Program-made: the position numbers and the translations under genes | Part shown: positions 1 through 64,000 of the stretch, in pieces | Layout of the letters: every line of letters starts with the position of its first letter | Position numbering within the stretch: the first letter of the stretch is position 1 | Source: Escherichia phage TH09 | Sequence record: MT446387.1 | Reading direction: 5' to 3' (one strand) | DNA length: 64,000 nt | The notes under the pieces: generated by a model | Told to the model about the DNA's origin: nothing | The model's database searches: none | What the model saw: only the letters and a program-made list of their open reading frames with translations

Positions 1-1494
<1,494 letters not shown>

Positions 1495-1507
1495 TTAAAA
1501 ATCCTTT

Positions 1508-1523
1508 GGGGCCTTGCGGCCCC
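1508..1523 (-). terminator. GC hairpin GGGGCC-TTGC-GGCCCC just downstream of wac
   Basis: Perfect 6-bp GC stem with 4-nt loop directly after wac stop; followed on minus strand by AAAGGAUUUUUAA and gene 13 start. U-tract not immediately adjacent. Confidence 0.35.
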
Positions 1524-1526
1524 ATG

Positions 1527-2990
1527 TTATGCTGGTGATAAAAAGGTAGAAAGTAATACCCATTCGCCGTCTTTACGAACGTAAGCTTGACCATCTTTTG
1601 GAGCTTCAGGAATATAACCTGCTTCTTGTAGAGCTTGAACATCGCCTTGCAGAGAAGATATACTACCTTTGGCTGTATTCACTTCTTGTGTAACTGATGC
1701 AATGTTGGTTTCGTTAGCTTTTATTGAATTGGTTAATCCACGTTCTTCGACAGTTGAACCGTTTGGATTAGTTCCATTTACTAAAGTATTTAATGCTACA
1801 ACTTGCCCTTTAATTCCTGTGCTGTTATTACCAATCTCTACTTGTAGGTTTTGAACATCGTTGTTCAAGCTTGAAACAGAAGTTTCAATTGTAGAAACTC
1901 GGTTTAAAAGAGACCCAGGAGGAGAAGGTTGTCCACCGCTAGAATCAGTTCCAACAATTTGGTTTAACCACGAAACATTCGCTCTTAAACCAGATGAAGT
2001 GTTTTCACCGACGATTCCATTTAAAGATTCGATTGAAGTTGTATTATCTTTGATTTGGCCTTTAATACTCGAAGGAATATCATCTGAACCAATAGAAGTT
2101 TCAATAACGGTTAAACGCTGTTTAATACCTCCACTTTGATTTAGCTCTAAATTAATAGATGCAATACTATCAGTGTTTGTATTAACACTCGTAATAATCG
2201 AATTATTTCCTGGATATCCTATTGAGGTCTTAATAGCACTAATGTCAGACTCAACTGTTGTCTGTTTAGTGTCAATTTCATTTAAGCGGCTGTAAACGTT
2301 TTGTGAAAATGACGGTGGTTTAGGTCCAAGCTCTTCACGGAGATTACCAACTTCAATAGTTAAAGAACCTACATCAGATTCAATAAATTTTGTTTCTAAT
2401 TCGCTTAAACGTATTCCCTGTGAAGTGATGACATCAGTATTATTAATAATGCGATGCTTCATTCCTGTGCTAGGATTTCCTACAACAGGAAGACCATTAA
2501 TATCTTGGCCTGTGTATTGTCCAAGTTCACGCTTTATCCACAGTAAATCATTTCTGATCGTTCTGTATACAGAGTTGGCCTCGGAGTTAAATGGACCAAT
2601 ATCAGCAAGAATGCTGTCAACCGTACTATTAGTCCCATTTAATATTTCTGTATGTTCACTGGTTAGCGTTTTAAGGTCAGAAATATCCTTTTTATTGATA
2701 CTTATTTGGGCCAAAGCTTCAATATCACCAGATACATCTAAGATGCCCTGAATTGTTTTAATATCACTATTTGCGGTTTCTAAAGATGTTTTAAGTATTC
2801 CGATGTTTTTATCAAGAACTTCAACATTTCTTAGTACAGAAACTGTAGGTCTATTCATTGAGCCTTCACTTCCATATTGTGTGTCAGCTCCTAATATTTC
2901 TTCGCCGTTTTTAATCCAGGAAATGCGGCTCTGGCCCTCTGCAGGAGGGCCGTCAACGAATGGTAAGTCATTCAGTACAATATCTGTCAT
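1527..2990 (-). CDS. wac: fibritin (whisker antigen control protein)
   Basis: 487-aa ORF, Ser/Thr/Asn-rich heptad coiled coil ending in foldon [27 protein letters not shown]; T4 fibritin is 487 aa. Confidence 0.95.
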
Positions 2991-4570
2991 TCTTTTACCT
3001 TAATTATGTAGTTTAAAGAAATGTTCCATGGACGTGTTTCATTTCCAATTAATTCAGGACGATTTAGTGTATATTTGGAATTTCGTTGTGATGCTGGGTC
3101 AATTTCATATCCGTCATTGGTGAAATATGAACGGTTATCCCAGTCAAGTCCTTTACGTGTACCAACAAAATTTGATCTACGGGTATTACCGAATGCTCCA
3201 GAATCATCATGCTCACCGAATCCGCCAGCGTGTTTATGATAAGACATCTGCTGTTTTTGCACTTCGCCAACATATCCACCAGTACAACCTACACCTAATC
3301 TAGGCTTACCAAATTGGTCATTACCATTAACATTTGGATTTGTTAAGTGAGAGCCACGACCAGAGCCACGAACAAAAAGACCACGCATATCAGGTAATCC
3401 AGGATTTGATGAGCTTCCGCCGTATCTTGTTCCAATTCTAGAAGCATATAATGGACAATCTGATGCTGAAACAGTTCCGCCATGACAGAAGCGCCAAGCA
3501 TCACTAGGAAGGCTATCAGCCGCCCACATCATAATAGCTCCGACAGGAATAGTTCTATCTATTTCATTCTGCGTTACAACACGCTTACCCTGAATATAAC
3601 CACCGGTCATGTTAACTGTTCCGGTAATATTTGCTCCGCCTGAAGCTATTGTGAGCGTATTATTAATGCGAAGTGTTCCATTAATCGTTTGACCACCTCT
3701 TTGATGGATAACGTCAGCATTCCAAGCTAGTGCTGATGAAGCATCACCTCCACTCTGTGAGCCGGCGGTTGTAGTTAATTTAACTACGCCTCTCATTGAC
3801 GTTGTAGAACCACGACCATTAAGAGTTGCGCCAGTAACCGCAACAGAAGCATTATTCGAGTTAACTTCTGATTGTGTTCCTAATTTAATTACGCCTTTAT
3901 ATTCTTCAGTAGCAGTAGAATTCATTAGCGTATAAGGAGAAATTGCATAGCCTTCTCTTAAGGTTCCTTGACGAACTTGAGCTACTGTCGCTAATTGAAC
4001 AACACCTTGGTCCGATTCGGTAGCTGTGGTTTCAGAAGGAGCGATTTGCGCAATTAGTTTAATAGCTAACTGCTGCGTTTTTAACGGAGTCATCGCAGTA
4101 GTATCATCTGCGCCAGCTAATGCTTGCGGTAGAGATGAAATTTTAATAACTCCATTTGATGATTCAGTTGAAACTCGTGTTTCAAATGCATTATTAAGGG
4201 CAACAGTAAATTTAGCAGGAGTTATAGAAGATTCATTATTAACTCCAGCAATCGCTTCATCATCTGTTGAATATCTTGTTAATCCGTAAACAGTTTCAGT
4301 TGCGTTTGGATAAGATAATCTTGTTGCCAACGTTGCGGGTGTAACTGCTTTGGTATTATCAGTTCCGTCGATAACTTCCTGTTCAGTGGCAAGAAATAAA
4401 ATTCCTTTTGTTGTTGATGATGCATCAGGAACTCCATTTACACCAGCAGGAGAAATGGCTGCTATAGCAGCCTGAACATCAGTAATCTCTGCCGGAAAAT
4501 TTGTACCAGTTGGATCAAATTTTACATAGCGAGATTCATTAGAAACGTGTTGATATGTATTATTACTCAT
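2987..4570 (-). CDS. 12: short tail fiber protein gp12
   Basis: 527-aa ORF, same length as T4 gp12; ATGA overlap with wac; position between 11 and wac. Confidence 0.92.
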
Positions 4571-5226
4571 GCTGTTCTCTCAAAATGATAAAGTACTATT
4601 GGAGTTTGCTGATTATCTAAAGTTACAGTTTGTGCACCAAGCAAATTCCATGTGCCATATCCAGGCTTAGATTCTGAAATAATTTCTTGGGAAATAGTTA
4701 TTCCATATGTGGAATATGTGCTTAATACATGTTTCTGATTATCTAAATAAGTAACTTCTAATTTACTACCATCGGTTGGATGGTCTTTATATGAATTGAT
4801 AGCAGTAAATGACGCAATAGCTTCTTGCAGCGCAACACGAACTTTGGCGACAAACTCAATAGCTGTCATTCCGGTTGTTGCTGAAACTGGAAGACCGAAT
4901 ACTAATACAGTAACAGGAGAACCAGGAGGAAGCGAATCATCTGTTACAGTTCCCGAAAACGCCCAATAATCAGTTTGAGAAACACCCTCAGGAGAAACAC
5001 CAGTTTTATTAGTAATAATTGTACCAACGTCTTTTATAGAAAAATTATGAACATCATTAATAGCTGATTCTACGTTTGGTTCATAAAATCCTTTCGCTAG
5101 TTGAGAAATTGTCACTGACCCAACTGATTGACGATTCATTACATCGATGTCGCCAGTTTTAGGTCTAAAACCAAGAAAATCGGCTAAGCGGGAAATAACT
5201 CCCGCTTTATTATTAAGTAAACTCAT
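4567..5226 (-). CDS. 11: baseplate wedge protein gp11 (short tail fiber attachment)
   Basis: ORF track gives 225 aa from an upstream ATG; ATG at 5226 (MSLLNNK...) gives 219 aa as in T4 and overlaps gene 10 stop (TAATG). Confidence 0.85.
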
Positions 5227-7034
5227 TATGCAATCCTTATCCAACGATAAACTGTAATATATGGTTGAATGTTAGTTATTGATGTTGGCGGAGTGTGAGT
5301 AGAGTTAGTAGATGCTTTAGCTTCACGGTATTTCGTGTAAACTGGACCAGATTCATCTGGATCGTATTGACATCCACCAACAATGACTGATCCATTTTCA
5401 TCAACTATTAGAACTTCTTCATCTGTTTCAGTTGCAGGAAGATTAGCATTTTCCAATGTAACAGAAGTAGAACCACCTGTTCCGCCCGCAGTATGTGAAG
5501 GATTTCCACCCGAATCTAAATCGTTGTTATTTAGAGCAAAGTTAGGGTCCGAAATATCTTCATTCCATCCAACTAAAACTTTTCCTTGCCCAAATAATTT
5601 CCATGAGCCGAATCCCATATATGTAACAGGGTTATTTGGATTAACAGCGTTTTCATATATAGTTCCAATAGGATAAATCGTATCAAAGATATTTGAAACA
5701 GCATTAAATTCACGTTGATAAGATTGAACTGCTTCTACATTTGGCCAACCAATTTTATCGAAGTCTGTTAAATTTACATCACCGGAAATATCTACTCCTG
5801 GTCCTTGCGATACATAGAGATTATCAGTTTCATCAATAATCTCGTCTTTTGTTAATAATGTACCTAAATCATTATTAAACCAGGTGATATTGATAATGTC
5901 GCCATGCTCAAATACTCTATCGAAATGTAAAATTTCCGGTATGCCGTTTTCATCAGTTTCAACTGAATAGTCGGTATGAGACTGTTCCCAAGTTCCACCT
6001 AAAACAGAGCATTCTACTTCATCGTCTGAATCGGCACCGACACAATGAAATAATGGCATTCCAACTGTTCCAGCCAATTCTTGTAAAATTCCATTAAAAC
6101 GGACCTCAAGAGAATTAGGATTAATAGGTTCACCTGGAATTAATCCAAAAGCTGAAAACGGAATTGATTTCATTGTTGATAAATCAGTAACGTAAATGCT
6201 TCCTTCTAAAGAAGTCTTTGACGTTAATTTTGAATCTAACAGTCTAATTTGGCGTCTTGTATATGAACTTCTCCATTGTGATACGCCATCCATAAATGTT
6301 TCAATTTGAACAGTATCACCAATATTACAAGGCTGTCTTAATCGAATATTAAATCCATCAAGAGGAACTAATTCACCTTCGCTTTCGCCCGGAGAGCCAA
6401 AATCGCTGTTTTCACTAAATACATCGCCGTAATACAATTCGTTACCACGATGTTTTACTCTGATGTTATTTACATTATAACTAGTTCCACGGAAAACATC
6501 TAAAAAGTCTGTTTGTCCTTGGACTTCGACTAAAAATTCTTTACGAGCTACATTACTAATGTCTGAACTGGTAATTTTGTCAATTTGCTTATTTTTGACA
6601 TATTCCCAACGTCCTGGGGCGCAATACACTAATTCTAAATCGCTGAATTGAACATTAATTTCAACTGGTACTGCAGACCCTTTAATTGTATCGCCGGAAG
6701 CAGCTACTAATGTAACTGGGTTGACGTTCCATGTAGCAAATACGTCTCTAGCTCTAATTACCTTGTTGTAATCATTGACAGTTCCTTTTGGAAGATTTAT
6801 AGTCACTCTTCCAGAAGAGGTATTAATAGCGTATGATTTTCCCCATTCGGCTTTTAGTGTTTGACCAGATGAAGCATCATAAGTTTTCCAGGCACCGGCT
6901 GAATATGGAACATCTCCATCACCGAGCTCATAATAAAGCTCATCAAAGTTTTCATTTATTTTTATACCACCTTTACGCAGGTAGTCACCGGTACCATCAT
7001 CAACAACATTACCGATATTAATATTTTGTTTCAT
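5226..7034 (-). CDS. 10: baseplate wedge protein gp10
   Basis: 602-aa ORF, length and order consistent with T4 gp10. Confidence 0.92.
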
Positions 7035-7900
7035 TATTGAGCCACCCCGATTTTCTGCGTAGCGATAACTTTAACTGCTGCTCTCATACCGACAGTTGAA
7101 GAACTTATAGTCGCCGTTACATAATTTTCTTTAATACTAAATGCAATGTTAGCGATTTCGTCTTCTTCGGTTTCATTCCCAACTCGCATGACAGCATATT
7201 CAGAAGAAATGACCTCTGAATTAACAGTATCCACAAGAATATTTATTTCTGCTGTTTTAATTTTTCTTCCATCTACTGATTGGCATGTAACTAGCAATTT
7301 AGCCATATTGTATTCAGTGCGATGAAATAGTGGAATATCAACTGATCCGGATGTAGAAATATTCCATGTACCTTCAGCTGGTGATTCCTTTTGGCCAAAC
7401 ATACTTTCAATAGAATAATTCCACACCGATGTAGAATTATCAGATGAAATACAACGTAAAGTAACTTTACTATATGGGCTAGTTACTACTAAATTACCTG
7501 AAACACCTTTAATTGAATCAATCGCTTGAATCGTTAAAGGATTAGTAACTGATATAGATCCATTTGAGTTAATAAATTCAACACAATCACCAAGTTCGCC
7601 TCTTTCAATGATAACTTTAACACCTACAGTAGAGGTATCAATATCATGCCTAGTGCCAACTTTTACTGGAGTTGCGTACTCTGCAATAGAGTGTTTTTGA
7701 TAATATCCAGTAGCATGGATAATTTGGCCATCTGCTCCAGTTCCATTTGCTACTGCCATTTTACGTTGATCGCCAAACGCATTATAAATTGCGTTAAAAT
7801 CACTATTAATTTTATTACCACCGTCGAATAAGATATCACCAGTAGAAGCGTTACCAATTTCGCCGGTATCAATCAATTTCTTTGGTTCTTGAATGAACAT
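7034..7900 (-). CDS. 9: baseplate wedge protein gp9 (long tail fiber socket)
   Basis: 288-aa ORF, length and position consistent with T4 gp9; preceded by late promoter. Confidence 0.92.
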   Translation of the reverse strand: MFIQEPKKLIDTGEIGNASTGDILFDGGNKINSDFNAIYNAFGDQRKMAVANGTGADGQIIHATGYYQKHSIAEYATPVKVGTRHDIDTSTVGVKVIIERGELGDCVEFINSNGSISVTNPLTIQAIDSIKGVSGNLVVTSPYSKVTLRCISSDNSTSVWNYSIESMFGQKESPAEGTWNISTSGSVDIPLFHRTEYNMAKLLVTCQSVDGRKIKTAEINILVDTVNSEVISSEYAVMRVGNETEEDEIANIAFSIKENYVTATISSSTVGMRAAVKVIATQKIGVAQ

Positions 7901-7924
7901 AGCGGTTTCCTTATGAGTTTATAG

Positions 7925-7932
7925 TATTTATA
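7925..7932 (-). promoter_or_regulatory. late promoter TATAAATA for gene 9
   Basis: Reverse complement of TATTTATA at 7925-7932 = TATAAATA, about 25 nt upstream of gene 9 ATG (7900). Confidence 0.7.
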
Positions 7933-7958
7933 AAGAAAAAGGGAGCCCATGGGCTCCC
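7933..7958 (-). terminator. rho-independent terminator after gene 8
   Basis: Palindrome GGGAGCCC-AT-GGGCTCCC (7941-7958) followed on minus strand by UUUUUCUUUA. Confidence 0.7.
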
Positions 7959-7963
7959 TTAAG

Positions 7964-8968
7964 TTAAAATGTAAACAGAATATTGATTTCTTCTGTTTGA
8001 TCCATTGCCATGATAATAGGTGGCCTATTTTCCATATAAATCATTTCGCCCGAATGCCTCATTAAATCTTCCGGATCATAATAATCCTTTTCAGCTTTAA
8101 CGTTTGGGTCATTTGGATGAGCTTTAGCTTCAAGAGGATTCGTGATTATTGATATTTGTCTAAATCCTTTATTTCCCGGCAATGCAGCTTCTGGAAAATA
8201 AACTGAATCTAAATATGCTTTAAAACGGATAGTATTTGCCTTAACACGGTAAATTAATCCAAAATCATCTTGTTGCCAAGTGAGATTATCTTCATACCCC
8301 CATCTAGCCGGGTCTTCTTTTAATTCCTCAGGCCAAGGAACCACGATATATTCATTCGTGCATCTATTTATAGATACATCAGGCGGAATCTCAAAAAGAT
8401 ATTCCCAAACATATCCGTCTCCTGGTTCGATTGTTCCTTCCGCGTCTCCTCGACCTTCAGGAGGAGTCATTGACCTAACAGAAGGAGTCCATTTTCCACC
8501 TAACTTAAGGCATTCATCTTTATCAGTTAAAGATGCTATTGAACACATTCCTGTGTCAGGAACATCTAAACAGCGATATACTAACCAGCCTGCGCCTGAT
8601 TCAGTAGCATTGTAAGGAGCTGAGTTACACACTACAATATCGTTAATTCTAAATGTATATGGATCCGGATATCTAGTATCTCCCCAATCTCTACGAGGAA
8701 TAACTGCATCAAGCATAGATGGAAGAACCTTTACGGTTCCCATCATATGCGTCCACATGTCAGTTACGCCTAATACAGAATCAGTTGGATAAGGTGGAGC
8801 AAAGCCCACCTCATTTTCATTTGATGACCACGGTTCTGATCTTCCAAATGTGATAAAGATAGTGTTTTTATCCGGACCACTTCCAATTGAATTATAAAAA
8901 TTCAACATTTTTTCTGTTCTAAATTTTGAAGTAACTATCGCACGATAGATAACACTTGAATCATTCAT
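7964..8968 (-). CDS. 8: baseplate wedge protein gp8
   Basis: 334-aa ORF, length and order consistent with T4 gp8; overlaps gene 7 stop. Confidence 0.92.
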   Translation of the reverse strand: MNDSSVIYRAIVTSKFRTEKMLNFYNSIGSGPDKNTIFITFGRSEPWSSNENEVGFAPPYPTDSVLGVTDMWTHMMGTVKVLPSMLDAVIPRRDWGDTRYPDPYTFRINDIVVCNSAPYNATESGAGWLVYRCLDVPDTGMCSIASLTDKDECLKLGGKWTPSVRSMTPPEGRGDAEGTIEPGDGYVWEYLFEIPPDVSINRCTNEYIVVPWPEELKEDPARWGYEDNLTWQQDDFGLIYRVKANTIRFKAYLDSVYFPEAALPGNKGFRQISIITNPLEAKAHPNDPNVKAEKDYYDPEDLMRHSGEMIYMENRPPIIMAMDQTEEINILFTF

Positions 8969-11900
8969 CTATTTTAACCTGTGTTGGATTTTCAGGGTCT
9001 CTTGGATTTCCTATATTATCTTTTAGACGTTTATTAACTAAATCTCTAAATTGCGCAAATGTTGTTCCAGATGCGTCAAATAGAGGACTCATTAATTTAC
9101 GTCGTTCAGACGGCAATTGACCTTGAAATATTGAATTGTTATTTTCAGCATTATAGTCATCAGGAAGAGGATATTCTACACCAGCCATTGGGCCAGGCTC
9201 ATAAATTGCTTCGCCTGTTACCGAATCATGCTCAATTTCACCAGTTGGAGTCAATTTAGCTACTCTATCAGCATATTCAGTAGGCAATCCAGAATCCCAT
9301 TTATAGTTTTTGTATTTATTAATTATAGTCTCTGTGTGTTTAAGAGTTAAACCAACATTAATAAACATCGTTAAAAGGGTAATTGCTATAAATCCAAATC
9401 CTACTGGATGAACAAAACGAATAACGTCAGATTTCCAACGAGAAGAAGGTAAATTGGATTTAATTTTCATTACATAATATGATCGACTTCTATTAATATA
9501 GTCTATATTATTTTGAAGCAAATCCTTTCCTTTAACCCCACGAATAATTTCGCCTTCAAAACTAGGAAGTCTTTCTGCTTTAACTTCTTGGCCAGCAATT
9601 AATCGTCCCAAAAGATTATGAATAGTTACGGTCCATTGCAATTTACCATTAGAATAGCTTCTTTCTATATAAGTAACATTACATCTTCCTGTAGCTGTAT
9701 AAATCGTTTGTCCTACTAAGTCTTCAGTCAAAGAATCAGATTGAACGATTATATCATATTCAGTACCAGCCCCAGATTCAATTTCAATTTCAACTTCTTC
9801 ATTATAAAGAACTTTAAAAAGAAACTTGTATGATGCTTCAATTCCTTTAGTAGAATAAAAATCATAGCTACGTGATTCAAAGAATCTCGCAACAGCATCG
9901 CGTTTATCAGCATTTAAATAAATGTTTCTTTTATATATCTCTGACCACAAATATTCCCATGCATGCTCTTCTCGTGGATATTTGTTACGAATTAAATTTC
10001 GTAAATTGTTATACTGAGTTCCATATCCATCAGAAAGATACTGAATATATGCTTCGCAAAATGCCTCAAAATTCGAATCCTGCAACAAATAAGAATCAGG
10101 CATCATTGTGCCAATCAATGGTCTTAAATCAGGGTCAGCCAATCCACGCTCTTCTTCAGGCGACCAAGGAGTTTCATGCTCTTGGTTTTGTAAAAATGCT
10201 TTTAAAAATACTTCAGTTGGCTTCCAAATAATTTCTACTGTATCTCTCACGCGATAGTTAAAATCATAGTAAGAAATTATTTCACCAGAGGCTTTATAGA
10301 AAAGCATCCCAGATGCATATTTTTTAAATCCAGTGAATTTAACATTTGGCATTACTATAGTACAATCGCCATCATCCCAGTATTCATGAACTAATCTATC
10401 TGGTGATGTTTCCGGAATATTTTCTATAACTTTAGTGTATTTTAAATCAGCATAAACTACTACAACCCTATCGGAGTTGTTTATCCAACAGCGTGTGTTA
10501 GATTTTTTAGACCAGTTAAAGAACGGTTCTGCGTAGTATTTCATTGGTTGAGGAGTAAAAGTCTCCCAATCAGATGTTTCATCCGCTATAAATGCCATCA
10601 TATGATAATGCTTATCAGCTAACCATTCACGAGGAAATTCATATTTAACAGCGCCAATTAACTGATATTTTGCTGCAGTTTCAGGGTCATTAACAACATT
10701 ATCACTTAAAAATTTAAAATTACTCGAAGACAGAGAAACTAATTTACCGTCAGTTGACATATTCGCATATCCGGGTTGAATACGTCTTCTTTCTTCTTCG
10801 GTATTACCAAAAACTCTTTTCCATGTTTTTTCGTCATGATTTAAAACATATATTCCTTTATCAGCAGAATCAATTATTTTTGAAGTTCTCGGATTAGCAT
10901 TTAATGTTTCAACTTCACCAATAATAAGAGCAAAAACTTTATCACCAATAGAATCCATTTTATAGCATACTGCTTTAGGATTTCCGGTTATAGTCATTGT
11001 ATCAGGTTCAAAAAGCCTTTCCGAATATGTTGGAGATAATGGATCAGAATCTATAGGTGCATTACTCGTTTTTATGTATCTAACTTTGTCTCTGGCAACA
11101 ACGTAAATGTAATCATCGGTGCAAGTAATAGCTTCTGCAATACGATATACATTCGCTGGTAAAGTCGCGTAAGTGGCAAAAATTTCTACATCAAATCCTA
11201 AATGTAATTGGTCGCCAAGTTTAGCGAATGTTATATCCTGAGAACTAAATCTGACATCGTCAGCTGACCATCTAACATCAGTCGATTTGCGGCCATAGAA
11301 AATCTTGTCGTATCCTAGAACGTATGTTGTGTTCGCAGATTGGTAATATACTGTCTTAGATAAAGGATATCCTACGTGGTCATTGAAGAGCTTTACAGCT
11401 TTCCAAGTTTGTCCTTTATCATTGGATACTTTAACTACAGGTTGATAACGCTCAAAAAGGTATAAAATCCCTTCTGATTCCATCAAATAAACTCGGTTAA
11501 TATCCTTACATACTTGCTGAATAGAACCTTGTATTTCATGATATTCATTTTCACCAATAATAAAATTACTTATTGATGAAACGTCAACATATGATGGGCT
11601 GAATTGGAACGATTCATTCATCAATGCAGCCATTATAGTGTCATTATTAAAATTAACATAGTTAGAATTATTAAGAGTAAATTTTTCCTGAATGAATTTA
11701 TTAGCTAATTGCATTTCAATCATGTTTTGAAATGTATAAGCATTTGTAGCAAAAGTTTCAAACTCTTCGGTATAAATCCAATCAGACTGCTCAAAATCTT
11801 GTGCAGCTGTAGCTACTCTGATAATGTATGATGTCAATGGGTCAGCATCATCAAAAAAGAAGCTGTTATTTGCAGTATATCCTAAGTTAATCCATCTGTA

Positions 11901-12059
11901 TTGATTACTCGGGAGATTTTCCCCCGAGTTTGTTTTTGTCTCAGCGATTTCTACAAAATAGTAGAAATTAACACCAACGTCATCCCAGCGTACTTGCACC
12001 TGATTTGCGGATAACTTGGAAATTCTGAGACTAGTGACTGAAGGTGCTTTTACTGTCAT
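8961..12059 (-). CDS. 7: baseplate wedge protein gp7
   Basis: 1032-aa ORF, same length as T4 gp7; ATGA overlap with gene 6. Confidence 0.93.
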   Translation of the reverse strand: MTVKAPSVTSLRISKLSANQVQVRWDDVGVNFYYFVEIAETKTNSGENLPSNQYRWINLGYTANNSFFFDDADPLTSYIIRVATAAQDFEQSDWIYTEEFETFATNAYTFQNMIEMQLANKFIQEKFTLNNSNYVNFNNDTIMAALMNESFQFSPSYVDVSSISNFIIGENEYHEIQGSIQQVCKDINRVYLMESEGILYLFERYQPVVKVSNDKGQTWKAVKLFNDHVGYPLSKTVYYQSANTTYVLGYDKIFYGRKSTDVRWSADDVRFSSQDITFAKLGDQLHLGFDVEIFATYATLPANVYRIAEAITCTDDYIYVVARDKVRYIKTSNAPIDSDPLSPTYSERLFEPDTMTITGNPKAVCYKMDSIGDKVFALIIGEVETLNANPRTSKIIDSADKGIYVLNHDEKTWKRVFGNTEEERRRIQPGYANMSTDGKLVSLSSSNFKFLSDNVVNDPETAAKYQLIGAVKYEFPREWLADKHYHMMAFIADETSDWETFTPQPMKYYAEPFFNWSKKSNTRCWINNSDRVVVVYADLKYTKVIENIPETSPDRLVHEYWDDGDCTIVMPNVKFTGFKKYASGMLFYKASGEIISYYDFNYRVRDTVEIIWKPTEVFLKAFLQNQEHETPWSPEEERGLADPDLRPLIGTMMPDSYLLQDSNFEAFCEAYIQYLSDGYGTQYNNLRNLIRNKYPREEHAWEYLWSEIYKRNIYLNADKRDAVARFFESRSYDFYSTKGIEASYKFLFKVLYNEEVEIEIESGAGTEYDIIVQSDSLTEDLVGQTIYTATGRCNVTYIERSYSNGKLQWTVTIHNLLGRLIAGQEVKAERLPSFEGEIIRGVKGKDLLQNNIDYINRSRSYYVMKIKSNLPSSRWKSDVIRFVHPVGFGFIAITLLTMFINVGLTLKHTETIINKYKNYKWDSGLPTEYADRVAKLTPTGEIEHDSVTGEAIYEPGPMAGVEYPLPDDYNAENNNSIFQGQLPSERRKLMSPLFDASGTTFAQFRDLVNKRLKDNIGNPRDPENPTQVKIDE

Positions 12060-14038
12060 TGTGATATAGGCTCCAAATCGATAGTTAAGTATTGTGGACG
12101 TAAGTCATTTTCAAATACAATCAGTGAACCATCACGAGTAAAGATAACATCATCGGTTGGGTCAGAATATAATTCAATAGTCTGAACTTCAAATTTTTCA
12201 GATGTTAAATTAATTTTAGCGATATTCCAATAAATCATGTCAGCTGGATAATTTATTTCACCGATAACATAGTATTTGTCGCGTCCATCAGAATTTGCTA
12301 ATTTGTTAAAATCGTTTCCTGTATACGGCTGAATGTTTTCATTTTCTGTAACATCGCCAGAAGCAAATGGACCAATAATAACTTTACCAATTCCTTTAGA
12401 ATCTCGGTCTGTTGATACTATACGAACGTCATATAATACATCTTCTTCTAAACCAGTATCAGGATTTACAACCTTTCGTCCAGAATTAAATGAAAACGTA
12501 TTAGATTCCATAGAACGATCTTTTATTTGATTATTGTATTTAATACCCGCTTCAGGCGTTTTATAGAAGTTTTGTACTTCACGAACCATTTGAATAGTCG
12601 CTGATGAACCAATGACAGAATGATCTGCATCATCTACATATGTCAACATCTTAGATTTAGCGAAAGATGAGTTAAAAATTTCTACGTCTTCGGTATAATA
12701 ACGATCAATTTTATCAATTATTTGACCTTCAAGCCACTGTTCAGATTCTTGCAGCTTATTTAAAGCATATGTGACTTTTAAATTAGTCTTAATAAAAAGA
12801 TAATTAGGAGAAATAATTGATGGTGTAATAGGTGCTAAATTATAATCTTTGAGATAATTTTTAATATCTTCACGCTGCACAGTAGTTAAATACAATCCTG
12901 ATTTAGGTTTAGCAGCAATAAATGCATAACCAGGTTTAGTAGAATCAGTGAAAGTCTGAACGGCTTGAATAATAGAACCAAATCTTTCTGAGACAAATGT
13001 ATCATAATCTGTCGCAGTTACGCATCGTTGCTGGGTTTCGCGTTTAATAGTACCCAATTCGCGAATACGCTCAATATCTTCTGGATCACCGCCACCATCT
13101 GCTCCAACAAAATCTGGGTCATCGTTTGGATTTTCATTAATATTGATGACAGTTATATTTGTTAATGTATCTGCGTATGAAAATCCGACTGCTCCGTTTG
13201 CGTCAGCGCCATTAGTACTGATGTACTCAATGACAATCGTAGAGTTCTGAGTAGGTTTAAGACCTCCGATATAATTAGCGGTCAAAGCTCCTTCAGAAGC
13301 ATTAACAGAAATTTCACCTTCACCAAAATAGAATTCAGTGTTTCCATCAATAGTTTCACGCATATAGTAAATCGTTGATGTTGAACCAGCATGAACCATT
13401 GACTTTCTCGTCCAGTTAATCCATTCCGCTCCATCAACATATAATTTAACCTGGTTTCTATCAATATTTTTATCATAAATGATAATAGGTGTTAATTTAT
13501 CATAAATGATTTCAGTTCTTACTATACGTCCCTGGGCCAATTTTAAACGCGGAAAATATTGGTTATTTTTATCACGAATAGCAATAACGTCTTCGGTAGA
13601 AACGAAGTTATATGGATTAACAGAAGTATCTTTTGCATATGCTAAAAAGCGAGTTCCGCGAGGAATTGTAATGTAATTCCTATTCAATGCGTCGGTGCAT
13701 GTTAACATAATTTCGGTCTGTGCAGCGGATTTTGAAGTAGGTAAATATCCGTTATCTTGTGCAGCTTGAACAACTGAACTTCGTAAGTTAGCAGTACGCA
13801 TAAAGCTTTCATACACAGCAGCATTACCAAACTGTTGAATGTACAGCGTATTATAAGCCAAAAGGTCACACAGAACGTTTAATCTTGAGCCTTCAAAATC
13901 ATAATCCAAAAATTCATTTTGGCCATTAAGCCATTCAATGAGGTTTTGTTTTATTTCAGCAAACGTACCCCCGACGAATATCTCGGGAATAGCATTTGCT
14001 GTTCTTGTTAATTGATAATTTACAGGGGTATTTGCCAT
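12056..14038 (-). CDS. 6: baseplate wedge protein gp6
   Basis: 660-aa ORF, same length as T4 gp6. Confidence 0.93.
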   Translation of the reverse strand: MANTPVNYQLTRTANAIPEIFVGGTFAEIKQNLIEWLNGQNEFLDYDFEGSRLNVLCDLLAYNTLYIQQFGNAAVYESFMRTANLRSSVVQAAQDNGYLPTSKSAAQTEIMLTCTDALNRNYITIPRGTRFLAYAKDTSVNPYNFVSTEDVIAIRDKNNQYFPRLKLAQGRIVRTEIIYDKLTPIIIYDKNIDRNQVKLYVDGAEWINWTRKSMVHAGSTSTIYYMRETIDGNTEFYFGEGEISVNASEGALTANYIGGLKPTQNSTIVIEYISTNGADANGAVGFSYADTLTNITVININENPNDDPDFVGADGGGDPEDIERIRELGTIKRETQQRCVTATDYDTFVSERFGSIIQAVQTFTDSTKPGYAFIAAKPKSGLYLTTVQREDIKNYLKDYNLAPITPSIISPNYLFIKTNLKVTYALNKLQESEQWLEGQIIDKIDRYYTEDVEIFNSSFAKSKMLTYVDDADHSVIGSSATIQMVREVQNFYKTPEAGIKYNNQIKDRSMESNTFSFNSGRKVVNPDTGLEEDVLYDVRIVSTDRDSKGIGKVIIGPFASGDVTENENIQPYTGNDFNKLANSDGRDKYYVIGEINYPADMIYWNIAKINLTSEKFEVQTIELYSDPTDDVIFTRDGSLIVFENDLRPQYLTIDLEPISQ

Positions 14039-14046
14039 TTTAAATC

Positions 14047-14340
14047 CTATTTAATGAATACTTTAGATGATGCCTGAGCCACAGTATCACCGCATGATAT
14101 TGGATCAGCCATTTGAACAGCTTTCTTTCCAGTGACATATACCTTAGAAGTTCTGGGTTGTGTCACTCCGCCATGTGTTTCATATGGCTTTTTAATTTCT
14201 GTATGTTCTGTAATTGGATCACCTGCTACGAGAACAGCAATTCCTCCAGTGAATACTTTACTTTGTGTAGCATTCACAACTGTTGGAGGCCATGCTTCAT
14301 GACCAGCAGTAACACATTTATCATAACTTAATCCTGACAT
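14047..14340 (-). CDS. 5.4: PAAR-repeat spike tip protein gp5.4
   Basis: 97-aa ORF between genes 5/5.1 and 6, same size as T4 gp5.4; small Gly-rich beta protein. Confidence 0.8.
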
Positions 14341-14895
14341 CTATGACCTCTCATACACATAGCTTCTTAATTTATTAGCCCAACGACTCCAATTTCCAAC
14401 TATAGTTTTAGTATAATTTTTAACGAGAGTTTTTCTTACTGGAGCAGGAGGATCTGTCGGTTCAGTAGTATCAGAAGATGACCTAGAATTACTGCCAGAA
14501 CCTCCAGATTCACTTTGTTCTTGGTAGTCATATATTAATGTTACTTCGTAAGTGAATGTCTTCTGGAGATTTTGAGGAGCTTTCCACAAATACAACTGAG
14601 TGTCAGAATCAGTAGGAAGTTCTTCCCATGAAGCAGCAGTTTTAAATTCATCACCTAAACGATATTTCAACGCGTCATTTCCAAAACCAAATACAGATTC
14701 ATACGTTCCGTATAAGCGATTTTCTTCTACTAAAACCCCAGGAGTTTCTTCGTAACTAGTTATATTTATAGATACTAACGTTTCACCTGTTTCTAATTGA
14801 GCGGTAAAGGTGACGTCGATAGAAGAACCTTCCATGGATTCTCCTAAATCAGCGCTCATTGGAAGTATATTAGCCAATGTCAATCCTCGATCCAT
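14341..14895 (-). CDS. hypothetical protein downstream of gene 5 (5.1-like)
   Basis: 184-aa ORF from ATG at 14895 (track starts at TTG 14898); acidic Ser/Gly-rich C-terminus; start overlaps gene 5 3' end; alternative ATG at 14859. Confidence 0.6.
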
Positions 14896-16597
14896 CAATT
14901 GTGTATTGACCAGATGAAATAGAACTCATAGATGCCATTTTTTCTGTCCAATCACCACCAACGTCCCAATCAACTGTCCCAGCAACTTTCCAAGAAAGAT
15001 TTCCATTTACTGTATTAGTCTGATTTCCTTCAACTAAAGTGGTAGCATCTCCTTTAACTGTAATGTCAGCATTACCTTCAACTACAATAGTAACATTACC
15101 TTTAACTAGGATAGTTCCATTACCTTCAACCGTCTTAGTTTCATCGCCACGCACAAATATTGTATTGCTTCCATCTATTTGGTGGAGACGATTATCCATG
15201 TTGTAATAAATTTCTGACCCACCGACGTTAGTCTTTTTATCGCCAGCTACCAAAAAATTACCATCAGCGTTGGTTATATCATACAAATTATCAACAGTTT
15301 TTCTTGTTCTTCTCCCTGACGGTGATACTTCTTCATAAGTCCCAGTTGGATGAACTAATCTATATCGTTCTTGCCCAGGGGTATCATCAAATTCCTGAAT
15401 ATGTCCACTTTCAGTTTCCATTGTATGCACATAAGGATATTCACCTTTATATGAAGAAACTGGTTCTTTGAATAAAATTCTCGAGTCATTTGGAATAGGA
15501 GGGTCAGCAGGGTCAGAAGATTTAGCTACAGTAGCAGCCATTGCTGATAGAGACCTAGCTGGGGTTTTCACTTCAACGCCATATGATTCTAAATTTCCCG
15601 TAAGAATAATCATGGTAACACGGGATGCACGGCCTTTTGTTTGTTGATACCACAATGAATCACGACCAGCTTTATATGCCTTTTCCCAATCTCCGGCTAA
15701 CATAGCAGTTAACATTGTGTTAAATTTAGCTACACCGCCAACACCCATCTGAAATGCCATATTTTCTAATGCCATTTGACGAGAACGATTAACTGCTTGC
15801 CAAACTGGGCCAACTTTAGAATGTGATTTAATGTCACGTTGCATATCAGCCAAATCACGTTCAAATAAAGCTACCGCTTCTTCCATTGTAATAGAACCTG
15901 GATTTCCGGTAATTTCACGACCAACTTGTTTTGATAAAACTTTATTAATTTGAGCCATATCACGAACTGGCTGCTTCATAATAAGATGACCAATACCAAT
16001 TGTCGGATATCCTTCTGTATCCCAATAAACTTTTAGTCTTAATCCTTCATCGCGGCGAAGCATTTCAGCCATTGACATATTTGGATTATCATCAGTTGGA
16101 ATTTCTGATAATGGTCTATCATCAGGATTTATCGCAGTGTCTAGATTGCTATCTTGGATAATATTAGAAGACGAATCATATCCTACTTCTCCGCCTTGGT
16201 TTAATACGTTAGTATCATTTCCTAGACGTCTAGGATATTGTCCAGTTGGATCAGAAAATCCTTCAAGTCTATTCGGTTTTTCGCGAACTATTCCACCATA
16301 CGTGCCAAGGACAATTCCGTTAGTTTTCCATTTGTCTAAAAAATGACCATAAACTCTAGTTCCTTCTACCGGACCAGTAACGGAGCCTCCAATTCCTGAC
16401 ATTGCTGCAGAAGTTATAGGTTGAATAACTGACATCCATGGTAATTTTTCAGTTGGAATACCCATTACATCACCTTGTGCTCTTTGAGGTGGATGCAGAC
16501 CAACAACACGAACACGAACACGACCTAATTTTAATGGGTCCATTCTATCTTCAACAACACCAACAAACCAATTGAGGTTATTACTTATCATTTCCAT
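14870..16597 (-). CDS. 5: baseplate hub / tail-associated lysozyme gp5
   Basis: 575-aa ORF, same length as T4 gp5; central lysozyme-like region (..YWDTEGYPTIGIGHL..) and C-terminal VxGxxxxxV beta-helix repeats. Confidence 0.93.
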   Translation of the reverse strand: MEMISNNLNWFVGVVEDRMDPLKLGRVRVRVVGLHPPQRAQGDVMGIPTEKLPWMSVIQPITSAAMSGIGGSVTGPVEGTRVYGHFLDKWKTNGIVLGTYGGIVREKPNRLEGFSDPTGQYPRRLGNDTNVLNQGGEVGYDSSSNIIQDSNLDTAINPDDRPLSEIPTDDNPNMSMAEMLRRDEGLRLKVYWDTEGYPTIGIGHLIMKQPVRDMAQINKVLSKQVGREITGNPGSITMEEAVALFERDLADMQRDIKSHSKVGPVWQAVNRSRQMALENMAFQMGVGGVAKFNTMLTAMLAGDWEKAYKAGRDSLWYQQTKGRASRVTMIILTGNLESYGVEVKTPARSLSAMAATVAKSSDPADPPIPNDSRILFKEPVSSYKGEYPYVHTMETESGHIQEFDDTPGQERYRLVHPTGTYEEVSPSGRRTRKTVDNLYDITNADGNFLVAGDKKTNVGGSEIYYNMDNRLHQIDGSNTIFVRGDETKTVEGNGTILVKGNVTIVVEGNADITVKGDATTLVEGNQTNTVNGNLSWKVAGTVDWDVGGDWTEKMASMSSISSGQYTIDGSRIDIG

Positions 16598-17171
16598 AAG
16601 ATTTCTCCATTATACGTATAAGGTCGTTCATAAATGAATTGATGTCTGATTTTGCTATTATTTTTATTTGACGAAGTTTTTCATTTTCAAGAACAGCAGC
16701 TTCATACGTATCGACCGCAGCAAGCGCTCCTTCATATTGAGGATATTTTTTAGCTTTATCGCCTTTATCATACCAAACATATGGATTATCATCGTATGAT
16801 ACTAAATTATAAAATTTTTCACCGTTTTCATTCACATGATATACTATTTGGTCTCCACCTACGTTTTTGTATTTTTGTATAGATGCTTGATAAGCAGCTT
16901 CTTGTGAAGTAATCCATCCATAATACGGGTCATAATTATCATTACACATCAATAAAACCCAATACAACTGCGGATTTCCATATATAGCATTTGCTAATTC
17001 TTCCGGGCGTGGTGAACCTTTGATATAGTAAGTGCGTAAGCGATATCCCGCAAGAGCGCGTTTGAAATAGTCTTTATAGTTTCTAAAAATATCTGTCATA
17101 GGAATAGTCGGCGCGTTTTTATTCACCGTTTTGGCCGCATATTCAATCGGATCAAAAAATGTAAAGAGCAT
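16581..17171 (-). CDS. 53: baseplate wedge protein gp53
   Basis: 196-aa ORF, same length as T4 gp53; divergent from gene 4 as in T4. Confidence 0.9.
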   Translation of the reverse strand: MLFTFFDPIEYAAKTVNKNAPTIPMTDIFRNYKDYFKRALAGYRLRTYYIKGSPRPEELANAIYGNPQLYWVLLMCNDNYDPYYGWITSQEAAYQASIQKYKNVGGDQIVYHVNENGEKFYNLVSYDDNPYVWYDKGDKAKKYPQYEGALAAVDTYEAAVLENEKLRQIKIIAKSDINSFMNDLIRIMEKSYGNDK

Positions 17172-17184
17172 GGGCCCTCCTGTT

Positions 17185-17192
17185 TATAAATA
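17185..17192 (+). promoter_or_regulatory. late promoter TATAAATA for gene 4
   Basis: TATAAATA at 17185-17192, 27 nt upstream of gene 4 ATG, with AAGGAG SD; divergent from gene 53 promoter. Confidence 0.65.
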
Positions 17193-17199
17193 TATTATC

Positions 17200-17207
17200 T
17201 ATTTATA
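17200..17207 (-). promoter_or_regulatory. late promoter TATAAATA for gene 53 operon
   Basis: Reverse complement of TATTTATA at 17200-17207, about 29 nt upstream of gene 53 ATG, followed by GGAGG. Confidence 0.7.
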
Positions 17208-17218
17208 AGGAGAATCCA

Positions 17219-17671
17219 ATGGCATATTCTGGAAAATGGGTTCCTAAAAATATATCAAAATATAGAGGTGACCCTAAAAAAATTACGTATAGATCAAATT
17301 GGGAAAAATTCTTTTTTGAATGGTTAGATAAAAATCCAGAAATTATTGCATGGGGTAGTGAAACAGCAGTAATTCCTTATTTTTGTAATGCAGAAGGGAA
17401 AAAACGTAGATACTTCATGGATATTTGGATGAAAGATTCTTCTGGACAAGAATTTTTTATTGAAATAAAACCTAAAAAAGAAACACAACCACCAGTTAAA
17501 CCAGCACATCTAACAACCGCAGCGAAGAAAAGATTTATGAATGAAATTTATACATATTCCGTTAATACCGACAAATGGAAAGCAGCGCAAGCTTTAGCTG
17601 AAAAGCGTGGAATAAAATTTAGAATTCTAACAGAAGATGGATTACGAGCTCTTGGCTTTAAGGGGGCATAA
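17219..17671 (+). CDS. 4: head completion protein gp4
   Basis: 150-aa ORF, size and position (53 | 4-2-3-1) as in T4. Confidence 0.88.
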
Positions 17672-18495
17672 TGGCTATTTTTCAAATAATTAATGAAAGC
17701 ACTCCCCAAGTTCCAAAGGTTAAGCAATCATTAAACGAAAAGAAATGGATTCAGATAGGTCTTGAATACAAAAAGGCCAAAGCAAAAGGAATGACAGGAA
17801 AACAATTTGCTGAAGAAAGAGGAATCAAATACTCTACGTTTACTTCGGCAATGTCAAAATATGCTTCAGGAATTAAAACGGCTGAAAAGATTCAAAAGCT
17901 TGAATCAAAACCAATGAATAAACTCAATAAGCAAGAAAGACAACTGCTTATGATAAATTCATTCAGGCAAACATTGCGTGATAAAATTCGTAATGAAGGT
18001 GCAGCAATTAATAATAAAACCAGAAAGTGGTTTGCTGAAACTATTAAGCAGGTAAAAGGACATAAAGTTGTTCGCCCGCAGCCGGGACGAATATATGCTT
18101 TTGCTTATGATGCTAAACACAAGGAAACTCTTCCTTACTGGGATAAATTTCCTTTGATAATTTATCTTGGTTTAGGTAAGCATAACTTAATGTACGGATT
18201 GAACTTGCACTATATTCCACCTAAAGCTCGTCAGCAATTCCTAGAAGAGCTTCTAAAGCAATATGCAAATACACCTACTATTACTAATAAAACGAAATTA
18301 AAAATTGATTGGAGTCAAGTGAAAGGATTTAGGGGTGCAGACCAAATGATTAAGGCATATATACCTGGTAATATTATGGGTAGCCTTGTTGAAATCGCCC
18401 CGAAAGACTGGGCGAACGTTGTGTTAATGCCACTTCAGCAGTTCGTTTCAAAAGGAAAACGTTTCTCTGCAAACAAAGTCTGGTCAAATATCTAA
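17671..18495 (+). CDS. 2: DNA end protector protein gp2
   Basis: 274-aa basic ORF, ATGG overlap with gene 4 stop; size and position as T4 gp2. Confidence 0.88.
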
Positions 18496-18601
18496 TTCTA
18501 TTATCTTCCATTCTTTTCTGTTGTTTGTTCTAAATGGAATTGAATGGAAGGGACTTAGACCCATTATACCACCAACAGTTATAAAGCATTATGAGGAATA
18601 T

Positions 18602-19132
18602 ATGTCGCAAGCTCTGCAACAAATTTTTAACCAAGCAAATACAACTAACTTTGTAGTATCAATACCACATAGTAATACTACATCTGCTTTTACTTTAAAT
18701 GCTCAGTCAGTTCCTATTCCGGGAATTAGAATACCTGTTACTGATACCGTGACTGGGCCGTTTGGACTGGGCCGAGCACAACGTCCAGGTGTTACATTCG
18801 AGTATGATCCACTCATTGTGAGATTTATAGTTGATGAAGAACTTAAGTCGTGGATAGGAATGTATGAATGGATGCTAGGAACTAGCAACTATCTTACAGG
18901 TGAAAATACTGCTCAAAAAACAGGTCCTGAATACATTACGCTTTACATCTTAGATAATAGCAAAACTGAAATCGTGATGTCAATAAATTTTTATAAGCCT
19001 TGGGTTTCTGACCTGTCTGAAGTAGAATTTAGCTACACAGAAGATTCAGACCCAGCCTTAGTATGCACAGCAACGATTCCTTATACGTATTTTCAAGTAG
19101 AAAAAGATGGAAAAATTATAGCAGAAGTTTAA
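18602..19132 (+). CDS. 3: tail completion / sheath stabiliser protein gp3
   Basis: ORF track starts at 18521; ATG at 18602 (MSQALQQIF...) has GAGGAA SD and gives 176 aa as in T4. Confidence 0.85.
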   Translation: MSQALQQIFNQANTTNFVVSIPHSNTTSAFTLNAQSVPIPGIRIPVTDTVTGPFGLGRAQRPGVTFEYDPLIVRFIVDEELKSWIGMYEWMLGTSNYLTGENTAQKTGPEYITLYILDNSKTEIVMSINFYKPWVSDLSEVEFSYTEDSDPALVCTATIPYTYFQVEKDGKIIAEV

Positions 19133-19156
19133 TGCTTCAGTTTCATGTGTTATAAT
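19132..19156 (+). promoter_or_regulatory. MotA-type middle promoter for gene 1
   Basis: MotA-box-like aTGCTTcA (19132-19139) about 12 nt upstream of extended -10 TGTGTTATAAT (TATAAT 19151-19156). Confidence 0.5.
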
Positions 19157-19181
19157 CTTAACTAAATTTGAGGAGAAACAT

Positions 19182-19894
19182 ATGAAACTAATCTTTTTAA
19201 GTGGTGTAAAGCGTAGTGGAAAAGATACTACTGCTGATTTTATCATGAGCAATTATTCTGCAGTTAAATATCAACTTGCTGGTCCTATTAAGGATGCATT
19301 GGCTTATGCATGGGGTGTATTTGCAGCAAACACTGACTATCCTTGTTTAACTCGTAAAGAGTTTGAAGGAATTGACTATGATCGTGAAACTAATTTAAAT
19401 CTGACTAAATTAGAAGTAATTACGATTATGGAACAAGCATTTTGCTATCTTAATAGTAAAAGCCCAATTAAAGGTGTGTTTGTTTTTGATGACGCAGTTA
19501 ATTTCGTAGCATTTAACAAGATTGCTGACGTTATAAATAATATTGAAGATCAATGGTCAGTCCGTCGTCTGATGCAAGCCCTAGGTACGGATTTGATTGT
19601 TAATAACTTCGACCGCATGTATTGGGTAAAATTATTTGCTTTAGATTATCTTGATAAATTTAACTCAGGTTATGATTATTATATCGTTCCTGATACTCGT
19701 CAAGATCATGAAATGGATGCGGCTAGGGCGATGGGTGCTACAGTAATTCATGTAGTTCGTCCTGGTCAAAAATCCAATGATACTCATATTACAGAAGCTG
19801 GATTGCCAATTCGTGATGGCGATTTAGTAATTACAAACGATGGTTCTCTTGAAGAACTTTTTTCTAAAATTAAAAATACACTAAAGGTACTATA

Positions 19895-19895
<1 letters not shown>
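19182..19895 (+). CDS. 1: deoxynucleoside monophosphate kinase gp1
   Basis: 237-aa ORF with P-loop GVKRSGKDT; position after gene 3. Confidence 0.9.
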
Positions 19896-20592
<697 letters not shown>

Positions 20593-20604
20593 TTTCACAA
20601 AGTT

Positions 20605-20634
20605 GTTTACACGCTGATGAGGTAGTGATACTAT
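20605..20634 (+). promoter_or_regulatory. T4-type early promoter
   Basis: GTTTAC (20605-20610), 18-nt spacer, TGA-TACTAT (20629-20634); upstream tttcacaaagtt element. Confidence 0.55.
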
Positions 20635-20664
20635 TATCTCATCAAAATTAATTAGGAAAATAAA

Positions 20665-20922
20665 ATGAAAACTTTCAAAGAGTTTGCTACAAAAACTACT
20701 ATCACCGAATCTTCCCACGGTATGGAAGTAAAGCTTGGAATGGCTTTAGCTGAAGCTGAGCGTCTTTTCTCTCGTATTAAAGAACTTGCTGCTGCAGTCG
20801 ATCCTTCATCTTTTAAAGGAGACCAAACTAAAGTTAAAGCGCTTTTAGCATTATGCTCAGATGCAGGAGAAATTGCTAAAAATGGTTCTAAGATGAAGAA
20901 ACGATTAGAAGATTTAAAATAA
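20665..20922 (+). CDS. small internal-protein-like protein with capsid targeting sequence
   Basis: 85 aa; N-terminus MKTFKEFATKTTITE|S resembles the T4 IP capsid targeting sequence with an (L/I)xE prohead-protease site; at the ipI position after 57B. Confidence 0.65.
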   Translation: MKTFKEFATKTTITESSHGMEVKLGMALAEAERLFSRIKELAAAVDPSSFKGDQTKVKALLALCSDAGEIAKNGSKMKKRLEDLK

Positions 20923-20934
20923 TTTCACAAAGTT

Positions 20935-20964
20935 GTTTACACAGGGTTTTAGTAGTGATACTAT
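20935..20964 (+). promoter_or_regulatory. T4-type early promoter (duplicate of 20605 cassette)
   Basis: Exact repeat gatttaaaataatttcacaaagttGTTTACac of the preceding cassette; -10 TACTAT at 20959-20964. Confidence 0.55.
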
Positions 20965-20998
20965 TACTCTATCAAAACAAAACCAAATGGAAATCAAA

Positions 20999-21232
20999 AT
21001 GAAAACTTTCAAAGAGTTTATCGCTGAATCTTCTGATGTAAAAGTTGAGTTTATTTACACCGGCAAGAAAGATAAAATGGGTGAAATGCCTCATGGAGTT
21101 CTTCGTGATGCATTAGATAATTTCGGTCAACTCGCCGCAGAAGATTACGGTGATAAAATTGTTGTTACTGGTCCTGCTGCAGTTATTGAAAAATGGGCAG
21201 CAGAAAATAAATCAATTTTTCGTAAAAAATAA
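20999..21232 (+). CDS. small internal-protein-like protein with capsid targeting sequence
   Basis: ATG at 20999 gives 77 aa starting MKTFKEFIAE|SSDVK (track starts upstream at 20933). Confidence 0.6.
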   Translation: MKTFKEFIAESSDVKVEFIYTGKKDKMGEMPHGVLRDALDNFGQLAAEDYGDKIVVTGPAAVIEKWAAENKSIFRKK

Positions 21233-21262
21233 GTTTACTTTTAGATAGGGTAGTGATACTAT
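21233..21262 (+). promoter_or_regulatory. T4-type early promoter
   Basis: GTTTAC (21233-21238), 18-nt spacer, TGA-TACTAT (21257-21262), flanked by inverted repeat gataggg/ccctatc. Confidence 0.5.
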
Positions 21263-21290
21263 TACCCTATCAACTACCGAGGAGAATAAA

Positions 21291-21476
21291 ATGAAACGTT
21301 GTGAATTAATTCGAAATGTTGCTATTGCAATTTCTGCTTCTGCTTTTAGTTTTTCAATGTTTGTTGGATTTATATGCGGATTATTGACTACAGCAGAAAA
21401 TGTGTTTTCGCTTGTAGTAGCATTTTTAATTGGTTTAATCGCTATCGTTATGGATAAAATTTCTAAAGGTGAATAG
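21291..21476 (+). CDS. small hydrophobic membrane protein
   Basis: 61-aa ORF with two predicted TM helices; GAGGAG SD. Confidence 0.55.
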   Translation: MKRCELIRNVAIAISASAFSFSMFVGFICGLLTTAENVFSLVVAFLIGLIAIVMDKISKGE

Positions 21477-21477
21477 A

Positions 21478-21858
21478 ATGTATAAAGTGTACGCGGATTA
21501 TCAGGCTAATCCATCTGAAAAGCCAGATTGCCAAATTGGATGGGCTCATGATACCCTGCTTGAAGCAGTAGATGCTGCTCAAAAATTAGGATATAGTTAT
21601 GTAGATATTGTTCAACCTGGCGGAACAGTTATTACTCTTGAAGAGTTTAATAATATTAAACCAAACTTTTTACTTTTTGCAGGTGATAATTATTATCCTC
21701 GCGGTGGATATGCTGATTTAATCGCTAAAGCCGCTACCGAAGATGAACTCCGTGACATTATCAAAGAAAATGAAAACAAACCAATGTATGGTTTTAATCG
21801 CTTTGATTGGTGGCAAATTGTAAATGCCCACACTCATACTATTGTTGATGAAGGGTAA
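21478..21858 (+). CDS. hypothetical protein
   Basis: ATG at 21478 (MYKVYADYQ...) with AAGGTG SD; track ORF begins at GTG 21469; about 126 aa. Confidence 0.55.
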   Translation: MYKVYADYQANPSEKPDCQIGWAHDTLLEAVDAAQKLGYSYVDIVQPGGTVITLEEFNNIKPNFLLFAGDNYYPRGGYADLIAKAATEDELRDIIKENENKPMYGFNRFDWWQIVNAHTHTIVDEG

Positions 21859-21861
21859 ATA

Positions 21862-22155
21862 ATGATTCTTTATGCTAAAGTATCATCCATTGAAAATGGA
21901 TATAAATATGATCAAGACGCGGCTAAAGCCTTGATTGATGATTATGGCGTTTTAACATGTTTTGAAGTTGAAAAGGTTTATATTGACCGTTCATCTTCTC
22001 AAGTTAAATTATTGAAGGAAGACTGTAAATTTAATACAGTAAATTTTGATTTCTTTATTGAAACAGAAAAAGGTCCTCTTGAATATGATATTTTCAAGAA
22101 TCCTTTGGGTCTTGAATGTATTGAATATACTTACATTAATATGGTGAGTAAATGA
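21862..22155 (+). CDS. hypothetical protein
   Basis: 97-aa ORF, tightly packed with neighbours. Confidence 0.5.
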   Translation: MILYAKVSSIENGYKYDQDAAKALIDDYGVLTCFEVEKVYIDRSSSQVKLLKEDCKFNTVNFDFFIETEKGPLEYDIFKNPLGLECIEYTYINMVSK

Positions 22156-22667
22156 ATATTTGTTTAGGTACTACAATTCCACAGGGTTACGTAATTGATG
22201 TCACTACCTGGGAAAATGATGGTGACAACTATAAAACTAAAACACTGTTTGGCGTAGAAGAGCATGAAATCTTACAATTCCAATATCTTTTAAAGAAGTT
22301 TAAAAGCAGACATTCTAGTACTAAAGCTGAACGTTATTGTGGTAATGGCTTGTTCAGCGAGCAATCGCTTTTTATTTATGAATACTTGGTTGAAGGACTG
22401 TTCTCAGAACAACTTTATCCAGAATTCATTAAAAAGGTCTTTGATATAGAAGTTGACCTTGGTAATAAATCCGAAGAAGACGAAGAACGTGTATTTGACT
22501 TATTCTTTGTGAATGGTAATAAAGTGCTTGAAGGACTTATTAATATTTTAGGCAGTGCTTCTGAGTATTATGATTATGATTTTTTGCGTGTAGTTGAGAG
22601 TGTTAAATACTCTTATATAGAAGAAGAAATTGTTTTGCCGACCGTTAAAATGTTTAATTTGCTTTAA
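22152..22667 (+). CDS. hypothetical acidic protein
   Basis: 171-aa ORF with ATGA overlap to the upstream gene; no recognisable motif. Confidence 0.55.
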   Translation: MNICLGTTIPQGYVIDVTTWENDGDNYKTKTLFGVEEHEILQFQYLLKKFKSRHSSTKAERYCGNGLFSEQSLFIYEYLVEGLFSEQLYPEFIKKVFDIEVDLGNKSEEDEERVFDLFFVNGNKVLEGLINILGSASEYYDYDFLRVVESVKYSYIEEEIVLPTVKMFNLL

Positions 22668-22753
22668 GAATTATTTGTTATTATTAACTCATGCCGCACT
22701 GATTAATACCCTCTATCATCAAGGGTTCTTATTTGAGAGCCTTTGTTAATAAT

Positions 22754-22826
22754 TGGGAATTAGCCAAGTTGGTAAGGCACTGGATTTTGATTCCAGGATG
22801 CAAAGGTTCGAGTCCTTTATTCCCAG
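22754..22826 (+). tRNA. tRNA-Gln (anticodon UUG), no encoded CCA
   Basis: Manual fold: acceptor tgggaat/attccca, anticodon arm ctgga-ttTTGat-tccag, T-loop ggttcgagtcc. Confidence 0.8.
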
Positions 22827-22827
22827 C

Positions 22828-22914
22828 GCGAGAATGGTCAAATTGGTAAAGGCACAGCACTTAAAATGCTGCGGAATGATTTCCTTGTGGGTTCGAGTCC
22901 CACTTCTCGCACCA
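22828..22914 (+). tRNA. tRNA-Leu (anticodon UAA), long variable arm, CCA encoded
   Basis: Acceptor gcgagaa/ttctcgc, anticodon arm cagca-ctTAAaa-tgctg, T-loop ggttcgagtcc, 3' ACCA. Confidence 0.8.
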
Positions 22915-22919
22915 AATTT

Positions 22920-22993
<74 letters not shown>

Positions 22994-23003
22994 ATTTAAT
23001 TTA

Positions 23004-23077
23004 CTCCGTGTAGCTCAGTTTGGTAGAGCGCCTGATTTGGGATCAGGAGGTCCAAGGTTCAAATCCTTGTATGGAGA
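23004..23077 (+). tRNA. tRNA-Pro (anticodon UGG), no encoded CCA
   Basis: Acceptor ctccgtg/tatggag, anticodon arm cctga-ttTGGga-tcagg; 2 nt before tRNA-Ser (dimeric-precursor arrangement known in T4). Confidence 0.78.
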
Positions 23078-23079
23078 CT

Positions 23080-23169
23080 GGAGGCGTGGCAGAGTGGTTT
23101 AATGCACCGGTCTTGAAAACCGGCAGTCGCTCCGGCGACTCATAGGTTCAAATCCTATCGCCTCCGCCA
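23080..23169 (+). tRNA. tRNA-Ser (anticodon UGA), long variable arm, CCA encoded
   Basis: Acceptor ggaggcg/cgcctcc, anticodon arm ccggt-ctTGAaa-accgg, T-loop ggttcaaatcc. Confidence 0.8.
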
Positions 23170-23174
23170 GTTTT

Positions 23175-23250
23175 GCTGATTTAGCTCAGTAGGTAGAGCA
23201 ACTCACTTGTAATGAGAAGGTCGGCGGTTCGATTCCGTCAATCAGCACCA
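23175..23250 (+). tRNA. tRNA-Thr (anticodon UGU), CCA encoded
   Basis: Acceptor gctgatt/aatcagc, anticodon loop ctTGTaa, T-loop ggttcgattcc. Confidence 0.78.
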
Positions 23251-23251
23251 A

Positions 23252-23326
23252 GGCCCTGTAGCTGGAAGGTTCAAGCAAGCGACTCATAATCGCCAGATGG
23301 TGGTTCAATTCCACCCAGGGCCACCA
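23252..23326 (+). tRNA. tRNA with anticodon CAU (Ile2/Met-type; T4 tRNA-Ile position)
   Basis: Acceptor ggccctg/cagggcc, anticodon loop ctCATaa, T-loop ggttcaattcc, 3' ACCA. Confidence 0.75.
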
Positions 23327-23339
23327 AATTAAGAATTAA

Positions 23340-23426
23340 GGGGAGTTATCCCGTAGAGGTAGCGGTGTGGACTGTAAATCCATTGTCATTGCGACTCGGG
23401 TGGTTCGACTCCATCACTCCCCACCA
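23340..23426 (+). tRNA. tRNA-Tyr-like (anticodon GUA), long variable arm
   Basis: Acceptor ggggagt/actcccc, anticodon arm gtgga-ctGTAaa-tccat, 15-nt variable arm, T-arm ggtgg-ttcgact-ccatc, 3' ACCA; not in the canonical 8-tRNA T4 set (memory). Confidence 0.65.
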
Positions 23427-23430
23427 ATTT

Positions 23431-23505
23431 GGATGTGTAGCTCAATGGCAGAGCGATCGCCTGTTAAGCGATTGGTTATAGGTTCGAATCCTATCACGTC
23501 CGCCA
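23431..23505 (+). tRNA. tRNA-Asn-like (anticodon GUU)
   Basis: Acceptor ggatgtg/cacgtcc (one G-U), anticodon arm atcgc-ctGTTaa-gcgat, T-loop ggttcgaatcc, 3' GCCA. Confidence 0.65.
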
Positions 23506-23509
23506 AATA

Positions 23510-23585
23510 CGAGGCATAGCTCAGAAGGAAGAGCAAGGACCTTCTAAGTCCTGGGTCGTAGGTTCGATCCCTACTGCCTCGACCA
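23510..23585 (+). tRNA. tRNA-Arg (anticodon UCU)
   Basis: Acceptor cgaggca/tgcctcg, anticodon arm aggac-ctTCTaa-gtcct, T-loop ggttcgatccc, 3' ACCA. Confidence 0.78.
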
Positions 23586-23902
23586 AACAAGAAGCCGGGT
23601 CGCTACCGGTAAGTCGTCGGACTGATGTTCCCTGGGTAAGGACTGGCATTAACAAATCTTTACGATCGGTTAATGCCCCCTTACATCACAGCAGAAACGG
23701 CGCACCGAATTATCGATTCGAGGAAATATCTTTGCCGTAAGCCGAGTAGCGTTTTTGACGGAACGTTCGGATATGGTTGAGATATGGCCTTTTAAAATAT
23801 TAAGTAGCGTCAACTGCTTAATAACCGGGTTCGAATCCCGGCGTTTCGTACAAACACTTGCCTTAGCAGGTGGAACCCCGACAAGGTTGCCGCAAGGCTT
23901 AG
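23586..23902 (+). ncRNA. structured non-coding region after the tRNA cluster (candidate stable small RNA or degenerate tRNA)
   Basis: About 320 nt with no convincing ORF; 9-bp hairpin ggcattaac...gttaatgcc, tRNA T-arm-like ccgggttcgaatcccgg, then a strong terminator. T4 encodes stable RNAs in its tRNA region (memory). Confidence 0.35.
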
Positions 23903-23928
23903 CCCCGACCGAAAGGTTGGGGCTTTTT
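23903..23928 (+). terminator. rho-independent terminator
   Basis: CCCCGACC-GAAA-GGTTGGGG (8 bp, one G-U) followed by CTTTTT. Confidence 0.8.
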
Positions 23929-23930
23929 GG

Positions 23931-23938
23931 TATAAATA
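23931..23938 (+). promoter_or_regulatory. late promoter TATAAATA
   Basis: TATAAATA immediately after the terminator, 40 nt upstream of the capsid-targeted ORF at 23979. Confidence 0.65.
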
Positions 23939-23978
23939 TAGTAGTATATTAAAACCACGAATTAAAACAGGAAATAAG

Positions 23979-24452
23979 ATGAAATCATATGCTCAATTTT
24001 TAAATGAAGCGGTGTTAAATGAAGCATCTAGCACCGAAATTCAAGCTGTCGCAAAAGCTGCCATTGCCGCGGGTAAATATTCCTATAAAGATGCTTCCGA
24101 TGAATCACGATTCCAATTTGCTCGTGATATGAAAGCCGAAGGATTTACAGGGAATGCAGTTAGTATGGCTTGGAAAAGTTTAGTTGCTACTGGAGCTGCT
24201 TTTGCAAAGGCTTCAGGTAAACCTGCTCCTAAAGCAGATCCTAAAGTCGCACAAGAGAAAAATATTGTTAAAGGAATTATCTCCAAATATGAAGCTATCC
24301 TTAAAGAGCTTTTAGTAATTAAAACTGAAGGCCAAAAGCTAGCTCGTGCTTATAGTTTCAAAGATAACCCACATGTTCACTCTCTTGAATATGTTGAAGA
24401 CATCCAAAAAATTATTAAAGACCGCATTTGGTCTGCTAAACAAATCAAATAA
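23979..24452 (+). CDS. internal-protein-like capsid-targeted protein
   Basis: 157 aa; N-terminus MKSYAQFLNE|A matches the CTS pattern MKTYxEFxxE|A; Ala/Lys-rich; AGGAAA SD; late promoter upstream. Confidence 0.7.
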   Translation: MKSYAQFLNEAVLNEASSTEIQAVAKAAIAAGKYSYKDASDESRFQFARDMKAEGFTGNAVSMAWKSLVATGAAFAKASGKPAPKADPKVAQEKNIVKGIISKYEAILKELLVIKTEGQKLARAYSFKDNPHVHSLEYVEDIQKIIKDRIWSAKQIK

Positions 24453-24461
24453 CATTCTTAG

Positions 24462-24487
24462 CCCTAGCCGAAAGGTTGGGGCTTTTT
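24462..24487 (+). terminator. rho-independent terminator (variant copy of 23903)
   Basis: CCCTAGCC-GAAA-GGTTGGGG followed by CTTTTT. Confidence 0.75.
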
Positions 24488-24570
24488 AGTTTGAATCGCT
24501 CGGAGAATGCTGTTACATATAACAACGTGATAAATAATTAATAACCAATAAATTATTTCAAGGATTTTAA

Positions 24571-25134
24571 ATGAAAACCTACGCCGAATTTTTAACCGAA
24601 GCAGCAAAATTACCATCTGAAGCAGATCTTACTAAAGTATTCTTCCACTTGGACCCAAAAGACCGTGGCGATTTTCTTAAGTGGAAAGCTAAAGCTATTG
24701 AAATGTACAACATCGATAATAGTTCTTTTACAATGAGTCAAGAAAATAAATTCAATAAAGCATTTTTCAAAATTTCTAAGAAATTGGCATCTGGCGCTCA
24801 GGTTCCTAAATCTGCATTAGCTACTCCTGAACGCGCACCTGTTAAAATTTCTAAGAATATGTTCGACACTAAAAAATACGTTAATGCTTTGAATAAAGCT
24901 CTTGATGCATTGGATGATGCAAAGAAGGCAGCCCGTGATCTTCAAGACGTGTACACCGATTTTGATCGTAAAACTAAAGGTTCTATTTCAAATAGCGAAC
25001 GCAATAGTGTAAGTGTTTATTCTGATAGCCTTGACGTTCTTGGCGATGCGTATACTGAAATTAAAAATCGTATTAACACTGCATCTAAGCTAAAAGCTGC
25101 CGCAGAAGCTATAATAACTAAACTAGATAAATAA
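24571..25134 (+). CDS. internal-protein-like capsid-targeted protein
   Basis: 187 aa; N-terminus MKTYAEFLTE|AAK; basic Lys/Ala-rich; size close to T4 IPIII (about 194 aa, memory). Confidence 0.7.
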   Translation: MKTYAEFLTEAAKLPSEADLTKVFFHLDPKDRGDFLKWKAKAIEMYNIDNSSFTMSQENKFNKAFFKISKKLASGAQVPKSALATPERAPVKISKNMFDTKKYVNALNKALDALDDAKKAARDLQDVYTDFDRKTKGSISNSERNSVSVYSDSLDVLGDAYTEIKNRINTASKLKAAAEAIITKLDK

Positions 25135-25142
25135 TTTTAAAT

Positions 25143-25173
25143 CCCTATCTAAATGATAGGGCTTTTTGGCATC
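25143..25173 (+). terminator. rho-independent terminator
   Basis: CCCTATC-taaat-GATAGGG followed by CTTTTT. Confidence 0.7.
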
Positions 25174-25300
25174 TAGGCCTTTCTGGATCTCTCTAGGCAT
25201 CATTTAGTTTCTACCCTTTATAATATATTATCCTATCCTTTAATTGCCCCTTCCATCCCTAGAATTCCCTAAAACTTTTTAAAAAATTTTTCACAAAACT

Positions 25301-25330
25301 GTTTACATCCCTGTTCTTCCATGGTACTAT
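25301..25330 (+). promoter_or_regulatory. T4-type early promoter
   Basis: tttttcacaaaact-GTTTAC (25301-25306), 18-nt spacer, TGG-TACTAT (25325-25330) within conserved GGTACTATACAACTATC. Confidence 0.55.
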
Positions 25331-25373
25331 ACAACTATCAACTACTGATACAGAAAACAACTTGGAGAATGAA

Positions 25374-25637
25374 ATGGATAATTACGGCGAACTGTTCAAC
25401 TTCTTTATGAAATGCGTTTCAGAAGATTTCGGTCGTACAGTGAATGATATTAAAGTTATCGGTCCTGATCATCCGATGTTTGAAACTTACGCAGTAATGG
25501 GTAATGAAGACGGTCAGTGGTATACTGTAAAGGTTGTGATTAACATGTTCACAGCAGAAGGTTATGTTAAACTGTCTTCTAAAGTTTACCATGATAACGA
25601 CGAAATCGCAGAAGAATATTTCAATAATATGAAATAA
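25374..25637 (+). CDS. hypothetical protein
   Basis: ATG at 25374 (MDNYGELFNFF...) 8 nt after GGAG; track ORF starts at TTG 25362; about 87 aa. Confidence 0.55.
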   Translation: MDNYGELFNFFMKCVSEDFGRTVNDIKVIGPDHPMFETYAVMGNEDGQWYTVKVVINMFTAEGYVKLSSKVYHDNDEIAEEYFNNMK

Positions 25638-25692
25638 GTTTACACAGGCTCATGATTGAGATATTATGAGCCTGTAACTTGAGGAGAACATT

Positions 25693-26031
25693 ATGAAACG
25701 TAACTTTAGTAAAGCTTTTTGTAATCGAAATTATTATCCCGAAGAGCTTTTTGAATCTAAGGACTTTAAAGAGTTTAATGAACGTTCTCAAAACATGCCT
25801 GTACAATGGGTGTTAGATTATGCCAATCGTATCTTTGAAGGTGTGCGGGATATTTGTCCTGATGATGAAGCTCCTTATTTTAAAAAGGCTTGGGAGCTCG
25901 CCAATCAAGCATATATCAATGCTTCAGAATCTTATAAAGGTACTGACGACGATTTTATTTTACTGGCTATTAACGATGCTATTATAGAGGCCATCGATGA
26001 CTTTATTACGCTGAATTCAGATGAAGAATAA
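25693..26031 (+). CDS. hypothetical acidic protein
   Basis: 112-aa ORF with GAGGAG SD. Confidence 0.6.
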   Translation: MKRNFSKAFCNRNYYPEELFESKDFKEFNERSQNMPVQWVLDYANRIFEGVRDICPDDEAPYFKKAWELANQAYINASESYKGTDDDFILLAINDAIIEAIDDFITLNSDEE

Positions 26032-26093
26032 GTATACAATCTATCTATTAGAAACGTGATATTATCTAATTATACCGACATGAGGAAACTGTT

Positions 26094-26624
26094 ATGTCTC
26101 TTTATACTGAACTGAATGAAACTTCCGAAAGATCTTTTGATGGTATTTTATCAATAATGCAAAAGCAGGTATTAGAACAGCTTAGTGAAGCCGCAAGCAA
26201 CGGACATAAGGCTTGTCGAATCCCAAGCCCACATCGTCGCCTGTATGAACGCCCTCTTATTAATTGGCTAGAAAGCGAAGGTCTTACGGTTAAGATTTGT
26301 CCTGCCAAATTTGATGTTCCACGTATTCTTAATATTTACTGGGATAAACCGATTGAGAAACCGATTGAGAAAAGTGACCCTTGGGTTGTTAATGTAAAAA
26401 CATGTGATAATGGATGCTCACTTGAGGTGTCTGCTGTAATTAAAGGCACTCACGGTGAAAAATCGTGGGGTTGGCCTGGTAAAAATAAAGAAATCGTGTT
26501 AAGTGTAAAAGCTACTAGTATTAGTACTCCTATAGCTAAAAGCATTATTAATGCTGCTATCGATGAAGCTGAACGAATTTGTAAAATTAAAAATAGTTTA
26601 CATCTCTCAAATAATGGGATATAA
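26094..26624 (+). CDS. hypothetical protein
   Basis: 176-aa ORF with GAGGAAA SD; contains 12-bp tandem duplication encoding PIEKPIEK. Confidence 0.6.
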   Translation: MSLYTELNETSERSFDGILSIMQKQVLEQLSEAASNGHKACRIPSPHRRLYERPLINWLESEGLTVKICPAKFDVPRILNIYWDKPIEKPIEKSDPWVVNVKTCDNGCSLEVSAVIKGTHGEKSWGWPGKNKEIVLSVKATSISTPIAKSIINAAIDEAERICKIKNSLHLSNNGI

Positions 26625-26667
26625 TTCTTCCACAGATTTTAAATCTTAATCAACCTAAGGAAATACT

Positions 26668-27261
26668 ATGAACACACTGAAGAAAATTGTTGAGTTTATT
26701 CGCACTAAACTTGGTTCTGCTATGGCTAAAAATTTATCTGTTGAAGAACAGTATACTGCTGCAGCAGCAAAACTACTTGATAAAATTAAAGATCTAAAAA
26801 CTGCTTCTATTAAATCTATTAATGAAGAAAAACGTATTCGTGAACTTGTTATCGAAAAGAATCGACAAGCCGAATCAAAAGAGCGTGAAATTCGTAAACT
26901 TCTTTCCGAAGGTCAAGATGTAACAATGCATGCTAAACTCGGTTTACTATATCGCCGAACAGCTGAGCAGTTGACTACTAAAGCTGACGGTTATGCTGAA
27001 ATGCGAATTGAAATCGCCAAGAAAGTAGTTGAGTTAGATGATGCCCGTCAAGAACTTGCAGTTAAATTGGAATATATCCGTGAAACTCGTGCGGCAAATG
27101 CCCTTGGAATTAGTACTGCCGATGATGTAGTTGAAATTGCAGCACTGACTAAGGTTGATATTGAAGATACCCTTGCTCGAGTTGAAACCTTTAATGGTAA
27201 TATTTCTGGGGTTGAAACTACCTCTGCCGATGTTCAGGAATACATTAATTCTCTGAAATAA
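26668..27261 (+). CDS. coiled-coil protein, possible PspA/IM30-like
   Basis: 197-aa largely helical ORF with charged heptad segments; C-terminal [10 protein letters not shown] resembles the PspA ARFESFERRI region (memory, weak). Confidence 0.5.
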
Positions 27262-27267
27262 TGATAA

Positions 27268-27281
27268 GGGGCTTCGGCCCC
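27268..27281 (+). terminator. UUCG-tetraloop hairpin (possible terminator or RNA stability element)
   Basis: GGGGC-TTCG-GCCCC right after the ORF stop; no clean U-tract. Confidence 0.35.
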
Positions 27282-27302
27282 TATTACTTGGAGTAAATAG
27301 GA

Positions 27303-27908
27303 ATGAAAATGCAAAGTGATTTCAATTCAATGTTTGAAGAGTTCCAAAGACAAGTTGATGTTCCAGACCAATTACTAAATGCTCTTAAACGCATGGCAGA
27401 AGGACGTAATTACTATTGGAGCTCTTCATATGAAACTGATGAAAGTCTTTCTGGATTTTATAAAGGTAAAAAGTCTTTAATACGTCCTGGAATACTCATT
27501 AAAAGTATTGAATCAATTCATTCATTGACGTGTGATTTTGATGTTGAATTTACTGATTTCATTTCTCCTGAATGGACAGTTTGTTATTTAAACGACGATT
27601 ATGATTATCTTGGCGTTTATAGTTTAAGTGACGCATGGTTTAAACGTAATTTACAAAAGTCAAATTTGTTCTATATTGATACTACGGTAAAATTTCAGGG
27701 AAAGAAATATTTCTTTACTCTTATAGTTGACTCTGAAACAAAATATGAAAATAAGCGTATTCTTAGTAAAAAGAATATCTTAACTATCGTTGATGATCTT
27801 TTTGATAAATTCGTGGAAAATCCTAATTTTGAAAGCGATTTATTATTAGAAAAATTTGTTAAGGAATGTAGAGAATATGTCAAAGCCATCACTATACCTT
27901 CCAAGTAA
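27303..27908 (+). CDS. hypothetical soluble protein, first gene of junction-motif array
   Basis: 201-aa ORF; C-terminal ...EKFVKECREY overlaps the start of the next gene. Confidence 0.6.
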   Translation: MKMQSDFNSMFEEFQRQVDVPDQLLNALKRMAEGRNYYWSSSYETDESLSGFYKGKKSLIRPGILIKSIESIHSLTCDFDVEFTDFISPEWTVCYLNDDYDYLGVYSLSDAWFKRNLQKSNLFYIDTTVKFQGKKYFFTLIVDSETKYENKRILSKKNILTIVDDLFDKFVENPNFESDLLLEKFVKECREYVKAITIPSK

Positions 27909-28269
27909 ACCTGTGAAGTATGAACTAAAGCGTCAGCTAATTCCTACTGATGTATTAATAGGTCCTGTGACAGCTATATCATTTGTAATTCTATTGATTG
28001 TTGGAATGGTTATAGACTTTATGACTGATATTGAATCTGGCGTAATATTTTTGTTAGTATTAATTCTTCCATTAGTAGTTCCATTTTTATTGGTACCTGT
28101 AAATTGGGTAGGATATTGGTATCAAGGAAGGCATTATCGTAAACGTGTACGTGAATGGAAAGCTCAGTGTAAAAAGATTAAAAAGGAACACCAGCTTAAA
28201 CTAAATATGTATGAATTTAATGAAATTATGAAATTTGTTAAGGAATCACGATGCAAAAGCCAAAACTAA
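27877..28269 (+). CDS. small membrane protein (array member 2)
   Basis: ATG at 27877 (track starts at TTG 27856); about 130 aa, two predicted TM helices, C-terminal ...MKFVKESRCKSQN. Confidence 0.6.
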   Translation: MSKPSLYLPSKPVKYELKRQLIPTDVLIGPVTAISFVILLIVGMVIDFMTDIESGVIFLLVLILPLVVPFLLVPVNWVGYWYQGRHYRKRVREWKAQCKKIKKEHQLKLNMYEFNEIMKFVKESRCKSQN

Positions 28270-28625
28270 ATAAAGTCAAATATTCTTTTTCTGAGTCATT
28301 TTTAATTTTTGCTGTGGCGTTGGCTGCAGCTCTTGCTGGTAGTCTTATTGGATTAATGATTGACTGTATTATTTTAAACATCCGCAGTAACGTCAGCGGT
28401 ATAGTAGATATAATAGAAGTTTGGAGTGAACTTCATTATACTATAGCGATTTCATTATTTTCATTCTTTGGTATTATTTTATATTTTCATTATGATAATT
28501 TTAAAATAAATTGGCAAAGAAAAAAGGATTACAAAATACAATTAAAAGAATATAATAACTACATGTCTTATATTGAAAATGAATCAATGAAAGAATTCGT
28601 GAATGATTGTAGGAAAATCAAATGA
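28251..28625 (+). CDS. small membrane protein (array member 3)
   Basis: 124 aa, two predicted TM helices, C-terminal ...KEFVNDCRKIK; start overlaps previous gene. Confidence 0.6.
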   Translation: MQKPKLNKVKYSFSESFLIFAVALAAALAGSLIGLMIDCIILNIRSNVSGIVDIIEVWSELHYTIAISLFSFFGIILYFHYDNFKINWQRKKDYKIQLKEYNNYMSYIENESMKEFVNDCRKIK

Positions 28626-29106
28626 TTTTAAAAACTCGCTGGTATGATTTAGATGATGGGGACGATGGCATTTCAGTCGATAGAGTTGACTGGAGCGGCT
28701 GTTCTGAAGATACAAAGAAACGATTAATTAGGGAGTTTAGAATGGGATATCAAGCAGTTAAGCCATCTACTGTAACAGATGATAAATTCGTGTGTATTCA
28801 AAATGGTCGTGCTAAGTTAACGAACGCTGATTGGTTCACAGATAAGAAGGTTATTCTGTGGTATATTATTAGTTTTCCTGTGACATCATTTGTATTTTGC
28901 TTCTTTGGAGAAAGTCCAGTAGGCAGAACGGAAGATTGGATTCTTTTAATTATACTTGTTAATATTTTTACAGCAGCAGTACTATCAGGAATATGGTGCG
29001 TGTTCATTGAAATGCCATGGCGGTTACGTAGGCAGCAAAAGATTTTTGATGAAAAGAAATATACTCAAAATTTAAATAATTTTATCACTGAATGCAGGAA
29101 ATTAAA

Positions 29107-29110
<4 letters not shown>
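28622..29110 (+). CDS. membrane protein (array member 4)
   Basis: 162 aa, soluble N-domain plus two TM helices, C-terminal ...NNFITECRKLK whose codons form the SD for nudE. Confidence 0.6.
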
Positions 29111-30079
<969 letters not shown>

Positions 30080-30083
30080 AGTT

Positions 30084-30113
30084 GTTTACTTTCTCCTAGA
30101 ATTGTGATAGTAT
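30084..30113 (+). promoter_or_regulatory. T4-type early promoter upstream of denV
   Basis: GTTTAC (30084-30089), 18-nt spacer, TGA-TAGTAT (30108-30113). Confidence 0.5.
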
Positions 30114-30138
30114 ATTCACAGTTAATTGGAGGGATAAA

Positions 30139-30555
30139 ATGACTCGTATTAATTTGACTTTAGTATCTGAACTTGCTGATCAACATTTAATCGCAGAATA
30201 CCGTGAATTGCCGCGTGTTTTTGGTATAGTTCGTAAGCATGTGGCAAACGGTAAGCGCGTTAAAGATTTTAAAATATCTTCCGAGTTTATTTTAGGTTCT
30301 GGTCATGTTACGTTCTTTTACGATAAGTTAGAATTTTTGCGAAAGCGTCAATTAGACATTATAACGGAATGCTTAAAACGCGGGTTCAGTATAAAAGATA
30401 CTGAAGTTCCTGACATCAGCGATATTCCAGTAGAATGGAAAAATGATTATAATCCATGCAAATCAGCTATTAAATTGAGTCAACAACGACTTGATGAAAA
30501 AATTTTAATGAAACCACATTGGTATAAGTATTACGGTAAAAATATTTACATTTAA
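30139..30555 (+). CDS. denV: endonuclease V (pyrimidine dimer DNA glycosylase)
   Basis: 138 aa, [17 protein letters not shown]...WYKYYGK; size and sequence consistent with T4 endoV. Confidence 0.93.
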
Positions 30556-30564
30556 AGGAAACAT

Positions 30565-31038
30565 ATGAAAACATATCAAGAATTTATCACTGAAGCAGCT
30601 ATTAATTCTCAAATTATTGCTGAATCTTTTACTGATCTTTTGAAATTTAAAAAAGGTCAAAAAATCACTGCTGTATTGGATGATGGTACAGAAGTTGAGA
30701 TGGATGTACAGGGATATAATTATGCAGTAGATGGAAAATTGTATAATAAATCTCATGCTAAATTTGATTCATTTGACGACTTTGTTAATACAGTTGAAGA
30801 TGAAAAAACTCGTCGATCCATTGCAACTGGTGATGCTAAGGTTCTTATGGCACATGGTCATGAACGCATTCGCGCTAAACAGAATAAAATGGGCGAAGAT
30901 AATTTCGCATTAGTTGGTTATCAATCTGGTAAACAAACTTATGGTTATCAACGTACTGCTACCATGTATAATAAAAATGGTAAAATTGCCTTTGTGAATA
31001 GTAAAGGTTCTATTCAGTACGTTAAATCGTTCAAATAA
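30565..31038 (+). CDS. internal-protein-like capsid-targeted protein
   Basis: 157 aa; N-terminus MKTYQEFITE|AA is the canonical CTS decapeptide with LxE|A site; remainder unlike T4 IPII/IPIII as far as I can recall. Confidence 0.7.
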   Translation: MKTYQEFITEAAINSQIIAESFTDLLKFKKGQKITAVLDDGTEVEMDVQGYNYAVDGKLYNKSHAKFDSFDDFVNTVEDEKTRRSIATGDAKVLMAHGHERIRAKQNKMGEDNFALVGYQSGKQTYGYQRTATMYNKNGKIAFVNSKGSIQYVKSFK

Positions 31039-31179
31039 TATGGGAACAAGCTGGACCTCATGATTCTGTGAGGGATTCCCGCCAACCTGTGATAAGGTCG
31101 AGCCTGAGTGCGGTAATGGGTAAATACAGAAATGGACAATTCATGCGCCACGGAATGGCCCAAATTTAGAGAGAATAAA

Positions 31180-31722
31180 ATGAGAACATTTTTAACTGGT
31201 CCTTATCTATCCCTGATGAATGCTTTTATACACCATTCTGATGCTAGAGTAGAAGAAATTTGTAATAGTGGATTTTATGTACCTGATTCGTCGCATTTAT
31301 TTAAAGAATATTGTACACTTCGACTAGATGGTGGACGTCAATCCGGTAAATCAATTGCTGTGACTAACTTTGCTGCTAATTGGCTGTATGATGGCGGAAC
31401 AGTTATTGTTCTTTCTAATACTTCAGCTTACGCTAAAATTTCTGCAAATAACATTAAAAAGGAATTTTCGCGTTATTCTAATGATGATATACGTTTTCGT
31501 TTATTTACTGATTCTGTGCGCAGTTTTATTGGTAATAAAGGAAGTAAGTTCAGAGGTTTATCGCTTTCGCGAATTTTGTATATAATTGATGAGCCTGTCA
31601 AATCTCCTGATATGGATAAGATTTATAGCGTCCATATTGACACTGTACACTACTGCTGTAATAGTAAATGTTGCATTGGTGGTATTACTCGTCCACAGTT
31701 TTTCGTAATCGGAATGCAATGA
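31180..31722 (+). CDS. small P-loop NTPase
   Basis: ATG at 31180 with GAGAGA SD (track starts at 31132); Walker A DGGRQSGKS and Walker B-like ILYIIDEP; Cys-rich C-terminus. Confidence 0.55.
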   Translation: MRTFLTGPYLSLMNAFIHHSDARVEEICNSGFYVPDSSHLFKEYCTLRLDGGRQSGKSIAVTNFAANWLYDGGTVIVLSNTSAYAKISANNIKKEFSRYSNDDIRFRLFTDSVRSFIGNKGSKFRGLSLSRILYIIDEPVKSPDMDKIYSVHIDTVHYCCNSKCCIGGITRPQFFVIGMQ

Positions 31723-32048
31723 TGACAGACACACAGCTTTTCGAATATCTCTATTTTTCGCCAAAAACTATTAAAAATAAATTGGTAAATCATTTTGAAA
31801 TTTTGGCAAATAATAACATTTTAAGCGAATTTTATCCCAAGCAATACAAATTACAAAAAGGCGTATTCAAAGGATGCAGAGTTTTGTGCACTGCTCCTAA
31901 TGCACGGCTAATGAATAAAATTCCATATTTTACCATGGAATTTATTGATGGGCCTTTTAAAGGACTAATCACCCAAAGTTTAATGGCATATGATTCTGAG
32001 CCATTTTTAATTAAAGAACAATCTTGGATAAATTTATTTTCTAATTGA
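31719..32048 (+). CDS. hypothetical protein
   Basis: ATGATGA overlap with upstream stop; [10 protein letters not shown]...; about 109 aa. Confidence 0.55.
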
Positions 32049-32055
32049 GGTTTAT

Positions 32056-32418
32056 ATGAAAGCATATCAAATTCTTGAAGGCACACATAAAGGTACTATT
32101 TATTTTGAAGATGGTATTCAAGCACGAATTATTGTCTCTAAAACCTTTAAAGAGGACTCTTTTGTAGACCCAGAAATTTTCTACGGTTTGCATGCCCGTG
32201 AAATTGAAATTGAGCCACAGCCTACAGTTAAAATTGAAGGTGGTCAACACCTGAACGTTAACGTTCTGCGTCGTGAAACTCTGGAAGATGCAGTTAAGCA
32301 TCCGGAAAAATATCCGCAGCTGACCATCCGTGTATCAGGTTATGCAGTTCGCTTTAATTCTCTGACTCCGGAACAGCAGCGCGACGTTATTGCTCGTACC
32401 TTTACTGAGAGCTTATAA
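32056..32418 (+). CDS. autonomous glycyl radical cofactor (GrcA/YfiD-like)
   Basis: 120 aa; C-terminal half [60 protein letters not shown] carries the glycyl-radical motif RVSGY and closely matches E. coli GrcA (memory). Confidence 0.85.
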
Positions 32419-32639
32419 TGGCAAAGATAATTATTGAAGGTTCTAAAGATGTGCTAAATGCTTTCGCCGAGTGGTTTAGTAATTCAGGCGAACAGCAATT
32501 TAACGAAGCGTGGAATATGGGTGATATTGATGGAATTTATCCTACGACAGAAATTTCTGTTCAGGGATATGGCATTCATGAACCTATTCGTTTAGTTGAA
32601 TATGATTTATGTACTGGTGAGGAAGTCAAATATGATTGA
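32418..32639 (+). CDS. hypothetical protein
   Basis: 73-aa ORF, translationally coupled (TAATG) to the GrcA-like gene. Confidence 0.55.
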   Translation: MAKIIIEGSKDVLNAFAEWFSNSGEQQFNEAWNMGDIDGIYPTTEISVQGYGIHEPIRLVEYDLCTGEEVKYD

Positions 32640-32898
32640 AGATATTAAAGGTTATAAGCCGCATACCGACGAAAAAATCGGTAAAGTAAATGCTATTAAA
32701 GACGCTGAAGTTCGTTTAGGACTTATCTTTGATGCTTTATACGATGAATTTTGGGAAGCATTTGATAGCTGTGAAGATGATGAACTCGCGAAGAATTACG
32801 CTGAAAGCCTCGATCAGTTAACTATTGCTAAAACGAAACTCAAAGAAGCCAGTATGTGGGCTTGTCGTGCAGTGTTCCAACCAGAGGAAAAATACTAA
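32632..32898 (+). CDS. hypothetical protein
   Basis: ATG at 32632 ([11 protein letters not shown]...) with GAGGAAG SD; about 88 aa. Confidence 0.55.
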
Positions 32899-33176
32899 TG
32901 GCTCAATTAAGTGCAGGGTTTGGTTATGAGTATTATACTGCACCTCGTCGTGTATCTGCCGCTCCTAAGAAAATTCAAAGTCTTGATGACTTCCAGGAAG
33001 TAGTCCGTAAAGCTTTTCAGGACTATGCACGTTATCTTAAAGAAGATTCACAGGACTGTCTCGAAGAAGATGAAATTGCTTACTATGAACAGCGTCTTGA
33101 ACAGCTTAAAAACTTGCATGAGGTTCGTGCAGAAGTTTCAAAGTCTATGAATAAATTGATTAGATTTAAAGAATAA
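32898..33176 (+). CDS. hypothetical protein
   Basis: ATG at 32898 ([13 protein letters not shown]...) with GAGGAAA SD; about 92 aa. Confidence 0.55.
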
Positions 33177-33178
33177 CT

Positions 33179-33208
33179 GTTTACTTTTCCTCTTGACTGT
33201 GGTATAAT
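33179..33208 (+). promoter_or_regulatory. T4-type early promoter upstream of regB
   Basis: GTTTAC (33179-33184), 18-nt spacer, TGG-TATAAT (33203-33208). Confidence 0.6.
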
Positions 33209-33235
33209 TTTTCTATCAGTTAAGAGGAGAATAAC

Positions 33236-33697
33236 ATGACTATCAATACAGAAGTTTTTATCCGTCGAAATAAGCTTCGTCGTCATTTTGAGTCGGAGTT
33301 TCGTCAAATTAACAATGAGATTCGTGAGGCATCAAAAGCAGCAGGGGTCTCATCGTTTCATCTAAAATATTCTCAGCATCTTCTTGATCGTGCAATTCAA
33401 CGGGAGATTGATGAGACATATGTTTTTGAATTATTCCATAAAATAAAAGACCATGTTTTAGAAGTTAATGAATTCCTGAGTATGCCTCCGCGTCCTGACA
33501 TTGACGAGGATTTTATTGATGGGGTTGAATATCGTCCTGGACGTTTAGAAATCACAGATGGAAATCTTTGGCTTGGATTTACGGTTTGTAAGCCTAATGA
33601 GAAGTTCAAAAACCCGTCACTTCAATGCAGGATGGCAATTATCAACAGTCGTCGTTTACCAGGAAAGGCTTCTAAAGCAGTAATTAAAACTCAATGA
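33236..33697 (+). CDS. regB: site-specific endoribonuclease RegB
   Basis: 153-aa basic ORF with GAGGAG SD; size and context match T4 RegB. Assigned from size/position and partial sequence memory. Confidence 0.7.
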   Translation: MTINTEVFIRRNKLRRHFESEFRQINNEIREASKAAGVSSFHLKYSQHLLDRAIQREIDETYVFELFHKIKDHVLEVNEFLSMPPRPDIDEDFIDGVEYRPGRLEITDGNLWLGFTVCKPNEKFKNPSLQCRMAIINSRRLPGKASKAVIKTQ

Positions 33698-33704
33698 GGT
33701 AAGC

Positions 33705-34250
33705 ATGAGAAAAGCACTACTCGCTGGTCTATTGGCCATTTCAATGATGGCACATAGCTCCGAGCATACTTTCAGTAATGTCCAACTCGATAACATGCGT
33801 TACGCGTATCAATTCGGGGAACAGTTTTCTAAGGATGGAAAATATAAAACACACAAAAATATCCACAAGAGCGGATTAGGTCATATAATGGCTGCTATTT
33901 TATGGCAAGAAAGCTCTGGCGGAGTTAATTTAAAATCTAAACCAAAGCATCACGCCTACGGAATGTTCCAAAATTATTTGCCTACTATGCGAGCAAGAGT
34001 TAAGGAACTTGGTTATAATATGACCGATGCTGAAATAAAAAGAATGTTGAATAAACGGTCCAATTCAGCTTCCTGGGCGTACATTGAACTTTCTTATTGG
34101 TTAAATATACATAAGGGCGATATAAGAAAAGCAATATCCTCTTATAATTCGGGATGGAATGTTAAAGCAGGTTCTAAATATGCTTCTGAAGTCCTAGAAA
34201 AGGCTAATTACCTTAAAAATAATAAACTTTTGGAAATAGTAAATGACTAA
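33705..34250 (+). CDS. secreted lytic-transglycosylase-like protein
   Basis: 181 aa with N-terminal signal peptide MRKALLAGLLAISMMAHS; LWQESSG and YNSG motifs reminiscent of SLT-type transglycosylases. Confidence 0.55.
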   Translation: MRKALLAGLLAISMMAHSSEHTFSNVQLDNMRYAYQFGEQFSKDGKYKTHKNIHKSGLGHIMAAILWQESSGGVNLKSKPKHHAYGMFQNYLPTMRARVKELGYNMTDAEIKRMLNKRSNSASWAYIELSYWLNIHKGDIRKAISSYNSGWNVKAGSKYASEVLEKANYLKNNKLLEIVND

Positions 34251-34584
34251 AATTTTGGTTTTATGTATAGGATTAATTTCATTTTCTGCGTTAGCAGATA
34301 CATCATATACTGAAATTAGAGAGTATGTAAACCGTACTGCAGCGGATTATTGCGGGAAAAATAAAGCATGCCAAGCTGAATTTGCGCAGAAATTAATATA
34401 TGCATATAAAGACGGAGAAAGAGATAAATCAAGCAGATACAAAAATGATACACTGTTAAAACGATATGCTAAAAAGTGGAATACCTTAGAATGTTCAGTT
34501 GCGGAGGAGAAAGATAAAGCCGCTTGTCATTCAATGGTTGACCGTTTGGTAGATTCTTATAATCGAGGATTGAGTACTAGATGA
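34243..34584 (+). CDS. secreted Cys-containing small protein
   Basis: 113 aa with signal peptide MTKILVLCIGLISFSALA; four Cys. Confidence 0.55.
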   Translation: MTKILVLCIGLISFSALADTSYTEIREYVNRTAADYCGKNKACQAEFAQKLIYAYKDGERDKSSRYKNDTLLKRYAKKWNTLECSVAEEKDKAACHSMVDRLVDSYNRGLSTR

Positions 34585-35060
34585 TTGTAAAATATATCAA
34601 GGGCGATATTGTCGCCCTATTTCTTCAAGGTAATATTATTGCGCACGGGTGCAATTGTTTTCATACTATGGGTTCAGGTGTAGCGGGTCAATTAGCAAGA
34701 GCCTATCCCAAAATTTTAGAAATAGATAAAACCACTACTGAGTACGGTTCTCGTGATAAATTAGGCGATATGTCTATTGTTTTTAAACATAAACCTAATG
34801 GTTTTGGCATATGTTATAACTTGTATACGCAATACGAACCAGGTCCTAATCTTGATTATGGTGCTTTAGTAAACTGCATGATAGAATTAAATCTACAGGC
34901 AGAAACCCTTTTGTTTAAACCGGTAATTTACATTCCACGCATAGGTTGTGGTATTGCTGGCGGCGATTGGGATAAGGTTTCTAAATTAATCGACATGTTT
35001 ACTCCTGATATTGATTTAATAGTGGTGGATTATGAAAGTACATTACCCGCATCCGTTTGA
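34581..35060 (+). CDS. macro-domain-like protein (ADP-ribose binding/processing fold)
   Basis: 159 aa; KGDIVAL..NIIAHGCN...GSGVAGQLARAYP and IPRIGCGIAGGDW resemble macro-domain GDIT..AIVNAAN..GGGVDGAIHRAAG and ISTGVYGYP motifs (memory). Confidence 0.6.
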   Translation: MIVKYIKGDIVALFLQGNIIAHGCNCFHTMGSGVAGQLARAYPKILEIDKTTTEYGSRDKLGDMSIVFKHKPNGFGICYNLYTQYEPGPNLDYGALVNCMIELNLQAETLLFKPVIYIPRIGCGIAGGDWDKVSKLIDMFTPDIDLIVVDYESTLPASV

Positions 35061-35244
35061 TCCTAAAAACAAAGCAGTAATTATTCGTCAATGGGAACGC
35101 ATTTGCCGTACTAAATGTCCAATTAATAGTCCACATGATGTAGATAAAGACTACATTGGAACATTCGTTGAATATACTTTTATTGATAAGAAAGGTCGTA
35201 AACAACATGTAGAAGAATATTGCTTAAAGGTTACATGGTTATGA
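35032..35244 (+). CDS. hypothetical small protein
   Basis: 70-aa ORF overlapping the macro-domain gene 3' end. Confidence 0.45.
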   Translation: MKVHYPHPFDPKNKAVIIRQWERICRTKCPINSPHDVDKDYIGTFVEYTFIDKKGRKQHVEEYCLKVTWL

Positions 35245-35447
35245 GCCAAACTAGTATTCTTAAAAATGCCCACTGTGAAAAGTGTAAGTGGCCTGTTGTT
35301 TTTGCTTTATGCAACGATGAAATGGCTTGTGATTTCGATTATTGGTGCTATTGTTCTAATAAAGGATGCATCAATCATAAAGGTGAAGGATTTTATTCAG
35401 GATTTTATCCTTATCCTGATTTCGTTAAAGAAGGTAAACCAAAATGA
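35235..35447 (+). CDS. Cys-rich small protein (possible zinc-binding)
   Basis: ATG at 35235 after AAGG (track starts at TTG 35220); about 70 aa with CxxC...CxxxxC...CxC...C pattern. Confidence 0.5.
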   Translation: MVMSQTSILKNAHCEKCKWPVVFALCNDEMACDFDYWCYCSNKGCINHKGEGFYSGFYPYPDFVKEGKPK

Positions 35448-35629
35448 ATAATTTTGAGTTACAATACGAAGTGTTACGTGAGCTTGATAATTTAATTGAA
35501 CTCGCTGTTAATAAAGGTTTTGCCATTGGAATCGGTCAAAAAGATACTGGTCATTTAACTATGGAAATATTTAAGCAAAAGCGAATTATTTTAAAACTCC
35601 TGGAAATTAATATATATGAGTCTGAGTAA
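35444..35629 (+). CDS. hypothetical small protein
   Basis: 61-aa ORF coupled by ATGA overlap. Confidence 0.5.
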   Translation: MNNFELQYEVLRELDNLIELAVNKGFAIGIGQKDTGHLTMEIFKQKRIILKLLEINIYESE

Positions 35630-35801
35630 AGAACAAAAAGATAAATTGTTTGAGCTTATCCATGAACTTCTAGATGAGCATATAGAAGCAAACACTTTTT
35701 ATGATGAATACGGCCCGCTATCTCCAGAACAGCAGGAAGAATTTGCTGATCGGTTTGATAAGAAAGAAAACGAATTAATAGCTTATGTGAATACGCTTTA
35801 A
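35616..35801 (+). CDS. hypothetical small acidic protein
   Basis: 61-aa ORF directly upstream of tk. Confidence 0.5.
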   Translation: MSLSKEQKDKLFELIHELLDEHIEANTFYDEYGPLSPEQQEEFADRFDKKENELIAYVNTL

Positions 35802-35810
35802 GAAGGTGAT

Positions 35811-36392
35811 ATGGCGAGTTTAATTTTTACTTATGCAGCAATGAATGCTGGAAAATCTGCTTCTCTTTTGACTGCTGCACATAATTATAAAGAACGTGGA
35901 ATGAGTGTATTAGTTCTTAAGCCTGCTATTGATACTCGCGATTCTGTCTGTGAAGTTGTTTCTCGCATTGGAATTAAACAGGAAGCGAATATTATTACAG
36001 ATGATATGGATATTTTCGAGTTCTATAAATGGGCTGAAGCACAAAAAGATATTCATTGCGTATTTGTAGATGAAGCTCAGTTTTTAAAAACTGAACAGGT
36101 GCATCAATTAAGTCGAATTGTTGATACATATAATGTTCCTGTTATGGCTTATGGATTAAGGACTGATTTCGCTGGAAAATTGTTTGAAGGTTCTAAAGAA
36201 CTTTTAGCGATTGCAGATAAACTTATTGAACTAAAGGCAGTTTGTCATTGCGGCAAAAAAGCGATTATGACAGCTCGATTAATGGAAGATGGAACACCAG
36301 TTAAAGAAGGTAATCAAATCTGTATTGGTGATGAAATTTATGTTTCTTTGTGCAGAAAACATTGGAATGAATTAACTAAAAAGCTCGGTTAG
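35811..36392 (+). CDS. tk: thymidine kinase
   Basis: 193 aa; P-loop YAAMNAGKS, FVDEAQF, C-terminal CxCG...C zinc motif; same size as T4 Tk. Confidence 0.93.
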   Translation: MASLIFTYAAMNAGKSASLLTAAHNYKERGMSVLVLKPAIDTRDSVCEVVSRIGIKQEANIITDDMDIFEFYKWAEAQKDIHCVFVDEAQFLKTEQVHQLSRIVDTYNVPVMAYGLRTDFAGKLFEGSKELLAIADKLIELKAVCHCGKKAIMTARLMEDGTPVKEGNQICIGDEIYVSLCRKHWNELTKKLG

Positions 36393-36434
36393 TGTAAAAG
36401 TTATAAATAGGTTTATCTAACTAAAGGGGTATAT

Positions 36435-36647
36435 ATGCTACAATTAACTGAAAAGCAACTTCGCAATCTTACTGTGCTTCAATTAGATGAAATTCGTAGG
36501 GAAGTTGGAAATATCATTTCAGCTTTGCGTCGAGAAGTATCACTCAACCAATCTCCGGCAGACTATACTAGATTGCGAAATTTTGAAAAATACCTTGATA
36601 AAGTTAAGGCCGTGCATCGGCATAAAGTAAATACAGGACAAAAATGA
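36435..36647 (+). CDS. hypothetical small protein (rI.-1 position)
   Basis: 70-aa ORF between tk and rI. Confidence 0.5.
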
Positions 36648-36659
36648 TAGGAGGCCTTT

Positions 36660-36953
36660 ATGGCCTTAAAAGCAACGGCACTATTTGCCATGCTAGGATT
36701 GTCATTTGTTTTATCTCCATCGATTGAAGCGAATGTCGATCCTCATTTTGATAAATTTATGGAATCTGGTATTAGGCACGTTTATATGCTTTTTGAAAAT
36801 AAAAGCGTAGAATCGTCTGAACAATTCTATAGTTTTATGAGAACGACCTATAAAAATGACCCGTGCTCTTCTGATTTTGAATGTATAGAGCGAGGCGCGG
36901 AGATGGCACAATCATACGCTAGAATTATGAACATTAAATTGGAGACTGAATGA
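36660..36953 (+). CDS. rI: lysis inhibition regulator rI (antiholin)
   Basis: 97 aa with N-terminal signal/anchor MALKATALFAMLGLSFVLSPSIEA; size and position next to tk as in T4. Confidence 0.85.
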   Translation: MALKATALFAMLGLSFVLSPSIEANVDPHFDKFMESGIRHVYMLFENKSVESSEQFYSFMRTTYKNDPCSSDFECIERGAEMAQSYARIMNIKLETE

Positions 36954-37336
36954 AATTCAGCGACTTTTCACAAAGTGGAAAACCTTCAAAGGCAGATGAA
37001 TACTTAGGTTTATTAATGGCTGCACAAGCTTATTTTCATTCTGCACATTTTGAAACTAAAAGTTATGCTAGACACAAAGCATACGATTTTATTTTCTCCG
37101 AGTTGCCAGATTTGATTGATAAATTTGGTGAGCAATATTTGGGGTATTCTGGTAGAAAATACACACCTTCAATTCCAGATGCCAGTAAACTTCCTACCGA
37201 CACAATTAAAATGATTGATCGCATACTAGACCAATCTAACAGCATTTATAAAGAAATGCCTCCAGCCATTCAAAGCACGATAGATGATATTACTGGAATG
37301 TTTTACCAGAGTAAGTATCTTCTTTCCCTCGAATAA
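36950..37336 (+). CDS. hypothetical protein (rI.1 position)
   Basis: 128-aa ORF with ATGA overlap to rI, ending before a strong terminator. Confidence 0.6.
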
Positions 37337-37340
37337 CATT

Positions 37341-37364
37341 AGTCTCCTTCGGGAGACTTTTTTC
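37341..37364 (+). terminator. rho-independent terminator
   Basis: AGTCTCC-TTCG-GGAGACT followed by TTTTTT. Confidence 0.85.
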
Positions 37365-37373
37365 ATTTTACCG

Positions 37374-37403
37374 GTTTACTTTCCGTTTGAGTTGTGGTAC
37401 TAT
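37374..37403 (+). promoter_or_regulatory. T4-type early promoter
   Basis: GTTTAC (37374-37379), 18-nt spacer, TGG-TACTAT (37398-37403) within GGTACTATACAACTATC. Confidence 0.55.
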
Positions 37404-37431
37404 ACAACTATCGAATAAAGAGGAGAACATC

Positions 37432-37620
37432 ATGAAAATTGAAGCACTCAATCAAGAAGGAAATATCTACGTCATCATTAATGGTGATTTTTTCGTCGAC
37501 ATGGATGAAGTTACTAGTGAAGAACTTGTTGAAGTTTTGAAGAAACGTTATAATATGTGTGATGAAGCTGCAACGCATATGGCGTGTGCAATATTCTCTC
37601 TGTCATATGTGGTGGAATAA
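37432..37620 (+). CDS. hypothetical small protein
   Basis: ATG at 37432 with GAGGAG SD (track starts upstream at 37387); about 62 aa. Confidence 0.55.
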
Positions 37621-37823
37621 TGATTAGTATAGAGCAAGCAGATAAAATCAAGGAATTAGTGGCTTCAATTCGTAAAGCAGATGAAGAGCTGATTGACTTT
37701 GCTTGGTATTCATCGGGTATTTCGAATAAAGGCATTAAAGACTTTGAAACTAAAGTTGATAATGCTTTAGAAGCGTTAGATATGTTTCTTGATGAAATTA
37801 TCGATCATAATACGAGAGTTTAA
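37620..37823 (+). CDS. hypothetical small protein
   Basis: ATG at 37620 overlapping previous stop (TAATG); [11 protein letters not shown]...; about 67 aa. Confidence 0.5.
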   Translation: MISIEQADKIKELVASIRKADEELIDFAWYSSGISNKGIKDFETKVDNALEALDMFLDEIIDHNTRV

Positions 37824-37825
37824 TT

Positions 37826-38020
37826 ATGCTAACACGTGAACAGTTTGAAAAAATCATTAAATTAGCACGTGATATTGAAATAGATTCATACCAATTGGCA
37901 GTTGAACATTGTGAAGGATATTCATATGATGGTATAGAAGCAGCTAAAAAGGATTTGGACAAATCTAAAGCTAAATTAGTTCAATATCTTGAAATGATTA
38001 GGTGGAATAATGAAAACTGA
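37826..38020 (+). CDS. hypothetical small protein
   Basis: 64-aa ORF, TAATTATG coupling to previous gene. Confidence 0.5.
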   Translation: MLTREQFEKIIKLARDIEIDSYQLAVEHCEGYSYDGIEAAKKDLDKSKAKLVQYLEMIRWNNEN

Positions 38021-38183
38021 AAAGCAGATGTTTTTAATGAAGCTAATTGAAGAATATGCTAATGCAGTTTCTGACTATGAGTATTCTGCTCGGGAAAGAG
38101 GTACGGCTTTCGCAAAGGAAGAAATGAAAATCATGGTTGATGCTCACACAAAGCTTCAGAATTTTATTGAAAACGTCATTTAA
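38010..38183 (+). CDS. hypothetical small protein (below ORF-track cut-off)
   Basis: 57-codon ORF from ATG 38010 (MKTEKQMFLMKLIEEYANAVSDYEY...), overlapping the previous gene end. Confidence 0.4.
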   Translation: MKTEKQMFLMKLIEEYANAVSDYEYSARERGTAFAKEEMKIMVDAHTKLQNFIENVI

Positions 38184-38347
38184 TGGTTTACAAGTTGGCA
38201 AGGTTATGGTATAGTAATCTTGTCAACTGTCAAGGAGAAGAGAATGAAAATTTTGTTTGTTGTGTATGTGATGATTCAATATAATTACCCAATGTTTACT
38301 TATAATCTGGTGAACAACATTATTGATATGATTCAGAGGAGTATACA

Positions 38348-38893
38348 ATGATGAGTGAGGCGAAACGATTAGTATTAGAAGTTAGTTCACTTTTTGGTGA
38401 ATTGGCTATAGAAAAAGTAAATAATATGTATCGTTTGACACAAGAAGACGATATGCTATATTTTACGCCTAACGAAATTGTTCGTTTAACCCAAATTGAA
38501 AATTCTTATACTGATAAAATTGTAAGCATTAATGATGAGCATAAAATTCATTTCTATTCTTTATGCCCAGGATTTAATATTGAAAGCGAGTCAATATGCT
38601 TATCAATTAATAATTGGGATAATTTTATAACTAAGATTAAATATTTTTATTATTCTAATGAAAGAAAACATAGTTTAAAATGGTTTAAAAATTGCAATGC
38701 TATTATTACTAACGCTTGCAATCAGAATGATGAAACTGTTTTAAACGTATCAAAATGTTATGAAGATGGAGATGTCTTAACTATTCGTCAAATTGATGAT
38801 TCTCGAGCACATATTGTCACATTTACCAAAGACGAAGCTATTGCACTAAAGACTTATCTTGATTCTGTTATTCCAACTATGATTTCAAAGTGA
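38348..38893 (+). CDS. hypothetical protein, paralogue A of tandem pair
   Basis: 181 aa with GAGGAG SD; shares GFNIE(S/D)E.., ...SN and C-terminal K(T/Y)YL..V.P(T/S)M with the next ORF. Confidence 0.6.
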   Translation: MMSEAKRLVLEVSSLFGELAIEKVNNMYRLTQEDDMLYFTPNEIVRLTQIENSYTDKIVSINDEHKIHFYSLCPGFNIESESICLSINNWDNFITKIKYFYYSNERKHSLKWFKNCNAIITNACNQNDETVLNVSKCYEDGDVLTIRQIDDSRAHIVTFTKDEAIALKTYLDSVIPTMISK

Positions 38894-38899
38894 GGAAAT

Positions 38900-39421
38900 A
38901 TGTTTATTTCAAGTGGAAGCGGTTTAATTCGTGTTGAATTTAAAAATGACATCTTCCTTAGTCAAGGAGATGATATTATTAAAATGAGTTATGACGAAAT
39001 CAAGAAAATTTGTCATACTCTTGAAAGCCGTGGAAAAGTAAATGCTGTTATTGACATCGGTGATTTATGGGTAACTCTTTATGAAGTATCCGAAGGATTT
39101 AATATTGAAGATGAAAATAACATCTTAGCTATTGATAAAAGAACTGATTTGCTTGATGTATTAAAAGCCTATGAACAGTCAAATGGTGGAAGAAAAGCTG
39201 TATTGATTTATCAAAAACCGCATTCATGTGGAACTGCTTCAATCATTTCAAATATTGAAGGCGAAGCTGATACTTATATGTGTGTTTTAAAAGCTGGTGG
39301 TGACCGTCATCCGGATTTTATTTCTATTCGTCAAAACAATGAAGAAATTTCATTATCAAAATCAGAAGCTGAAGCGATGATTAAGTATTTAACAACCGTT
39401 ACGCCTTCAATGAAAGGATAA
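38900..39421 (+). CDS. hypothetical protein, paralogue B of tandem pair
   Basis: 173 aa; alignable to 38348 ORF over central and C-terminal regions. Confidence 0.6.
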   Translation: MFISSGSGLIRVEFKNDIFLSQGDDIIKMSYDEIKKICHTLESRGKVNAVIDIGDLWVTLYEVSEGFNIEDENNILAIDKRTDLLDVLKAYEQSNGGRKAVLIYQKPHSCGTASIISNIEGEADTYMCVLKAGGDRHPDFISIRQNNEEISLSKSEAEAMIKYLTTVTPSMKG

Positions 39422-39423
39422 TT

Positions 39424-39885
39424 ATGATTATTAATGAAAACTCTTGGCACTATAAATTATTCAAATTGTTTAACGATGAATGGCAACGACCTAAGACACT
39501 ATGCGTATATTTTTGGTCTATTGCCATTCCTATATTTTTCGTTTCTATTTTTGGGTGTGCTATACTCGTAGGGCTAACAATTATTTGTGCAGAAAGCCTA
39601 CAACGTTGGCTTATTTTCGGTAGTTTATGGACTCTTCTTCCATCAGCATTTATACTTGCGCTTTTGGTTGTTTTACTTATTATCGGTTCATTTGTTATTC
39701 CTGCACATTTGCATGAAAAATATAAAGATTATAAATGGAAAAAGGATTATGCTTTACACGTAGAAAATATTGATAGGGCGTATAAAGGTTTACCTCCTAT
39801 TCAACCCAAGAAATCGGTTATCGTTGAATTTTTAAAAGCTCGTAAAGCTAAAGTATGTCCTGTTATTGAATATAAGGCTGAATGA
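39424..39885 (+). CDS. integral membrane protein
   Basis: 153 aa with three hydrophobic helices; coupled by overlaps to both neighbours. Confidence 0.6.
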   Translation: MIINENSWHYKLFKLFNDEWQRPKTLCVYFWSIAIPIFFVSIFGCAILVGLTIICAESLQRWLIFGSLWTLLPSAFILALLVVLLIIGSFVIPAHLHEKYKDYKWKKDYALHVENIDRAYKGLPPIQPKKSVIVEFLKARKAKVCPVIEYKAE

Positions 39886-40895
39886 TGAAAACAGTAATGA
39901 AAAGCTATTTTGGTAGTCATCTTTATGGAACTTCTACCCCAGAATCTGATGTAGATTTTAAAGAAATCTTTGTTCCTCCTGCTCGCGATATTCTTATCGG
40001 AAATGTCAAAGAGCACATGAGTAAAAACACTAACAACACATCATCTAAAAACACTAAAGATGATATTGACCATGAACTATACAGTCTTAAATATTTCTTT
40101 AAATTAGCAGCAGATGGTGAAACTGTAGCGTTGGATATGCTTCACACTCCACCTGAACTAGTGGTTAAATCTGATTTGCCTGATGTGTGGAAGTTTATTC
40201 AAGACAACCGTTCTCGTTTTTATACGACTAACATGAAATCCTATTTAGGATATGTCCGCAAGCAAGCTTCTAAATACGGTGTCAAGGGTTCTCGTTTGGC
40301 TGCATTACGTGATGTATTGAAAGTAGTTAATCAAATCCCCGAGCAATGGGTTGATTACCAAGAAGACGGTTCCATTAAGCAGCGTCGCACTAAAGTTGAA
40401 GATATTAAGCATCGTCTTCCAGAAAACGAATTCTGTGAATGGGTGTTCCATAATCATGAGAAAACAGGTCCACAAACGTTCTACACTGTATTGGGTCGTA
40501 AATATCAGACAACGCTTTCTCTTATTGAGCTTAAGCAGTCTTTGAATAAACTTGATGCTGAATACGGTGAACGTGCTCGTAAGGCCGAAGCCAATGAAGG
40601 CATTGATTGGAAAGCACTAAGTCATGCTTGTCGTGGTGGACTCCAACTATTGGAAATTTACAAAACTGGTGACTTGGTTTATCCACTCAAAGATGCTCCA
40701 TTTATTCTCGACGTGAAGTTGGGTAAACATCCATTTAAAACGGTTCAAGAGTTTTTGGAAGATGTGGTCGATCAAGTAGAAGCAGCATCTACTGAAGCTT
40801 CTAAGAACGGTATGCCTAAAACAGTAGACATGAGTTTCTGGGATGACTTCCTTGAGAAGGTCTATCTTGAAAACCACCGAAGTTATTATAAATGA
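39882..40895 (+). CDS. nucleotidyltransferase-like protein (pol-beta superfamily signature)
   Basis: 337 aa; N-terminal FGSHLYGTSTPESDVDF (GS-x10-DxD) plus downstream acidic cluster KDDIDHE; followed by strong terminator. Confidence 0.6.
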   Translation: MMKTVMKSYFGSHLYGTSTPESDVDFKEIFVPPARDILIGNVKEHMSKNTNNTSSKNTKDDIDHELYSLKYFFKLAADGETVALDMLHTPPELVVKSDLPDVWKFIQDNRSRFYTTNMKSYLGYVRKQASKYGVKGSRLAALRDVLKVVNQIPEQWVDYQEDGSIKQRRTKVEDIKHRLPENEFCEWVFHNHEKTGPQTFYTVLGRKYQTTLSLIELKQSLNKLDAEYGERARKAEANEGIDWKALSHACRGGLQLLEIYKTGDLVYPLKDAPFILDVKLGKHPFKTVQEFLEDVVDQVEAASTEASKNGMPKTVDMSFWDDFLEKVYLENHRSYYK

Positions 40896-40897
40896 TA

Positions 40898-40921
40898 GGG
40901 AGCCTTCGGGCTCCCTTTTTT
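40898..40921 (+). terminator. rho-independent terminator
   Basis: GGGAGCC-TTCG-GGCTCCC followed by TTTTTT. Confidence 0.85.
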
Positions 40922-40945
40922 ATTTCAAAAATTTTTCACAAAACT

Positions 40946-40975
40946 GTTTACAAGCATAAAGCTTTATGGTACTAT
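40946..40975 (+). promoter_or_regulatory. T4-type early promoter
   Basis: aaaaatttttcacaaaact-GTTTAC (40946-40951), 18-nt spacer, TGG-TACTAT (40970-40975) within GGTACTATACAACTATC. Confidence 0.55.
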
Positions 40976-41013
40976 ACAACTATCAAAACAAATGAGTAAA
41001 TTGGAGATACAAA

Positions 41014-41214
41014 ATGACTACTTTGAATAAACGTTTCGGTAAAGCTAAATCTGGGTGTGCAGCTGAACGTCGTTATGTTTTCGCTCAGTTAGAAGATGTA
41101 GAGTATCAGATTAATCAAGTTCACATTACTGGTATCGAGCCTATGTGTGGCCTTGAAGCTCTTCGTGAAGTTCGTGACGGGTATCGTCGTGCCATCGAAG
41201 AAATGTCAAAATAA
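41014..41214 (+). CDS. hypothetical small protein
   Basis: 66-aa ORF with GGAG SD, first gene after the early promoter. Confidence 0.55.
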   Translation: MTTLNKRFGKAKSGCAAERRYVFAQLEDVEYQINQVHITGIEPMCGLEALREVRDGYRRAIEEMSK

Positions 41215-41271
41215 GTATACAAACTGATAGGACTATGTTATAGTAGTCCTATCAAATCAAAGGAGAATAAA

Positions 41272-42240
41272 ATGAAAACTGTAACTATCAATAAGGGTAT
41301 CTACTTCGGTAAAGAAATCTCTGGAACTTTTGAGCTCTTAGGTGAATGGTTCCCAGATAATGCTCCGGTGGATGCACAAGGAGATGGTAAAGTTTTTGTT
41401 GAAATTGACGGTAAGCGTCGCGGTGTTTGGGTTTACAAATCAGACATTTCATATGATGGTGTAAAAGTTGAAGAAGTTAAAGAATCATATGAAGATATGA
41501 AAACCCGCATTAATAAAAGATTTAATGTTATGGGAATGATGACGAATGGTATTATTAACGGAAACATTCGTTCATTAATTATCTCTGGTGCGGCAGGCAT
41601 TGGTAAAACGTATTCTTTAGATAAAGCTTTAAATAAAGCAAATGATATTGGATACATTGAATATAAAAGCATTAACGGTAAAATCTCTGGTATCGGTCTT
41701 TATGAACAGCTCTGGAATAATCGTGAAGAGAATTCTGTCCTTTTGATTGATGATGTGGATGTTTTCTCTGATATGGACATTCTTAATCTTTTGAAAGCTG
41801 CTCTGGACACTGGAGAGACCCGTAAAGTCTGCTGGAGCACTGCATCTTCTTACTTAGAAGAAAAAGGCATTGAGCGTGAGTTTGAATTTAAAGGAACGAT
41901 TGTTTTTATCACAAACGTTGACATTGACCGCGAATTAGACCGTGGTACTAAACTTGCTCCACATTTACAAGCATTAGTTTCCCGCTCGGTTTATTTAGAT
42001 TTGGGTGTTCACACTAATGAAGAAATTATGGTCAGGGTTGAAGATGTTATTCTTTCAACCGACATGATGCAAAAGCGTGGTCTTTCTGATGAAGAAACTT
42101 ATAAAGCATTATCATGGATGAAAGTCAATGTTAATCGTTTACGCAATGTTTCACTGCGTACTGCTCTTTATCTTGCTGACTTTATTATGACCGACAAAAA
42201 TGGTTGGGAAGAAATTGCTGAGGTTACTCTTCTGAAATAA
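41272..42240 (+). CDS. AAA+-type ATPase
   Basis: 322 aa; Walker A GAAGIGKT, Walker B VLLIDDVDVF, sensor-like FITNVD; GGAG SD. Confidence 0.65.
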   Translation: MKTVTINKGIYFGKEISGTFELLGEWFPDNAPVDAQGDGKVFVEIDGKRRGVWVYKSDISYDGVKVEEVKESYEDMKTRINKRFNVMGMMTNGIINGNIRSLIISGAAGIGKTYSLDKALNKANDIGYIEYKSINGKISGIGLYEQLWNNREENSVLLIDDVDVFSDMDILNLLKAALDTGETRKVCWSTASSYLEEKGIEREFEFKGTIVFITNVDIDRELDRGTKLAPHLQALVSRSVYLDLGVHTNEEIMVRVEDVILSTDMMQKRGLSDEETYKALSWMKVNVNRLRNVSLRTALYLADFIMTDKNGWEEIAEVTLLK

Positions 42241-42341
42241 TTCATAAGAGGCCTTCTATGACAAAAAGGCAGTTCAGAAATAGATTATATGGACTGCCAT
42301 TAAAAAGATGACTAGAATTAAACTGGTAAATGGAGGTAGTG

Positions 42342-42644
42342 ATGTTATACTCAAAGGCTCGTGAAATTTACGAAACTAAAATTAAAGAAGCAGTATTTCA
42401 GTTCGCAACAACGATGCGATGGACAAATGATTGGGAATACTCCAAGAATCATAAGAAGCCCTTGGTGACAAGAAAGGCTCATATGTTAGTGTTAATAGAC
42501 CGTGAGCAGATTAAAGCCCGAGAAGCCCTCCAGAATCATAAAAAGGCTGCCTTTGAATGGTTTATGGATAACACTGCTCCTGAGACTAAGAAAGCAGTGA
42601 GTGCGTGGTTCAGTGGAAAAAATTGTGAAAGAAGTTTCTTTTAG
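42342..42644 (+). CDS. hypothetical protein
   Basis: ATG at 42342 with GGAGG SD (track starts at 42330); about 100 aa. Confidence 0.55.
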   Translation: MLYSKAREIYETKIKEAVFQFATTMRWTNDWEYSKNHKKPLVTRKAHMLVLIDREQIKAREALQNHKKAAFEWFMDNTAPETKKAVSAWFSGKNCERSFF

Positions 42645-42646
42645 TT

Positions 42647-42676
42647 GTTTACAATACCGTTCCTCTGTGGTACTAT
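42647..42676 (+). promoter_or_regulatory. T4-type early promoter
   Basis: GTTTAC (42647-42652), 18-nt spacer, TGG-TACTAT (42671-42676) within GGTACTATACAACTATC. Confidence 0.55.
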
Positions 42677-42704
42677 ACAACTATCAACTACGGAGGAACA
42701 CAAA

Positions 42705-43232
42705 ATGAACGCTAAAGATATTTTCAACCTGGTAAATTACAACGATGGTAAATTTAAATCAGAAGCACAAAGCAAGTTCTTTAATGACATCTCAATTGGA
42801 GGTGAAATCACTGTTGATGGAGGACAAATTTACAAATCCCGTTGGAATTGGATCGTTATTATTGACGAGATCGGTATTGTAGAAATTTACAAGAATACGA
42901 ATAAAAATCGTACATTACACTGGTCTCGTGATACTAACGAACAGTACAAAAAGGATAAAGCATCTAAATTATCTCGTGTAACTCAAGAAGATATTGAGTT
43001 CATCAAGAAAGATATTTTGATGTATGATAACTTAATTGCTGAAGAGCAAGCTGTTATTGATAAATTTGACGAGATTAAAGCTTCTCGTGAAATTCCTGAT
43101 TTTATGAAAGAATCAGTAAATGAACGATACAATCTCATTTCAGAGCGTATTGAAACTTACAAAAAGCAAAGAGCTGAACGCCAGAACACTCTTCGGAAGT
43201 TTGAAGAACGGTTAAAGACGGTACTCGCATAA
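42705..43232 (+). CDS. hypothetical protein
   Basis: ATG at 42705 with GGAGG SD (track starts upstream inside promoter); about 175 aa, helical C-terminus. Confidence 0.55.
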   Translation: MNAKDIFNLVNYNDGKFKSEAQSKFFNDISIGGEITVDGGQIYKSRWNWIVIIDEIGIVEIYKNTNKNRTLHWSRDTNEQYKKDKASKLSRVTQEDIEFIKKDILMYDNLIAEEQAVIDKFDEIKASREIPDFMKESVNERYNLISERIETYKKQRAERQNTLRKFEERLKTVLA

Positions 43233-43287
43233 CCGCTTTATACCAAGGATGGTATAATGGTTCTAAGCCCTTTTAATTGAGATTATT

Positions 43288-43695
43288 ATGAAACAGTTGA
43301 TAATTAAAAGATTGAATTTATTGATATGTTGTTTATGTATAGCAATTGCATATGGTTATTATGCTATTAATGATTATATGCATTATAAAGATTATGATGT
43401 TACTGTAGTTAATACCTTTACAGGAACTCAAGGAAAGGGGTCTAGTTTATCGTTTATTGCCGTATATGAACTAAATGACGGTTATAGATTTAGCGAATAT
43501 ATTTCACCGGAGATGTATTCTTCAATAGAAAAAGGTGATAATATTACTGTAAGTTTACGTCCTTTCGACGTAAAACAGACATTGTTTGATAATATTGTTT
43601 GGTTCTTTGGAATGGTATTAGTTCAATCTGTGTGTGGTGCTTATATAGTCTGTTCCATCTTATTCTGTATATTTAGTAAAATTGAAATTGAGTGA
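43288..43695 (+). CDS. membrane protein
   Basis: 135 aa with N- and C-terminal hydrophobic helices; upstream tggTATAAT extended -10-like element. Confidence 0.55.
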   Translation: MKQLIIKRLNLLICCLCIAIAYGYYAINDYMHYKDYDVTVVNTFTGTQGKGSSLSFIAVYELNDGYRFSEYISPEMYSSIEKGDNITVSLRPFDVKQTLFDNIVWFFGMVLVQSVCGAYIVCSILFCIFSKIEIE

Positions 43696-43702
43696 GGAAA
43701 AT

Positions 43703-44590
43703 ATGTCAGTAGTAATTAATAATGTCAATGCAGTAATTAAATCTTTAGTTAATAAAAAATTGAATGAATGGACTGTACTTCGTCGTGGAGAGCCAGATAA
43801 ATTTTTTCATAGATTTAACCCAACTTTGGATTTGAATGTTATTGACAGAGATGTTCATGCAGAAATTTTAGATAAGTTTAAAGTTGATATTGGATTTGGA
43901 TTAGAAAAACATTTACAGCGAACAAACGGATCTGGAATGAGTTTATCTAATCGCATTATGAAAGCACTTAATAAAATTGGAGCATTGTCTCGTATTAACG
44001 CGAGTGAAATCCTTCGCAATTATAATAAAGGATACGACCTTTATGGTCGACTAATGCCGAAATTATCATTTGACCAAATGATTGCGGATTTGTGGGAAAA
44101 TCAACGACGATTATTAGCATTAGGCGCTCGATTAGCTAAAGGTCTAGATAAACAAATGATTTTTAAGACCAATAATACAGAAGACCTTAAATGCTTTAAA
44201 TTTAGTATTCGCGGAGATGATTATTACATCAGAGCTCGCTCTACAGATTATGTTAATATGGGGCATCATCTCTGTTTAGCTTTTGAAGTTTTAAAAGAAG
44301 TCGGAACATTAGAATATTCATCTGGTGCAAAATGTCCAATTGGTTCAAGTTGTATTTTAATTTATCGCCCGGATGAATCCAGTTCAACTAAATTGCCTAC
44401 AAAACCTGTACCAGTTCGTAGTAACGAAAAACATTCTGAACAAATTGATTATTTTAATAAGCAAATTGAAGAGCTGAATATTTCTATTCAACAGTATGAC
44501 GATGAAATTTTCAGACTATCTGGATTGAGTAGTAAAGCTAAATCTGAGCGTGAAAAATTAATTAAAATTGTTGATTTACTTAAATCTTAA
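43703..44590 (+). CDS. coiled-coil-tailed protein, paralogue 1 of 4
   Basis: ATG at 43703 with GAGGAA SD; about 295 aa; C-terminal heptad segment ...EQIDYFNKQIEELNISIQQYDDEIFRLSG... Confidence 0.6.
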   Translation: MSVVINNVNAVIKSLVNKKLNEWTVLRRGEPDKFFHRFNPTLDLNVIDRDVHAEILDKFKVDIGFGLEKHLQRTNGSGMSLSNRIMKALNKIGALSRINASEILRNYNKGYDLYGRLMPKLSFDQMIADLWENQRRLLALGARLAKGLDKQMIFKTNNTEDLKCFKFSIRGDDYYIRARSTDYVNMGHHLCLAFEVLKEVGTLEYSSGAKCPIGSSCILIYRPDESSSTKLPTKPVPVRSNEKHSEQIDYFNKQIEELNISIQQYDDEIFRLSGLSSKAKSEREKLIKIVDLLKS

Positions 44591-44598
44591 GGAACACT

Positions 44599-45624
44599 AT
44601 GAAAACTCGTTCTCAAATTGAAGATATGGTTCGTAATGCCAGCTATACTCGTGATGTTATGACATTTTTGTGCCAAAATAATTTAGACCCTGATAAAGTT
44701 AATCGTGATATTCACTTTAAGTATATGAATAGCAGTGAATGGTTACGTCATTTTGATAAAGCTGGATATATTACACAAATGACTGCTCGTGAGCAGCTCA
44801 CCGATTTCTGTAAAACTATTGATTATAAAAATCCTCTATTTGTTCAAGGCGTCGGTCAGAGTAAGGTTGATTTATCAACAGGATTTTTTAATCCAAATCA
44901 TTATCGTCTTGAATGGAGATTTATTGCTCTATTCCGTAAACAATTAAAGCAAATTTTGTCTACTGCTAGTCGATTAAAAGGCTCTGATATTAACTTAAAG
45001 AATTTGAAATTTGATGGTTATACTCTTCAGATGGAAGTAAGACCGTTAAAAGAAAATAATAGAACTGCACGAATTAGCTTTAAACCTAATACAAAAAATT
45101 CTCTTTCAATTTGTGAATGTCTTAAATCACAGTTGACAGAAGCATTTAAGTATATGGATGTTGTTGCTGCTGTTCAATCTAAGATTTTACCTCGTTTTGA
45201 ACGATTTAAATTAGACACAACAACATATGAACTTGATATGGTTGTTTCATTTAAATATGATTTTTTGAGAAAGGACGAAGTCCCGCAAGAGAAAAAGCAG
45301 GAAGTACAAGATAACTTAAATTTAAATTTATCCAATTACTTATCAAACGATCCTAAATTTTGGATGTATAGTTCAGGTAATAAAGATGCATGGAAATTTA
45401 ATAAAGTGAATTTTCTTCCTATTGAAAATCCGAGTCTTAAACCTGTTGAAAAATGGCATGCAGATGCGATTGAGAAGTCTATCAAGGCAGTAGATGATGA
45501 ACTCGTTAAAGCAACTAATGAAGTGCTAGAAGCTGAAAAGATGTTGGAAAAAGCTCAAGAAAAAGTCAAAAATCTTACGAAGCAACGTTCTAAACTGAAC
45601 AATGCACTAAATGCACTGAACTAG
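44599..45624 (+). CDS. coiled-coil-tailed protein, paralogue 2 of 4
   Basis: 341 aa; C-terminal coiled coil ...DDELVKATNEVLEAEKMLEKAQEKVKNLTKQRSKLNNALNALN. Confidence 0.6.
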   Translation: MKTRSQIEDMVRNASYTRDVMTFLCQNNLDPDKVNRDIHFKYMNSSEWLRHFDKAGYITQMTAREQLTDFCKTIDYKNPLFVQGVGQSKVDLSTGFFNPNHYRLEWRFIALFRKQLKQILSTASRLKGSDINLKNLKFDGYTLQMEVRPLKENNRTARISFKPNTKNSLSICECLKSQLTEAFKYMDVVAAVQSKILPRFERFKLDTTTYELDMVVSFKYDFLRKDEVPQEKKQEVQDNLNLNLSNYLSNDPKFWMYSSGNKDAWKFNKVNFLPIENPSLKPVEKWHADAIEKSIKAVDDELVKATNEVLEAEKMLEKAQEKVKNLTKQRSKLNNALNALN

Positions 45625-45653
45625 TTTACTTTGCCACAAGGATGTGGTATAAT
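45624..45653 (+). promoter_or_regulatory. T4-type early promoter
   Basis: GTTTAC (45624-45629, overlapping upstream stop), 18-nt spacer containing hairpin ccaca-AGGA-tgtgg, TGG-TATAAT (45648-45653). Confidence 0.6.
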
Positions 45654-45681
45654 GTTCTTACTTTCTACTGAGGAGATTAAT

Positions 45682-46683
45682 ATGACTCGTAACGAATATA
45701 TCAAATCATTCAATAGCGTTATTGATGATAAAGCTATACCGATGTTTGGTCAAAATATCGTTCTTTCTATTATCAATCAATGGCTCAATAGTGTTGATGC
45801 AAGTATTGTTTCTTCTACTAAATTTATTCATGAAATTCGTAAAATTTCTAGCCGTGTAGATAAAGATGTTATCAAGAAAACTTTTAAAGAGTCTCGTCTT
45901 CTTTCATATTTGGTTAATCGGGATATTCTTGGTAATTTTGGGAAAGAAATTAAACGAACCAAAGATGTAGTAGGATATAATTGGTTCGGTGATGTTAATT
46001 CTTATCATCTTAATAATAAAGAAGACCCTGAGAATATTTTTACTCGTCGTTGGATTAGTAATTTCAGACTTTTCAAAGGACAAATTCTAAAATCAGCTTC
46101 TAAATTATGTTATGGCGATTATCGTCAAATTCATCCTTTGGCTTCTGATATGATTATCGTAAAAGAATATGAGCTTGATGAAAATAAAGTAGCTATTTTT
46201 GTGAATTATGGATTTTTTACACCAAACGCTAACCAAAAGAATATTAATAAATTTTTCTCAATTGCTAGCACTATAACTCGTCAGTTAGAGACTGCATTAC
46301 TTTGTATGGAAACAGTAGAAAATATTCATACATATCCTTTTAAGAATATATGCGGATGGGAAGGATATAAAATTGTAATTAGTCTTCGTGAAGTGAAATG
46401 TGCTTATTCACTGACTGATAAAGAAATTTACCAACAAAAATGTGATGAAATTGTGAATACTCCTAAAGAAGAAACTACCCTTGAGGAATTAATGGAATGT
46501 CTTGACGATTCACCTGAATCGGTAGAAATTCGTCCAGAAGTTATTGCACTAGAAAAAGCTTATAAAGAAGTTCTAGAAATTTCTAATAAAGCGCAGAAAG
46601 AATATGAGCAGGCTAAAAAGATTTGGGAAGAATCTGTCAATCGCTTGGATCGTCTTGAACAAGCTTTACAGTTAATTAAGTAA
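45682..46683 (+). CDS. coiled-coil-tailed protein, paralogue 3 of 4
   Basis: ATG at 45682 with GAGGAG SD (track starts inside promoter at 45631); about 333 aa; C-terminal coiled coil ...ALEKAYKEVLEISNKAQKEYEQAKKIWEESVNRLDRLEQALQLIK. Confidence 0.6.
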   Translation: MTRNEYIKSFNSVIDDKAIPMFGQNIVLSIINQWLNSVDASIVSSTKFIHEIRKISSRVDKDVIKKTFKESRLLSYLVNRDILGNFGKEIKRTKDVVGYNWFGDVNSYHLNNKEDPENIFTRRWISNFRLFKGQILKSASKLCYGDYRQIHPLASDMIIVKEYELDENKVAIFVNYGFFTPNANQKNINKFFSIASTITRQLETALLCMETVENIHTYPFKNICGWEGYKIVISLREVKCAYSLTDKEIYQQKCDEIVNTPKEETTLEELMECLDDSPESVEIRPEVIALEKAYKEVLEISNKAQKEYEQAKKIWEESVNRLDRLEQALQLIK

Positions 46684-46735
46684 TTTAAAGCCAAGGATGG
46701 CTCGGAGCATAAATCATTAACCAAGTGAGAAGAAC

Positions 46736-47665
46736 ATGAAAACTCGTAAACATTACATTGATTATTTTGACAGTCTTATTACTAAACATCGTAATTATCA
46801 GATCGGACACAGAGCAGTAATCAATAATATTCTTCGTGATTTCCTTCAATATGTTGGCCAGGAAAATCATATCTGTAAAGATACTCAAAACGCTTATTCT
46901 CATTCGTTAGGTAATTTGCTTGAATGGTTTAAACGTTCTCGTATGTTATCTTCTACTGTAGCTCACGATAACATTAAAAACTTTATGAAGCCGAGCTTTA
47001 TTAAATCTGAGACATCTATAACCGATTTGGTTGAATTTACTATTGTTAACGATGTTAAAAAGACTCATTTGGCTGATTGGTTATCTACCATTCCTGAAAC
47101 TAAATTTGCTGATAAATTTGCTTGTCAATTCAATGACCAAGTGAATATGCTTTTTAAGCATGCTCGCAAACTGTTTACCGCGGGTGATGACCGTACAAAT
47201 ACAGTTCATGTTAAGGACTGGGTTATTGCTGATGAAGTAACACACAAGCCAGGTGGTTCATCAGTATTAATTAATATCCAGGTTCCTTATTATTACTCAC
47301 GTAATCTCGGCACCATGACAGCTAAAGAAATTAATAAGCACAACAAAACTATTCGTTCGTTGTCTTATAAACTCCGCATGATGTTAAAAATTATGGACGT
47401 AGTGGAAATGTATGACGAAACCGAAGATAATGGTTCAATGTTATACAGTTCACGCATTCTAATTAAACTGAAGAACCCTAATACATATAAGACAGTTGTA
47501 AAAGAGCCTAAAGTAGAAAAGGTTGATAATCTGAGTGAAGAACGTGAATATCTCAATGCCCGTTTGATTGAAGTTGAAGCCCAAATTGCAGAACACACCA
47601 AATTGTTAAAAGCTCTTAATGCAAAAGCAAATGGTTTACGTAATGCTATTGAGGTATTGAAATGA
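46736..47665 (+). CDS. coiled-coil-tailed protein, paralogue 4 of 4
   Basis: 309 aa; C-terminal coiled coil ...[44 protein letters not shown]. Confidence 0.6.
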   Translation: MKTRKHYIDYFDSLITKHRNYQIGHRAVINNILRDFLQYVGQENHICKDTQNAYSHSLGNLLEWFKRSRMLSSTVAHDNIKNFMKPSFIKSETSITDLVEFTIVNDVKKTHLADWLSTIPETKFADKFACQFNDQVNMLFKHARKLFTAGDDRTNTVHVKDWVIADEVTHKPGGSSVLINIQVPYYYSRNLGTMTAKEINKHNKTIRSLSYKLRMMLKIMDVVEMYDETEDNGSMLYSSRILIKLKNPNTYKTVVKEPKVEKVDNLSEEREYLNARLIEVEAQIAEHTKLLKALNAKANGLRNAIEVLK

Positions 47666-48051
47666 AAAAGCGTTTATTAGAAGACATTGCAGCTTCAAGT
47701 AATTCCAGTTTAATTAAAATTATTATGGCTGGTGAGGAAGATGATATGGAAATGCGTGGAAAGATTCACGGCTGCGACGATTTAGATTTTAAACCTCCAG
47801 CATGGGATGCTATTATGGTTATGGTTGAACGACGTGAAAGAGCTTCTAAAAACGTTCCTAATTGCCCTGAATGCGGTACTGAACAAGTTCAATTGATTAA
47901 CTGGCGTAAACCAGAGCTTGAATATAAATGCCGTCAATGTAAACATAAATTCAGTAAGCATGCTCCGGAAATGGTTAAATTGCCTGACTCTACTGAGTTC
48001 TTTAAAGAACTTGTGAGTGTTCAACCAATGCCTAATAATATTTTGGATTAA
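47662..48051 (+). CDS. zinc-ribbon protein
   Basis: 129 aa; CPECG...CRQC motif; ATGA overlap with upstream gene. Confidence 0.55.
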
Positions 48052-48053
48052 AA

Positions 48054-48296
48054 ATGACCAAGCGTAAAGAATATATGGAGACTGCTGAAAAGGCAGTCCG
48101 TGAATTAGCAATAGCTTATTATAATGAACACGGTAAATTTCCTGATAGATGCAGCGTGCTTAAATCTGCTTTAACTCGTTCATACAAAAATATGCTATCA
48201 GAAGTAAGTGATATTATATACAAACATAAAGAACAAACAGGCCAAAGTCTTGATTACGATGAGACTTTTAAACAAGTACTAGGAATTAAGGAATAA
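48054..48296 (+). CDS. hypothetical small protein
   Basis: 80-aa ORF immediately upstream of nrdC. Confidence 0.55.
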
Positions 48297-48297
48297 T

Positions 48298-48561
48298 ATG
48301 TTTAAAGTATATGGTTATGATAGCAACATCCATAAATGTGTGTATTGTGATAATGCAAAGCGTCTTTTGACCGTGAAGAAACAGCCGTTTGAATTTATCA
48401 ACATTATGCCGGAAAAAGGTGTTTTTGATGATGAGAAAATCGCTGAGCTTCTGACTAAACTAGGTCGTGATACTCAAATCGGCTTGACAATGCCCCAGGT
48501 ATTTGCTCCTGATGGAAGTCATATTGGTGGATTTGACCAACTGCGAGAATATTTTAAATGA
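48298..48561 (+). CDS. nrdC: glutaredoxin/thioredoxin NrdC
   Basis: 87 aa, MFKVYGYDSNIHKCVYCDNAKRLL... with CVYC redox motif; same size as T4 NrdC. Confidence 0.93.
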   Translation: MFKVYGYDSNIHKCVYCDNAKRLLTVKKQPFEFINIMPEKGVFDDEKIAELLTKLGRDTQIGLTMPQVFAPDGSHIGGFDQLREYFK

Positions 48562-48773
48562 TGCTCGAAGGAACTGACTATATTCATGATTACCGCGGAA
48601 GCGCGGTATATGTAGGTGATGAAGTTGCAGTTTATTATGGGTATGGAACTTTGATGACAGCCAAGGTTATTCAAATTAAAAATAACCGTGCTAAACTTGA
48701 AGTTTATTATTCTAATGGCGAAAAGTCTATTTCTAAGTGGAAATATGGCGATTGTATGGTTAAACTGGGGTAA
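48558..48773 (+). CDS. hypothetical small protein
   Basis: 71-aa ORF, ATGA overlap with nrdC. Confidence 0.5.
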   Translation: MMLEGTDYIHDYRGSAVYVGDEVAVYYGYGTLMTAKVIQIKNNRAKLEVYYSNGEKSISKWKYGDCMVKLG

Positions 48774-48775
48774 AT

Positions 48776-48946
48776 ATGATTTACGATATTAGTGTATCAA
48801 GAACTCCGTCAATGGTTACTATTCCAGCCGAAGAACTAGATCGTCTTCAGAAAATTGAAGAACTTCTTTGGGAAATTGAATGTGACCTGCCATCGGGGCT
48901 AGAATCCTGGATTGATGATGAAGAACTTAATAAATTGCGAAATTAA
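48776..48946 (+). CDS. hypothetical small protein (below ORF-track cut-off)
   Basis: 56-codon ORF from ATG 48776 (MIYDISVSRTPSMVTIPAEELDRLQKIEELLWEIE...). Confidence 0.4.
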   Translation: MIYDISVSRTPSMVTIPAEELDRLQKIEELLWEIECDLPSGLESWIDDEELNKLRN

Positions 48947-48956
48947 TTGGTGAAAA

Positions 48957-49277
48957 ATGACTATTGAAAATAAATTAGATGTTGATGCAGTTCTGAGCGA
49001 AATCATTGAAGACCATGATGCATTTTCGGAAAACTATGATTTCGATTTTTCCGATTATCTTAAACCTGTCGAAATAGAAGACTGGGTGCAAGATGGTAAA
49101 TGTCAATATCGTCAGTGTGTTTACTTTAGTCCAAAACATAATGTACATGTGGCTGTAAATGAATCTCGGTCAGGTTCTTATCATTCTGACTGGTATTATG
49201 CAGTTCCGACTGTTGAACTAGTCGAGCCCCATGAACGTGTAGTAACTCAGACAGTACGAGAATGGATTACGCTATAA
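48957..49277 (+). CDS. hypothetical acidic protein
   Basis: 106-aa ORF. Confidence 0.55.
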   Translation: MTIENKLDVDAVLSEIIEDHDAFSENYDFDFSDYLKPVEIEDWVQDGKCQYRQCVYFSPKHNVHVAVNESRSGSYHSDWYYAVPTVELVEPHERVVTQTVREWITL

Positions 49278-49400
49278 AACCTTGGTGGGCGGCTAGATGG
49301 GAAACTGTAGAGCCAGAGCCGGAAGAACCGGTTTACACTGATGAAGAAACAGTATATAATGAACCAACGATAAATGACTTAATTGATATGGAGATGGGAC

Positions 49401-49886
49401 ATGATTACAGTAGATAAGTGGTTTAGAATTAATCGTGCTGATACAGGGCTGTGTAATTACTGGCCGGAACTTAGTGCAGGTACTGTCTTTAAAGTTCGTG
49501 AACTTGCAAAAGAATGTGAAGATGATATAGAGCCTGATACTGGAATTATTGAAATTGAACTTTCTGATGGAAAGATTATTAACATCTACGATAAGCCAAT
49601 TACGTATTGGTGCTTGTGGAATACTGAATCAGTAGAAAATGGCGAAATTGAAGAAGTTGTAGATAGAACTAATCAAGTTGTTCAGAAGCCTAAAGCTGAT
49701 TTTCAAGGTGAACGTATTTCATACGCATTAGCTAAATTAGCTGCACAAGAAAATAACGATGGCTATGAAGGAAATTTAATGCAAGCTGCCGCAGAGTACA
49801 TTGAATGGCTTGAAACTCAAATTTCTTTTTCTGACCAAAAGATTCGGCAATATAAGCGATTGAATCAAATGTTTTACAATACTTGA
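49401..49886 (+). CDS. pin: protease inhibitor Pin-like protein
   Basis: ATG at 49401 with GGAG SD gives 161 aa (T4 Pin size, memory); position between nrdC and 49 as in T4. Confidence 0.6.
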   Translation: MITVDKWFRINRADTGLCNYWPELSAGTVFKVRELAKECEDDIEPDTGIIEIELSDGKIINIYDKPITYWCLWNTESVENGEIEEVVDRTNQVVQKPKADFQGERISYALAKLAAQENNDGYEGNLMQAAAEYIEWLETQISFSDQKIRQYKRLNQMFYNT

Positions 49887-49927
49887 AAATAATAAATACC
49901 CTTATCTATTTAAGGTAAGGGTTTATT

Positions 49928-50401
49928 ATGTTATTGACTGGCAAATTATATAAAGAAGAAAAACAGAAATTTTATGATGCACAAAATGGTAAATGTTTAA
50001 TTTGCCAACGAGAACTAAATCCTGATGTTCAAGCTAATCACCTCGACCATGACCATGAATTAAATGGACCAAAAGCAGGAAAGGTACGTGGATTGCTTTG
50101 TAATCTCTGCAATGCCGCAGAAGGTCAAATGAAACATAAATTTAATCGTTCTGGCTTAAAGGGGCAAGGTGTTGATTATCTTGAATGGTTAGAAAATTTA
50201 CTTACTTATTTAAAATCCGATTACACCCAAAATAATATTCACCCTAACTTTGTTGGAGATAAATCAAAGGAATTTTCTCGTTTAGGAAAAGAGGAAATGA
50301 TGGCTGAGATGCTTCAAAGAGGATTTGAATATAATGAATCTGACACTAAAACACAATTAATAGCTTCATTTAAGAAGCAGCTTAGAAAGAGTTTAAAATG
50401 A
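49928..50401 (+). CDS. 49: endonuclease VII (Holliday junction resolvase) gp49
   Basis: 157 aa; zinc/H-N-H-like CLIC...HLDHDH...CNLCN; same size as T4 gp49; ATGA overlap with nrdD. Confidence 0.9.
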   Translation: MLLTGKLYKEEKQKFYDAQNGKCLICQRELNPDVQANHLDHDHELNGPKAGKVRGLLCNLCNAAEGQMKHKFNRSGLKGQGVDYLEWLENLLTYLKSDYTQNNIHPNFVGDKSKEFSRLGKEEMMAEMLQRGFEYNESDTKTQLIASFKKQLRKSLK

Positions 50402-52215
50402 CAATTGAAAAAGAAATTGAAGGATTGATTCATAAAACTAATAAAGACCTTTTAAACGAGAATGCTAATAAAGATTCTCGTGTTTTTCCAACTCAACGGG
50501 ACCTTATGGCTGGTATTGTGTCTAAACACATTGCCAAAAATATGGTCCCGTCTTTTATTATGAAAGCGCATGAAAGCGGAATTATTCATTTCCATGATAT
50601 TGATTATTCCCCTGCTCTTCCATTTACTAATTGTTGTTTAGTAGATTTAAAAGGAATGCTTGAGAACGGATTTAAGCTTGGCAATGCGCAGATTGAAACT
50701 CCTAAATCAATTGGCGTTGCTACTGCAATTATGGCACAAATTACTGCGCAAGTTGCTTCCCATCAATATGGCGGAACGACTTTTGCGAATGTAGATAAAG
50801 TACTTTCTCCTTATGTTAAACGCACCTATGCAAAACATATTGAGGATGCAGAAAAATGGCAAATCGCTGATGCGTTGAATTATGCTCAATCTAAAACAGA
50901 AAAAGACGTATACGATGCATTCCAAGCTTATGAATATGAAGTAAATACTCTCTTTAGTTCAAACGGACAAACACCTTTTGTAACAATTACATTTGGTACA
51001 GGAACTGACTGGACTGAACGAATGATTCAGAAAGCAATTCTGAAAAATCGTATTAAAGGTCTCGGTCGTGATGGGATAACTCCTATTTTCCCTAAGCTTG
51101 TTATGTTCGTTGAAGAAGGTGTTAATCTTTACAAAGACGATCCGAACTATGATATTAAACAGCTTGCTCTAGAGTGCGCAAGCAAAAGGATGTATCCTGA
51201 TATTATTTCAGCTAAGAACAATAAAGCTATCACCGGCTCATCTATTCCTGTTTCTCCAATGGGTTGTCGTAGTTTCTTGAGCGTATGGAAAGATTCGACT
51301 GGCAATGAAATTCTTGATGGACGTAATAATCTCGGTGTTGTAACACTGAATCTTCCTCGTATCGCGTTAGATTCTTATATTGGAACACAATTCAATGAAC
51401 AGAAATTTGTTGAATTGTTCAATGAACGAATGGATTTATGTTTTGAAGCATTGATGTGTAGAATTAGTTCCTTAAAAGGAGTTAAAGCGACTGTTGCTCC
51501 TATTCTTTACCAAGAAGGTGCATTCGGGGTTCGTCTTAAACCTGATGACGATATAATTGAGTTATTTAAAAATGGCAGAAGTTCAGTGTCTCTAGGATAC
51601 ATTGGTATTCACGAATTGAATATTCTTGTCGGTCGTGATATTGGACAAGAAATTTTAACTAAAATGAATGCTCATCTTAAGCAGTGGACTGAAAGAACTG
51701 GGTTTGCTTTTAGTTTATATTCGACTCCTGCTGAAAACCTTTGTTATCGCTTCTGTAAACTTGATACAGAAAAATATGGAAGCGTAAAAGATGTTACTGA
51801 TAAAGGCTGGTACACTAATAGTTTCCATGTTTCAGTAGAAGAAAATATTACTCCGTTTGAAAAGATTTCTCGTGAAGCGCCATATCATTTCATTGCGACA
51901 GGTGGTCACATTTCTTATGTTGAACTTCCTGATATGAAAAATAATCTAAAAGGTCTTGAGGCCGTATGGGATTATGCTGCACAGCATTTAGATTATTTTG
52001 GTGTTAACATGCCAGTAGATAAGTGTTTTACATGCGGAAGTACTCATGAAATGACTCCTACTGAAAACGGATTTGTTTGTTCTATCTGTGGAGAAACTGA
52101 TCCTAAAAAGATGAACACAATAAGAAGAACATGTGGTTATTTGGGAAATCCGAACGAACGCGGATTTAATCTTGGCAAAAATAAAGAAATCATGCATAGG
52201 GTTAAACACCAATGA
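50398..52215 (+). CDS. nrdD: anaerobic ribonucleoside-triphosphate reductase NrdD
   Basis: 605 aa, uninterrupted; C-terminal zinc ribbon CFTCGS...CSICG and glycyl-radical motif RRTCGYLGNP. Confidence 0.95.
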   Translation: MTIEKEIEGLIHKTNKDLLNENANKDSRVFPTQRDLMAGIVSKHIAKNMVPSFIMKAHESGIIHFHDIDYSPALPFTNCCLVDLKGMLENGFKLGNAQIETPKSIGVATAIMAQITAQVASHQYGGTTFANVDKVLSPYVKRTYAKHIEDAEKWQIADALNYAQSKTEKDVYDAFQAYEYEVNTLFSSNGQTPFVTITFGTGTDWTERMIQKAILKNRIKGLGRDGITPIFPKLVMFVEEGVNLYKDDPNYDIKQLALECASKRMYPDIISAKNNKAITGSSIPVSPMGCRSFLSVWKDSTGNEILDGRNNLGVVTLNLPRIALDSYIGTQFNEQKFVELFNERMDLCFEALMCRISSLKGVKATVAPILYQEGAFGVRLKPDDDIIELFKNGRSSVSLGYIGIHELNILVGRDIGQEILTKMNAHLKQWTERTGFAFSLYSTPAENLCYRFCKLDTEKYGSVKDVTDKGWYTNSFHVSVEENITPFEKISREAPYHFIATGGHISYVELPDMKNNLKGLEAVWDYAAQHLDYFGVNMPVDKCFTCGSTHEMTPTENGFVCSICGETDPKKMNTIRRTCGYLGNPNERGFNLGKNKEIMHRVKHQ

Positions 52216-52682
52216 ATTATGATAGATTTTATCCTTGCGATTTTGTTAATGGCCCTGGTTGCAGGGTCGTTCTTTTCGTTACAGGTTGTTTGCATAAATG
52301 CGAAGGGTGTTATAATAAATCAACATGGAATGCTAGAAATGGTATTCCATTCACTGGAGAGACACTAGAGCAATTAATTGAATGTTTGAATAATGATTAT
52401 ATAGAAGGATTAACTATAACTGGGGGTGACCCTCTTTATCCTGATAACAGAGATGTGATTCATTGCATTGTTCAAACAGTAAAAAATCTTTATCCCAATA
52501 AAAGCATTTGGTTGTGGACAGGATATAAATTTGAAGATATTAAACAACTAGAAATGCTTAAATATGTTGATGTTATTATTGATGGGAAGTATGAGAAAAA
52601 TCTTCCGACCAAAAAGCTGTGGCGAGGATCAGATAATCAGCGACTTTGGTCAAATACCGATGGGGTGTGGAAACATGATTAA
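52212..52682 (+). CDS. nrdG: anaerobic RNR activating enzyme NrdG (radical SAM)
   Basis: 156 aa; CxxxCxxC motif GCLHKCEGCYN; ATGA-coupled to nrdD. Confidence 0.93.
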   Translation: MNYDRFYPCDFVNGPGCRVVLFVTGCLHKCEGCYNKSTWNARNGIPFTGETLEQLIECLNNDYIEGLTITGGDPLYPDNRDVIHCIVQTVKNLYPNKSIWLWTGYKFEDIKQLEMLKYVDVIIDGKYEKNLPTKKLWRGSDNQRLWSNTDGVWKHD

Positions 52683-52796
52683 ATTGAATTATATTATGGA
52701 CACTATAAATGATATGATTTTTCATTTTGGTCCAGAATTTTATTCGCAATATAGTTTAGTGCTTATCAATGCTTGGTTAATCAATTAAGGGTAAAT

Positions 52797-53009
52797 ATGT
52801 ATAAATTTCGTAAAGGTTTAGCTGATTTTCTTACAACCGTAACATTCTTTTTGTTTATGGCAGTTGGAGCTATTTTCCTTATTCCTTTTATTGCTATATT
52901 TTTCGTGATTAGTTTGATTTCTCCAGAAAAAGGACTATCTTCTAGTGAGTTCAATGAGCGTCTGGATAAAATTACTAATAAGCTGAATTCTGCTCTTAGT
53001 AAGGAATAG
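52797..53009 (+). CDS. small membrane protein
   Basis: ATG at 52797 with AAGGGT SD (track starts at 52773); about 70 aa, one long hydrophobic segment. Confidence 0.5.
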   Translation: MYKFRKGLADFLTTVTFFLFMAVGAIFLIPFIAIFFVISLISPEKGLSSSEFNERLDKITNKLNSALSKE

Positions 53010-53011
53010 TT

Positions 53012-53320
53012 GTGAAACAAAACAAGATTGAAGTCTATGGAATTCCAGATGAAGTAGGTCGTTGTCCTGGATGTCAATCAGTTACAAAACTTCTAAAGGA
53101 GCTCAATGCTCCTTTTACTTTCTATAAAGTTCTTACAAATAATGGTAAGATTGAGTATGATCGTCCACTGATTGTATCTCTTGCTAAACGCGCTGGATTC
53201 ACATCTCTTAACATTCGTTATCCAGTCATTTTCATCAATGATTCTAGACAAAAGAACATTAAACACTTCAAAGAAACTCTCATTTCACTTGGATATGATA
53301 GAGATATCATAGAAGACTAA
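53012..53320 (+). CDS. NrdH-like glutaredoxin-family redoxin
   Basis: 102 aa from GTG start after AAGGAA; CPGC redox motif (GRCPGCQS). Confidence 0.7.
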   Translation: MKQNKIEVYGIPDEVGRCPGCQSVTKLLKELNAPFTFYKVLTNNGKIEYDRPLIVSLAKRAGFTSLNIRYPVIFINDSRQKNIKHFKETLISLGYDRDIIED

Positions 53321-53323
53321 GAC

Positions 53324-53345
53324 GGGCCCTCTGGGCCTTTCTTTC
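53324..53345 (+). terminator. rho-independent terminator
   Basis: GGCCC-tct-GGGCC followed by TTTCTTTCTT. Confidence 0.6.
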
Positions 53346-53418
53346 TTACATTCTGTATATTACCATTCTAAGCTATCGTTCCCTTCTTATCATTCCCTAA
53401 AATAATTTTCACAAAGTT

Positions 53419-53448
53419 GTTTACAACAAGTTCAAACCGTGGTATTAT
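53419..53448 (+). promoter_or_regulatory. T4-type early promoter
   Basis: aataattttcacaaagtt-GTTTAC (53419-53424), 18-nt spacer, TGG-TATTAT (53443-53448). Confidence 0.55.
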
Positions 53449-53478
53449 TAACATATGAATTGCCTTTGAGGATTTGAT

Positions 53479-53661
53479 ATGGTTGTGGTTGATAAAGAAA
53501 TTAAAAAGGGACAATATTATTTTATTAATGGTAATGTTGTTCGTGTTACTTACGTAAATGGTTATGATGTTTATTATCTTATACTTAAGTTACATAAACA
53601 CATGATTTGTGATCGTGCTGTATTTAGTTCAGTTGCTAAGGAAATTAAACTCCATGGGTAA
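53479..53661 (+). CDS. hypothetical small protein
   Basis: 60-aa ORF with GAGGA SD, first gene after early promoter. Confidence 0.5.
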   Translation: MVVVDKEIKKGQYYFINGNVVRVTYVNGYDVYYLILKLHKHMICDRAVFSSVAKEIKLHG

Positions 53662-53947
53662 AACGTATCGTCGTAAAGACTTGAAAGTTCGTGATTATGA
53701 CTATTTCGGAAAGCGTAAAGCCCCTGATGGGGTAAGTCATAAAGATATGGTTGAAAACATTTTTCGCTCAGATAAATGGCGTAGAATGAAAGGCATTGAT
53801 TCAGAAGTTAAAGATGAGCTAAATCGCCAATTACGTGGTGAAGTAAGAAAGTTGAAAAAATCAGTTTACATTGACGATGATTTTGATTACAATACATCTC
53901 AACGAGTTGCTAAGCGCAAATCAAACGAGTGTTATCGTTACAGCTGA
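53654..53947 (+). CDS. hypothetical basic protein
   Basis: ATG at 53654 (MGKTYRRKDLKV...) overlapping previous gene end; about 97 aa. Confidence 0.5.
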   Translation: MGKTYRRKDLKVRDYDYFGKRKAPDGVSHKDMVENIFRSDKWRRMKGIDSEVKDELNRQLRGEVRKLKKSVYIDDDFDYNTSQRVAKRKSNECYRYS

Positions 53948-53954
53948 GGAAAAT

Positions 53955-54086
53955 ATGAATATCAAACGAATGCTTTTTAAGCAGGGGTTATACACTTTAA
54001 ATGTTACTCCAAAAGGCGATACAACTAAGTGGTCAGTAAATGACTGGATTAAATTTATTGATGAAAATGGTAACTGGAAAATTTAA
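53955..54086 (+). CDS. hypothetical small protein
   Basis: 43-codon ORF from ATG 53955 with GAGGAAA SD (track offers a longer upstream-start version). Confidence 0.4.
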   Translation: MNIKRMLFKQGLYTLNVTPKGDTTKWSVNDWIKFIDENGNWKI

Positions 54087-54287
54087 ATGAATCCTGAATC
54101 TAAATTATCGCAACGAATTGCTGAAGCTCGTCGTCAGTTCTTTGAAAATATGATAGCCCAAGGTATTGATGACGAAGTTTTTCTAAACTGGTTTTGGAAT
54201 CACAAATATTCAAAATGCTCAGGAGCAATATTAATATCAGCCGCAATGATGTACGAAGGCTGGAAGGGTGCCAAACAGTTTAGCTAA
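54087..54287 (+). CDS. hypothetical small protein
   Basis: 66-aa ORF, ends at a UUCG hairpin. Confidence 0.5.
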   Translation: MNPESKLSQRIAEARRQFFENMIAQGIDDEVFLNWFWNHKYSKCSGAILISAAMMYEGWKGAKQFS

Positions 54288-54304
54288 GGGCTTCGGCCCT
54301 TTTT
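54287..54304 (+). terminator. UUCG-tetraloop hairpin / terminator
   Basis: AGGGC-TTCG-GCCCT followed by TTTTGG. Confidence 0.55.
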
Positions 54305-54339
54305 GGATAATAAAATTTTAACGCAATTGAGGATAATGT

Positions 54340-54666
54340 ATGACTATTCAAATTAAAAACGCCATCAATTCTTATGCATATGATAAAGTAGTTTCTTTGC
54401 TAGAAAAAGGCGATATTGTAACTCCTCAAAGTTTGGATAAATGGGAAAAAGAGCTTCATCAGACGATGAAACAGAATGATCAGAAGATTGGACGCAACAC
54501 TATCCGCGAATTGTTGGTTCAATATATCTTGTCAGAATTTGATGTTAAAGCTTTTGGCGTAGAATCTAAAGCTTATCAAAAACATGAAATTTCCGATAAA
54601 ACTATTCGTCGTATGAAAAATCAACGCAAGAAAAAATTTGCTGACCTGAAAATTACTAAGGTATAA
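54340..54666 (+). CDS. hypothetical protein
   Basis: 108-aa ORF with GAGGA SD. Confidence 0.55.
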   Translation: MTIQIKNAINSYAYDKVVSLLEKGDIVTPQSLDKWEKELHQTMKQNDQKIGRNTIRELLVQYILSEFDVKAFGVESKAYQKHEISDKTIRRMKNQRKKKFADLKITKV

Positions 54667-54668
54667 TT

Positions 54669-54884
54669 ATGAACGAAGCTCTTATTAACGATTTGCGTCT
54701 TGCCGGATATGAAGTAAATACAAATGGCATTGGTTTAACTCAAATTGAAGGAAATGGATTCATCCTTGAGTATGAATTTAGCCAATGGTGGTTATACGCT
54801 AATTACGGCGAATTGATTGAATACGTCGACCAATTTGATTCACTAGATGCAGCTCTCGAAGCGGCTAAGTTGATGAATGTATGA
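54669..54884 (+). CDS. hypothetical small acidic protein
   Basis: 71-aa ORF. Confidence 0.5.
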   Translation: MNEALINDLRLAGYEVNTNGIGLTQIEGNGFILEYEFSQWWLYANYGELIEYVDQFDSLDAALEAAKLMNV

Positions 54885-55150
54885 AATTTATTAATATTTC
54901 TATTACTATTGAAAATTATGGAATTTTCTATGTTGACCAATACATGAAAATTTCATTTTTCCCAAATAAGACTGGTGTTGGATATTGGGAAAGCCATGTT
55001 TCTGAATTAAATGAAAGCGAATATGCTAGCACACATGAAAAGTTTTTAGACTTTTTATATCATGCTGATTTAACTAGTCATTATATAGATATTCATGAAT
55101 TTAAAAAGATGATGGAAAAAGTGTTCCAAGCATACTGCTTACTTAGATAA
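54881..55150 (+). CDS. hypothetical protein
   Basis: 89-aa ORF, ATGA overlap with upstream gene. Confidence 0.5.
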   Translation: MKFINISITIENYGIFYVDQYMKISFFPNKTGVGYWESHVSELNESEYASTHEKFLDFLYHADLTSHYIDIHEFKKMMEKVFQAYCLLR

Positions 55151-55228
55151 CTGATATCCTCTATGCTTTAAGATAGATCTTCAAATATTATGATATAATA
55201 GATCTATGAATTGAGCTAAGAGGTGAAA

Positions 55229-55786
55229 ATGTCAGAAACTAAGCCTAAATATAATTACGTAAACAATAAAGAGCTTTTACAAGCTATTATTGATTGGAAA
55301 ACAGAATTAGCAAATAATAAAGACCCAAATAAAGTAGTTCGTCAGAATGATACTATCGGATTAGCCATTATGCTTATTGCAGAAGGCTTATCTAAACGTT
55401 TCAACTTTTCAGGATACACCCAGTCTTGGAAACAAGAAATGATTGCAGATGGTATAGAAGCTTCTATTAAGGGGCTTCACAATTTTGATGAAACGAAATA
55501 TAAAAACCCACATGCGTATATAACTCAAGCTTGTTTTAATGCATTCGTCCAGCGTATTAAAAAAGAACGTAAGGAAGTTGCAAAGAAATATAGTTACTTC
55601 GTTCACAATGTCTATGACAGTCGTGACGACGATATGGTTGCGTTAGTAGATGAAACTTTTATTCAAGACATCTACGATAAAATGACGCATTACGAAGAAT
55701 CAACCTATAGAACACCCGGGGCTGAAAAGAAAAGTGTTGTAAACGATTCTCCTAGTTTGGATTTTTTATATGAGGCTAACGATTAA
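55229..55786 (+). CDS. 55: late-transcription sigma factor gp55
   Basis: ATG at 55229 with AGAGGTGA SD gives 185 aa ([24 protein letters not shown]...), size and sequence consistent with T4 gp55. Confidence 0.92.
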
Positions 55787-55988
55787 CCTCTCCGGATTCT
55801 TGGAAGAAATACCTGAAGTTGAAGCTATTCCCTATTTGCTTAAAATGTATCTCAGGGAAGTTTTAGCTCTTGACATTGATATTGATCCAGAAAATCCGTA
55901 TGATACCGCTTTTAAATCTAATGGTGTAGAATTAAATTACAGGTATCATTTAACAGATGATGATTTTTATTTTATATTAGAGAAATAA
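55770..55988 (+). CDS. hypothetical small protein
   Basis: 72-aa ORF starting inside the gene 55 3' end; no clear SD. Confidence 0.4.
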
Positions 55989-55989
55989 T

Positions 55990-56307
55990 ATGACTGATAA
56001 ACCCGAAATTAATGATGAAGTGGAAAAGCTTATTTCTTCTATTGAAGAAAAGAACCGTCTTGAAGCAGAAAGAAAAGCAAATAAGTTATTGTCTAAAAAC
56101 AAACGCGAACTGAATCGTCTTTATAAGCACGCTCAGATCGCAGCTGAAAACAATAATTTTGCTCAATACGAATATGCTATCAAGAAAAGTCGGGATATTC
56201 TAAAACAGCCATATAACGATGAACTCATCAGTATTCTTTGGAAGACTACTAGATCGCAAATTGAGGATATGATTGATGCTTACACACGTAAAATTCAAGC
56301 GTCTTAA
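55990..56307 (+). CDS. hypothetical coiled-coil protein
   Basis: 105-aa helical ORF. Confidence 0.55.
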   Translation: MTDKPEINDEVEKLISSIEEKNRLEAERKANKLLSKNKRELNRLYKHAQIAAENNNFAQYEYAIKKSRDILKQPYNDELISILWKTTRSQIEDMIDAYTRKIQAS

Positions 56308-56479
56308 AATTAATGCAGGATTTACTGAATCTTTGAATGGTCATCTTTGTGTGAAAATTTCTGAAAAAGAATACCATGATAGTTCAATTAAAGAAGTTAA
56401 TCCTCCTATTGTAAGAGCAGACCCTAATATGAAAGTGTGGGTTGATTCTTATCAAGTCAAAAAATGGTGGCAGTTATGA
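56273..56479 (+). CDS. hypothetical small protein
   Basis: 68-aa ORF overlapping upstream gene by 35 nt in another frame. Confidence 0.4.
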   Translation: MMLTHVKFKRLKINAGFTESLNGHLCVKISEKEYHDSSIKEVNPPIVRADPNMKVWVDSYQVKKWWQL

Positions 56480-56482
56480 AAG

Positions 56483-56656
56483 ATGAACATCCAGACTTCT
56501 GAAATAGATTATAATAAAATTCGTTCCTCTAAAGAGGAAATGATGAGACGCTTTAAAGAGTCTCATGATAAAGCTAAAGCAGAAGGAACTATAAAATATA
56601 AGCGCATAAAATTTAAAAGTTCTAACGAGCCTCTGTATGGCGTATTATGCGGATAG
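56483..56656 (+). CDS. hypothetical small basic protein (below ORF-track cut-off)
   Basis: 57-codon ORF from ATG 56483 (MNIQTSEIDYNKIRSSKEEMMRRFKESHDK...); ends at a UUCG hairpin. Confidence 0.35.
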   Translation: MNIQTSEIDYNKIRSSKEEMMRRFKESHDKAKAEGTIKYKRIKFKSSNEPLYGVLCG

Positions 56657-56722
56657 GAGCTTCGGCTCCTATATTGCTTTATAAATTTTTGGTAAAATAA
56701 ACCAAAACAAAGAGGATATTAA

Positions 56723-57925
56723 ATGAAAGTATGTATTTTTATGGCTCGAGGTCTTGAAGGTTGTGGTGTAACAAAATTCTCACTCGAGCAACGTGATTGG
56801 TTTATTAAAAATGGTCATGAAGTAACTTTGGTTTATGCTAAAGATAAATCATTTACTCGTAATTGCGCGCATGATTATAAATCATTTTCAATTCCGGTTT
56901 TATTGGCAAAAGAATATGATAAAACACTTAAGCTGGTAAATGATTGTGATATTCTAATTATCAATTCGGTTCCTGCTACTTCGGTTGAAGAAGACACGAT
57001 TAATAACTATAAAAAAATTATTGATAACATTAAACCTTCTGTTCGTGTTGTAGTTTATCAACATGACCATTCTTCTCTTTCTTTGCGTCGAAATTTGGGA
57101 TTAGAAGAAACTGTTCGTCGAGCTGATGTTATTTTTAGCCATTCTGATAATGGTGATTTTAATAAAGTTCTGATGAAAGAGTGGTATCCTGAAACAGTTT
57201 CTCTGTTTGATGATATTGAAGAAGCGCCGACAGTATATAACTTTCAGCCTCCGATGGATATTGCGAAGGTTCGATCAACCTACTGGAAAGATGTTTCTGA
57301 AATTAACATGAATATCAACCGTTGGATTGGTCGTACTACTACATGGAAAGGTTTTTATCAGATGTTTGATTTTCATGAAAAACATCTTAAACCTGCAGGA
57401 CTAAGTACTATTATGGAAGGTCTGGAACGTTCTCCAGCGTTTATTCCTATTAAAGAAAAAGGAATTCCATACGAGTATTATCGTCTTCATCAAGTAGACC
57501 AAATTAAAATTGCTCCTAATTTGCCAACGCAAATTCTTGACCGTTATGTAAATAGCGAAATGCTTGAACGCATGAGTAAATCCGGTTTTGGTTATCAGTT
57601 GAGTAAGTTGGATAAAAAATATCTACAACGTTCTTTAGAATATACTCATCTCGAGCTTGGTGCATGTGGAACAATTCCGGTATTTTGGAAATCTACTGGC
57701 GAAAATTTAAAATTCCGTGTTGATAATAATCCTTTGACCTCGCATGATAGCGGTATCATTTGGTTTGATGAAAATGACATGGAATCAACATTTGAACATA
57801 TTAAAGAACTGTCATCTGACCGAGCTCTTTATGACCGTGAGCGAGAAAAAGCATATGAATTTTTGTATCAGCATCAAGATTCAAGCTTCTGCTTTAAAGA
57901 ACAGTTTGACATTATTACAAAATAA
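56723..57925 (+). CDS. a-gt: DNA alpha-glucosyltransferase
   Basis: 400 aa; size and sequence consistent with T4 alpha-gt (remembered only approximately). Confidence 0.9.
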   Translation: MKVCIFMARGLEGCGVTKFSLEQRDWFIKNGHEVTLVYAKDKSFTRNCAHDYKSFSIPVLLAKEYDKTLKLVNDCDILIINSVPATSVEEDTINNYKKIIDNIKPSVRVVVYQHDHSSLSLRRNLGLEETVRRADVIFSHSDNGDFNKVLMKEWYPETVSLFDDIEEAPTVYNFQPPMDIAKVRSTYWKDVSEINMNINRWIGRTTTWKGFYQMFDFHEKHLKPAGLSTIMEGLERSPAFIPIKEKGIPYEYYRLHQVDQIKIAPNLPTQILDRYVNSEMLERMSKSGFGYQLSKLDKKYLQRSLEYTHLELGACGTIPVFWKSTGENLKFRVDNNPLTSHDSGIIWFDENDMESTFEHIKELSSDRALYDREREKAYEFLYQHQDSSFCFKEQFDIITK

Positions 57926-57939
57926 AGGGCTTCGGCCCT
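57926..57939 (+). terminator. UUCG-tetraloop hairpin after a-gt
   Basis: AGGGC-TTCG-GCCCT immediately after stop codon; short T-run. Confidence 0.45.
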
Positions 57940-57964
57940 TTAGCTTTATACGGAGTTTGATATA

Positions 57965-58105
57965 ATGATATTTCTTGGATATGTGATACTTTTTCTTGCA
58001 TTTTATCTATTCACTAGAGCATGCTGGATTGGTTTCTTTAGCACTCCAGATGGATTTATTTCAATAATTTTATTTTGCATTTCAATGACGGTTCTTGATA
58101 TATGA
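57965..58105 (+). CDS. small hydrophobic protein (47.1 position; below ORF-track cut-off)
   Basis: 46-codon ORF from ATG 57965 with GGAG SD; two hydrophobic segments; ATGA overlap with gene 47 start. Confidence 0.4.
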   Translation: MIFLGYVILFLAFYLFTRACWIGFFSTPDGFISIILFCISMTVLDI

Positions 58106-59121
58106 AAATTTTAAATTTAGGTGATTGGCATTTAGGCGTTAAAGCCGATGATGAGTGGGTTCAATCTATTCAGTTGGATGGAATTAAACAAGCAATAGAA
58201 TATTCTAAGAAAAATGGAATTACTACATGGATTCAATACGGCGATATTTTTGATGTGCGAAAAGCAATCACACATAAAACTATGGAGTTCGCTCGTGAAA
58301 TAGTTCAAATGCTTGATGATGCTGGTATTACCCTACATACTGTTGTAGGAAACCATGATATGCACTTTAAAAATACTTTAACTCCAAATGCCTCTACTGA
58401 GCTTTTGGCTAAATATCCTAATGTTAAAGTATATGATAAGCCTACTACAGTAGATTTTGACGGGTGTTTGATTGATTTGATTCCTTGGATGTGCGAAGAA
58501 AATACTGGTGAAATTCTTGAACACATCAAAACTTCATCTGCTTCTTTTTGTGTTGGTCACTGGGAGCTGAATGGATTTTATTTTTATAAAGGAATGAAAT
58601 CTCACGGTCTTGAACCTGATTTCCTTAAGACTTATAAAGAGGTGTGGTCTGGTCACTTCCATACTATCTCTGAGGCTGCTAACGTCAGATATATTGGGAC
58701 ACCATGGACACTAACTGCAGGTGACGAGAATGACCCTCGTGGGTTCTGGATGTTTGATACAGAAACAGAACGAATGGAATTTATTCCAAACAATACTACC
58801 TGGCACCGTAGAATTCATTATCCATTTAAAGGAAAAATTGACTATAAAGATTTTACAAATCTATCAGTACGTGTTATAGTAACTGAAGTAGACAAAAATC
58901 TGACGAAGTTCGAATCTGAACTAGAAAAAGTTGTGCATTCATTACGAGTTGTGTCAAAGATTGATAACTCTGTCGAGTCAGATGACAGTGAAGAAGTTGA
59001 AGTTCAATCTCTTCAGACGTTGATGGAAGAATACATTAATGCAATTCCAGACATCACTGATTCTGATCGTGAAGCACTTATTCAATATGCAAATCAGTTA
59101 TATGTAGAGGCAACACAATGA
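58102..59121 (+). CDS. 47: recombination endonuclease subunit gp47 (Mre11-like)
   Basis: 339 aa; calcineurin-like phosphoesterase motifs (LGDWHLG, GDIFD, GNHD); same size as T4 gp47. Confidence 0.93.
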   Translation: MKILNLGDWHLGVKADDEWVQSIQLDGIKQAIEYSKKNGITTWIQYGDIFDVRKAITHKTMEFAREIVQMLDDAGITLHTVVGNHDMHFKNTLTPNASTELLAKYPNVKVYDKPTTVDFDGCLIDLIPWMCEENTGEILEHIKTSSASFCVGHWELNGFYFYKGMKSHGLEPDFLKTYKEVWSGHFHTISEAANVRYIGTPWTLTAGDENDPRGFWMFDTETERMEFIPNNTTWHRRIHYPFKGKIDYKDFTNLSVRVIVTEVDKNLTKFESELEKVVHSLRVVSKIDNSVESDDSEEVEVQSLQTLMEEYINAIPDITDSDREALIQYANQLYVEATQ

Positions 59122-59381
59122 CTTTTGATGAATTTAAAAATGTTATGATGAGTCAGCATTTTGAATGCGAAGTAAAAGATGATATTGGTCATAAAGAAAT
59201 TATTGAATATTGGTTTGAACCGCTAGAGGTTGAAGATAATTGTATTAAAAAGGTTACAGTCTGCACTGACTGGGCTGTATCTTTTAACTTCAACATTTTA
59301 GATAATGACACACCTAAATCATTGCGAGATATGGCTGTATCTTGTATTAAGGATGCATACTGTGAAGTTTTCGACATTTGA
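59118..59381 (+). CDS. hypothetical small protein (46.1 position)
   Basis: 87-aa ORF, ATGA overlap with gene 47. Confidence 0.55.
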   Translation: MTFDEFKNVMMSQHFECEVKDDIGHKEIIEYWFEPLEVEDNCIKKVTVCTDWAVSFNFNILDNDTPKSLRDMAVSCIKDAYCEVFDI

Positions 59382-59568
59382 CATTAATGATGAATTCATA
59401 GCAAATATTGATTATACCGAAGAAGATTCTAGATATGTTGGAATAATTTATATTACATCAAAAACAACACAAGGTGTTGTTTGCGTGGCTGAATTTGATG
59501 AATACTTTTTAGATTATGATGATATGATAGAATGGTCTAAAAGATACATTAAAAGGAATCTTTTGTGA
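59353..59568 (+). CDS. hypothetical small protein (46.2 position)
   Basis: ATG at 59353 (track starts upstream at 59305); about 71 aa; start uncertain (GTG at 59362 also possible). Confidence 0.4.
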   Translation: MHTVKFSTFDINDEFIANIDYTEEDSRYVGIIYITSKTTQGVVCVAEFDEYFLDYDDMIEWSKRYIKRNLL

Positions 59569-61247
59569 AGAATTTTAAACTAAACCGAGTTAGGTATCAA
59601 AATATAATGTCAGTAGGTGGAAATCCTATTGACATTCAATTAGATAAGGTTCAAAAAACTCTTATTACTGGACGAAATGGCGGTGGTAAGTCTACTATGT
59701 TAGAAGCCATCACGTTTGGGCTTTTTGGCAAGCCATTTCGTGATGTAAAGAAAGGTCAATTAATAAACAGCACAAATAAGAAAGAACTTTTAGTTGAACT
59801 GTGGATGGAATATGATGAGAAAAAGTACTATATCAAAAGAGGACAAAAACCAAACGTTTTCGAAATCACCGTTAACGGTACACGTCTTAATGAATCTGCC
59901 AGCAGTAAAGATTTCCAAGCAGAATTTGAACAGCTTATCGGAATGTCATATGCCAGTTTCAAGCAGATTGTTGTCCTTGGTACAGCAGGGTATACCCCTT
60001 TCATGGGTTTGTCGACCCCTGCGCGAAGAAAGCTTGTGGAAGACCTGCTTGAGGTAGGAACATTAGCTGAAATGGATAAGCTTAATAAAGCACTAATACG
60101 TGAATTAAATTCACAAAACCAAGTGCTTGATGTTAAAAAAGATAGTATTATCCAGCAAATTAAAATATATAATGATAATGTTGAACGCCAGAAAAAATTG
60201 TCTGGTGACAACCTTACTCGTCTACAAAATATGTATGATGATTTGGCAAAAGAAGCTAGAACGCTAAAATCGGAAATAGAAGAAGCTAATGAAAGATTAG
60301 TTAATATTGTTTTGGATGAAGACCCGACTGATGCATTTAATAAAATCGGTCAAGAAGCAGTTTTAATTAAATCAAAAATTGACTCGTATAATAAAGTCAT
60401 TAATATGTATCACGAAGGTGGATTATGTCCAACCTGTTTGTCACAATTAAGTTCCGGCGATAAAGTTGTTTCTAAAATTAAAGATAAAGTTTCTGAATGT
60501 ACGCATTCGTTTGAACAGCTTTCAACGCACCGTGATAATTTAAAAGTTCTTGTTGATGAATACCGAGATAATATTAAAACCCAACAGTCGTTGGCAAATG
60601 ATATTCGCAATAAAAAGCAATCTCTAATCACGACGGTAGATAAAGCTAAAAAGGTTAAAGCGGCTATAGAAAAAGCATCTTCTGAGTTTATTGACCATGC
60701 TGATGAAATAGCACTGCTTCAAGAAGAACTTGATAAAATTGTTAAGACAAAAACTAATTTAGTAATGGAAAAATACCACCGAGGAATTTTGACTGATATG
60801 CTCAAAGATTCTGGTATTAAAGGTGCTATTATTAAAAAGTACATTCCATTATTCAATAAGCAGATTAACCATTATCTTAAAATAATGGAAGCGGATTATG
60901 TGTTTACATTAGATGAAGAATTTAATGAGACAATTAAATCCCGTGGTCGTGAAGATTTTAGTTATGCTTCATTTAGTGAAGGTGAAAAGGCACGAATCGA
61001 TATTGCTCTTTTATTTACTTGGCGTGATATTGCTTCTATTGTATCTGGTGTTAGTATTAGTACATTAATACTCGATGAAGTGTTTGATGGGTCATTTGAT
61101 GCCGAAGGTATTAAAGGTGTAGCTAATATTATAAATTCAATGAAAAACACTAATGTTTTTATAATTTCACATAAAGACCATGACCCGCAAGAATATGGTC
61201 AGCATCTTCAAATGAAGAAAGTTGGTCGATTTACTGTAATGGTTTAA
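59565..61247 (+). CDS. 46: recombination endonuclease subunit gp46 (Rad50/SbcC-like ATPase)
   Basis: 560 aa from GTG start after AGGA; Walker A GRNGGGKST, long coiled coil, signature/Walker B ILDEVFDG near C-terminus. Confidence 0.93.
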   Translation: MKNFKLNRVRYQNIMSVGGNPIDIQLDKVQKTLITGRNGGGKSTMLEAITFGLFGKPFRDVKKGQLINSTNKKELLVELWMEYDEKKYYIKRGQKPNVFEITVNGTRLNESASSKDFQAEFEQLIGMSYASFKQIVVLGTAGYTPFMGLSTPARRKLVEDLLEVGTLAEMDKLNKALIRELNSQNQVLDVKKDSIIQQIKIYNDNVERQKKLSGDNLTRLQNMYDDLAKEARTLKSEIEEANERLVNIVLDEDPTDAFNKIGQEAVLIKSKIDSYNKVINMYHEGGLCPTCLSQLSSGDKVVSKIKDKVSECTHSFEQLSTHRDNLKVLVDEYRDNIKTQQSLANDIRNKKQSLITTVDKAKKVKAAIEKASSEFIDHADEIALLQEELDKIVKTKTNLVMEKYHRGILTDMLKDSGIKGAIIKKYIPLFNKQINHYLKIMEADYVFTLDEEFNETIKSRGREDFSYASFSEGEKARIDIALLFTWRDIASIVSGVSISTLILDEVFDGSFDAEGIKGVANIINSMKNTNVFIISHKDHDPQEYGQHLQMKKVGRFTVMV

Positions 61248-61290
61248 ATTTATAAGAGATTATGCTTTAATTTATTAGAGTATAATCTCT

Positions 61291-61491
61291 ATGGAGGAAA
61301 ACATGGAATATTCAACTGGACAGCATCTATTAACTATTCCTGAAATAAAACGATATATTCTGAGAAATAATTTTTCTAATGAAGAGCATATAGTTACTGA
61401 ATCTATGCTTAGGAATGCATTTAAAGCAGAATATACAAAAATAATGTCCAATAGAAATGAAGCTTGGACTGTTACTGATTATTATGACTAA
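61291..61491 (+). CDS. hypothetical small protein (45.2 position)
   Basis: 66-aa ORF with GGAGG SD. Confidence 0.55.
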   Translation: MEENMEYSTGQHLLTIPEIKRYILRNNFSNEEHIVTESMLRNAFKAEYTKIMSNRNEAWTVTDYYD

Positions 61492-61500
61492 AGGTGTATT

Positions 61501-61890
61501 ATGACTAAAATTACTGTGAATTATACTGTTGACGTAAAAGATATTCAGCCAAAACACGTGCGTTCTGAATCAAATCCACAAAATCAAAATAAAATTCGTC
61601 GAGCATGGGTTTTGTCTCTTTCTGATAACGCAATGGAAGTTATTCAGAACAAAATTAAATCTGCACCTGCTCGTCATGCGTATTATGAAGCTATCGATCG
61701 TGAAGTAAGTAATAAATGGATTGAACTAATGCGCAAACATACTGCAGAATCCCTAAACGCCGGTGCTAAATTTATTATGACTTCATGCGGTGAACGTTTA
61801 GAAGATGATTATTGCGGTAATGCAGATGAACGTCTAATTGTTGCTGCTCAAATTGTTGCGGAAACAATTGCGGCTGATTTTAATCGTTAA
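61501..61890 (+). CDS. rpbA: RNA polymerase binding protein RpbA
   Basis: 129-aa ORF between 46 and 45, same size and position as T4 RpbA. Confidence 0.8.
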
Positions 61891-61945
61891 TTGCTTTATT
61901 AAATTAGTTATAAAATTAAATCTCATTTGAATTGAAGGAAATTAC

Positions 61946-62632
61946 ATGAAACTGTCTAAAGATACACTGAATATTTTGAAAAATTTCGCTACTATTAACT
62001 CTGGCATTATGCTTAAATCCGGTCAATTTATTATGACTCGCGCAGTTAATGGTACAACTTATGCAGAAGCAAATATTTCTGACGTTATTGATTTTGATGT
62101 AGCAATTTACGATTTGAACGGTTTTCTCGGTATTCTGTCTCTAGTTAATGATGATGCAGAAATTTCCCAGTCAGAAGATGGAAATATTAAAATTGCTGAT
62201 GCCCGCTCAACAATTTTTTGGCCAGCAGCCGATCCGAGTACAGTAGTTGCTCCTAATAAACCAATTCCATTCCCGGTAGCATCTGTTGTTACTGAAATTA
62301 AAGCTGAAGACCTTCAACAACTGTTGCGTGTATCTCGTGGTCTGCAAATTGATACAATTGCTATCACGGTAAAAGAAGGTAAAATCGTAATTAACGGTTT
62401 TAATAAAGTAGAAGATTCTGCTCTGACCCGTGTTAAATATTCTTTGACTCTTGGTGATTATGATGGTGAAAATACATTTAATTTCATTATCAATATGGCA
62501 AATATGAAAATGCAACCAGGAAATTATAAACTTCTGCTCTGGGCAAAAGGTAAACAAGGTGCTGCTAAATTTGAAGGTGAACATGCGAATTATGTAGTAG
62601 CTCTTGAAGCTGATTCTACCCACGATTTTTAA
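61946..62632 (+). CDS. 45: sliding clamp gp45
   Basis: 228 aa, MKLSKDTLNILKNFATINSGIMLKSGQFIMTRAVNGTTYAEANI...; matches T4 gp45. Confidence 0.95.
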   Translation: MKLSKDTLNILKNFATINSGIMLKSGQFIMTRAVNGTTYAEANISDVIDFDVAIYDLNGFLGILSLVNDDAEISQSEDGNIKIADARSTIFWPAADPSTVVAPNKPIPFPVASVVTEIKAEDLQQLLRVSRGLQIDTIAITVKEGKIVINGFNKVEDSALTRVKYSLTLGDYDGENTFNFIINMANMKMQPGNYKLLLWAKGKQGAAKFEGEHANYVVALEADSTHDF

Positions 62633-62634
62633 TA

Positions 62635-62650
62635 AAGGGCTTCGGCCCTT
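62635..62650 (+). promoter_or_regulatory. UUCG-tetraloop hairpin in the 45-44 intercistronic region
   Basis: AAGGGC-TTCG-GCCCTT directly after gene 45 stop, followed by TATAATTTAC and the gene 44 SD; no U-tract, so more likely an RNA structural element than a full terminator. Confidence 0.4.
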
Positions 62651-62683
62651 TATAATTTACACTAAAACTTGAATGAGGAAATT

Positions 62684-63643
62684 ATGATTACCGTAAATGA
62701 AAAAGAACACATTCTTGAACAGAAATATCGTCCATCTACTATCGATGAATGTATTCTTCCCGCCTTTGATAAAGAAACCTTTAAATCTATTACAAGTAAA
62801 GGTAAGATTCCACATATTATTCTTCATTCTCCTTCTCCAGGAACAGGTAAAACAACTGTAGCAAAAGCATTGTGTCATGATGTAAATGCTGATATGATGT
62901 TTGTGAATGGATCAGATTGTAAAATTGATTTCGTTCGTGGTCCTTTGACTAATTTTGCCAGCGCCGCTTCATTTGATGGTCGTCAAAAAGTAATCGTTAT
63001 TGATGAATTTGACCGCTCAGGATTAGCAGAGTCTCAGCGACATCTTCGTTCCTTTATGGAAGCTTATAGTTCAAACTGTAGTATTATTATTACTGCTAAC
63101 AATATTGATGGTATTATTAAACCGCTTCAGTCACGCTGTCGAGTTATTACATTCGGTCAACCAACTGATGAAGATAAAATTGAAATGATGAAGCAGATGA
63201 TTCGTCGATTGACTGAAATCTGCAAGCATGAAGGAATTGCTATAGCTGATATGAAAGTTGTAGCAGCTTTGGTTAAAAAGAATTTTCCTGATTTTCGTAA
63301 AACTATTGGCGAGCTCGATAGTTATTCATCTAAAGGTGTTTTGGATGCTGGTATTTTATCACTGGTTACTAACGATCGTGGTGCTATTGATGATGTTCTT
63401 GAGTCTCTCAAAAATAAAGGTGTTAAACAACTCAGAGCTTTAGCACCAAAATATGCAGCTGATTATTCGTGGTTCGTGGGTAAACTTGCCGAAGAAATCT
63501 ATTCACGTGTAACTCCGCAAAGTATTATTCGTATGTACGAAATTGTTGGCGAAAATAATCAGTATCATGGTATTGCAGCTAATACTGAGTTACATTTAGC
63601 ATATCTTTTCATTCAATTGGCATGCGAAATGCAGTGGAAGTGA
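62684..63643 (+). CDS. 44: clamp loader large subunit gp44
   Basis: ATG at 62684 with GAGGAA SD gives 319 aa ([22 protein letters not shown]...); Walker [15 protein letters not shown] box, SRC motif. Confidence 0.95.
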
Positions 63644-63644
63644 T

Positions 63645-64000
63645 ATGAGCTTATTTGAAGATGATATTCAATTAAACGAGCATCAAGTTGCTTGGTATTC
63701 AAAAGATTGGACAGCTGTCCAATCCGCTGCTGATTCTTTTAAAGAAAAAGCTGAAAATGAATTTTTTGAAATAATTGGAGCTATTAATAATAAAACTAAA
63801 TGCTCTATTGCTCAAAAAGATTATTCAAAATACATGGTTGAGAATGCATTATCACAATTTCCTGAATGCATGCCAGCTGTATATGCTATGAATTTAATTG
63901 GATCAGGTTTAAGTGATGAAGCCCATTTTAATTATCTGATGGCTGCTGTTCCTCGGGGTAAAAGATATGGTAAATGGGCAAAACTGGTTGAAGATTCTAC
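63645..64000 (+). CDS. 62: clamp loader small subunit gp62 (5' part; continues beyond window)
   Basis: ATG at 63645 overlapping gene 44 stop (TGATATG); open to window end; position after gene 44. Confidence 0.85.

Follow-up and report, generated by a model that had tools for sequence, protein, structure and literature searches.

Two already named cassettes, ip5 and ip6, at a probable ipI-type internal-protein locus of a T6/GiZh-like Tequatrovirus genome segment

Internal-protein (IP) loci of T-even phages have been described for decades. Repoila et al. (1994) are credited by Rao and Black (2010) and Silas et al. (2025) with a conserved capsid-targeting leader and at least ten ip genes and, in citing papers and a GenBank record, with flanking promoter/stem-loop elements and the idea of shuffling. 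In the T4 literature, the capsid-targeting sequence (CTS) comprises the first 10 residues of IPIII (MKTYQEFIAE). Targeting requires residues 4 and 7, processing depends on residues 8 and 10, and the prohead protease gp21 cleaves after L/I-x-E. Ip1, Ip2 and Ip3 are inhibitors of GmrSD type IV restriction enzymes, each acting on a different one, and share no homology past the leader (Silas et al., 2025).

Related in design are the promoter-early stem-loops (PeSLs) of RB49/phi1, PST/T4 and nt-1/KVP40, composite motifs of promoter plus stem-loop that are found in hyperplastic regions on either side of small accessory ORFs (Arbiol et al., 2010; Comeau et al., 2014). They were proposed to drive modular shuffling, which was shown for RB49/phi1, with mini-circles (Arbiol et al., 2010). 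The elements of the T-even IP loci were described as analogues, not homologues, of the PeSLs (Arbiol et al., 2010). They consist of T4 early promoters and weaker AT-rich stem-loops without polyG/polyC and are possibly behind the plasticity of the loci (Arbiol et al., 2010; repeated by Comeau et al., 2014).

The window, i.e. the whole 64-kb stretch of DNA that was analyzed, is a segment of a T4-like (Tequatrovirus) genome in which the locus of interest is read on the + strand. We found that this feature is very probably the internal-protein locus of ipI type in a T6/GiZh-like Tequatrovirus, carrying the two already named cassettes ip5 and ip6. The locus, its genes, the leader, the flanks of promoter and inverted repeat and the shuffling hypothesis were all known earlier and published in 1994. 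The genes of the region are:

19182-19895, + strand: gene 1 (dNMP kinase)
19895-20137, + strand: 57A
20137-20592, + strand: 57B, assigned to Acb1 (Pfam PF23474) and named gp57B in the GiZh annotation; conserved left anchor of the IP locus
20665-20922, + strand: ip5 (ipV), 85 aa, MKTFKEFATKTTITESS..., directly after 57B
20999-21232, + strand: ip6 (ipVI), 77 aa, MKTFKEFIAESS...
21291-21476, + strand: tRNA.4, a 61-aa predicted membrane protein, so named in the GiZh and T4 annotations (phrog_1692); conserved right anchor of the IP locus
from 22754: phage tRNA cluster, which follows two more small genes after tRNA.4

Thus ip5 and ip6 lie in one of the polymorphic IP loci, i.e. the interval from 57B to tRNA.4 and not the ipII/ipIII region by e and denV. 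57B matches the Acb1 family PF23474 over its full length (E 2.7e-60) and, judged by this match, is Acb1, an anti-CBASS nuclease of the 2H-phosphoesterase type and hence a counter-defence gene. The 1.34 kb from 20137 to 21480 are 99.8% identical to JLBYU31, 99.5% to GiZh, 98.7% to Yersinia phage PST and 98.2% to T6, and 236 phage records cover at least 80% of this interval. The ip5-ip6 pair is the common T6-type arrangement. A search for known RNA families in 20000-22700 found none.

The original prediction had placed two small ORFs of 85 and 77 aa after 57B, and both are present at 20665-20922 and 20999-21232, each with a Shine-Dalgarno site at the right distance. The first product shows 100% identity to Ip5 of RB15 (CAA84462.1), whereas the second shares 73-95% identity with proteins annotated as Ip6, the gene being annotated ip6 or ipVI in GiZh, VR7, VR20 and fFiEco06. 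Identity to these reference proteins places both in the families to which Repoila et al. (1994) gave the names Ip5 and Ip6. The expectation that the ORFs are conserved as coding sequence was borne out as well: intact homologues of Ip5 are present in 496 records and those of Ip6 in 246, with full-length homologues going down to 72% and 47% identity. The dN/dS values are 0.05 for Ip5 and 0.34 for Ip6. Hence ip5 and ip6 are real genes. For the second ORF, the ORF list contains an alternative of 99 aa with a TTG start (20933-21232), and some database entries begin Ip6 at MEIKM. We took the ATG at 20999 as the start of Ip6 because the conserved N-terminal leader results from it.

Both proteins belong to dedicated PHROG families (phrog_8111 for Ip6, E 3.3e-51), which are annotated as no more than 'internal head/virion protein'. 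Neither a Pfam or NCBIfam family nor a PDB sequence match was obtained for Ip5 or Ip6. The predicted mature Ip5* comprises 70 aa (7.5 kDa, pI 9.2) and was modeled by AF2 as a two-helix hairpin (pLDDT 71). The predicted mature Ip6* comprises 67 aa (7.4 kDa) with a near-neutral pI of 6.5 and was modeled as a ferredoxin-like beta-alpha-beta-beta-alpha-beta fold (AF2 pLDDT 81), for which a fold search gave generic ferredoxin-like matches only. A word-index search of 5.8 billion sequences returned 5 and 11 clusters for the two proteins, and an Ip6 profile search of 1.84 billion representatives returned 7 matches. Ip5 and Ip6 are narrow families without an informative homologue or fold. In 228 records, a paralogue of Ip5 with about 47% identity occupies the interval from the lysozyme gene e to denV. 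We take this interval to be the ipII/ipIII position on the T4 map, and related cargo is therefore present at both IP loci.

The two N-termini had been proposed to match the T4 CTS with an (L/I)xE site, and at the level of sequence they do agree with the experimentally defined residues and the gp21 rule. Both proteins carry an N-terminal CTS of about 10 aa with the determinants at residues 4 and 7, and in both a gp21 site (L/I)-x-E is recognizable at the end of the leader. The leader of Ip6, MKTFKEFIAE followed by S, fits the CTS rules directly, with aromatic F4 and F7 and the site I8-A9-E10. The leader of Ip5, MKTFKEFATKTTITE followed by S, likewise starts with MKTFKEF and contains F4 and F7. 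However, it lacks a site at residues 8-10 and has I13-T14-E15 instead. In the Ip5 family these three residues and the SSHG that follows are invariant, while the leader is otherwise variable and five residues shorter in one variant. T4 IPI reads MKTFKEFTSTTTPVSTITE followed by A, with ITE at residues 17-19, so that a cut at this point leaves 95-19 = 76 aa. This is the published length of IPI* (Rao and Black, 2010), and consequently a cut between ITE and S is supported for Ip5. Only in the leader do Ip5 and Ip6 resemble T4 IPI, while their cargo is unrelated, just as had been supposed from its different size. Within the 64-kb window, only four ORFs, all on the + strand, begin with the motif MK[TS][FY]x[ED]F, and a fifth begins with a looser version of it.

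Between the genes, the following elements were identified:

20581-20612, + strand: copy 1 of the 32-nt exact repeat GATTTAAAATAATTTCACAAAGTTGTTTACAC, comprising the end of 57B, an AT-rich stretch and a -35 box
20605-20634, + strand: putative T4-early-type promoter 1, GTTTAC/TTTACA as -35, 17-nt spacer, TG-extended -10 TACTAT (20629-20634); also found, identical, upstream of T4 ipI
20615-20644, + strand: hairpin 1, 13-bp stem and 4-nt loop enclosing the -10 box (dG -14.8 kcal/mol, z -3.75, 0/200 shuffles as stable)
20911-20942, + strand: copy 2 of the 32-nt exact repeat GATTTAAAATAATTTCACAAAGTTGTTTACAC, comprising the end of ip5, an AT-rich stretch and a -35 box
20935-20964, + strand: putative T4-early-type promoter 2, TTTACA-17-TACTAT, TG-extended
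20943-20970, + strand: hairpin 2, weaker and interrupted, with a type-B left and a type-c right arm (dG -12.3 kcal/mol, z -2.71)
21233-21262, + strand (promoter copy to 21264): putative T4-early-type promoter 3, GTTTAC.., TTTACT-17-TACTAT, serving tRNA.4 and downstream genes
21244-21271, + strand: hairpin 3, perfect 12-bp stem around the -10 box (dG -16.4 kcal/mol, z -4.07)

Ahead of each ORF, a 32-nt promoter segment had been reported from the sequence, and this was confirmed. GATTTAAAATAATTTCACAAAGTTGTTTACAC occurs in exactly two copies, with 0 expected from 100 shuffles. However, its first 15 nt are coding, as they represent the last four codons and the stop of 57B and ip5, both of which end in DLK-stop, and the actual repeat unit is longer. 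It consists of a 71-nt family in three copies (100/83/62% identity) and a 31-nt family that covers the Shine-Dalgarno site plus leader (100/94/68%). Consequently, about 100 bp of homology are present on either side of each cargo. The third copy of the promoter core is where it had been expected: GTTTAC-N14-GTGATACTATTA occurs exactly at 20605, 20935 and 21233. If up to three mismatches are allowed, nine matches are found, all on the + strand, compared to 0.14 expected, and the remaining six of these resemble ordinary T4-type early promoters. A generic sigma-70 scan, which picked up promoters 1 and 2, showed no overall enrichment (14 found vs 12 +/- 3.4 expected), and promoter 3, with 8 of 12 consensus positions, falls one match below its cut-off. 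The promoter call thus rests on the exact conservation, on the GTTTAC -35 with the extended -10 and on the literature. Transcription is predicted to start at about 20641 from promoter 1 and at about 20971 from promoter 2.

The hairpin stems are AT-rich (TGATGAGGTAGTG..., GATAGGGTAGTG...). A reading as intrinsic terminators is not supported, given that the terminator scan did not score them and no U-tract is present. Since a transcript that starts about 7 nt past the -10 box would be without the 5' arm, the hairpin should form solely in read-through RNA or in DNA. It may serve RNA 3'-end protection, promoter modulation or recombination. The late-promoter motif TATAAATA was not found in 19532-21901, although it is during prohead assembly that these proteins are needed. 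The objection carries little weight, because the T4 ipI segment examined has none upstream either, and yet IPI is packaged. The hairpin around each -10 box had not been part of the original prediction, nor had the assignment of 57B to Acb1, the naming of the two genes as ip5 and ip6 and the publication of the overall picture in 1994.

Comparison with other phages demonstrates how variable the slot between 57B and the tRNA.4-type gene is. In T4, ipI resides in it, between 57B and tRNA.4, with the same element on both sides, in agreement with the original prediction. RB15 possesses four cassettes in the order ip5-ip9-ip7-ip8 and VR20 five, while in a Klebsiella Jiaodavirus a single, Ip8-like cassette is enclosed by two such promoter-hairpin elements. 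In 33 IMG/VR loci, fetched via the conserved 57B, the interval from 57B to the tRNA.4-type gene contains between 0 and 4 ORFs with a leader. These are of many kinds, and in distant genera they often abut without a spacer. Altogether, the phages compared contain 0 to 5 differing leader-bearing ORFs in this slot. A comparison across T-even genomes had been suggested, and the description of the locus as a tandem array of promoter-cargo cassettes is supported by annotated relatives as well as by the literature.

We further compared 20 elements from the window, RB15, T4 and IMG/VR relatives that share the core GTGATAyTATTA. These 12 nt are invariant, while the sequences on either side of them can each be sorted into three main types, namely A (CTGATGAGGTA), B (AGGGTTTTAGTT) and C (TTTTAGATAGGGTA) on the 5' side and a, b and c on the 3' side. 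Of the nine possible left/right pairings, seven are present around the invariant core, which fits recombination between elements. C+a chimeras are among them and have broken hairpins of -4 to -8 kcal/mol. Furthermore, the upstream neighbour of ip6 is ip5 in the window and 57B in the IMG/VR locus L033, that of ip7 is 57B in L032 and ip9 in RB15, and in L013 one spacer has the core region duplicated in tandem. Whether the left half tracks the upstream gene and the right half the downstream gene was assessed by Mann-Whitney tests, which were not significant for these 20 non-independent elements (p 0.79 and 0.08, respectively). Consequently, we claim a qualitative re-assortment alone and not crossovers confined to the core. 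Either crossovers extend beyond the core, or the sample of 20 is too small and non-independent. The arms themselves pair better in the observed combinations (mean dG -13.39) than after re-assortment (-11.64 +/- 0.64). The observed mean was reached in 12 of 5000 permutations, which is not a strict probability because the sequences are related. In addition, L027 shows a compensatory ATGGGG/CCTCAT change. Hairpin pairing thus appears to be under selection.

Taken together, a cassette runs from the 3' arm of a hairpin through the Shine-Dalgarno site, the conserved leader coding sequence, an unrelated cargo and the stop codon to an AT-rich stretch, the -35 box and finally the next hairpin's 5' arm, together with its -10 box. 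If Ip5 and Ip6 behave as was shown in T4, the N-terminal CTS of about 10 aa would bring them into the scaffold core of the prohead, gp21 would cleave after (I/L)-x-E, at E15 in Ip5 and E10 in Ip6, and the mature proteins of about 7.5 kDa would enter the host together with the DNA. A literature search returned no proteomic or genetic data on packaging, cleavage or injection of Ip5 and Ip6. Inside the host, they might disarm a defence ahead of any phage gene expression. Such an anti-defence role is, by analogy with Ip1, Ip2 and Ip3, the most likely one. The repeats of promoter-hairpin and leader may provide the homology by which cassettes are swapped, added or deleted while expression is kept, as was proposed earlier by others. 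Such homologous recombination could take place between co-infecting phages as well as between IP loci.

An assay against restriction systems, as had been advised for these ORFs, is already published for ip4-10 on a GmrSD panel, where no reproducible interaction was detected (Silas et al., 2025); the advice also named other defence systems. Relation in sequence or fold to a GmrSD inhibitor was not found for Ip5 and Ip6 in a direct comparison with IPI. However, homology does not define the class of GmrSD inhibitors, because Ip1-3 are unrelated beyond their leaders, and a GmrSD target of Ip5 or Ip6 is possible. One might speculate that Ip5 and/or Ip6 neutralize a non-GmrSD defence and that the promoter-hairpin units act as exchange sites, moving cassettes as excised circles between IP loci and phage genera. 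We offer this combined idea tentatively and regard it as rather doubtful. Its first part is based on the negative GmrSD screen, on sequences and folds unlike IPI and on the adjoining acb1. If non-GmrSD targets were true, the IP locus would deliver ready-made inhibitors of several defence classes. As injected IPs act before phage gene expression, they help to set the host range of T4-like phages, therapeutic candidates included. After the 2025 result on Ip1-3 and the negative screen of ip4-10, Ip5 and Ip6 are obvious candidates for new inhibitor-defence pairs. Their target is, however, a question already known and not newly raised by the window.

Other explanations of the proteins have to be considered. 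Ip5 and Ip6 could be packaged and yet be structural instead of counter-defence proteins, acting in scaffold or core filling, in charge neutralization or condensation of DNA or in head morphogenesis. The basic pI of 9.2 of mature Ip5 would suit such a role, the T4 IPs were historically seen as basic DNA-associated proteins with about 300 copies per head, head-assembly defects of IPIII mutants are reported in the literature and, as mentioned, ip4-10 gave no reproducible activity on the GmrSD panel. However, 0 to 5 unrelated cargoes with presence/absence and replacement polymorphism are unexpected for a structural need. Moreover, mature Ip6 is near neutral (pI 6.5), all three IPs of known function are specific anti-restriction proteins and the neighbour 57B, as Acb1, is a counter-defence gene itself. 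We thus regard a structural role as improbable, and the anti-defence role is preferred. The notion that the two ORFs are not genes, their likeness to the T4 leader being due to chance or repeated DNA, has a probability close to nil: while the ORFs are short, lack a Pfam domain and have their first 21 nt in a DNA repeat, they have intact full-length homologues in 246 to 496 records, down to 72% and 47% identity, dN/dS well under 1, folded AF2 models, dedicated PHROG families and a Shine-Dalgarno site at the right distance.

Likewise, the promoter-hairpin could be a pure expression signal, whose copies are alike by common descent and functional constraint and are not substrates of recombination. 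That its invariant core agrees with the extended -10 found in further T4-type early promoters of the window, that arm pairing is apparently selected and that linkage of half-elements to flanking genes is not significant would all be consistent with this. In contrast, seven of nine left/right pairings including chimeric elements with broken hairpins, cargoes that each occur with more than one left half and with differing neighbours (ip6, ip7) and the tandem duplication of the core region in the L013 spacer point to exchange between elements, and the similarly designed PeSLs of RB49/phi1 recombine experimentally into mini-circles. An exclusive role in expression hence seems unlikely to us. A role in expression and one in recombination are not mutually exclusive.

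The closest known system is the locus of Repoila et al. (1994). As far as its content is given in citing papers and the GenBank record, it corresponds to the present one in the interval from 57B to tRNA.4, in a 100% identical Ip5, in Ip6, in the leader, in an early-promoter flank of about 70 bp with an overlapping inverted repeat and in the proposed shuffling by recombination. The window differs from the RB15 set in having ip5-ip6, as in T6 and GiZh, instead of ip5-ip9-ip7-ip8, and otherwise in nothing of substance. T4 IPI/IPI*, the inhibitor of GmrSD of E. coli CT596, occupies the same slot with the same promoter-hairpin flank. Its leader (MKTFKEF...ITE) is closely related to that of Ip5, and the mature protein is of similar size, with 76 aa compared to 70 for Ip5 and 67 for Ip6.

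With the PeSLs, the elements of the window share an early promoter and an intergenic stem-loop that flank accessory ORFs. A sigma-70-like promoter with a G/C-rich stem (Gn-loop-Cn) homologous to that of RB49/phi1 was not found in them, as their stems are AT-rich, in agreement with the description of the T-even IP elements by Arbiol et al. (2010). Mini-circles are known for the PeSLs of RB49/phi1, whereas none were found in the literature for IP elements. By analogy only, the array also resembles integron cassettes with their attC hairpins, in which small, mutually unrelated adaptive genes alternate with imperfect palindromes and the cassettes vary in number and order. IP cassettes, in contrast, have neither an integrase nor an attI site, bring along their own promoter each and are presumably exchanged via general homologous recombination.

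Phage TH09 carries a second internal protein (IP) locus, which is marked by the following ORF; the hyphen before the last residue of its leader shows the predicted cut.

30565-31038, + strand: 157-aa ORF with leader MKTYQEFITE-A; phrog_3155 'internal virion protein' (E 6e-102)

It is the counterpart of ipIV/Ip4, which the related phage GiZh annotates after e and denV. Upstream of this ORF, an element of the GTGATACTAT type is absent. Two more ORFs, which follow the tRNA cluster, have leaders that resemble the capsid-targeting sequence (CTS).

22754-23582, + strand: cluster of phage tRNAs, with nine matches to tRNA that exceed the Rfam gathering score
23979-24452, + strand: 157-aa ORF with CTS-like leader MKSYAQFLNE-A; phrog_2280 'unknown function'
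24571-25134, + strand: 187-aa ORF with CTS-like leader MKTYAEFLTE-A; phrog_2280 'unknown function'

One further tRNA-like match (23340-23422) scores below the Rfam gathering score. Ten tRNAs, followed by rnaC, are annotated in the near-identical genome of GiZh. The two phrog_2280 ORFs are tandem paralogues, the leaders of both close on an L-x-E site, and upstream of the first ORF lie a GC-rich hairpin that has a T-run and a late-promoter motif, TATAAATA, at 23931. The 187-aa protein occurs in 164 phage records and its annotation, where given, is always 'hypothetical' among the matches listed. The pair may represent hitherto unrecognised internal proteins, encoded at a third site just past the tRNA cluster. 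At the ip locus, the best overall match is phage JLBYU31 (99.8%). Opposite 24571-25134, this phage has another, shorter gene annotated (OK272473.1, 71000-72600; the correspondence is by coordinate extrapolation), and therefore the window may be mosaic relative to JLBYU31, its nearest sequenced relative.

Within the ip locus, the start of ip6 is ambiguous (window 20933-21232 / 20987). Only with the ATG at 20999 is the targeting leader N-terminal. Some Ip6 database entries begin with MEIKM four codons upstream (P0007, 81 aa) or comprise 98 aa (P0006 and P0008), and the ORF listing gives 99 aa from a TTG. For the neighbouring gene 57B (20137-20592, + strand), the Pfam family Acb1, an anti-CBASS nuclease, is a full-length match (E 2.7e-60), so that the IP cassettes directly adjoin another counter-defence gene. 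In many phage records, 57B is still named 'RNA ligase', 'phosphodiesterase' or 'hypothetical'.

The promoter-hairpin element that accompanies the cassettes varies in its left arm, which reads ATAGGG followed by TTTTAG in type B versus TTTTAG followed by ATAGGG in type C (window 20941-20954 versus 21239-21252, and in the RB15 and T4 spacers as well). Type B looks like type C with the two blocks swapped, and its pairing segment is shifted by 6 nt, which leads to a larger, interrupted hairpin. In the ip9-ip7 spacer of one related locus (L013, 4660-4760; IMG/VR 2706796299), GATACTATTACCTCATCAA occurs twice in tandem, at the core and right arm, which looks like the footprint of unequal crossing-over or slippage within the element. 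The pattern GTTTAC-N14-GTGATACTATTA has six more matches in the window, where 0.14 would be expected in total.

25638, 30084, 37374, 42647, 43515 and 53419, all + strand: extra GTTTAC-N14-GTGATACTATTA matches with 2-3 mismatches

These sites probably represent further T4-type early promoters. From them, the 'invariant core' of the element seems to be largely the extended -10 consensus.

At the right edge of the ip locus lies an island that megablast matches in Klebsiella phages; 117 records in this search bear a Klebsiella phage name.

about 21250-21322, + strand: 73-nt conserved island (compare 1560-1680 of the related locus L040)

The island takes in the -10 box of promoter 3, the right half of that promoter and the first codons of tRNA.4. 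In the Klebsiella phages it is the region's only megablast match, with 93% identity; nucleotide conservation across genera is unusually high at this edge. In Jiaodavirus 311F, an Ip8-like cassette lies between elements of the same promoter-hairpin design.

What the first reader, a model, noticed from the sequence alone, without database searches (positions are those of the whole stretch)
23931..25173. Two internal-protein-like genes, each with its own terminator, placed right after the tRNA cluster
ORFs 23979-24452 (157 aa, MKSYAQFLNE|A...) and 24571-25134 (187 aa, MKTYAEFLTE|A...) carry capsid-targeting N-termini and are Lys/Ala-rich like T4 internal proteins. The first is preceded by a TATAAATA late promoter and both are followed by variant copies of a GAAA-loop terminator. 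As I recall T4, IPII and IPIII lie between denV and e; here that interval is empty and the IP-like genes sit elsewhere with different sizes, so the cargo set appears rearranged.
Basis: partly seen in the sequence, partly recalled or inferred. Interest (0 to 1): 0.5.

Follow-up and report, generated by a model that had tools for sequence, protein, structure and literature searches.

The report
Two unnamed T4-type internal protein genes
Right after the tRNA genes of this T4-like phage lie two real but unnamed genes that carry the short tag T4 uses to load proteins into its head, so they are probably injected proteins sitting at a third, so far unnamed, site for such genes.

Summary
ORF1 (23979-24452, 157 aa) and ORF2 (24571-25134, 187 aa) are intact genes under purifying selection (dN/dS 0.03-0.1). 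Both start with a T4 capsid-targeting sequence (MKSYAQFLNE|A, MKTYAEFLTE|A) and are basic and Lys/Ala-rich like T4 IPII and IPIII.

They are not displaced ipII/ipIII. Beyond the 10-residue leader they resemble no T4 internal protein. Their slot, between the rnaC terminator and e.8, is empty in T4, T2, T6 and PST. It holds ORF1 only, ORF2 only, or both in hundreds of Tequatrovirus and Mosigvirus genomes, and a Jiaodavirus has an ORF1 relative right after its last tRNA.

The cassettes join at the 3' half of a terminator (GGGGCTTTTTRG). Every record I inspected calls them hypothetical, and PHROG 2280 has no function. The ORF1 orthologue of Yersinia phage fD1 (g140) was found by LC-MS/MS in purified virions, but that list also contains non-structural proteins.

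The classical locus is not vacant: an IpIV gene sits just past denV.

Best reading: two unnamed capsid-packaged, injected proteins at a third polymorphic Ip locus, probably anti-defence. That function is inferred, not shown. This is a new member of a known kind, of moderate interest.

The parts
23901..23930 (+). Terminator T1 of the tRNA/rnaD/rnaC unit (10-bp stem, GAAA loop, U5). Its 3' half, GGGGCTTTTTGG, is the left junction of the cassette array.
   Evidence: -20.3 kcal/mol, z -3.7. The alignment with T4 diverges right after GGGGCTTTTTGGTAT.
23931..23938 (+). TATAAATA, a T4 late-promoter motif 48 nt upstream of the ORF1 ATG.
   Evidence: Conserved in JLBYU31 and annotated as a late promoter in SA21RB. 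The motif count in the window equals chance, so the support is positional only.
23979..24452 (+). ORF1, 157 aa, candidate internal protein. Leader MKSYAQFLNE|A, with a second LNE|A at residues 13-16. Predicted three-helix N-domain (18-71), Pro/Lys linker (72-87) and C-terminal helical hairpin (88-154).
   Evidence: dN/dS 0.04-0.08. Found in 511 phage records. Hits phrog_2280. The fD1 g140 orthologue was detected in virions.
23979..24008 (+). ORF1 capsid-targeting sequence (10 codons).
   Evidence: Its codons differ from those of the other CTS genes, so the similarity is kept at the peptide level.
24460..24489 (+). Terminator T2, a near copy of T1 (GAAA loop). Marks the junction between the ORF1 and ORF2 cassettes.
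   Evidence: -18.3 kcal/mol. In RB14 the sequence after GGGGCTTTTT continues straight into the ORF2 leader region.
24529..24536 (+). GATAAATA, a 7/8 match to the late-promoter box, 42 nt upstream of the ORF2 ATG. Possible weak or variant late promoter.
   Evidence: Conserved in RB14, where ORF2 is the only gene in the slot. Function is not shown.
24571..25134 (+). ORF2, 187 aa, candidate internal protein. Leader MKTYAEFLTE|A. Same predicted layout as ORF1 (helical N-domain, Pro/Lys linker, long helical hairpin), but from a low-confidence model.
   Evidence: dN/dS 0.03-0.11. Found in 164 phage records, all at least 85% identical. Hits phrog_2280. One distant relative, P0027, has the leader MITFNEFLNE.
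24571..24600 (+). ORF2 capsid-targeting sequence (10 codons).
25143..25169 (+). Terminator T3 (7-bp stem, UAAAU loop, U5). Its 3' end, AGGGCTTTTTGG, is the right junction, after which the sequence rejoins the T4 e.8 upstream region.
   Evidence: -10.5 kcal/mol.
20665..20922 (+). Context: IpV-type internal protein gene at the classical ipI locus (leader MKTFKEFATKTTITE|S).
   Evidence: phrog_3499, 'internal head protein'; PST ipV is the same size in the same position.
20999..21232 (+). Context: IpVI-type internal protein gene at the classical ipI locus (leader MKTFKEFIAE|S).
   Evidence: (phrog_8111).
30565..31038 (+). Context: IpIV-type internal protein gene just downstream of denV, at the classical ipII/ipIII locus (leader MKTYQEFITE|A).
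   Evidence: phrog_3155; RB14 Ip4; PST ipIV.

Best explanation
ORF1 and ORF2 are two unnamed members of the T4-type internal protein (Ip) class.

Proposed mechanism, with each step marked as shown or inferred:
(a) The genes are transcribed late. ORF1 would use its own TATAAATA. ORF2 would use a variant GATAAATA and/or read-through of T2. This step is inferred.
(b) The 10-residue N-terminal capsid-targeting sequence directs each protein into the prohead scaffolding core. The motif is shown. The targeting is inferred from T4 IPIII work.
(c) The prohead protease gp21 removes the leader after LNE/LTE. The site is shown. The cleavage is inferred.
(d) The basic, Lys-rich mature proteins (about 16 and 19.7 kDa) stay with the packaged DNA. 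For ORF1 this is partly supported by detection of the orthologue in fD1 virions.
(e) They are ejected into the host together with the DNA. This is inferred.
(f) They act there as first-response inhibitors of a host defence, most plausibly a subtype of modification-dependent (GmrSD-type) restriction enzyme, as T4 Ip1, Ip2 and Ip3 do. This is inferred by analogy only.

The genes occupy a third Ip locus, between the rnaC terminator and e.8. That locus is built from promoter-gene-terminator cassettes, which are gained and lost by recombination in the shared terminator 3' half.
For: Leader. CTS matches occur only at true ORF starts in the window. The leaders align with T4 IPI, IPII and IPIII (K2, F7 and E10 invariant). 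They use different codons and different 5' UTRs from the other Ip genes, so the peptide itself is under constraint.

Real genes. dN/dS is 0.03-0.11 across Tequatrovirus and Mosigvirus copies. ORF1 occurs in 511 phage records and ORF2 in 164.

Composition. It matches IPII and IPIII and lies at or above about 2 SD over the window mean for both K and A.

Known biology. T-even Ips share only the CTS and are otherwise diverse defence inhibitors (PMC3012670). Ip1, Ip2 and Ip3 each block a distinct GmrSD (PMC12373910).

Locus structure. The slot is empty in T4, T2, T6 and PST. It holds ORF1 only in JLBYU31 and fD1, and ORF2 only in RB14. In RB69 the only copy found in the slot is a frameshifted ORF2. 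It holds both genes in the window, SA21RB and PhAPEC2. In every junction examined (T4, JLBYU31, RB14 and the window) the break falls at GGGGCTTTTTRG. That 12-mer occurs 4 times in the window against 0.3 expected, and 3 of the 4 are here. A Jiaodavirus carries an ORF1 relative directly after its last tRNA.
Against: There is no direct evidence for ORF2 in virions.

The fD1 particle-associated list (113 proteins) also contains DenV, lysozyme e and NudE, so its specificity is only moderate.

N-terminal processing has not been shown for either protein.

ORF1 has Q at CTS position 6 where all known leaders have E, although close homologues do have E.

TATAAATA is at chance frequency in the window, and ORF2 has only a 7/8 match.

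No fold or sequence link to any characterised anti-defence protein was found, so the target is pure analogy.

Curators who named Ip4 and Ip5 in RB14 left these genes as plain ORFs.
Confidence: 0.72

Rival explanations
1. The proteins are packaged but have no specific target. They would be generic basic, Lys-rich DNA-associated head proteins that neutralise charge or help DNA packaging and ejection.
For: pI 9.4-9.5, 13-14% Lys, and a Pro/Lys-rich linker. In T4 heads, lysines of internal proteins contact DNA phosphates (PMC3012670). Strong purifying selection rather than diversifying selection overall.
Against: All three T4 Ips, long thought to be merely structural, turned out to be specific GmrSD inhibitors. 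The presence/absence polymorphism of these cassettes among near-identical phages fits an accessory host-range function better than a packaging role. The ORF1 allele is sharply more divergent than its flanks between genera.
Confidence: 0.15
2. The proteins are not packaged. They would be cytoplasmic accessory proteins whose N-terminus merely resembles the capsid-targeting sequence, either as a relic of descent from an Ip gene or as a recombination handle.
For: Neither processing nor packaging has been shown for ORF2. The fD1 proteome is contaminated with non-structural proteins. No database annotates them as Ip.
Against: The leader is conserved at the peptide level with different codons and different 5' UTRs. 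It is retained in distant homologues from Jiaodavirus, a Yersinia phage and an unknown T4-like contig (MKFKEFLAE, MLEYSEFLKE, MITFNEFLNE). A functionless 10-residue relic would not be expected to persist at dS > 1.5. The leader always ends in (L)xE followed by A, S, Q or L, as a gp21 site would.
Confidence: 0.1
3. They are ipII and ipIII orthologues that moved from the e-denV interval to behind the tRNA genes.
For: The e-denV interval is empty here, and ORF2 (187 aa) is close in size to IPIII (193 aa).
Against: BLASTP finds similarity only in the 11 leader residues, and the proteins fall in different PHROGs. SA21RB has both genes and IpIII in its normal place. IpIV sits beside denV in this window.
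Confidence: 0.02

Closest known systems
T4 internal proteins IPII (Ip2) and IPIII (Ip3)
   Same: 10-residue leader MK(T/S)Yx(E/Q)F(I/L)xE followed by Ala. Small, basic and Lys/Ala-rich. Non-essential accessory genes in a polymorphic region, each ending in its own terminator.
   Different: No sequence similarity beyond the leader. Different genomic slot (rnaC-e.8 rather than e-denV). Different PHROG (2280 versus 7857 and 5341). No experimental target is known, whereas Ip2 and Ip3 inhibit GmrSD of ECOR21 and ECOR17.
T4 IPI / IPI* (Ip1) and the polymorphic ipI locus (IpV, IpVI and others; Repoila et al. 1994, cited through PMC12373910)
   Same: Same principle: one locus holds different CTS-bearing genes in different T-even phages. 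This window itself carries IpV- and IpVI-type genes there.
   Different: The ipI locus lies upstream of the tRNA cluster, between 57B and trna.4. The present genes lie downstream of it. IPI has a longer 19-residue leader and a beta-rich fold, whereas ORF1 is predicted to be all-helical.
PeSL mobile promoter-terminator cassettes of T4-type phages (Arbiol et al. 2010, PMC2839356; Comeau et al. 2014, PMC4122927)
   Same: Indels of single small genes in hyperplastic regions are bounded by conserved stem-loop regulatory sequences, which serve as short homologies for recombination.
   Different: Here the repeated element is a terminator 3' arm plus U-tract. It is followed by a late-promoter-like box, not the early promoter that defines a PeSL. 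The sigma-70 scan found no early promoter at the junctions.
PHROG 2280 (unknown function)
   Same: Both proteins match it end to end (E 9e-61 and 1.4e-53).
   Different: The family has no annotation. ORF1 and ORF2 are not detectably homologous by BLASTP. By hhalign they share only a short C-terminal IKxRIxxAxxxK stretch (probability 19.5%).

Membership tests
T4-type internal proteins (CTS-targeted, gp21-processed, injected) | N-terminal capsid-targeting sequence, about MK(T/S)(Y/F)x(E/Q)F(I/L)xE | tested here: met
   MKSYAQFLNE and MKTYAEFLTE. The pattern occurs only at true ORF starts in the 64 kb window and aligns with T4 IPI, IPII and IPIII. ORF1 has Q6 instead of E6.
T4-type internal proteins (CTS-targeted, gp21-processed, injected) | gp21 protease site (L/I)-x-E followed by a small residue at the end of the leader | tested here: met
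   LNE|A (ORF1, and again at residues 13-16) and LTE|A (ORF2). The site rule is taken from established T4 knowledge. Cleavage itself has not been shown.
T4-type internal proteins (CTS-targeted, gp21-processed, injected) | Protein present inside purified virions (ORF1) | tested here: inconclusive
   The fD1 orthologue g140 is flagged as particle-associated by LC-MS/MS. The same list includes DenV, lysozyme e and NudE, so presence is supportive but not proof of encapsidation.
T4-type internal proteins (CTS-targeted, gp21-processed, injected) | Protein present inside purified virions (ORF2) | not tested
   No virion proteome of an ORF2-carrying phage was found in the library.
T4-type internal proteins (CTS-targeted, gp21-processed, injected) | Leader removed in the mature virion protein | not testable with these tools
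   Needs a semi-tryptic re-search of PXD026812 or N-terminal sequencing.
T4-type internal proteins (CTS-targeted, gp21-processed, injected) | Synthesis during late infection, when proheads assemble | tested here: inconclusive
   ORF1 has TATAAATA at -48. ORF2 has GATAAATA at -42. The motif is at chance frequency in the window, and there are no transcript data.
T4-type internal proteins (CTS-targeted, gp21-processed, injected) | Small, basic, Lys/Ala-rich mature protein | tested here: met
   Mature forms are 16.0 and 19.7 kDa, pI 9.5, K 13-15%, A 13-17%.
T4-type internal proteins (CTS-targeted, gp21-processed, injected) | Gene lies in one of the two described Ip loci (57B-trna.4, or next to e/denV) | tested here: not met
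   The genes lie between rnaC and e.8. PMC12373910 speaks of two Ip loci. Location is a descriptive feature, not a mechanistic one.
T4-type internal proteins (CTS-targeted, gp21-processed, injected) | Ejected into the host and inhibits a host defence | not testable with these tools
   Needs genetics and biochemistry.
IPII / IPIII orthologues | Sequence similarity of the mature protein | tested here: not met
   BLASTP against T4 IPIII finds only the leader, the seven-way alignment with T4 IPI, IPII and IPIII shows no further conserved block, and the PHROGs differ.
PeSL mobile regulatory cassettes | Conserved stem-loop at the indel boundaries | tested here: met
   In every variant compared at sequence level (T4, JLBYU31, RB14 and the window) the junction falls in GGGGCTTTTTRG of a terminator hairpin.
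PeSL mobile regulatory cassettes | Early promoter fused to the stem-loop | tested here: not met
   There is no sigma-70 or early-type promoter at T1, T2 or T3 on the plus strand. The nearest is at 25302, before e.8. A late-type box follows T1 instead.

The most novel reading that the evidence does not exclude
T-even-like phages would have a third Ip locus, immediately downstream of the tRNA/rnaC unit, which has been overlooked because T2, T4 and T6 are all empty there. It would carry a distinct two-domain helical family of injected proteins (PHROG 2280). These would inhibit host defences not covered by Ip1-3: either new GmrSD/type IV subtypes or a different first-response system. The cassettes would be exchanged between Tequatrovirus and Mosigvirus by recombination in a shared terminator arm.
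Probability: 0.3. Interest if true: 0.6.

Novelty: new member of a known kind. Interest (0 to 1): 0.42.

Why it matters
Work from 2022-2025 showed that all three T4 internal proteins are injected inhibitors of distinct GmrSD-type restriction enzymes. That work treats the T-even Ip repertoire as residing in two loci (PMC12373910, PMC9391042).

The two genes here carry the same packaging tag and are under purifying selection. They occur in hundreds of therapeutic-candidate Tequatrovirus and Mosigvirus genomes, yet every record I inspected calls them hypothetical.

If they are packaged, they extend the Ip repertoire to a third locus and give two ready candidates for new anti-defence activities. 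T2, T4 and T6 naturally lack both genes, which makes trans-complementation tests simple.

The locus is also a clean natural example of cassette gain and loss at a terminator repeat.

Tried and rejected
Searches that found no informative match:
- Pfam and NCBIfam: no significant family for either protein.
- PDB sequence search: nothing for either protein.
- Foldseek of the ORF1 model against BFVD and PDB: only self-family hits, and no significant match otherwise.

Other dead ends:
- The ORF2 model was too poor (pLDDT 58) to search.
- Profile-profile comparison of the ORF1 and ORF2 families gave probability 19.5% over 19 C-terminal residues. That is not enough to call them paralogues despite the shared PHROG.
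- The exhaustive HMMER search with ORF2 found one distant relative only.
- Rfam has no family in 23586-23920. The ARAGORN 'tRNA-Lys' call there is not supported.
- Searching the literature for the RB-phage ORF names returned nothing.
- Searching for proteomes of ORF2-carrying phages gave nothing usable. The fPS-65 and pSs-1 papers contain no proteomics.
- The Repoila 1994, Bair 2007 and AR1 papers are not held in the library.

Rejected readings: translocated ipII/ipIII, and spurious ORFs.
Full report
**What the window is.** The window is a Tequatrovirus (T4-like) genome segment, read in the opposite orientation to the standard T4 map. The 1.8 kb around the finding matches 772 phage records, with a best identity of 96.8%. 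The e-denV stretch is 100% identical to Escherichia phage JLBYU31.

The gene order around the finding, is:

| Coordinates | Feature |
|---|---|
| upstream | gene 1, 57A, 57B |
| 20665 | IpV-type gene |
| 20999 | IpVI-type gene |
| following | trna.4, trna.3, trna.2 and one extra ORF |
| 22754-23585 | ten tRNAs |
| to about 23900 | rnaD and rnaC homologues |
| 23979-24452 | ORF1 |
| 24571-25134 | ORF2 |
| following | e.8 through e.2, then nudE |
| 29585-30079 | e |
| 30139-30555 | denV |
| 30565-31038 | IpIV-type gene |
| downstream | vs.8 |

**The observation.** Both ORFs exist exactly as described. Their first ten residues are MKSYAQFLNE and MKTYAEFLTE, each followed by Ala. These align with the leaders of T4 IPI, IPII and IPIII, with K2, F7 and E10 invariant.

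A permissive pattern for this leader, scanned over all six reading frames of the window, hits only four places. All four are initiator positions of real ORFs. A fifth gene, at 20665, has the longer IPI-type leader.

The codons and the 5' UTRs of ORF1 and ORF2 differ from those of the other leader-bearing genes. In contrast, the window's IpIV gene shares its 25-nt 5' UTR and its first seven codons with T4 ipII. So the similarity at ORF1 and ORF2 is maintained at the peptide level. It is not a by-product of recent DNA exchange.

Composition is Lys/Ala-rich and basic, like IPII and IPIII, and lies at or above about 2 SD over the window's ORF average.

TATAAATA lies at 23931-23938, 48 nt before the ORF1 start. 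ORF2 has GATAAATA at -42. The octamer is no more frequent in the window than chance predicts, 11 copies against 10.3. Only its placement and its conservation in relatives count.

All three terminators fold as predicted. The first two are near-identical GAAA-tetraloop hairpins. The third is a different, weaker hairpin that shares only the 3' GGGCTTTTTGG.

**Are they real genes?** Yes.
- ORF1 relatives occur in 511 phage records and ORF2 relatives in 164.
- Pairwise dN/dS is 0.03-0.11 for both genes.
- Both match PHROG 2280 end to end, a family with no function assigned.
- Pfam, NCBIfam and the PDB give no significant match.
- Every GenBank record I inspected calls them hypothetical. This includes RB14 and RB51, where curators did name Ip4 and Ip5.

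**Are they ipII and ipIII moved elsewhere?** No.
- Beyond the leader there is no similarity to IPIII, IPII or IPI, or between the two ORFs themselves.
- The T4 Ips and the window's three other leader-bearing genes fall in PHROGs annotated as internal head or virion proteins, all different from 2280.
- Phage SA21RB carries both ORFs here and still has IpIII and Ip4 next to e.
- In this window the classical locus is not vacant. The e-denV gap is empty, but IpIV sits just past denV. The same arrangement is seen in JLBYU31 and fD1.

**The locus.** Comparison with T4 shows that the whole 1.25 kb block is an insertion or deletion whose ends lie in the 3' half of a terminator. T4 reads GGGGCTTTTTGGTATCTAAGCC... 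straight into the e.8 upstream region. The window diverges after GGGGCTTTTTGGTAT and rejoins after AGGGCTTTTTGGCATCTAGGCC.

| State of the rnaC-e.8 slot | Phages |
|---|---|
| Empty | T4, T2, T6, PST |
| ORF1 cassette only | JLBYU31, fD1 |
| ORF2 cassette only | RB14 |
| Frameshifted ORF2 (annotated ORF148c/149c) | RB69 |
| Both cassettes | the window, SA21RB, Mosigvirus PhAPEC2 |

About 127 records cover at least 80% of the two-gene query in one place.

In every junction I examined at sequence level (T4, JLBYU31, RB14 and the window) the break falls at GGGGCTTTTTRG. That 12-mer, allowing one mismatch, occurs four times in the window against 0.3 expected. Three of the four copies are here.

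This is the kind of cassette shuffling at conserved stem-loops described for T4-type hyperplastic regions (PeSLs; PMC2839356 and PMC4122927). The PeSL hallmark, an early promoter fused to the stem-loop, is absent here.

The slot is old. Klebsiella Jiaodavirus phiKp_22 has an ORF1 relative of 177 aa directly after its last tRNA. It has the same N-domain, a different C-domain and the leader MKFKEFLAE.

Against PhAPEC2, nucleotide identity runs as follows:
- 88-100% across rnaD/rnaC;
- 53-83% within the ORF1 cassette;
- 92-100% across ORF2;
- mostly 92-97% over the e.8 promoter and the 5' two-thirds of e.8, after a gapped intergenic stretch at 25146-25265, then falling to 75-82% toward the 3' end of e.8.

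The dS values agree with this picture: 1.8 for ORF1 against 0.17 for ORF2. ORF1 therefore exists as old divergent alleles in conserved flanks. ORF2 looks recently shared between the two genera.

**Protein architecture.** AlphaFold2 models ORF1 (pLDDT 77) as a small three-helix N-domain (18-71), a Pro/Lys-rich linker (72-87) and a helical hairpin (88-124 and 131-154). The ORF2 model has low confidence (pLDDT 58) but the same layout.

Foldseek against BFVD and the PDB finds nothing beyond the family itself.

hhalign links the two families only through a short C-terminal IKxRIxxAxxxK stretch, with probability 19.5%. Their common PHROG may therefore reflect the leader plus a similar helical architecture rather than demonstrable homology.

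ORF2's only distant relative (P0027, 31% identity) also begins with a CTS-like MITFNEFLNE.

**Experimental support from the literature.** Yersinia phage fD1 (HE956711) encodes g140, which is 97.5% identical to ORF1. [quoted passage not shown] Its neighbours g138, g139 (e.8) and g145 were not detected.

However, DenV, lysozyme and NudE were detected, so the list is not specific for encapsidated proteins. I found no proteome for any ORF2-carrying phage.

**Mechanism and comparison.** Reviews of T4 head assembly state that T-even internal proteins are a diverse set sharing only the CTS, and that their lysines contact packaged DNA (PMC3012670).

IPIII acts in the host cytoplasm even without its leader (PMC9391042). 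Ip1, Ip2 and Ip3 each inhibit one GmrSD variant without cross-protection. The authors of that work expect the other genes 'in the two Ip loci' to do likewise (PMC12373910).

On this basis, the most likely account for ORF1 and ORF2 has five steps:
1. late synthesis;
2. leader-directed entry into the prohead core;
3. gp21 cleavage after LNE or LTE;
4. co-ejection with the DNA;
5. inhibition of a host first-response defence.

Only the sequence features, and for ORF1 the virion association, are shown. The rest is inference.

**Verdict.** The 'internal-protein-like' reading is well supported. The 'rearranged cargo' reading is not.

What is there is a third, cassette-built Ip locus that the classical T-even phages happen to lack, carrying two unnamed candidate internal proteins. 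This is a new member of a known kind. The interest is moderate and comes mainly from giving two concrete, easily testable candidates in an active area.

Noticed in passing
window 23758-23851: ARAGORN calls a 94-nt 'tRNA-Lys(ttt)' here. It lies inside the homologue of T4 rnaC (species 1 RNA) and gets no Rfam tRNA hit, so it is probably a tRNA-like stable RNA rather than a tRNA. rnaC and rnaD have no Rfam family.
   Followed up: partly
window 23252-23326: The 'tRNA-Met(cat)' is probably the T4-type tRNA-Ile with a CAU anticodon. That is how the RB14 record annotates the equivalent gene.
   Followed up: no
window 30079-31038, compared with L001, L002, L003, L009 and L011: The e/denV/Ip locus is itself a cassette array. 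The orders seen are: T4 e-ipIII-ipII-denV; PST e-ipIII-ipIV (SA21RB e-IpIII-Ip4); RB14 e-Ip4 with no denV; this window, JLBYU31 and fD1 e-denV-IpIV. In T6, e is followed directly by a gene annotated 'site-specific RNase' (regB-like by my reading). So denV changes side relative to the Ip genes or is absent.
   Followed up: partly
window 30540-30588 compared with T4 ipII (L001 about 2196-2244): The 25 nt upstream of the IpIV start, plus its first seven codons, are identical to those of T4 ipII. The rest of the two proteins is unrelated. This is a shared 5' handle that could mediate cassette replacement.
   Followed up: no
L005 7429-7991 (RB69): RB69 ORF148c and ORF149c together are a single ORF2 orthologue interrupted by a frameshift. 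This is either a pseudogene or a sequencing error in the reference genome.
   Followed up: partly
P0014 (metagenome contig, 94 aa): This is a chimeric protein. The N-terminal 65 residues or so match the trna.3 homologue (window 21469-21858). They are fused at ...IIKEN|PHAHSLEY... to the last 30 residues of ORF1. That implies a natural deletion removing trna.2, the whole tRNA cluster, rnaC/rnaD and most of ORF1.
   Followed up: no
window 22152-22667: A 171-aa ORF lies between trna.2 and tRNA-Gln. It has no T4 counterpart and is similar to RB69ORF151c. It is present in SA21RB, JLBYU31, T2 and PhAPEC2.
   Followed up: no
window 23946-24245 compared with L008 (PhAPEC2): The N-terminal half of ORF1 is the most divergent stretch of the region between Tequatrovirus and Mosigvirus (53-70% nt identity, against more than 90% in the flanks). 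Yet the same N-domain is the part conserved out to Jiaodavirus, where the C-domain is replaced.
   Followed up: partly

Follow-up and report, generated by a model that had tools for sequence, protein, structure and literature searches.

We find that the open reading frame at 30565-31038 in a 64,000-nucleotide stretch of the Escherichia phage TH09 genome (MT446387.1; this whole stretch is termed the window) encodes what is, by sequence, Ip4, a named member of the polymorphic 'internal proteins' of the T-even phages that is already catalogued and not new. Its product begins with a canonical capsid targeting sequence (CTS), and we hold with high confidence that Ip4 is packaged and processed; that it also has an anti-defence role is, by analogy with other CTS proteins, somewhat favoured. 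At the level of databases the novelty is nil, ip4 having been named, annotated and screened once before. What the present analysis adds is a conserved second protease site, the boundaries of the cassette, a leader common to T4 ipII, synteny over three genera, an argument against catalysis and a constraint drawn from the GmrSD systems.

Table 1. Features of the ip4 region, in window coordinates
Feature	Position	Strand	Remarks
Two exact T4 late-promoter boxes, TATAAATA	29551..29571	+	At 29551 and 29564, upstream of gene e
Early-promoter-like element with inverted repeat (GTTGTTTAC ... TAGTATATT)	30081..30125	+	Upstream of denV; read from sequence
denV (endonuclease V), upstream neighbour	30139..30555	+	78% identity to T4 DenV over 137 aa; denV in GiZh
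ip-gene leader	30538..30564	+	Shine-Dalgarno AAAGGAA at 30554-30560
ip4 (ipIV) coding sequence	30565..31038	+	ATG start, 157 aa, stop included
CTS, MKTYQEFITE	30565..30594	+	Predicted gp21 cleavage after Glu10 (codon 30592-30594)
Linker, AAINSQIIAE	30595..30624	+	Second predicted gp21 site, I-A-E/S, after Glu20 (codon 30622-30624)
Mature Ip4 domain, residues 21-157	30625..31035	+	Predicted beta-hairpin, three helices and four C-terminal strands, the strands as a small barrel
vs.8 homologue, right flank	31042..31722	+	N-terminal part (~31068-31172) out of frame with main ORF 31132-31722

Identity, distribution and constraint of Ip4

The reading frame is present as the first-pass annotation had described it, with a start of MKTYQEFITE/AA (product beginning MKTYQEFITEAA in both the ORF list and the sequence) and a position directly downstream of denV, 9 nt past the stop of the denV homologue. 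It is 100% identical in nucleotides to ipIV of phage GiZh, whose record is annotated 'similar to T2 RB70 Ip4', and 319 phage records match it with at least 90% nucleotide identity. The homology and structure searches that the same annotation had recommended place the product in a named family, Ip4/IpIV, without an enzyme fold: its match to PHROG 3155 (internal virion protein) spans positions 1-157 of 157 at E=6e-102, and that to Pfam DUF7412 (PF24183) spans 1-157 of 158 at E=6e-96, with 319 bits against a cutoff of 27. We stress that 'internal virion protein' and similar database names are annotations by similarity. The exact Ip4 sequence is carried by 459 public contigs, its UniRef name is 'IpIV internal head protein' of T2, and a local tblastn search of T2 (AP018813) located the identical protein (100% aa) directly after gene e. 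The closest structural match in BFVD, UniProt Q38388, is 'Ip4 [Enterobacteria phage K3]' at 99% identity, in agreement with the ip-gene catalogue attributed to Repoila et al. 1994 (cited in PMC12373910); the name Ip4 is likewise used in the records of RB14, RB32, AR1 and S16. The window as a whole is a mosaic Tequatrovirus, the best match over 14 kb being 97% identical at 94% coverage.

Searching with the mature region by tblastn, we recovered 470 phage records, of which approximately 310 are Tequatrovirus records at 95% amino acid identity or more, while the Klebsiella T4-like phages (Jiaodavirus) stand at ~75% and the Salmonella S16-like phages (Gelderlandvirus) at ~73%. Among 5.8 billion proteins the family comprises 14 clusters. 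An exhaustive HMM search of 1.84 billion representatives gave seven matches at E<0.001, all of them phage Ip4-like proteins or fragments, and no link to any other family. Three of the seven are metagenomic homologues of 34-36% identity with CTS-like starts, two of which begin MNFxxFLNE/S. Using a chimeric ipIII+ip4 query, we observed ip4 only in ~305 records, ipIII only in ~227 and both genes adjacent in 14; in Klebsiella T4-like phages both an Ip4 homologue and ipIII are present. Natural absence of ip4 from viable close relatives, namely T4, Bas37 and T6 (corresponding 14-kb region), marks the gene as dispensable on laboratory hosts, in keeping with an accessory role.

Three relatives of aberrant structure were also encountered, one from Klebsiella phage vB_Kpn_AM_K5 (P0014) and two metagenomic (P0018 and P0020). 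One of the three, of 184 aa, departs from Ip4 after residue ~132, its C-terminal third being unrelated, another has 100 aa in which only the last 35 Ip4 residues are retained, fused to an unrelated N-terminus, and another is a 39-aa truncation whose first 30 residues are identical to those of the window Ip4. These are likely frameshifts or assembly artefacts.

Pairwise comparison of six Tequatrovirus copies of ip4 revealed 7-29 synonymous against 0-2 non-synonymous differences, i.e. a dN/dS of 0-0.03 at dS of up to 0.39, which marks ip4 as a functional, conserved gene. Constraint is similar in e, denV, vs.6 and vs.7, and at the depth of these six copies ip4 bears no sign of diversifying selection.

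Capsid targeting sequence and mature domain

The Ip4 decapeptide is identical in nine of its ten residues to the T4 IPII/IPIII leader MKTYQEFIAE, the sole change being A9T, and leads into an I-T-E/A site at residues 8-11. The claim of a capsid-targeted N-terminus is therefore borne out: a canonical CTS with an I-x-E/A prohead-protease site heads a gene of the e/denV internal-protein locus. When the decapeptide was back-translated degenerately, it matched ip4 with 0 mismatches and one other window site with 2 mismatches; since the pattern had no match in 100 shuffles, the match at ip4 is not due to chance. A CTS suffices to load foreign proteins into T4 heads (PMC3012670). In an alignment of 12 family members M1, K2, F7 and E10 are invariant. 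The same holds in these 12 close members for E20, which is always preceded by I, L or M at -2 and followed by S or A, and E10 and E20 together share the context of a hydrophobic residue (I/L/M) at -2 and a small one (A/S/T) after. These are the only two [LIVM]xE[ASGT] sites in Ip4. Given that both glutamates are conserved in this context, we propose two gp21 cuts and a putative mature N-terminus at Ser21. Residues 10-18 have a pLDDT below 50 in the AlphaFold2 model, from which we take this segment to be a disordered linker. A propeptide of 20 residues in two parts, cut twice by gp21 as predicted here, would be a secondary novelty. The searchable literature, in which the name Ip4 is shared with inositol phosphates, yielded neither virion proteomics of Ip4 nor ip4 knockout data.

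Removal of 10 or 20 residues would leave a basic protein of 16.5 or 15.5 kDa with a pI of 9.1-9.3, the mature form containing 22 K+R against 17-18 D+E. With distant homologues included in the alignment, AlphaFold2 gave a model with a mean pLDDT of 83.9 and a pTM of 0.78, in which the predicted core consists of the hairpin (33-54), the helices (70-103) and the strands (113-156). Several polar residues (H64, H99, E111 and D112, with many K, N and Y) are invariant within the close family and lie in conserved loops. In the distant homologues P0015-P0017, H64, H99, E111 and D112 are all replaced, and the positions that stay invariant out to that distance are only G, K, N, Q, Y, T, A, L and V. As the histidines and the acidic residues are lost in this way, the pattern favours binding over catalysis as the mode of action of Ip4.

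The first-pass annotation had also stated that the remainder of the protein is unlike the T4 internal proteins, and this agrees with our searches. In blastp of Ip4 minus its first 10 residues against T4 IPII and IPIII there was nothing meaningful: the best E in this two-sequence database was 0.02, and IPIII gave short chance matches only. A 27.5% match between Ip4 and IPII was discarded as CTS-driven. Nor did the mature domain display sequence or fold similarity to Ip1, Ip2 or Ip3, or similarity to the four other CTS-type ORFs of the window. Searches of Pfam, NCBIfam (sub-threshold noise only), PDB sequences and folds returned no enzyme family; with single sequence and profile, the PDB sequence searches gave nothing below E=0.5 except one chance match to a designed repeat protein. 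The earlier reading, a capsid-targeted cargo that is neither IPII nor IPIII, is thus supported, and packaging and injection are inferred from T4 biology.

The ip locus, cassette boundaries and expression signals

In the window ip4 lies in a variable ip locus between conserved flanking genes, in the order nudE-e-denV-ip4-vs.8-vs.7, as opposed to nudE-e-ipIII-ipII-denV-vs.8 in T4, and the window has no IPII or IPIII homologue. The position of denV between e and ip4 is repeated in GiZh, Sf24 and PYps47T. In RB14, T2 and Bas43 the order is e-ip4-vs.8, without denV; in KpV477 and S16 ip4 follows e directly; in G4498 and ECML-134 the order is ipIII-ip4. The arrangement e-(denV)-Ip4-vs.8 is syntenic across Tequatrovirus, Jiaodavirus and Gelderlandvirus, and the ~470 sequenced T4-like phages with Ip4 all have the gene at this locus. 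None of Ip4, IPII and IPIII is encoded at the corresponding locus of Bas37 or of T6 (14 kb examined). In T6 (AP018814 58000-72000) regB comes directly after gene e, and the entire denV/ip/vs.8-vs.3 block is missing.

T4 ipII has the very same 27-nt leader, AAAAATATTTACATTTAAAGGAAACAT, as ip4, and near-identical strings precede Ip4 in RB14, G4498 and T2 as well as T4 ipIII. The first part of the window leader (30538-30555) doubles as the 3' end of denV, whose final six codons and stop read GKNIYI* as compared with GKAIYA* in T4, from which we conclude that the denV C-terminus is a recombination junction with the ip4 cassette. On the other side, the sequence from 3 nt past the ip4 stop is the sequence found after the denV stop in T4. 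With a leader shared with ipII on the left and T4 post-denV sequence on the right, ip4 and its leader appear, by sequence, to form one cassette of ~505 nt. The leader and CTS-coding stretch that the ip genes share (~55 nt) would, we infer, serve as a handle for the homologous exchange of cargo modules.

In phage vB_EcoM_G4498, where ip4 stands immediately after ipIII, only a 42-codon remnant of the denV 3' end is found upstream (features at 2044-2169 and 2501-3664 of the locus segment). The motif GGTAATGGGTAAATA.AGAAA.GGACAATTCATGCG occurs on both sides of this ip4, which suggests repeat-mediated shuffling of ip cassettes.

To the right of ip4, tblastn with T4 Vs.8 matched two pieces in different frames. 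The out-of-frame start, corresponding to the first 35 codons, is GC-rich (51% GC against 35% for the window); its conservation extends to Klebsiella phage KpV477, and the frame split is common to many Ip4-carrying phages, the Sf24 annotation reading 'lacks the N-terminus'. A structured RNA or terminator at the GC-rich segment 31042-31165 was considered and rejected, given no Rfam match and a folding z-score of +0.43; the segment encodes the N-terminal part of Vs.8, out of frame.

As regards expression, the early-promoter-like element upstream of denV recurs directly upstream of Ip4 in RB14, T2 and Bas43, which are without denV, and upstream of T4 ipIII. Judged by sequence, early transcription of denV-ip4 from this element is probable. 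One-mismatch late boxes occur just upstream of ip4 (TATAAGTA at 30523 and TAAAAATA at 30537), and between 29000 and 32200 the + strand has no terminator-like site; late read-through from the boxes upstream of gene e into denV-ip4 is possible. A pattern search of the window found eleven exact late boxes, a number no greater than that expected by chance, and we therefore treat the late boxes as positional evidence only.

The first-pass annotation erred in counting ip4 as the third cargo gene, as the window contains five ORFs with such an N-terminus, starting at 20665, 20999, 23979, 24571 and 30565. Two of them occupy the ipI locus, each with an early-promoter-like element upstream: 20665-20922 (+) encodes 85 aa starting MKTFKEFATK (PHROG 3499, 'internal head protein'), and 20999-21232 (+) encodes 77 aa starting MKTFKEFIAE/SS (PHROG 8111), annotated ipVI in GiZh and PST. 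From its equal length and position, the 77-aa ORF is a probable candidate orthologue of bas37_0260. Ten tRNA genes at 22754-23582 (+), the expected T4 tRNA region, separate this locus from a paralogous pair at 23979-24452 and 24571-25134 (+), which lies between the tRNA cluster and e.8. Its members, of 157 and 187 aa, start MKSYAQFLNE/AV and MKTYAEFLTE/AA; both belong to PHROG 2280 ('unknown function'), and an exact late box at 23931 precedes ORF 23979-24452. Absent from GiZh, the pair is found in 164 Tequatrovirus records, where it carries no annotation beyond 'hypothetical protein'. In transposon mapping, bas37_0243 (564 nt), identical in length and position to a PHROG 2280 ORF and on that ground a candidate orthologue, was scored 'Essential' with 1 of 48 TA sites hit; essentiality would be remarkable for a protein of the capsid-cargo type.

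Proposed role and comparison with known internal proteins

No phage product meets host immunity earlier than the injected internal proteins do; ~1000 internal protein molecules travel with the T4 DNA (PMC3012670). Each of the T4 proteins Ip1, Ip2 and Ip3 blocks a GmrSD type IV nuclease of its own, without cross-protection (PMC12373910), and a fourth CTS protein, Bas37_0260, inhibits McrBC (HIDEN-SEQ preprint, bioRxiv 10.1101/2025.11.20.689424). All four CTS proteins of known function are thus inhibitors of type IV restriction, so that any orphan Ip can serve to uncover a defence as yet undiscovered or uncharacterised. At the e/denV locus no orphan is more widespread than Ip4, which is present in ~470 sequenced phages including the classical T2. 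Its target, if found, would explain part of the difference in host range between T2-type and T4-type phages, a matter of relevance to the choice of therapeutic phages.

Following T4 biology, the N-terminal decapeptide would dock Ip4 into the scaffolding core of the prohead, and the prohead protease gp21 would remove it after Glu10; a second cut, following the conserved Glu20, is probable. The resulting basic protein (~15.5 kDa, pI ~9.2) would stay among the packaged DNA and be ejected into the cell together with the genome. There, by analogy only, it may bind and stoichiometrically inhibit a host defence directed at the incoming modified DNA. The most likely target would be an early-acting system, whether a type IV (modification-dependent) nuclease or some other, and not the tested GmrSD variants. 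In the published screen, ip4-10 expressed against a panel of GmrSD variants gave no reproducible inhibition (PMC12373910, Supplementary Fig. 9), and T2 is restricted by GmrSD-ECOR17 and GmrSD-ECOR21 and apparently also by GmrSD-CT596 (PMC12373910). Since the published test was negative and T2 is restricted while encoding an identical Ip4, we do not file Ip4 as a GmrSD inhibitor; T2 and the published screens together constrain the target to lie outside the known GmrSD systems. We tentatively hypothesize that Ip4, after injection, inhibits a defence outside the GmrSD variants and McrBC so far characterised; a type IV nuclease in particular is a possible target by analogy, on balance an unlikely one. 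Conservation over three genera of T4-like phages, with Escherichia, Klebsiella and Salmonella as hosts, and near-invariance within Tequatrovirus suggest that the target is conserved and widespread among hosts and not a nuclease peculiar to certain strains. The near-invariance also counts against an inhibitor, being unlike the usual signature of an arms race; e and denV, however, are equally constrained. Also to be set against it is the fact that the only two exact late boxes of the locus are both ~1 kb upstream and the nearest strong signal is an early-type promoter.

Such an early-type element is equally what one would see if Ip4 were an ordinary early product that stays in the cytoplasm, its CTS-like start being a by-product of recombination at the ip leader, which together with the CTS-coding stretch forms a shared recombination handle. 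We regard this as extremely unlikely. The four invariant residues of the decapeptide and the I/L-x-E/A/S site are kept across three genera at 61-82% overall identity, and the CTS-like MNFxxFLNE/S start persists in homologues at 34-36%, and this retention indicates that the N-terminus is under selection; moreover, early-type promoters precede the ip genes of T4 too, whose products are packaged all the same. A packaged Ip4 could be enzymatic, degrading some host component or modifying it covalently, in the manner of Alt, the packaged ADP-ribosyltransferase that T4 injects, and the invariant polar residues in conserved loops of the close family would suit a catalytic site. We consider this very unlikely, as the four candidate residues are replaced in P0015-P0017, the family and fold searches gave no enzyme, and the 137 residues, modelled as an SH3-like barrel plus helices, would make an unlikely catalytic scaffold.

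The main rival to an injected inhibitor is a bulk filler of the head, i.e. a basic, DNA-associated protein that replaces IPII and IPIII in neutralising charge or in DNA ejection without a specific host target. Its basic pI would suit Ip4 to such a role, near-absolute sequence conservation fits a structural constraint, and in T4 heads the phosphates of the DNA are in contact with internal-protein lysines (PMC3012670). Within Tequatrovirus, moreover, Ip4 and ipIII are largely alternative occupants of one region; in Klebsiella T4-like phages, however, the two occur together, and T6 (14-kb locus) and Bas37 are viable without Ip4, IPII or IPIII there. In addition, T4 IPII and IPIII, formerly seen as bulk, proved to be specific GmrSD inhibitors (PMC12373910), and Ip4 is predicted to be a folded globular domain with conserved surface loops, not a low-complexity polycation. 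We therefore judge a bulk role improbable and retain the injected inhibitor as our working hypothesis.

Among known systems, the Ip4 proteins of K3, T2, RB14, RB32, AR1, GiZh and S16 (UniProt Q38388, A0A2Z5WKT6) are the same protein, with the same length, CTS and locus; the window Ip4 is 100% identical in amino acids to that of T2 and to mature RB14 Ip4, and 99% identical to that of K3. The window differs from T2 and RB14, in which ip4 directly follows e, and from G4498 (ipIII-ip4) in having denV between e and ip4. T4 IPII and IPIII resemble Ip4 in their N-terminal CTS with a gp21 site, their nudE-e-...-denV-vs.8 neighbourhood and their basic character. Unlike ip4, which lies between denV and vs.8, they are encoded between e and denV, and their mature domains are unrelated to that of Ip4 in sequence; the target of IPII is GmrSD-ECOR21 and that of IPIII is GmrSD-ECOR17, whereas Ip4 inhibited no GmrSD variant tested (PMC12373910). 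T4 IPI*, which inhibits the GmrS/GmrD of E. coli CT596, is a small CTS-directed, processed and injected protein of mixed alpha/beta structure whose action is through binding (PMC3012670). Its gene is at the ipI locus, adjacent to gene 57B (~20.6-21.2 kb in the window); IPI* has no sequence similarity to Ip4 and is absent among the top structural matches listed for Ip4. Bas37_0260, also sequence-unrelated, has 77 aa and is encoded at the ipI locus of a phage without ip4; it is, like Ip4, a CTS protein not found in T4, and its anti-type-IV role shows that the targets of Ip proteins extend beyond GmrSD (10.1101/2025.11.20.689424).

Follow-up and report, generated by a model that had tools for sequence, protein, structure and literature searches.

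What does the open reading frame between vs and tk.3 of Escherichia phage TH09 encode, and against what would its product act? The window, meaning the whole 64,000-nucleotide stretch that was analysed (record MT446387.1), is the DNA of a Tequatrovirus. An earlier note, made from the letters alone, had placed a macro-domain-like protein at this position and proposed that it reverses ADP-ribosylation imposed by a host defence.

The ORF is present as described, beginning with ATG and encoding 159 residues on the plus strand in the list of translated frames (Table 1), and both motifs quoted as macro hallmarks, KGDIVALFLQGNIIAHGCNCFHTMGSGVAGQLARAYP and PRIGCGIAGGDW, are found in its translation. 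A chance ORF or a gene on the opposite strand is ruled out: antisense ORFs across the region do not exceed 35 residues, and homologues are abundant (775 at E ≤ 1e-5 in a database search, the best at 1.8e-100; tblastn matches in 2,773 phage records; PHROG 335 at E 1.8e-71). A six-frame search of the whole window with the family HMM found no second macrodomain. The start codon shares bases with the stop codon of vs in an ATGA at 34581–34584, which suggests that translation of the two genes is coupled.

Table 1. Features at and around tk.4 of phage TH09, in window coordinates
Feature	Position	Strand	Basis
Sigma-70-type promoter-like site, TTTACT-17-TATAAT with TG, ahead of regB	33180..33208	+	Consensus scan only
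regB, endoribonuclease	33236..33697	+	PF10715, 5.9e-69; 99% identity to T4 RegB
vs.1, SLT-type lytic transglycosylase-like, signal-peptide-like N-terminus	33705..34250	+	PF01464, 1.4e-5; 100% to T4 Vs.1
vs, 'valyl-tRNA synthetase modifier', signal-peptide-like N-terminus	34243..34584	+	PHROG 1256, 5.2e-40; 99% to T4 Vs
Shine-Dalgarno GAGGA for tk.4, within vs 3' end	34565..34569	+	Read from sequence
tk.4 / adfM-type gene, stand-alone macro-domain protein, 159 aa	34581..35060	+	ORF list, Pfam, PHROG, AF2, Foldseek, T4 synteny
G+C-rich hairpin AGGGCGAT-ATT-GTCGCCCT, tk.4 codons 7–13, then U-rich stretch	34600..34618	+	Terminator-like scan
Divergent cassette vs T4, allele replacement confined to tk.4	34615..35035	.	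Nucleotide identity to T4
First ADP-ribose-binding loop (predicted), codons His22–Ala35 (HGCNCFHTMGSGVA), with conserved Asn25 and GxG motif	34644..34685	+	Alignment to SCO6735 H24-V25-C26-N27
Gln84 codon CAA, catalytic-Lys position	34830..34832	+	MSA, HMM alignments
Second loop, diphosphate-binding (predicted), glycine-rich, Pro119–Trp130 (PRIGCGIAGGDW)	34935..34970	+	Alignments to BT1257, SCO6735, TARG1
tk.3 (DUF7202); first 29 nt overlap tk.4 3' end	35032..35244	+	PF23832, 8.1e-39; 96% to T4 Tk.3
Cys-rich 'Phage zinc binding domain' ORF	35235..35447	+	PF23895, 3.3e-29; start codon from JLBYU24 annotation
tk, thymidine kinase	35811..36392	+	100% to T4 Tk

Judged from sequence and position, the ORF is a diverged allele and the positional orthologue of phage T4 tk.4. 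Gene order is as in T4 (regB, vs.1, vs, tk.4, tk.3 ... tk), and the two Tk.4 proteins are 57% identical across 155 residues (E 1e-69). The surroundings had been read correctly: the interval is bounded by RegB and thymidine kinase; the two upstream proteins described as secreted are those of vs.1 and vs, whose N-termini look signal-peptide-like by eye (MRKALLAGLLAISMMAHS/SE and MTKILVLCIGLISFSALA/DT); and the small downstream ORFs are tk.3 and the Cys-rich PF23895 protein, which has no counterpart at the T4 locus. The T4 and TH09 genes occupy the same slot, vs - tk.4 - tk.3, and their products have the same fold, identical residues 1–14 and an identical HGCNCFHTMGSGVAGQL loop; Asn25, Gln84 and the 5' hairpin are also common to both. 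They differ in the second loop (GAGIGKGNW in T4, GCGIAGGDW in TH09) and in length, the 155 residues of T4 being followed in TH09 by a C-terminal extension of four residues that overlaps tk.3.

The A1pp/macro nature of tk.4 orthologues was published in 2006. In 2025, a transposon screen of T4 on cells with DarTG2 gave tk.4 as its single significant hit, and T4 with the gene cleanly knocked out became sensitive to DarTG2; the gene was named adfM, 'anti-DarT factor macrodomain', in a preprint that presents genetics without biochemistry for the T4 allele (bioRxiv 10.1101/2025.11.20.689424). The proposed reversal of host-defence ADP-ribosylation is thereby supported, the T4 orthologue being genetically needed against DarTG2. 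Because tk.4 has recently been shown to protect T4 from this system, the finding of a macro enzyme is correct yet already known, as the named T4 gene tk.4/adfM. The points added here are a predicted Gln-type active site, the acidic charge and a sharply bounded allele swap.

TH09 Tk.4 is confirmed as a macro domain. The Pfam search proposed earlier gave a match to PF01661 (Macro) of 33.1 bits (E 6.2e-8; profile positions 2–117 of 118), above the gathering cut-off of 22 bits. The AF2 model (pLDDT 94.3, pTM 0.89) displays the three-layer α/β macro fold, and Foldseek aligned it to 184 PDB entries at E ≤ 1e-3, the best 50 of which are macrodomains or enzymes designed on scaffolds that resemble a macro domain, each at a probability of 1.00. 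The top matches are TARG1 (E 5e-10) and Poa1p (E 3e-9), with TM scores of about 0.72–0.82, together with BT1257 and the Taq and Mtb DarG proteins. A profile search of PDB sequences agrees with this order of relatives (BT1257 2e-20, TARG1 4.5e-17, SCO6735 5.7e-16, Poa1p 2e-14, DarG 1e-9 to 1e-11), while MacroD-like proteins and viral Mac1 reach only about 1e-2. The protein is of the ALC1/TARG1-like class, not the MacroD or PARG type, and has no extra domains.

The active site is predicted to be of the SCO6735/BT1257 kind (Gln-type), unlike that of DarG. In the MSA and HMM alignments, Gln84 corresponds to SCO6735 Gln85, a Gln in BT1257, DarG Lys80 and TARG1 Lys84, and lies opposite the Lys of the Mtb DarG 'NFPTK' segment. 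It is Gln in 87 of 88 aligned relatives and Lys in the remaining one. Asn25, which matches DarG Asn22 by numbering and motif position rather than by direct alignment, is kept in 89/89 relatives, as is Gly33; Pro119, Gly122 and Gly124 are invariant. The loops MGSGVAG and GCGIAGG align with the matching loops of BT1257, SCO6735, TARG1 and DarG, and Ala126 stands at the place of TARG1 Asp125, a position that is Ala or Gly in relatives. Residues of SCO6735 were matched through BT1257 as a bridge and the MSA, with queries from BT1257 fixing the SCO6735 numbering; the correspondences are His22 to His24, Gly23 to Val25 (backbone), Asn25 to Asn27, and Gln84 to Gln85. In SCO6735 the Gln is proposed to position the distal ribose while a water molecule does the chemistry (PMC9411070). 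With a Gln-type rather than a Lys-type site, the T-even enzyme would therefore use this less-understood, water-mediated mechanism.

The favoured reading, which we hold at a probability of roughly 0.6, is that TH09 Tk.4 is AdfM, a stand-alone macrodomain that removes DarT2-made thymidine ADP-ribose from phage DNA. DarTG systems halt phage replication by ADP-ribosylation of DNA. Once DarT2, the host toxin, has put ADP-ribose on thymidine of single-stranded phage DNA, Tk.4 would bind this group and would hydrolyse the bond between ribose and base, yielding free ADP-ribose and restoring replicable DNA, so that the DarTG2 defence would fail. Two precedents exist for such chemistry. SCO6735 strips DNA of the thymidine-ADPr made by DarT and can rescue cells from the toxin, and substitution of Gln85 by Ala or Glu (Q85A, Q85E) leaves it inactive (PMC9411070); PhiKZ AdfM, likewise a macrodomain, cleared T-ADPr from oligonucleotides in vitro and is active against DarTG2 (PMC13309987). 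In NCBIfam and PADLOC alike, the best-scoring family for TH09 Tk.4 is DarG, matched over the macro part only. We infer both the DNA de-ADP-ribosylation chemistry and a target for the 57%-identical TH09 allele that is the same as that of T4. Identity with the adfM locus explains the presence of the ORF and predicts that TH09 resists DarTG2.

Several observations stand against a role on DNA. An enzyme that clamps single-stranded DNA would not be expected to have an acidic pI of 5.25, neither of the DNA-positioning lysines of SCO6735 is conserved, and the catalytic Lys of DarG and TARG1, the TARG1 Asp and the DarT-binding domain are all missing. The ALC1/TARG1-like class also includes enzymes for proteins, RNA ends and small ADP-ribose esters, so that the substrate cannot be told from sequence alone.

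The alternative that survives best, although we consider it unlikely, is that the substrate is a small soluble ADP-ribose derivative instead of DNA. Tk.4 would then be an ADP-ribose-1''-phosphate phosphatase like Poa1p, an O-acetyl-ADP-ribose deacetylase, or a hydrolase or sponge for immune signals built on ADP-ribose, Thoeris gcADPR or His-ADPR for example. The processing of NAD-derived signals that the earlier note had offered as a second possibility would be of this kind. Yeast Poa1p (6LFR), itself an ADPr-1''-phosphate phosphatase, is among the best matches in both sequence and fold. Three of its residues are mutated in deposited structures; by alignment, His23 corresponds to the conserved His22, but Ser30 is replaced by Thr29, which is outside the invariant or near-invariant set, and Phe152 by the Ala/Gly position Ala126. 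PHROG 335 and many GenBank records do say 'phosphatase' or 'Poa1p-like', a label that is a transferred annotation. Acidity is more in keeping with an enzyme for small molecules than with one for DNA, and the anti-CBASS sponge gene vs.4/Acb2 is situated 1.7 kb upstream; the sole known phenotype of an orthologue, however, is directed against DarTG2, a DNA-modifying system.

A less probable alternative is that Tk.4 mimics an antitoxin and holds DarT2 or a related toxin in check chiefly by binding it, with catalysis secondary or dispensable. In vitro, DarT is inhibited by the catalytically dead mutants SCO6735 Q85A, DarG K80A and TARG1 K84A, most strongly by that of SCO6735 (PMC9411070), and ICP1 AdfB and RB69 AdfA counter DarT through direct interaction. 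The acidic surface could mimic DNA, and an arms race between proteins would be expected to leave alleles that diverge deeply within sharp bounds while the rest of the backbone stays identical. Against this, the ligand and catalytic positions Asn25, Gly33, Gln84 and Gly122/Gly124 are essentially invariant among about 90 diverse relatives, which argues for selection on catalysis, and the C-terminal DarT-binding domain of DarG is absent (model positions 2–142 of 338 aligned).

Alt and Mod attach ADP-ribose to arginine, and this linkage is cleaved by enzymes of the ARH/DraG type, not by macrodomains; reversal of the Alt/ModA/ModB marks by Tk.4 was rejected on this chemistry. More generally, removal of ADP-ribose from proteins or RNA, be it from substrates of host ART toxins or from marks that the phage itself makes, is the least probable of the three alternatives: the close structural relatives TARG1 and SCO6735 de-ADP-ribosylate Asp/Glu-modified proteins and T-even phages encode ARTs themselves (PMC9503650), but the Lys84/Asp125 dyad that serves TARG1 on protein substrates is missing in TH09, and no phenotype points to protein or RNA targets.

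The difference from T4 is confined to a cassette within tk.4. Nucleotide identity to T4 is 100% through 34614, 73–90% over 34615–34704 and 43–70% at 34705–35033, and returns to at least 87% from 35064. At the protein level, the 57% of tk.4 is flanked by 100% for vs.1 and 99% for vs on one side, and by 96% for tk.3 and 100% for tk on the other. The TH09-type and T4-type alleles occur in over 200 sequenced phages each and segregate within otherwise near-identical Tequatrovirus backbones. The tk.4 of T2 is 100% the T4-type allele and that of T6 has the T4 length of 155 residues; no DarTG2-tested phage carrying the TH09-type allele was found among those checked (T2 and T6). As a sharply bounded hypervariable cassette, tk.4 offers a handy natural system for studying how anti-defence enzymes diversify in specificity.

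The hairpin in codons 7–13 resembles a terminator or attenuator, and a 'terminator' is annotated at the same place in phage NBG1. All eight of its pairs are formed in 17 of 38 distinct tk.4 5' ends, through four stem variants with compensatory changes, and pair counts lie above those of both shuffles and slid controls. The codons within it are locally rare. In a 101-nt RNA context, folding is only marginally better than that of shuffles (z = -1.5), and the case for the hairpin is therefore one of conservation and codon choice, not of energy. The promoter-like site ahead of regB is likely, from its match to consensus, to be the early promoter of the co-directional regB-vs.1-vs-tk.4 run, in a region where the total of promoter-like matches is not above shuffle expectation; as a member of this run, tk.4 is probably expressed early in infection.

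It is tempting to speculate, though the idea is a doubtful one, that the two alleles are arms-race variants in specificity, each adapted to its own DarT2 lineage or ADP-ribosylated substrate (DNA base, RNA or protein), and that the hairpin too may have a function, either as an attenuator that times expression or as a homology anchor for cassette swaps. It would be a corollary of this proposal that T-even AdfM came from stand-alone, Gln-type cellular macrodomains like SCO6735 or BT1257, and not from a captured DarG.

With respect to known systems, the closest likeness at the predicted active site is to SCO6735 of Streptomyces coelicolor (PDB entry 5E3B) and Bacteroides BT1257 (2FG1/2AFC). Both are ALC1/TARG1-like macrodomains, have Gln at the catalytic position and share with TH09 the H-x-C-N motif and a PRIGCG(L/I)AGG-W loop. 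These proteins are cellular rather than viral, are 26–29% identical to TH09 Tk.4, and are basic (pI 9.51 and 8.4) where the phage protein is acidic. The mobile loop of SCO6735 is about 5–6 residues longer and contributes Lys89 and Lys94, both lacking in TH09, and SCO6735 Lys34 is replaced by Ser32. Human TARG1/OARD1 (4J5S) has Lys84 and Asp125 in place of Gln84 and Ala126. DarG (Taq 5M31/5M3E, Mtb 5M3I) has the same macro fold and class and acts on thymidine-ADPr of single-stranded DNA; it differs in its catalytic Lys80, its C-terminal DarT-binding domain and the adjacent DarT. TH09 Tk.4 scores 27.7 bits against the DarG equivalog NF048014, for which the cut-off is 250, over positions 2–142 of 338. 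No DarT gene lies beside tk.4, whose neighbours are vs and tk.3, nor beside the bacterial homologue from Pelagimonas; a second, bacterial-looking homologue was rejected as bacterial, as it sits on a phage contig.

The nearest functional parallel among phages is PhiKZ gp104 AdfM, a chimallivirus DarG2-like antitoxin that is likewise a stand-alone macrodomain countering DarTG2. Like DarG, the PhiKZ protein is of the Lys type, with N23 and K78; it is expressed late and is imported into the phage nucleus (PMC13309987), whereas the T-even protein is of the predicted Gln type and belongs to an early gene block. Counter-measures of this sort are layered in T-even phages: besides AdfA there is AdfN, a NADAR enzyme that acts against DarTG1, and the macrodomain Tk.4/AdfM, which acts against DarTG2. 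To this picture the Gln-type site and the hypervariable cassette of TH09 add something of value, while leaving current understanding in place.

The analysis confirms the ORF of the earlier note and supports its reading as a macro-domain gene: it is the tk.4/adfM locus, already known for its anti-DarTG2 macrodomain, here in an allele that has diverged strongly and whose active site is Gln-type. DarTG2 is a bacterial toxin/antitoxin defence in which DarT2 ADP-ribosylates thymidine in DNA and the antitoxin DarG carries a macro domain.

The ORF lies exactly where the earlier note had placed it, on the plus strand, and its translation contains all the macro hallmark motifs quoted there (KGDIVALF..NIIAHGCNCFHTMGSGVAGQLARAYP and PRIGCGIAGGDW). 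It is clearly a real gene. Its ATG shares bases with the stop codon of the preceding gene (ATGA), a GAGGA ribosome-binding site is positioned 12 nt upstream, and no ORF on the opposite strand exceeds 35 aa. Database searches returned 775 homologues at E<=1e-5, and tblastn against 50,697 phage records matched 2,773 of them.

Features of the tk.4 region, with protein identities to T4
Feature	Position (nt)	Strand	Identity to T4	Remarks
vs.6	32056-32418			short protein; C-terminal glycine-radical domain (PF01228, 2.8e-18)
vs.4	32632-32898			Acb2/Tad1-hairpin-domain protein (PF24729, 9.4e-20)
promoter-like site	33180-33208			extended -10, before regB; consensus scan only
regB			99%	
vs.1	33705-34250		100%	SLT-like
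vs	34243-34584		99%	annotated modifier of cytoplasmic valyl-tRNA synthetase
tk.4/adfM-type macro-domain ORF	34581-35060	+	57%	ATG start; 159 aa; ORF listing
hairpin	34600-34618			8 bp, G+C-rich, then U-rich stretch; codons 7-13 of tk.4
tk.3			96%	
tk			100%	
rI.1			100%	
rI			100%	

Over 2.2 kb, the surroundings of the ORF match Shigella phage ESh17 at 99.7% identity and many Tequatrovirus genomes at 98–99%. Set against T4, the genes run regB, vs.1, vs, the ORF, tk.3, small ORFs, tk, rI.1, and rI; the ORF therefore corresponds to T4 gene tk.4, an orthology we regard as close to certain. The two secreted proteins previously described upstream correspond to Vs.1, which has an SLT transglycosylase domain, and Vs, and the Cys-rich ORFs downstream to tk.3 (DUF7202) and an ORF with a PF23895 zinc-binding domain. 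The N-termini of Vs (MTKILVLCIGLISFSALA/DT) and Vs.1 resemble cleavable signal peptides and are candidates for this role, in the case of Vs apparently at odds with its annotated cytoplasmic function. The vs.4 product belongs to the family of the cyclic-nucleotide sponge that acts against CBASS; vs.4 and tk.4 are two counter-defence genes less than 2 kb apart, flanking regB, vs.1, and vs. The vs.6 product resembles GrcA-type proteins, which serve as a spare part when pyruvate formate-lyase is damaged. From regB through tk, all genes run in one direction and are tightly packed or overlapping, a layout that, together with knowledge of T4, suggests early expression of tk.4. The total of promoter-like sites in the region does not exceed the shuffle expectation.

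The macro-domain assignment of the earlier note is borne out by Pfam (Macro, 33.1 bits against a threshold of 22, with nearly the whole profile covered), and is hardly in doubt given the further matches. A profile of 54 relatives searched against PDB sequences identified BT1257 (2e-20), TARG1 (4.5e-17), SCO6735 (5.7e-16), Poa1p (2e-14), Mtb DarG (1.6e-11), and Taq DarG (1.3e-9), with coronavirus Mac1 reaching only about 1e-2. The AlphaFold2 model built on the same alignment is very confident (pLDDT 94.3, pTM 0.89), and its top Foldseek matches are TARG1, Poa1p, BT1257, and both DarG macrodomains, each with probability 1.00. DarG is the top-scoring family in both NCBIfam and PADLOC, with the match confined to the macro part of DarG and far below the equivalog cut-off. 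A six-frame family-HMM search found no second macrodomain encoded in the window. The tk.4 product belongs to the ALC1/TARG1-like class and consists of a macrodomain alone. A homologue of approximately 40% identity in Pelagimonas phthalicica (L003, 5001-5459) likewise stands alone on the chromosome, and DarT is not among its neighbours at that locus; this single bacterial example is consistent with an origin of the phage family from cellular macrodomains that are not antitoxins.

An A1pp (macro) domain match of tk.4 orthologues was noted in 2006 (PMC1524935), and several near-identical genes are labelled in GenBank as 'macro domain protein', 'Poa1p-like' or 'phosphatase'. In a T4 transposon-insertion screen described in a November 2025 preprint, tk.4 was the single significant gene on a DarTG2-expressing host; a clean knock-out was DarTG2-sensitive, the gene was named adfM, and removal of DarT2-made ADP-ribose from DNA was proposed without biochemistry (bioRxiv 10.1101/2025.11.20.689424). 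The knock-out phenotype agrees with the DarTG2 resistance kept by T4 and T2 lacking adfA and adfN (PMC11825919). PhiKZ gp104, also named AdfM, was independently found to remove thymidine-linked ADP-ribose in vitro and to counter DarTG2 (PMC13309987). The T4 genetics and the PhiKZ activity support the earlier suggestion that the protein reverses defence-imposed ADP-ribosylation.

A sharply bounded allele replacement (34615-35035) is confined to tk.4. Nucleotide identity to T4 is 100% through 34614, then declines, is 43–70% at 34705-35033, and is at least 87% again from 35064. The window-type allele occurs in 278 phage records at >=95% identity and the T4-type allele in 221. T2 carries the T4 allele, and the DarTG2-tested phages therefore all lack the window allele. 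The tk.2/tk.1 stretch directly downstream (35245-35801) is likewise swapped for other small ORFs, namely the PF23895 ORF, a 61-aa ORF without a T4 counterpart there, and a 61-aa ORF 54% identical to T4 Tk.2. Together, the two replacements mark the interval as a local hot spot where cassettes are exchanged.

The homology break falls directly after the hairpin, which recurs in relatives' loci L001 (3020-3038), L008 (1220-1238), L009, L018-L023, L029, L034, L040, and L043, and coincides with a terminator annotated in phage NBG1. All eight pairs form in 17 of 38 distinct tk.4 5' ends, with four stem variants showing compensatory changes: in one, G-C becomes A-T through two synonymous substitutions (AAG to AAA and CTN to TTR), and in another C-G becomes A-T, entailing Ala to Ser. 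In the common variant, only two bases vary, one in the loop and one directly after the stem. All 500 shuffles and all slid controls gave lower pair counts; such figures are inflated by kinship among the sequences, and one of these supplied the structure. The hairpin is built from locally rare C-ending codons; AAG, GGC, GTC, and GCC each make up 8–22% of synonymous usage in neighbouring genes. It is absent from the other genera examined (CC31, KP182, Marfa, Aeromonas and Acinetobacter phages), and the 101 nt around it do not fold with unusual stability (z = -1.5). Possible functions of the hairpin are attenuation, stabilisation of a 3' end or anchoring of recombination.

In the active site, Gln84 aligns with the catalytic Lys of Mtb DarG ('NFPTK') and with TARG1 Lys84, and Ala126 with TARG1 Asp125. 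SCO6735, the one characterised enzyme of the class without the Lys, takes thymidine-linked ADPr off DNA and protects cells against DarT, and its Q85A and Q85E mutants are completely inactive; a water-mediated mechanism has been proposed (PMC9411070). The SCO6735 chain and numbering were recovered with BT1257 as a bridge, and in the joint alignment window residues Gln84, His22, Gly23, and Asn25 correspond to Gln85, His24, Val25, and Asn27. Asn25 is invariant among 89 relatives. Gln84 is conserved in 87 of 88 aligned relatives, which makes the T-even AdfM family Gln-type, a feature not discussed in the preprint (bioRxiv 10.1101/2025.11.20.689424). The one exception (L040, IMGVR_UViG_2974573495_000001) has Lys (NLYTKFRPGP), the residue of DarG and TARG1, which may reflect a natural switch from Gln to Lys or an error in sequencing.

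The DNA-positioning Lys34 of SCO6735 is replaced by Ser32 in the window protein, and the long mobile loop bearing Lys89 and Lys94 is 5–6 residues shorter. The window protein is acidic (pI 5.25; T4 allele 5.9), in contrast to SCO6735 (9.5) and BT1257 (8.4). These differences temper the inference of DNA-glycohydrolase activity and keep two less likely alternatives in play, a small-molecule substrate instead of DNA and binding of the toxin by the tk.4 protein. Removal of DarT2-made ADP-ribose from DNA is nevertheless our main reading for the window allele, with a probability of about 0.6. In its Gln-type site T-even AdfM differs from DarG, and is also unlike PhiKZ AdfM (N23/K78).
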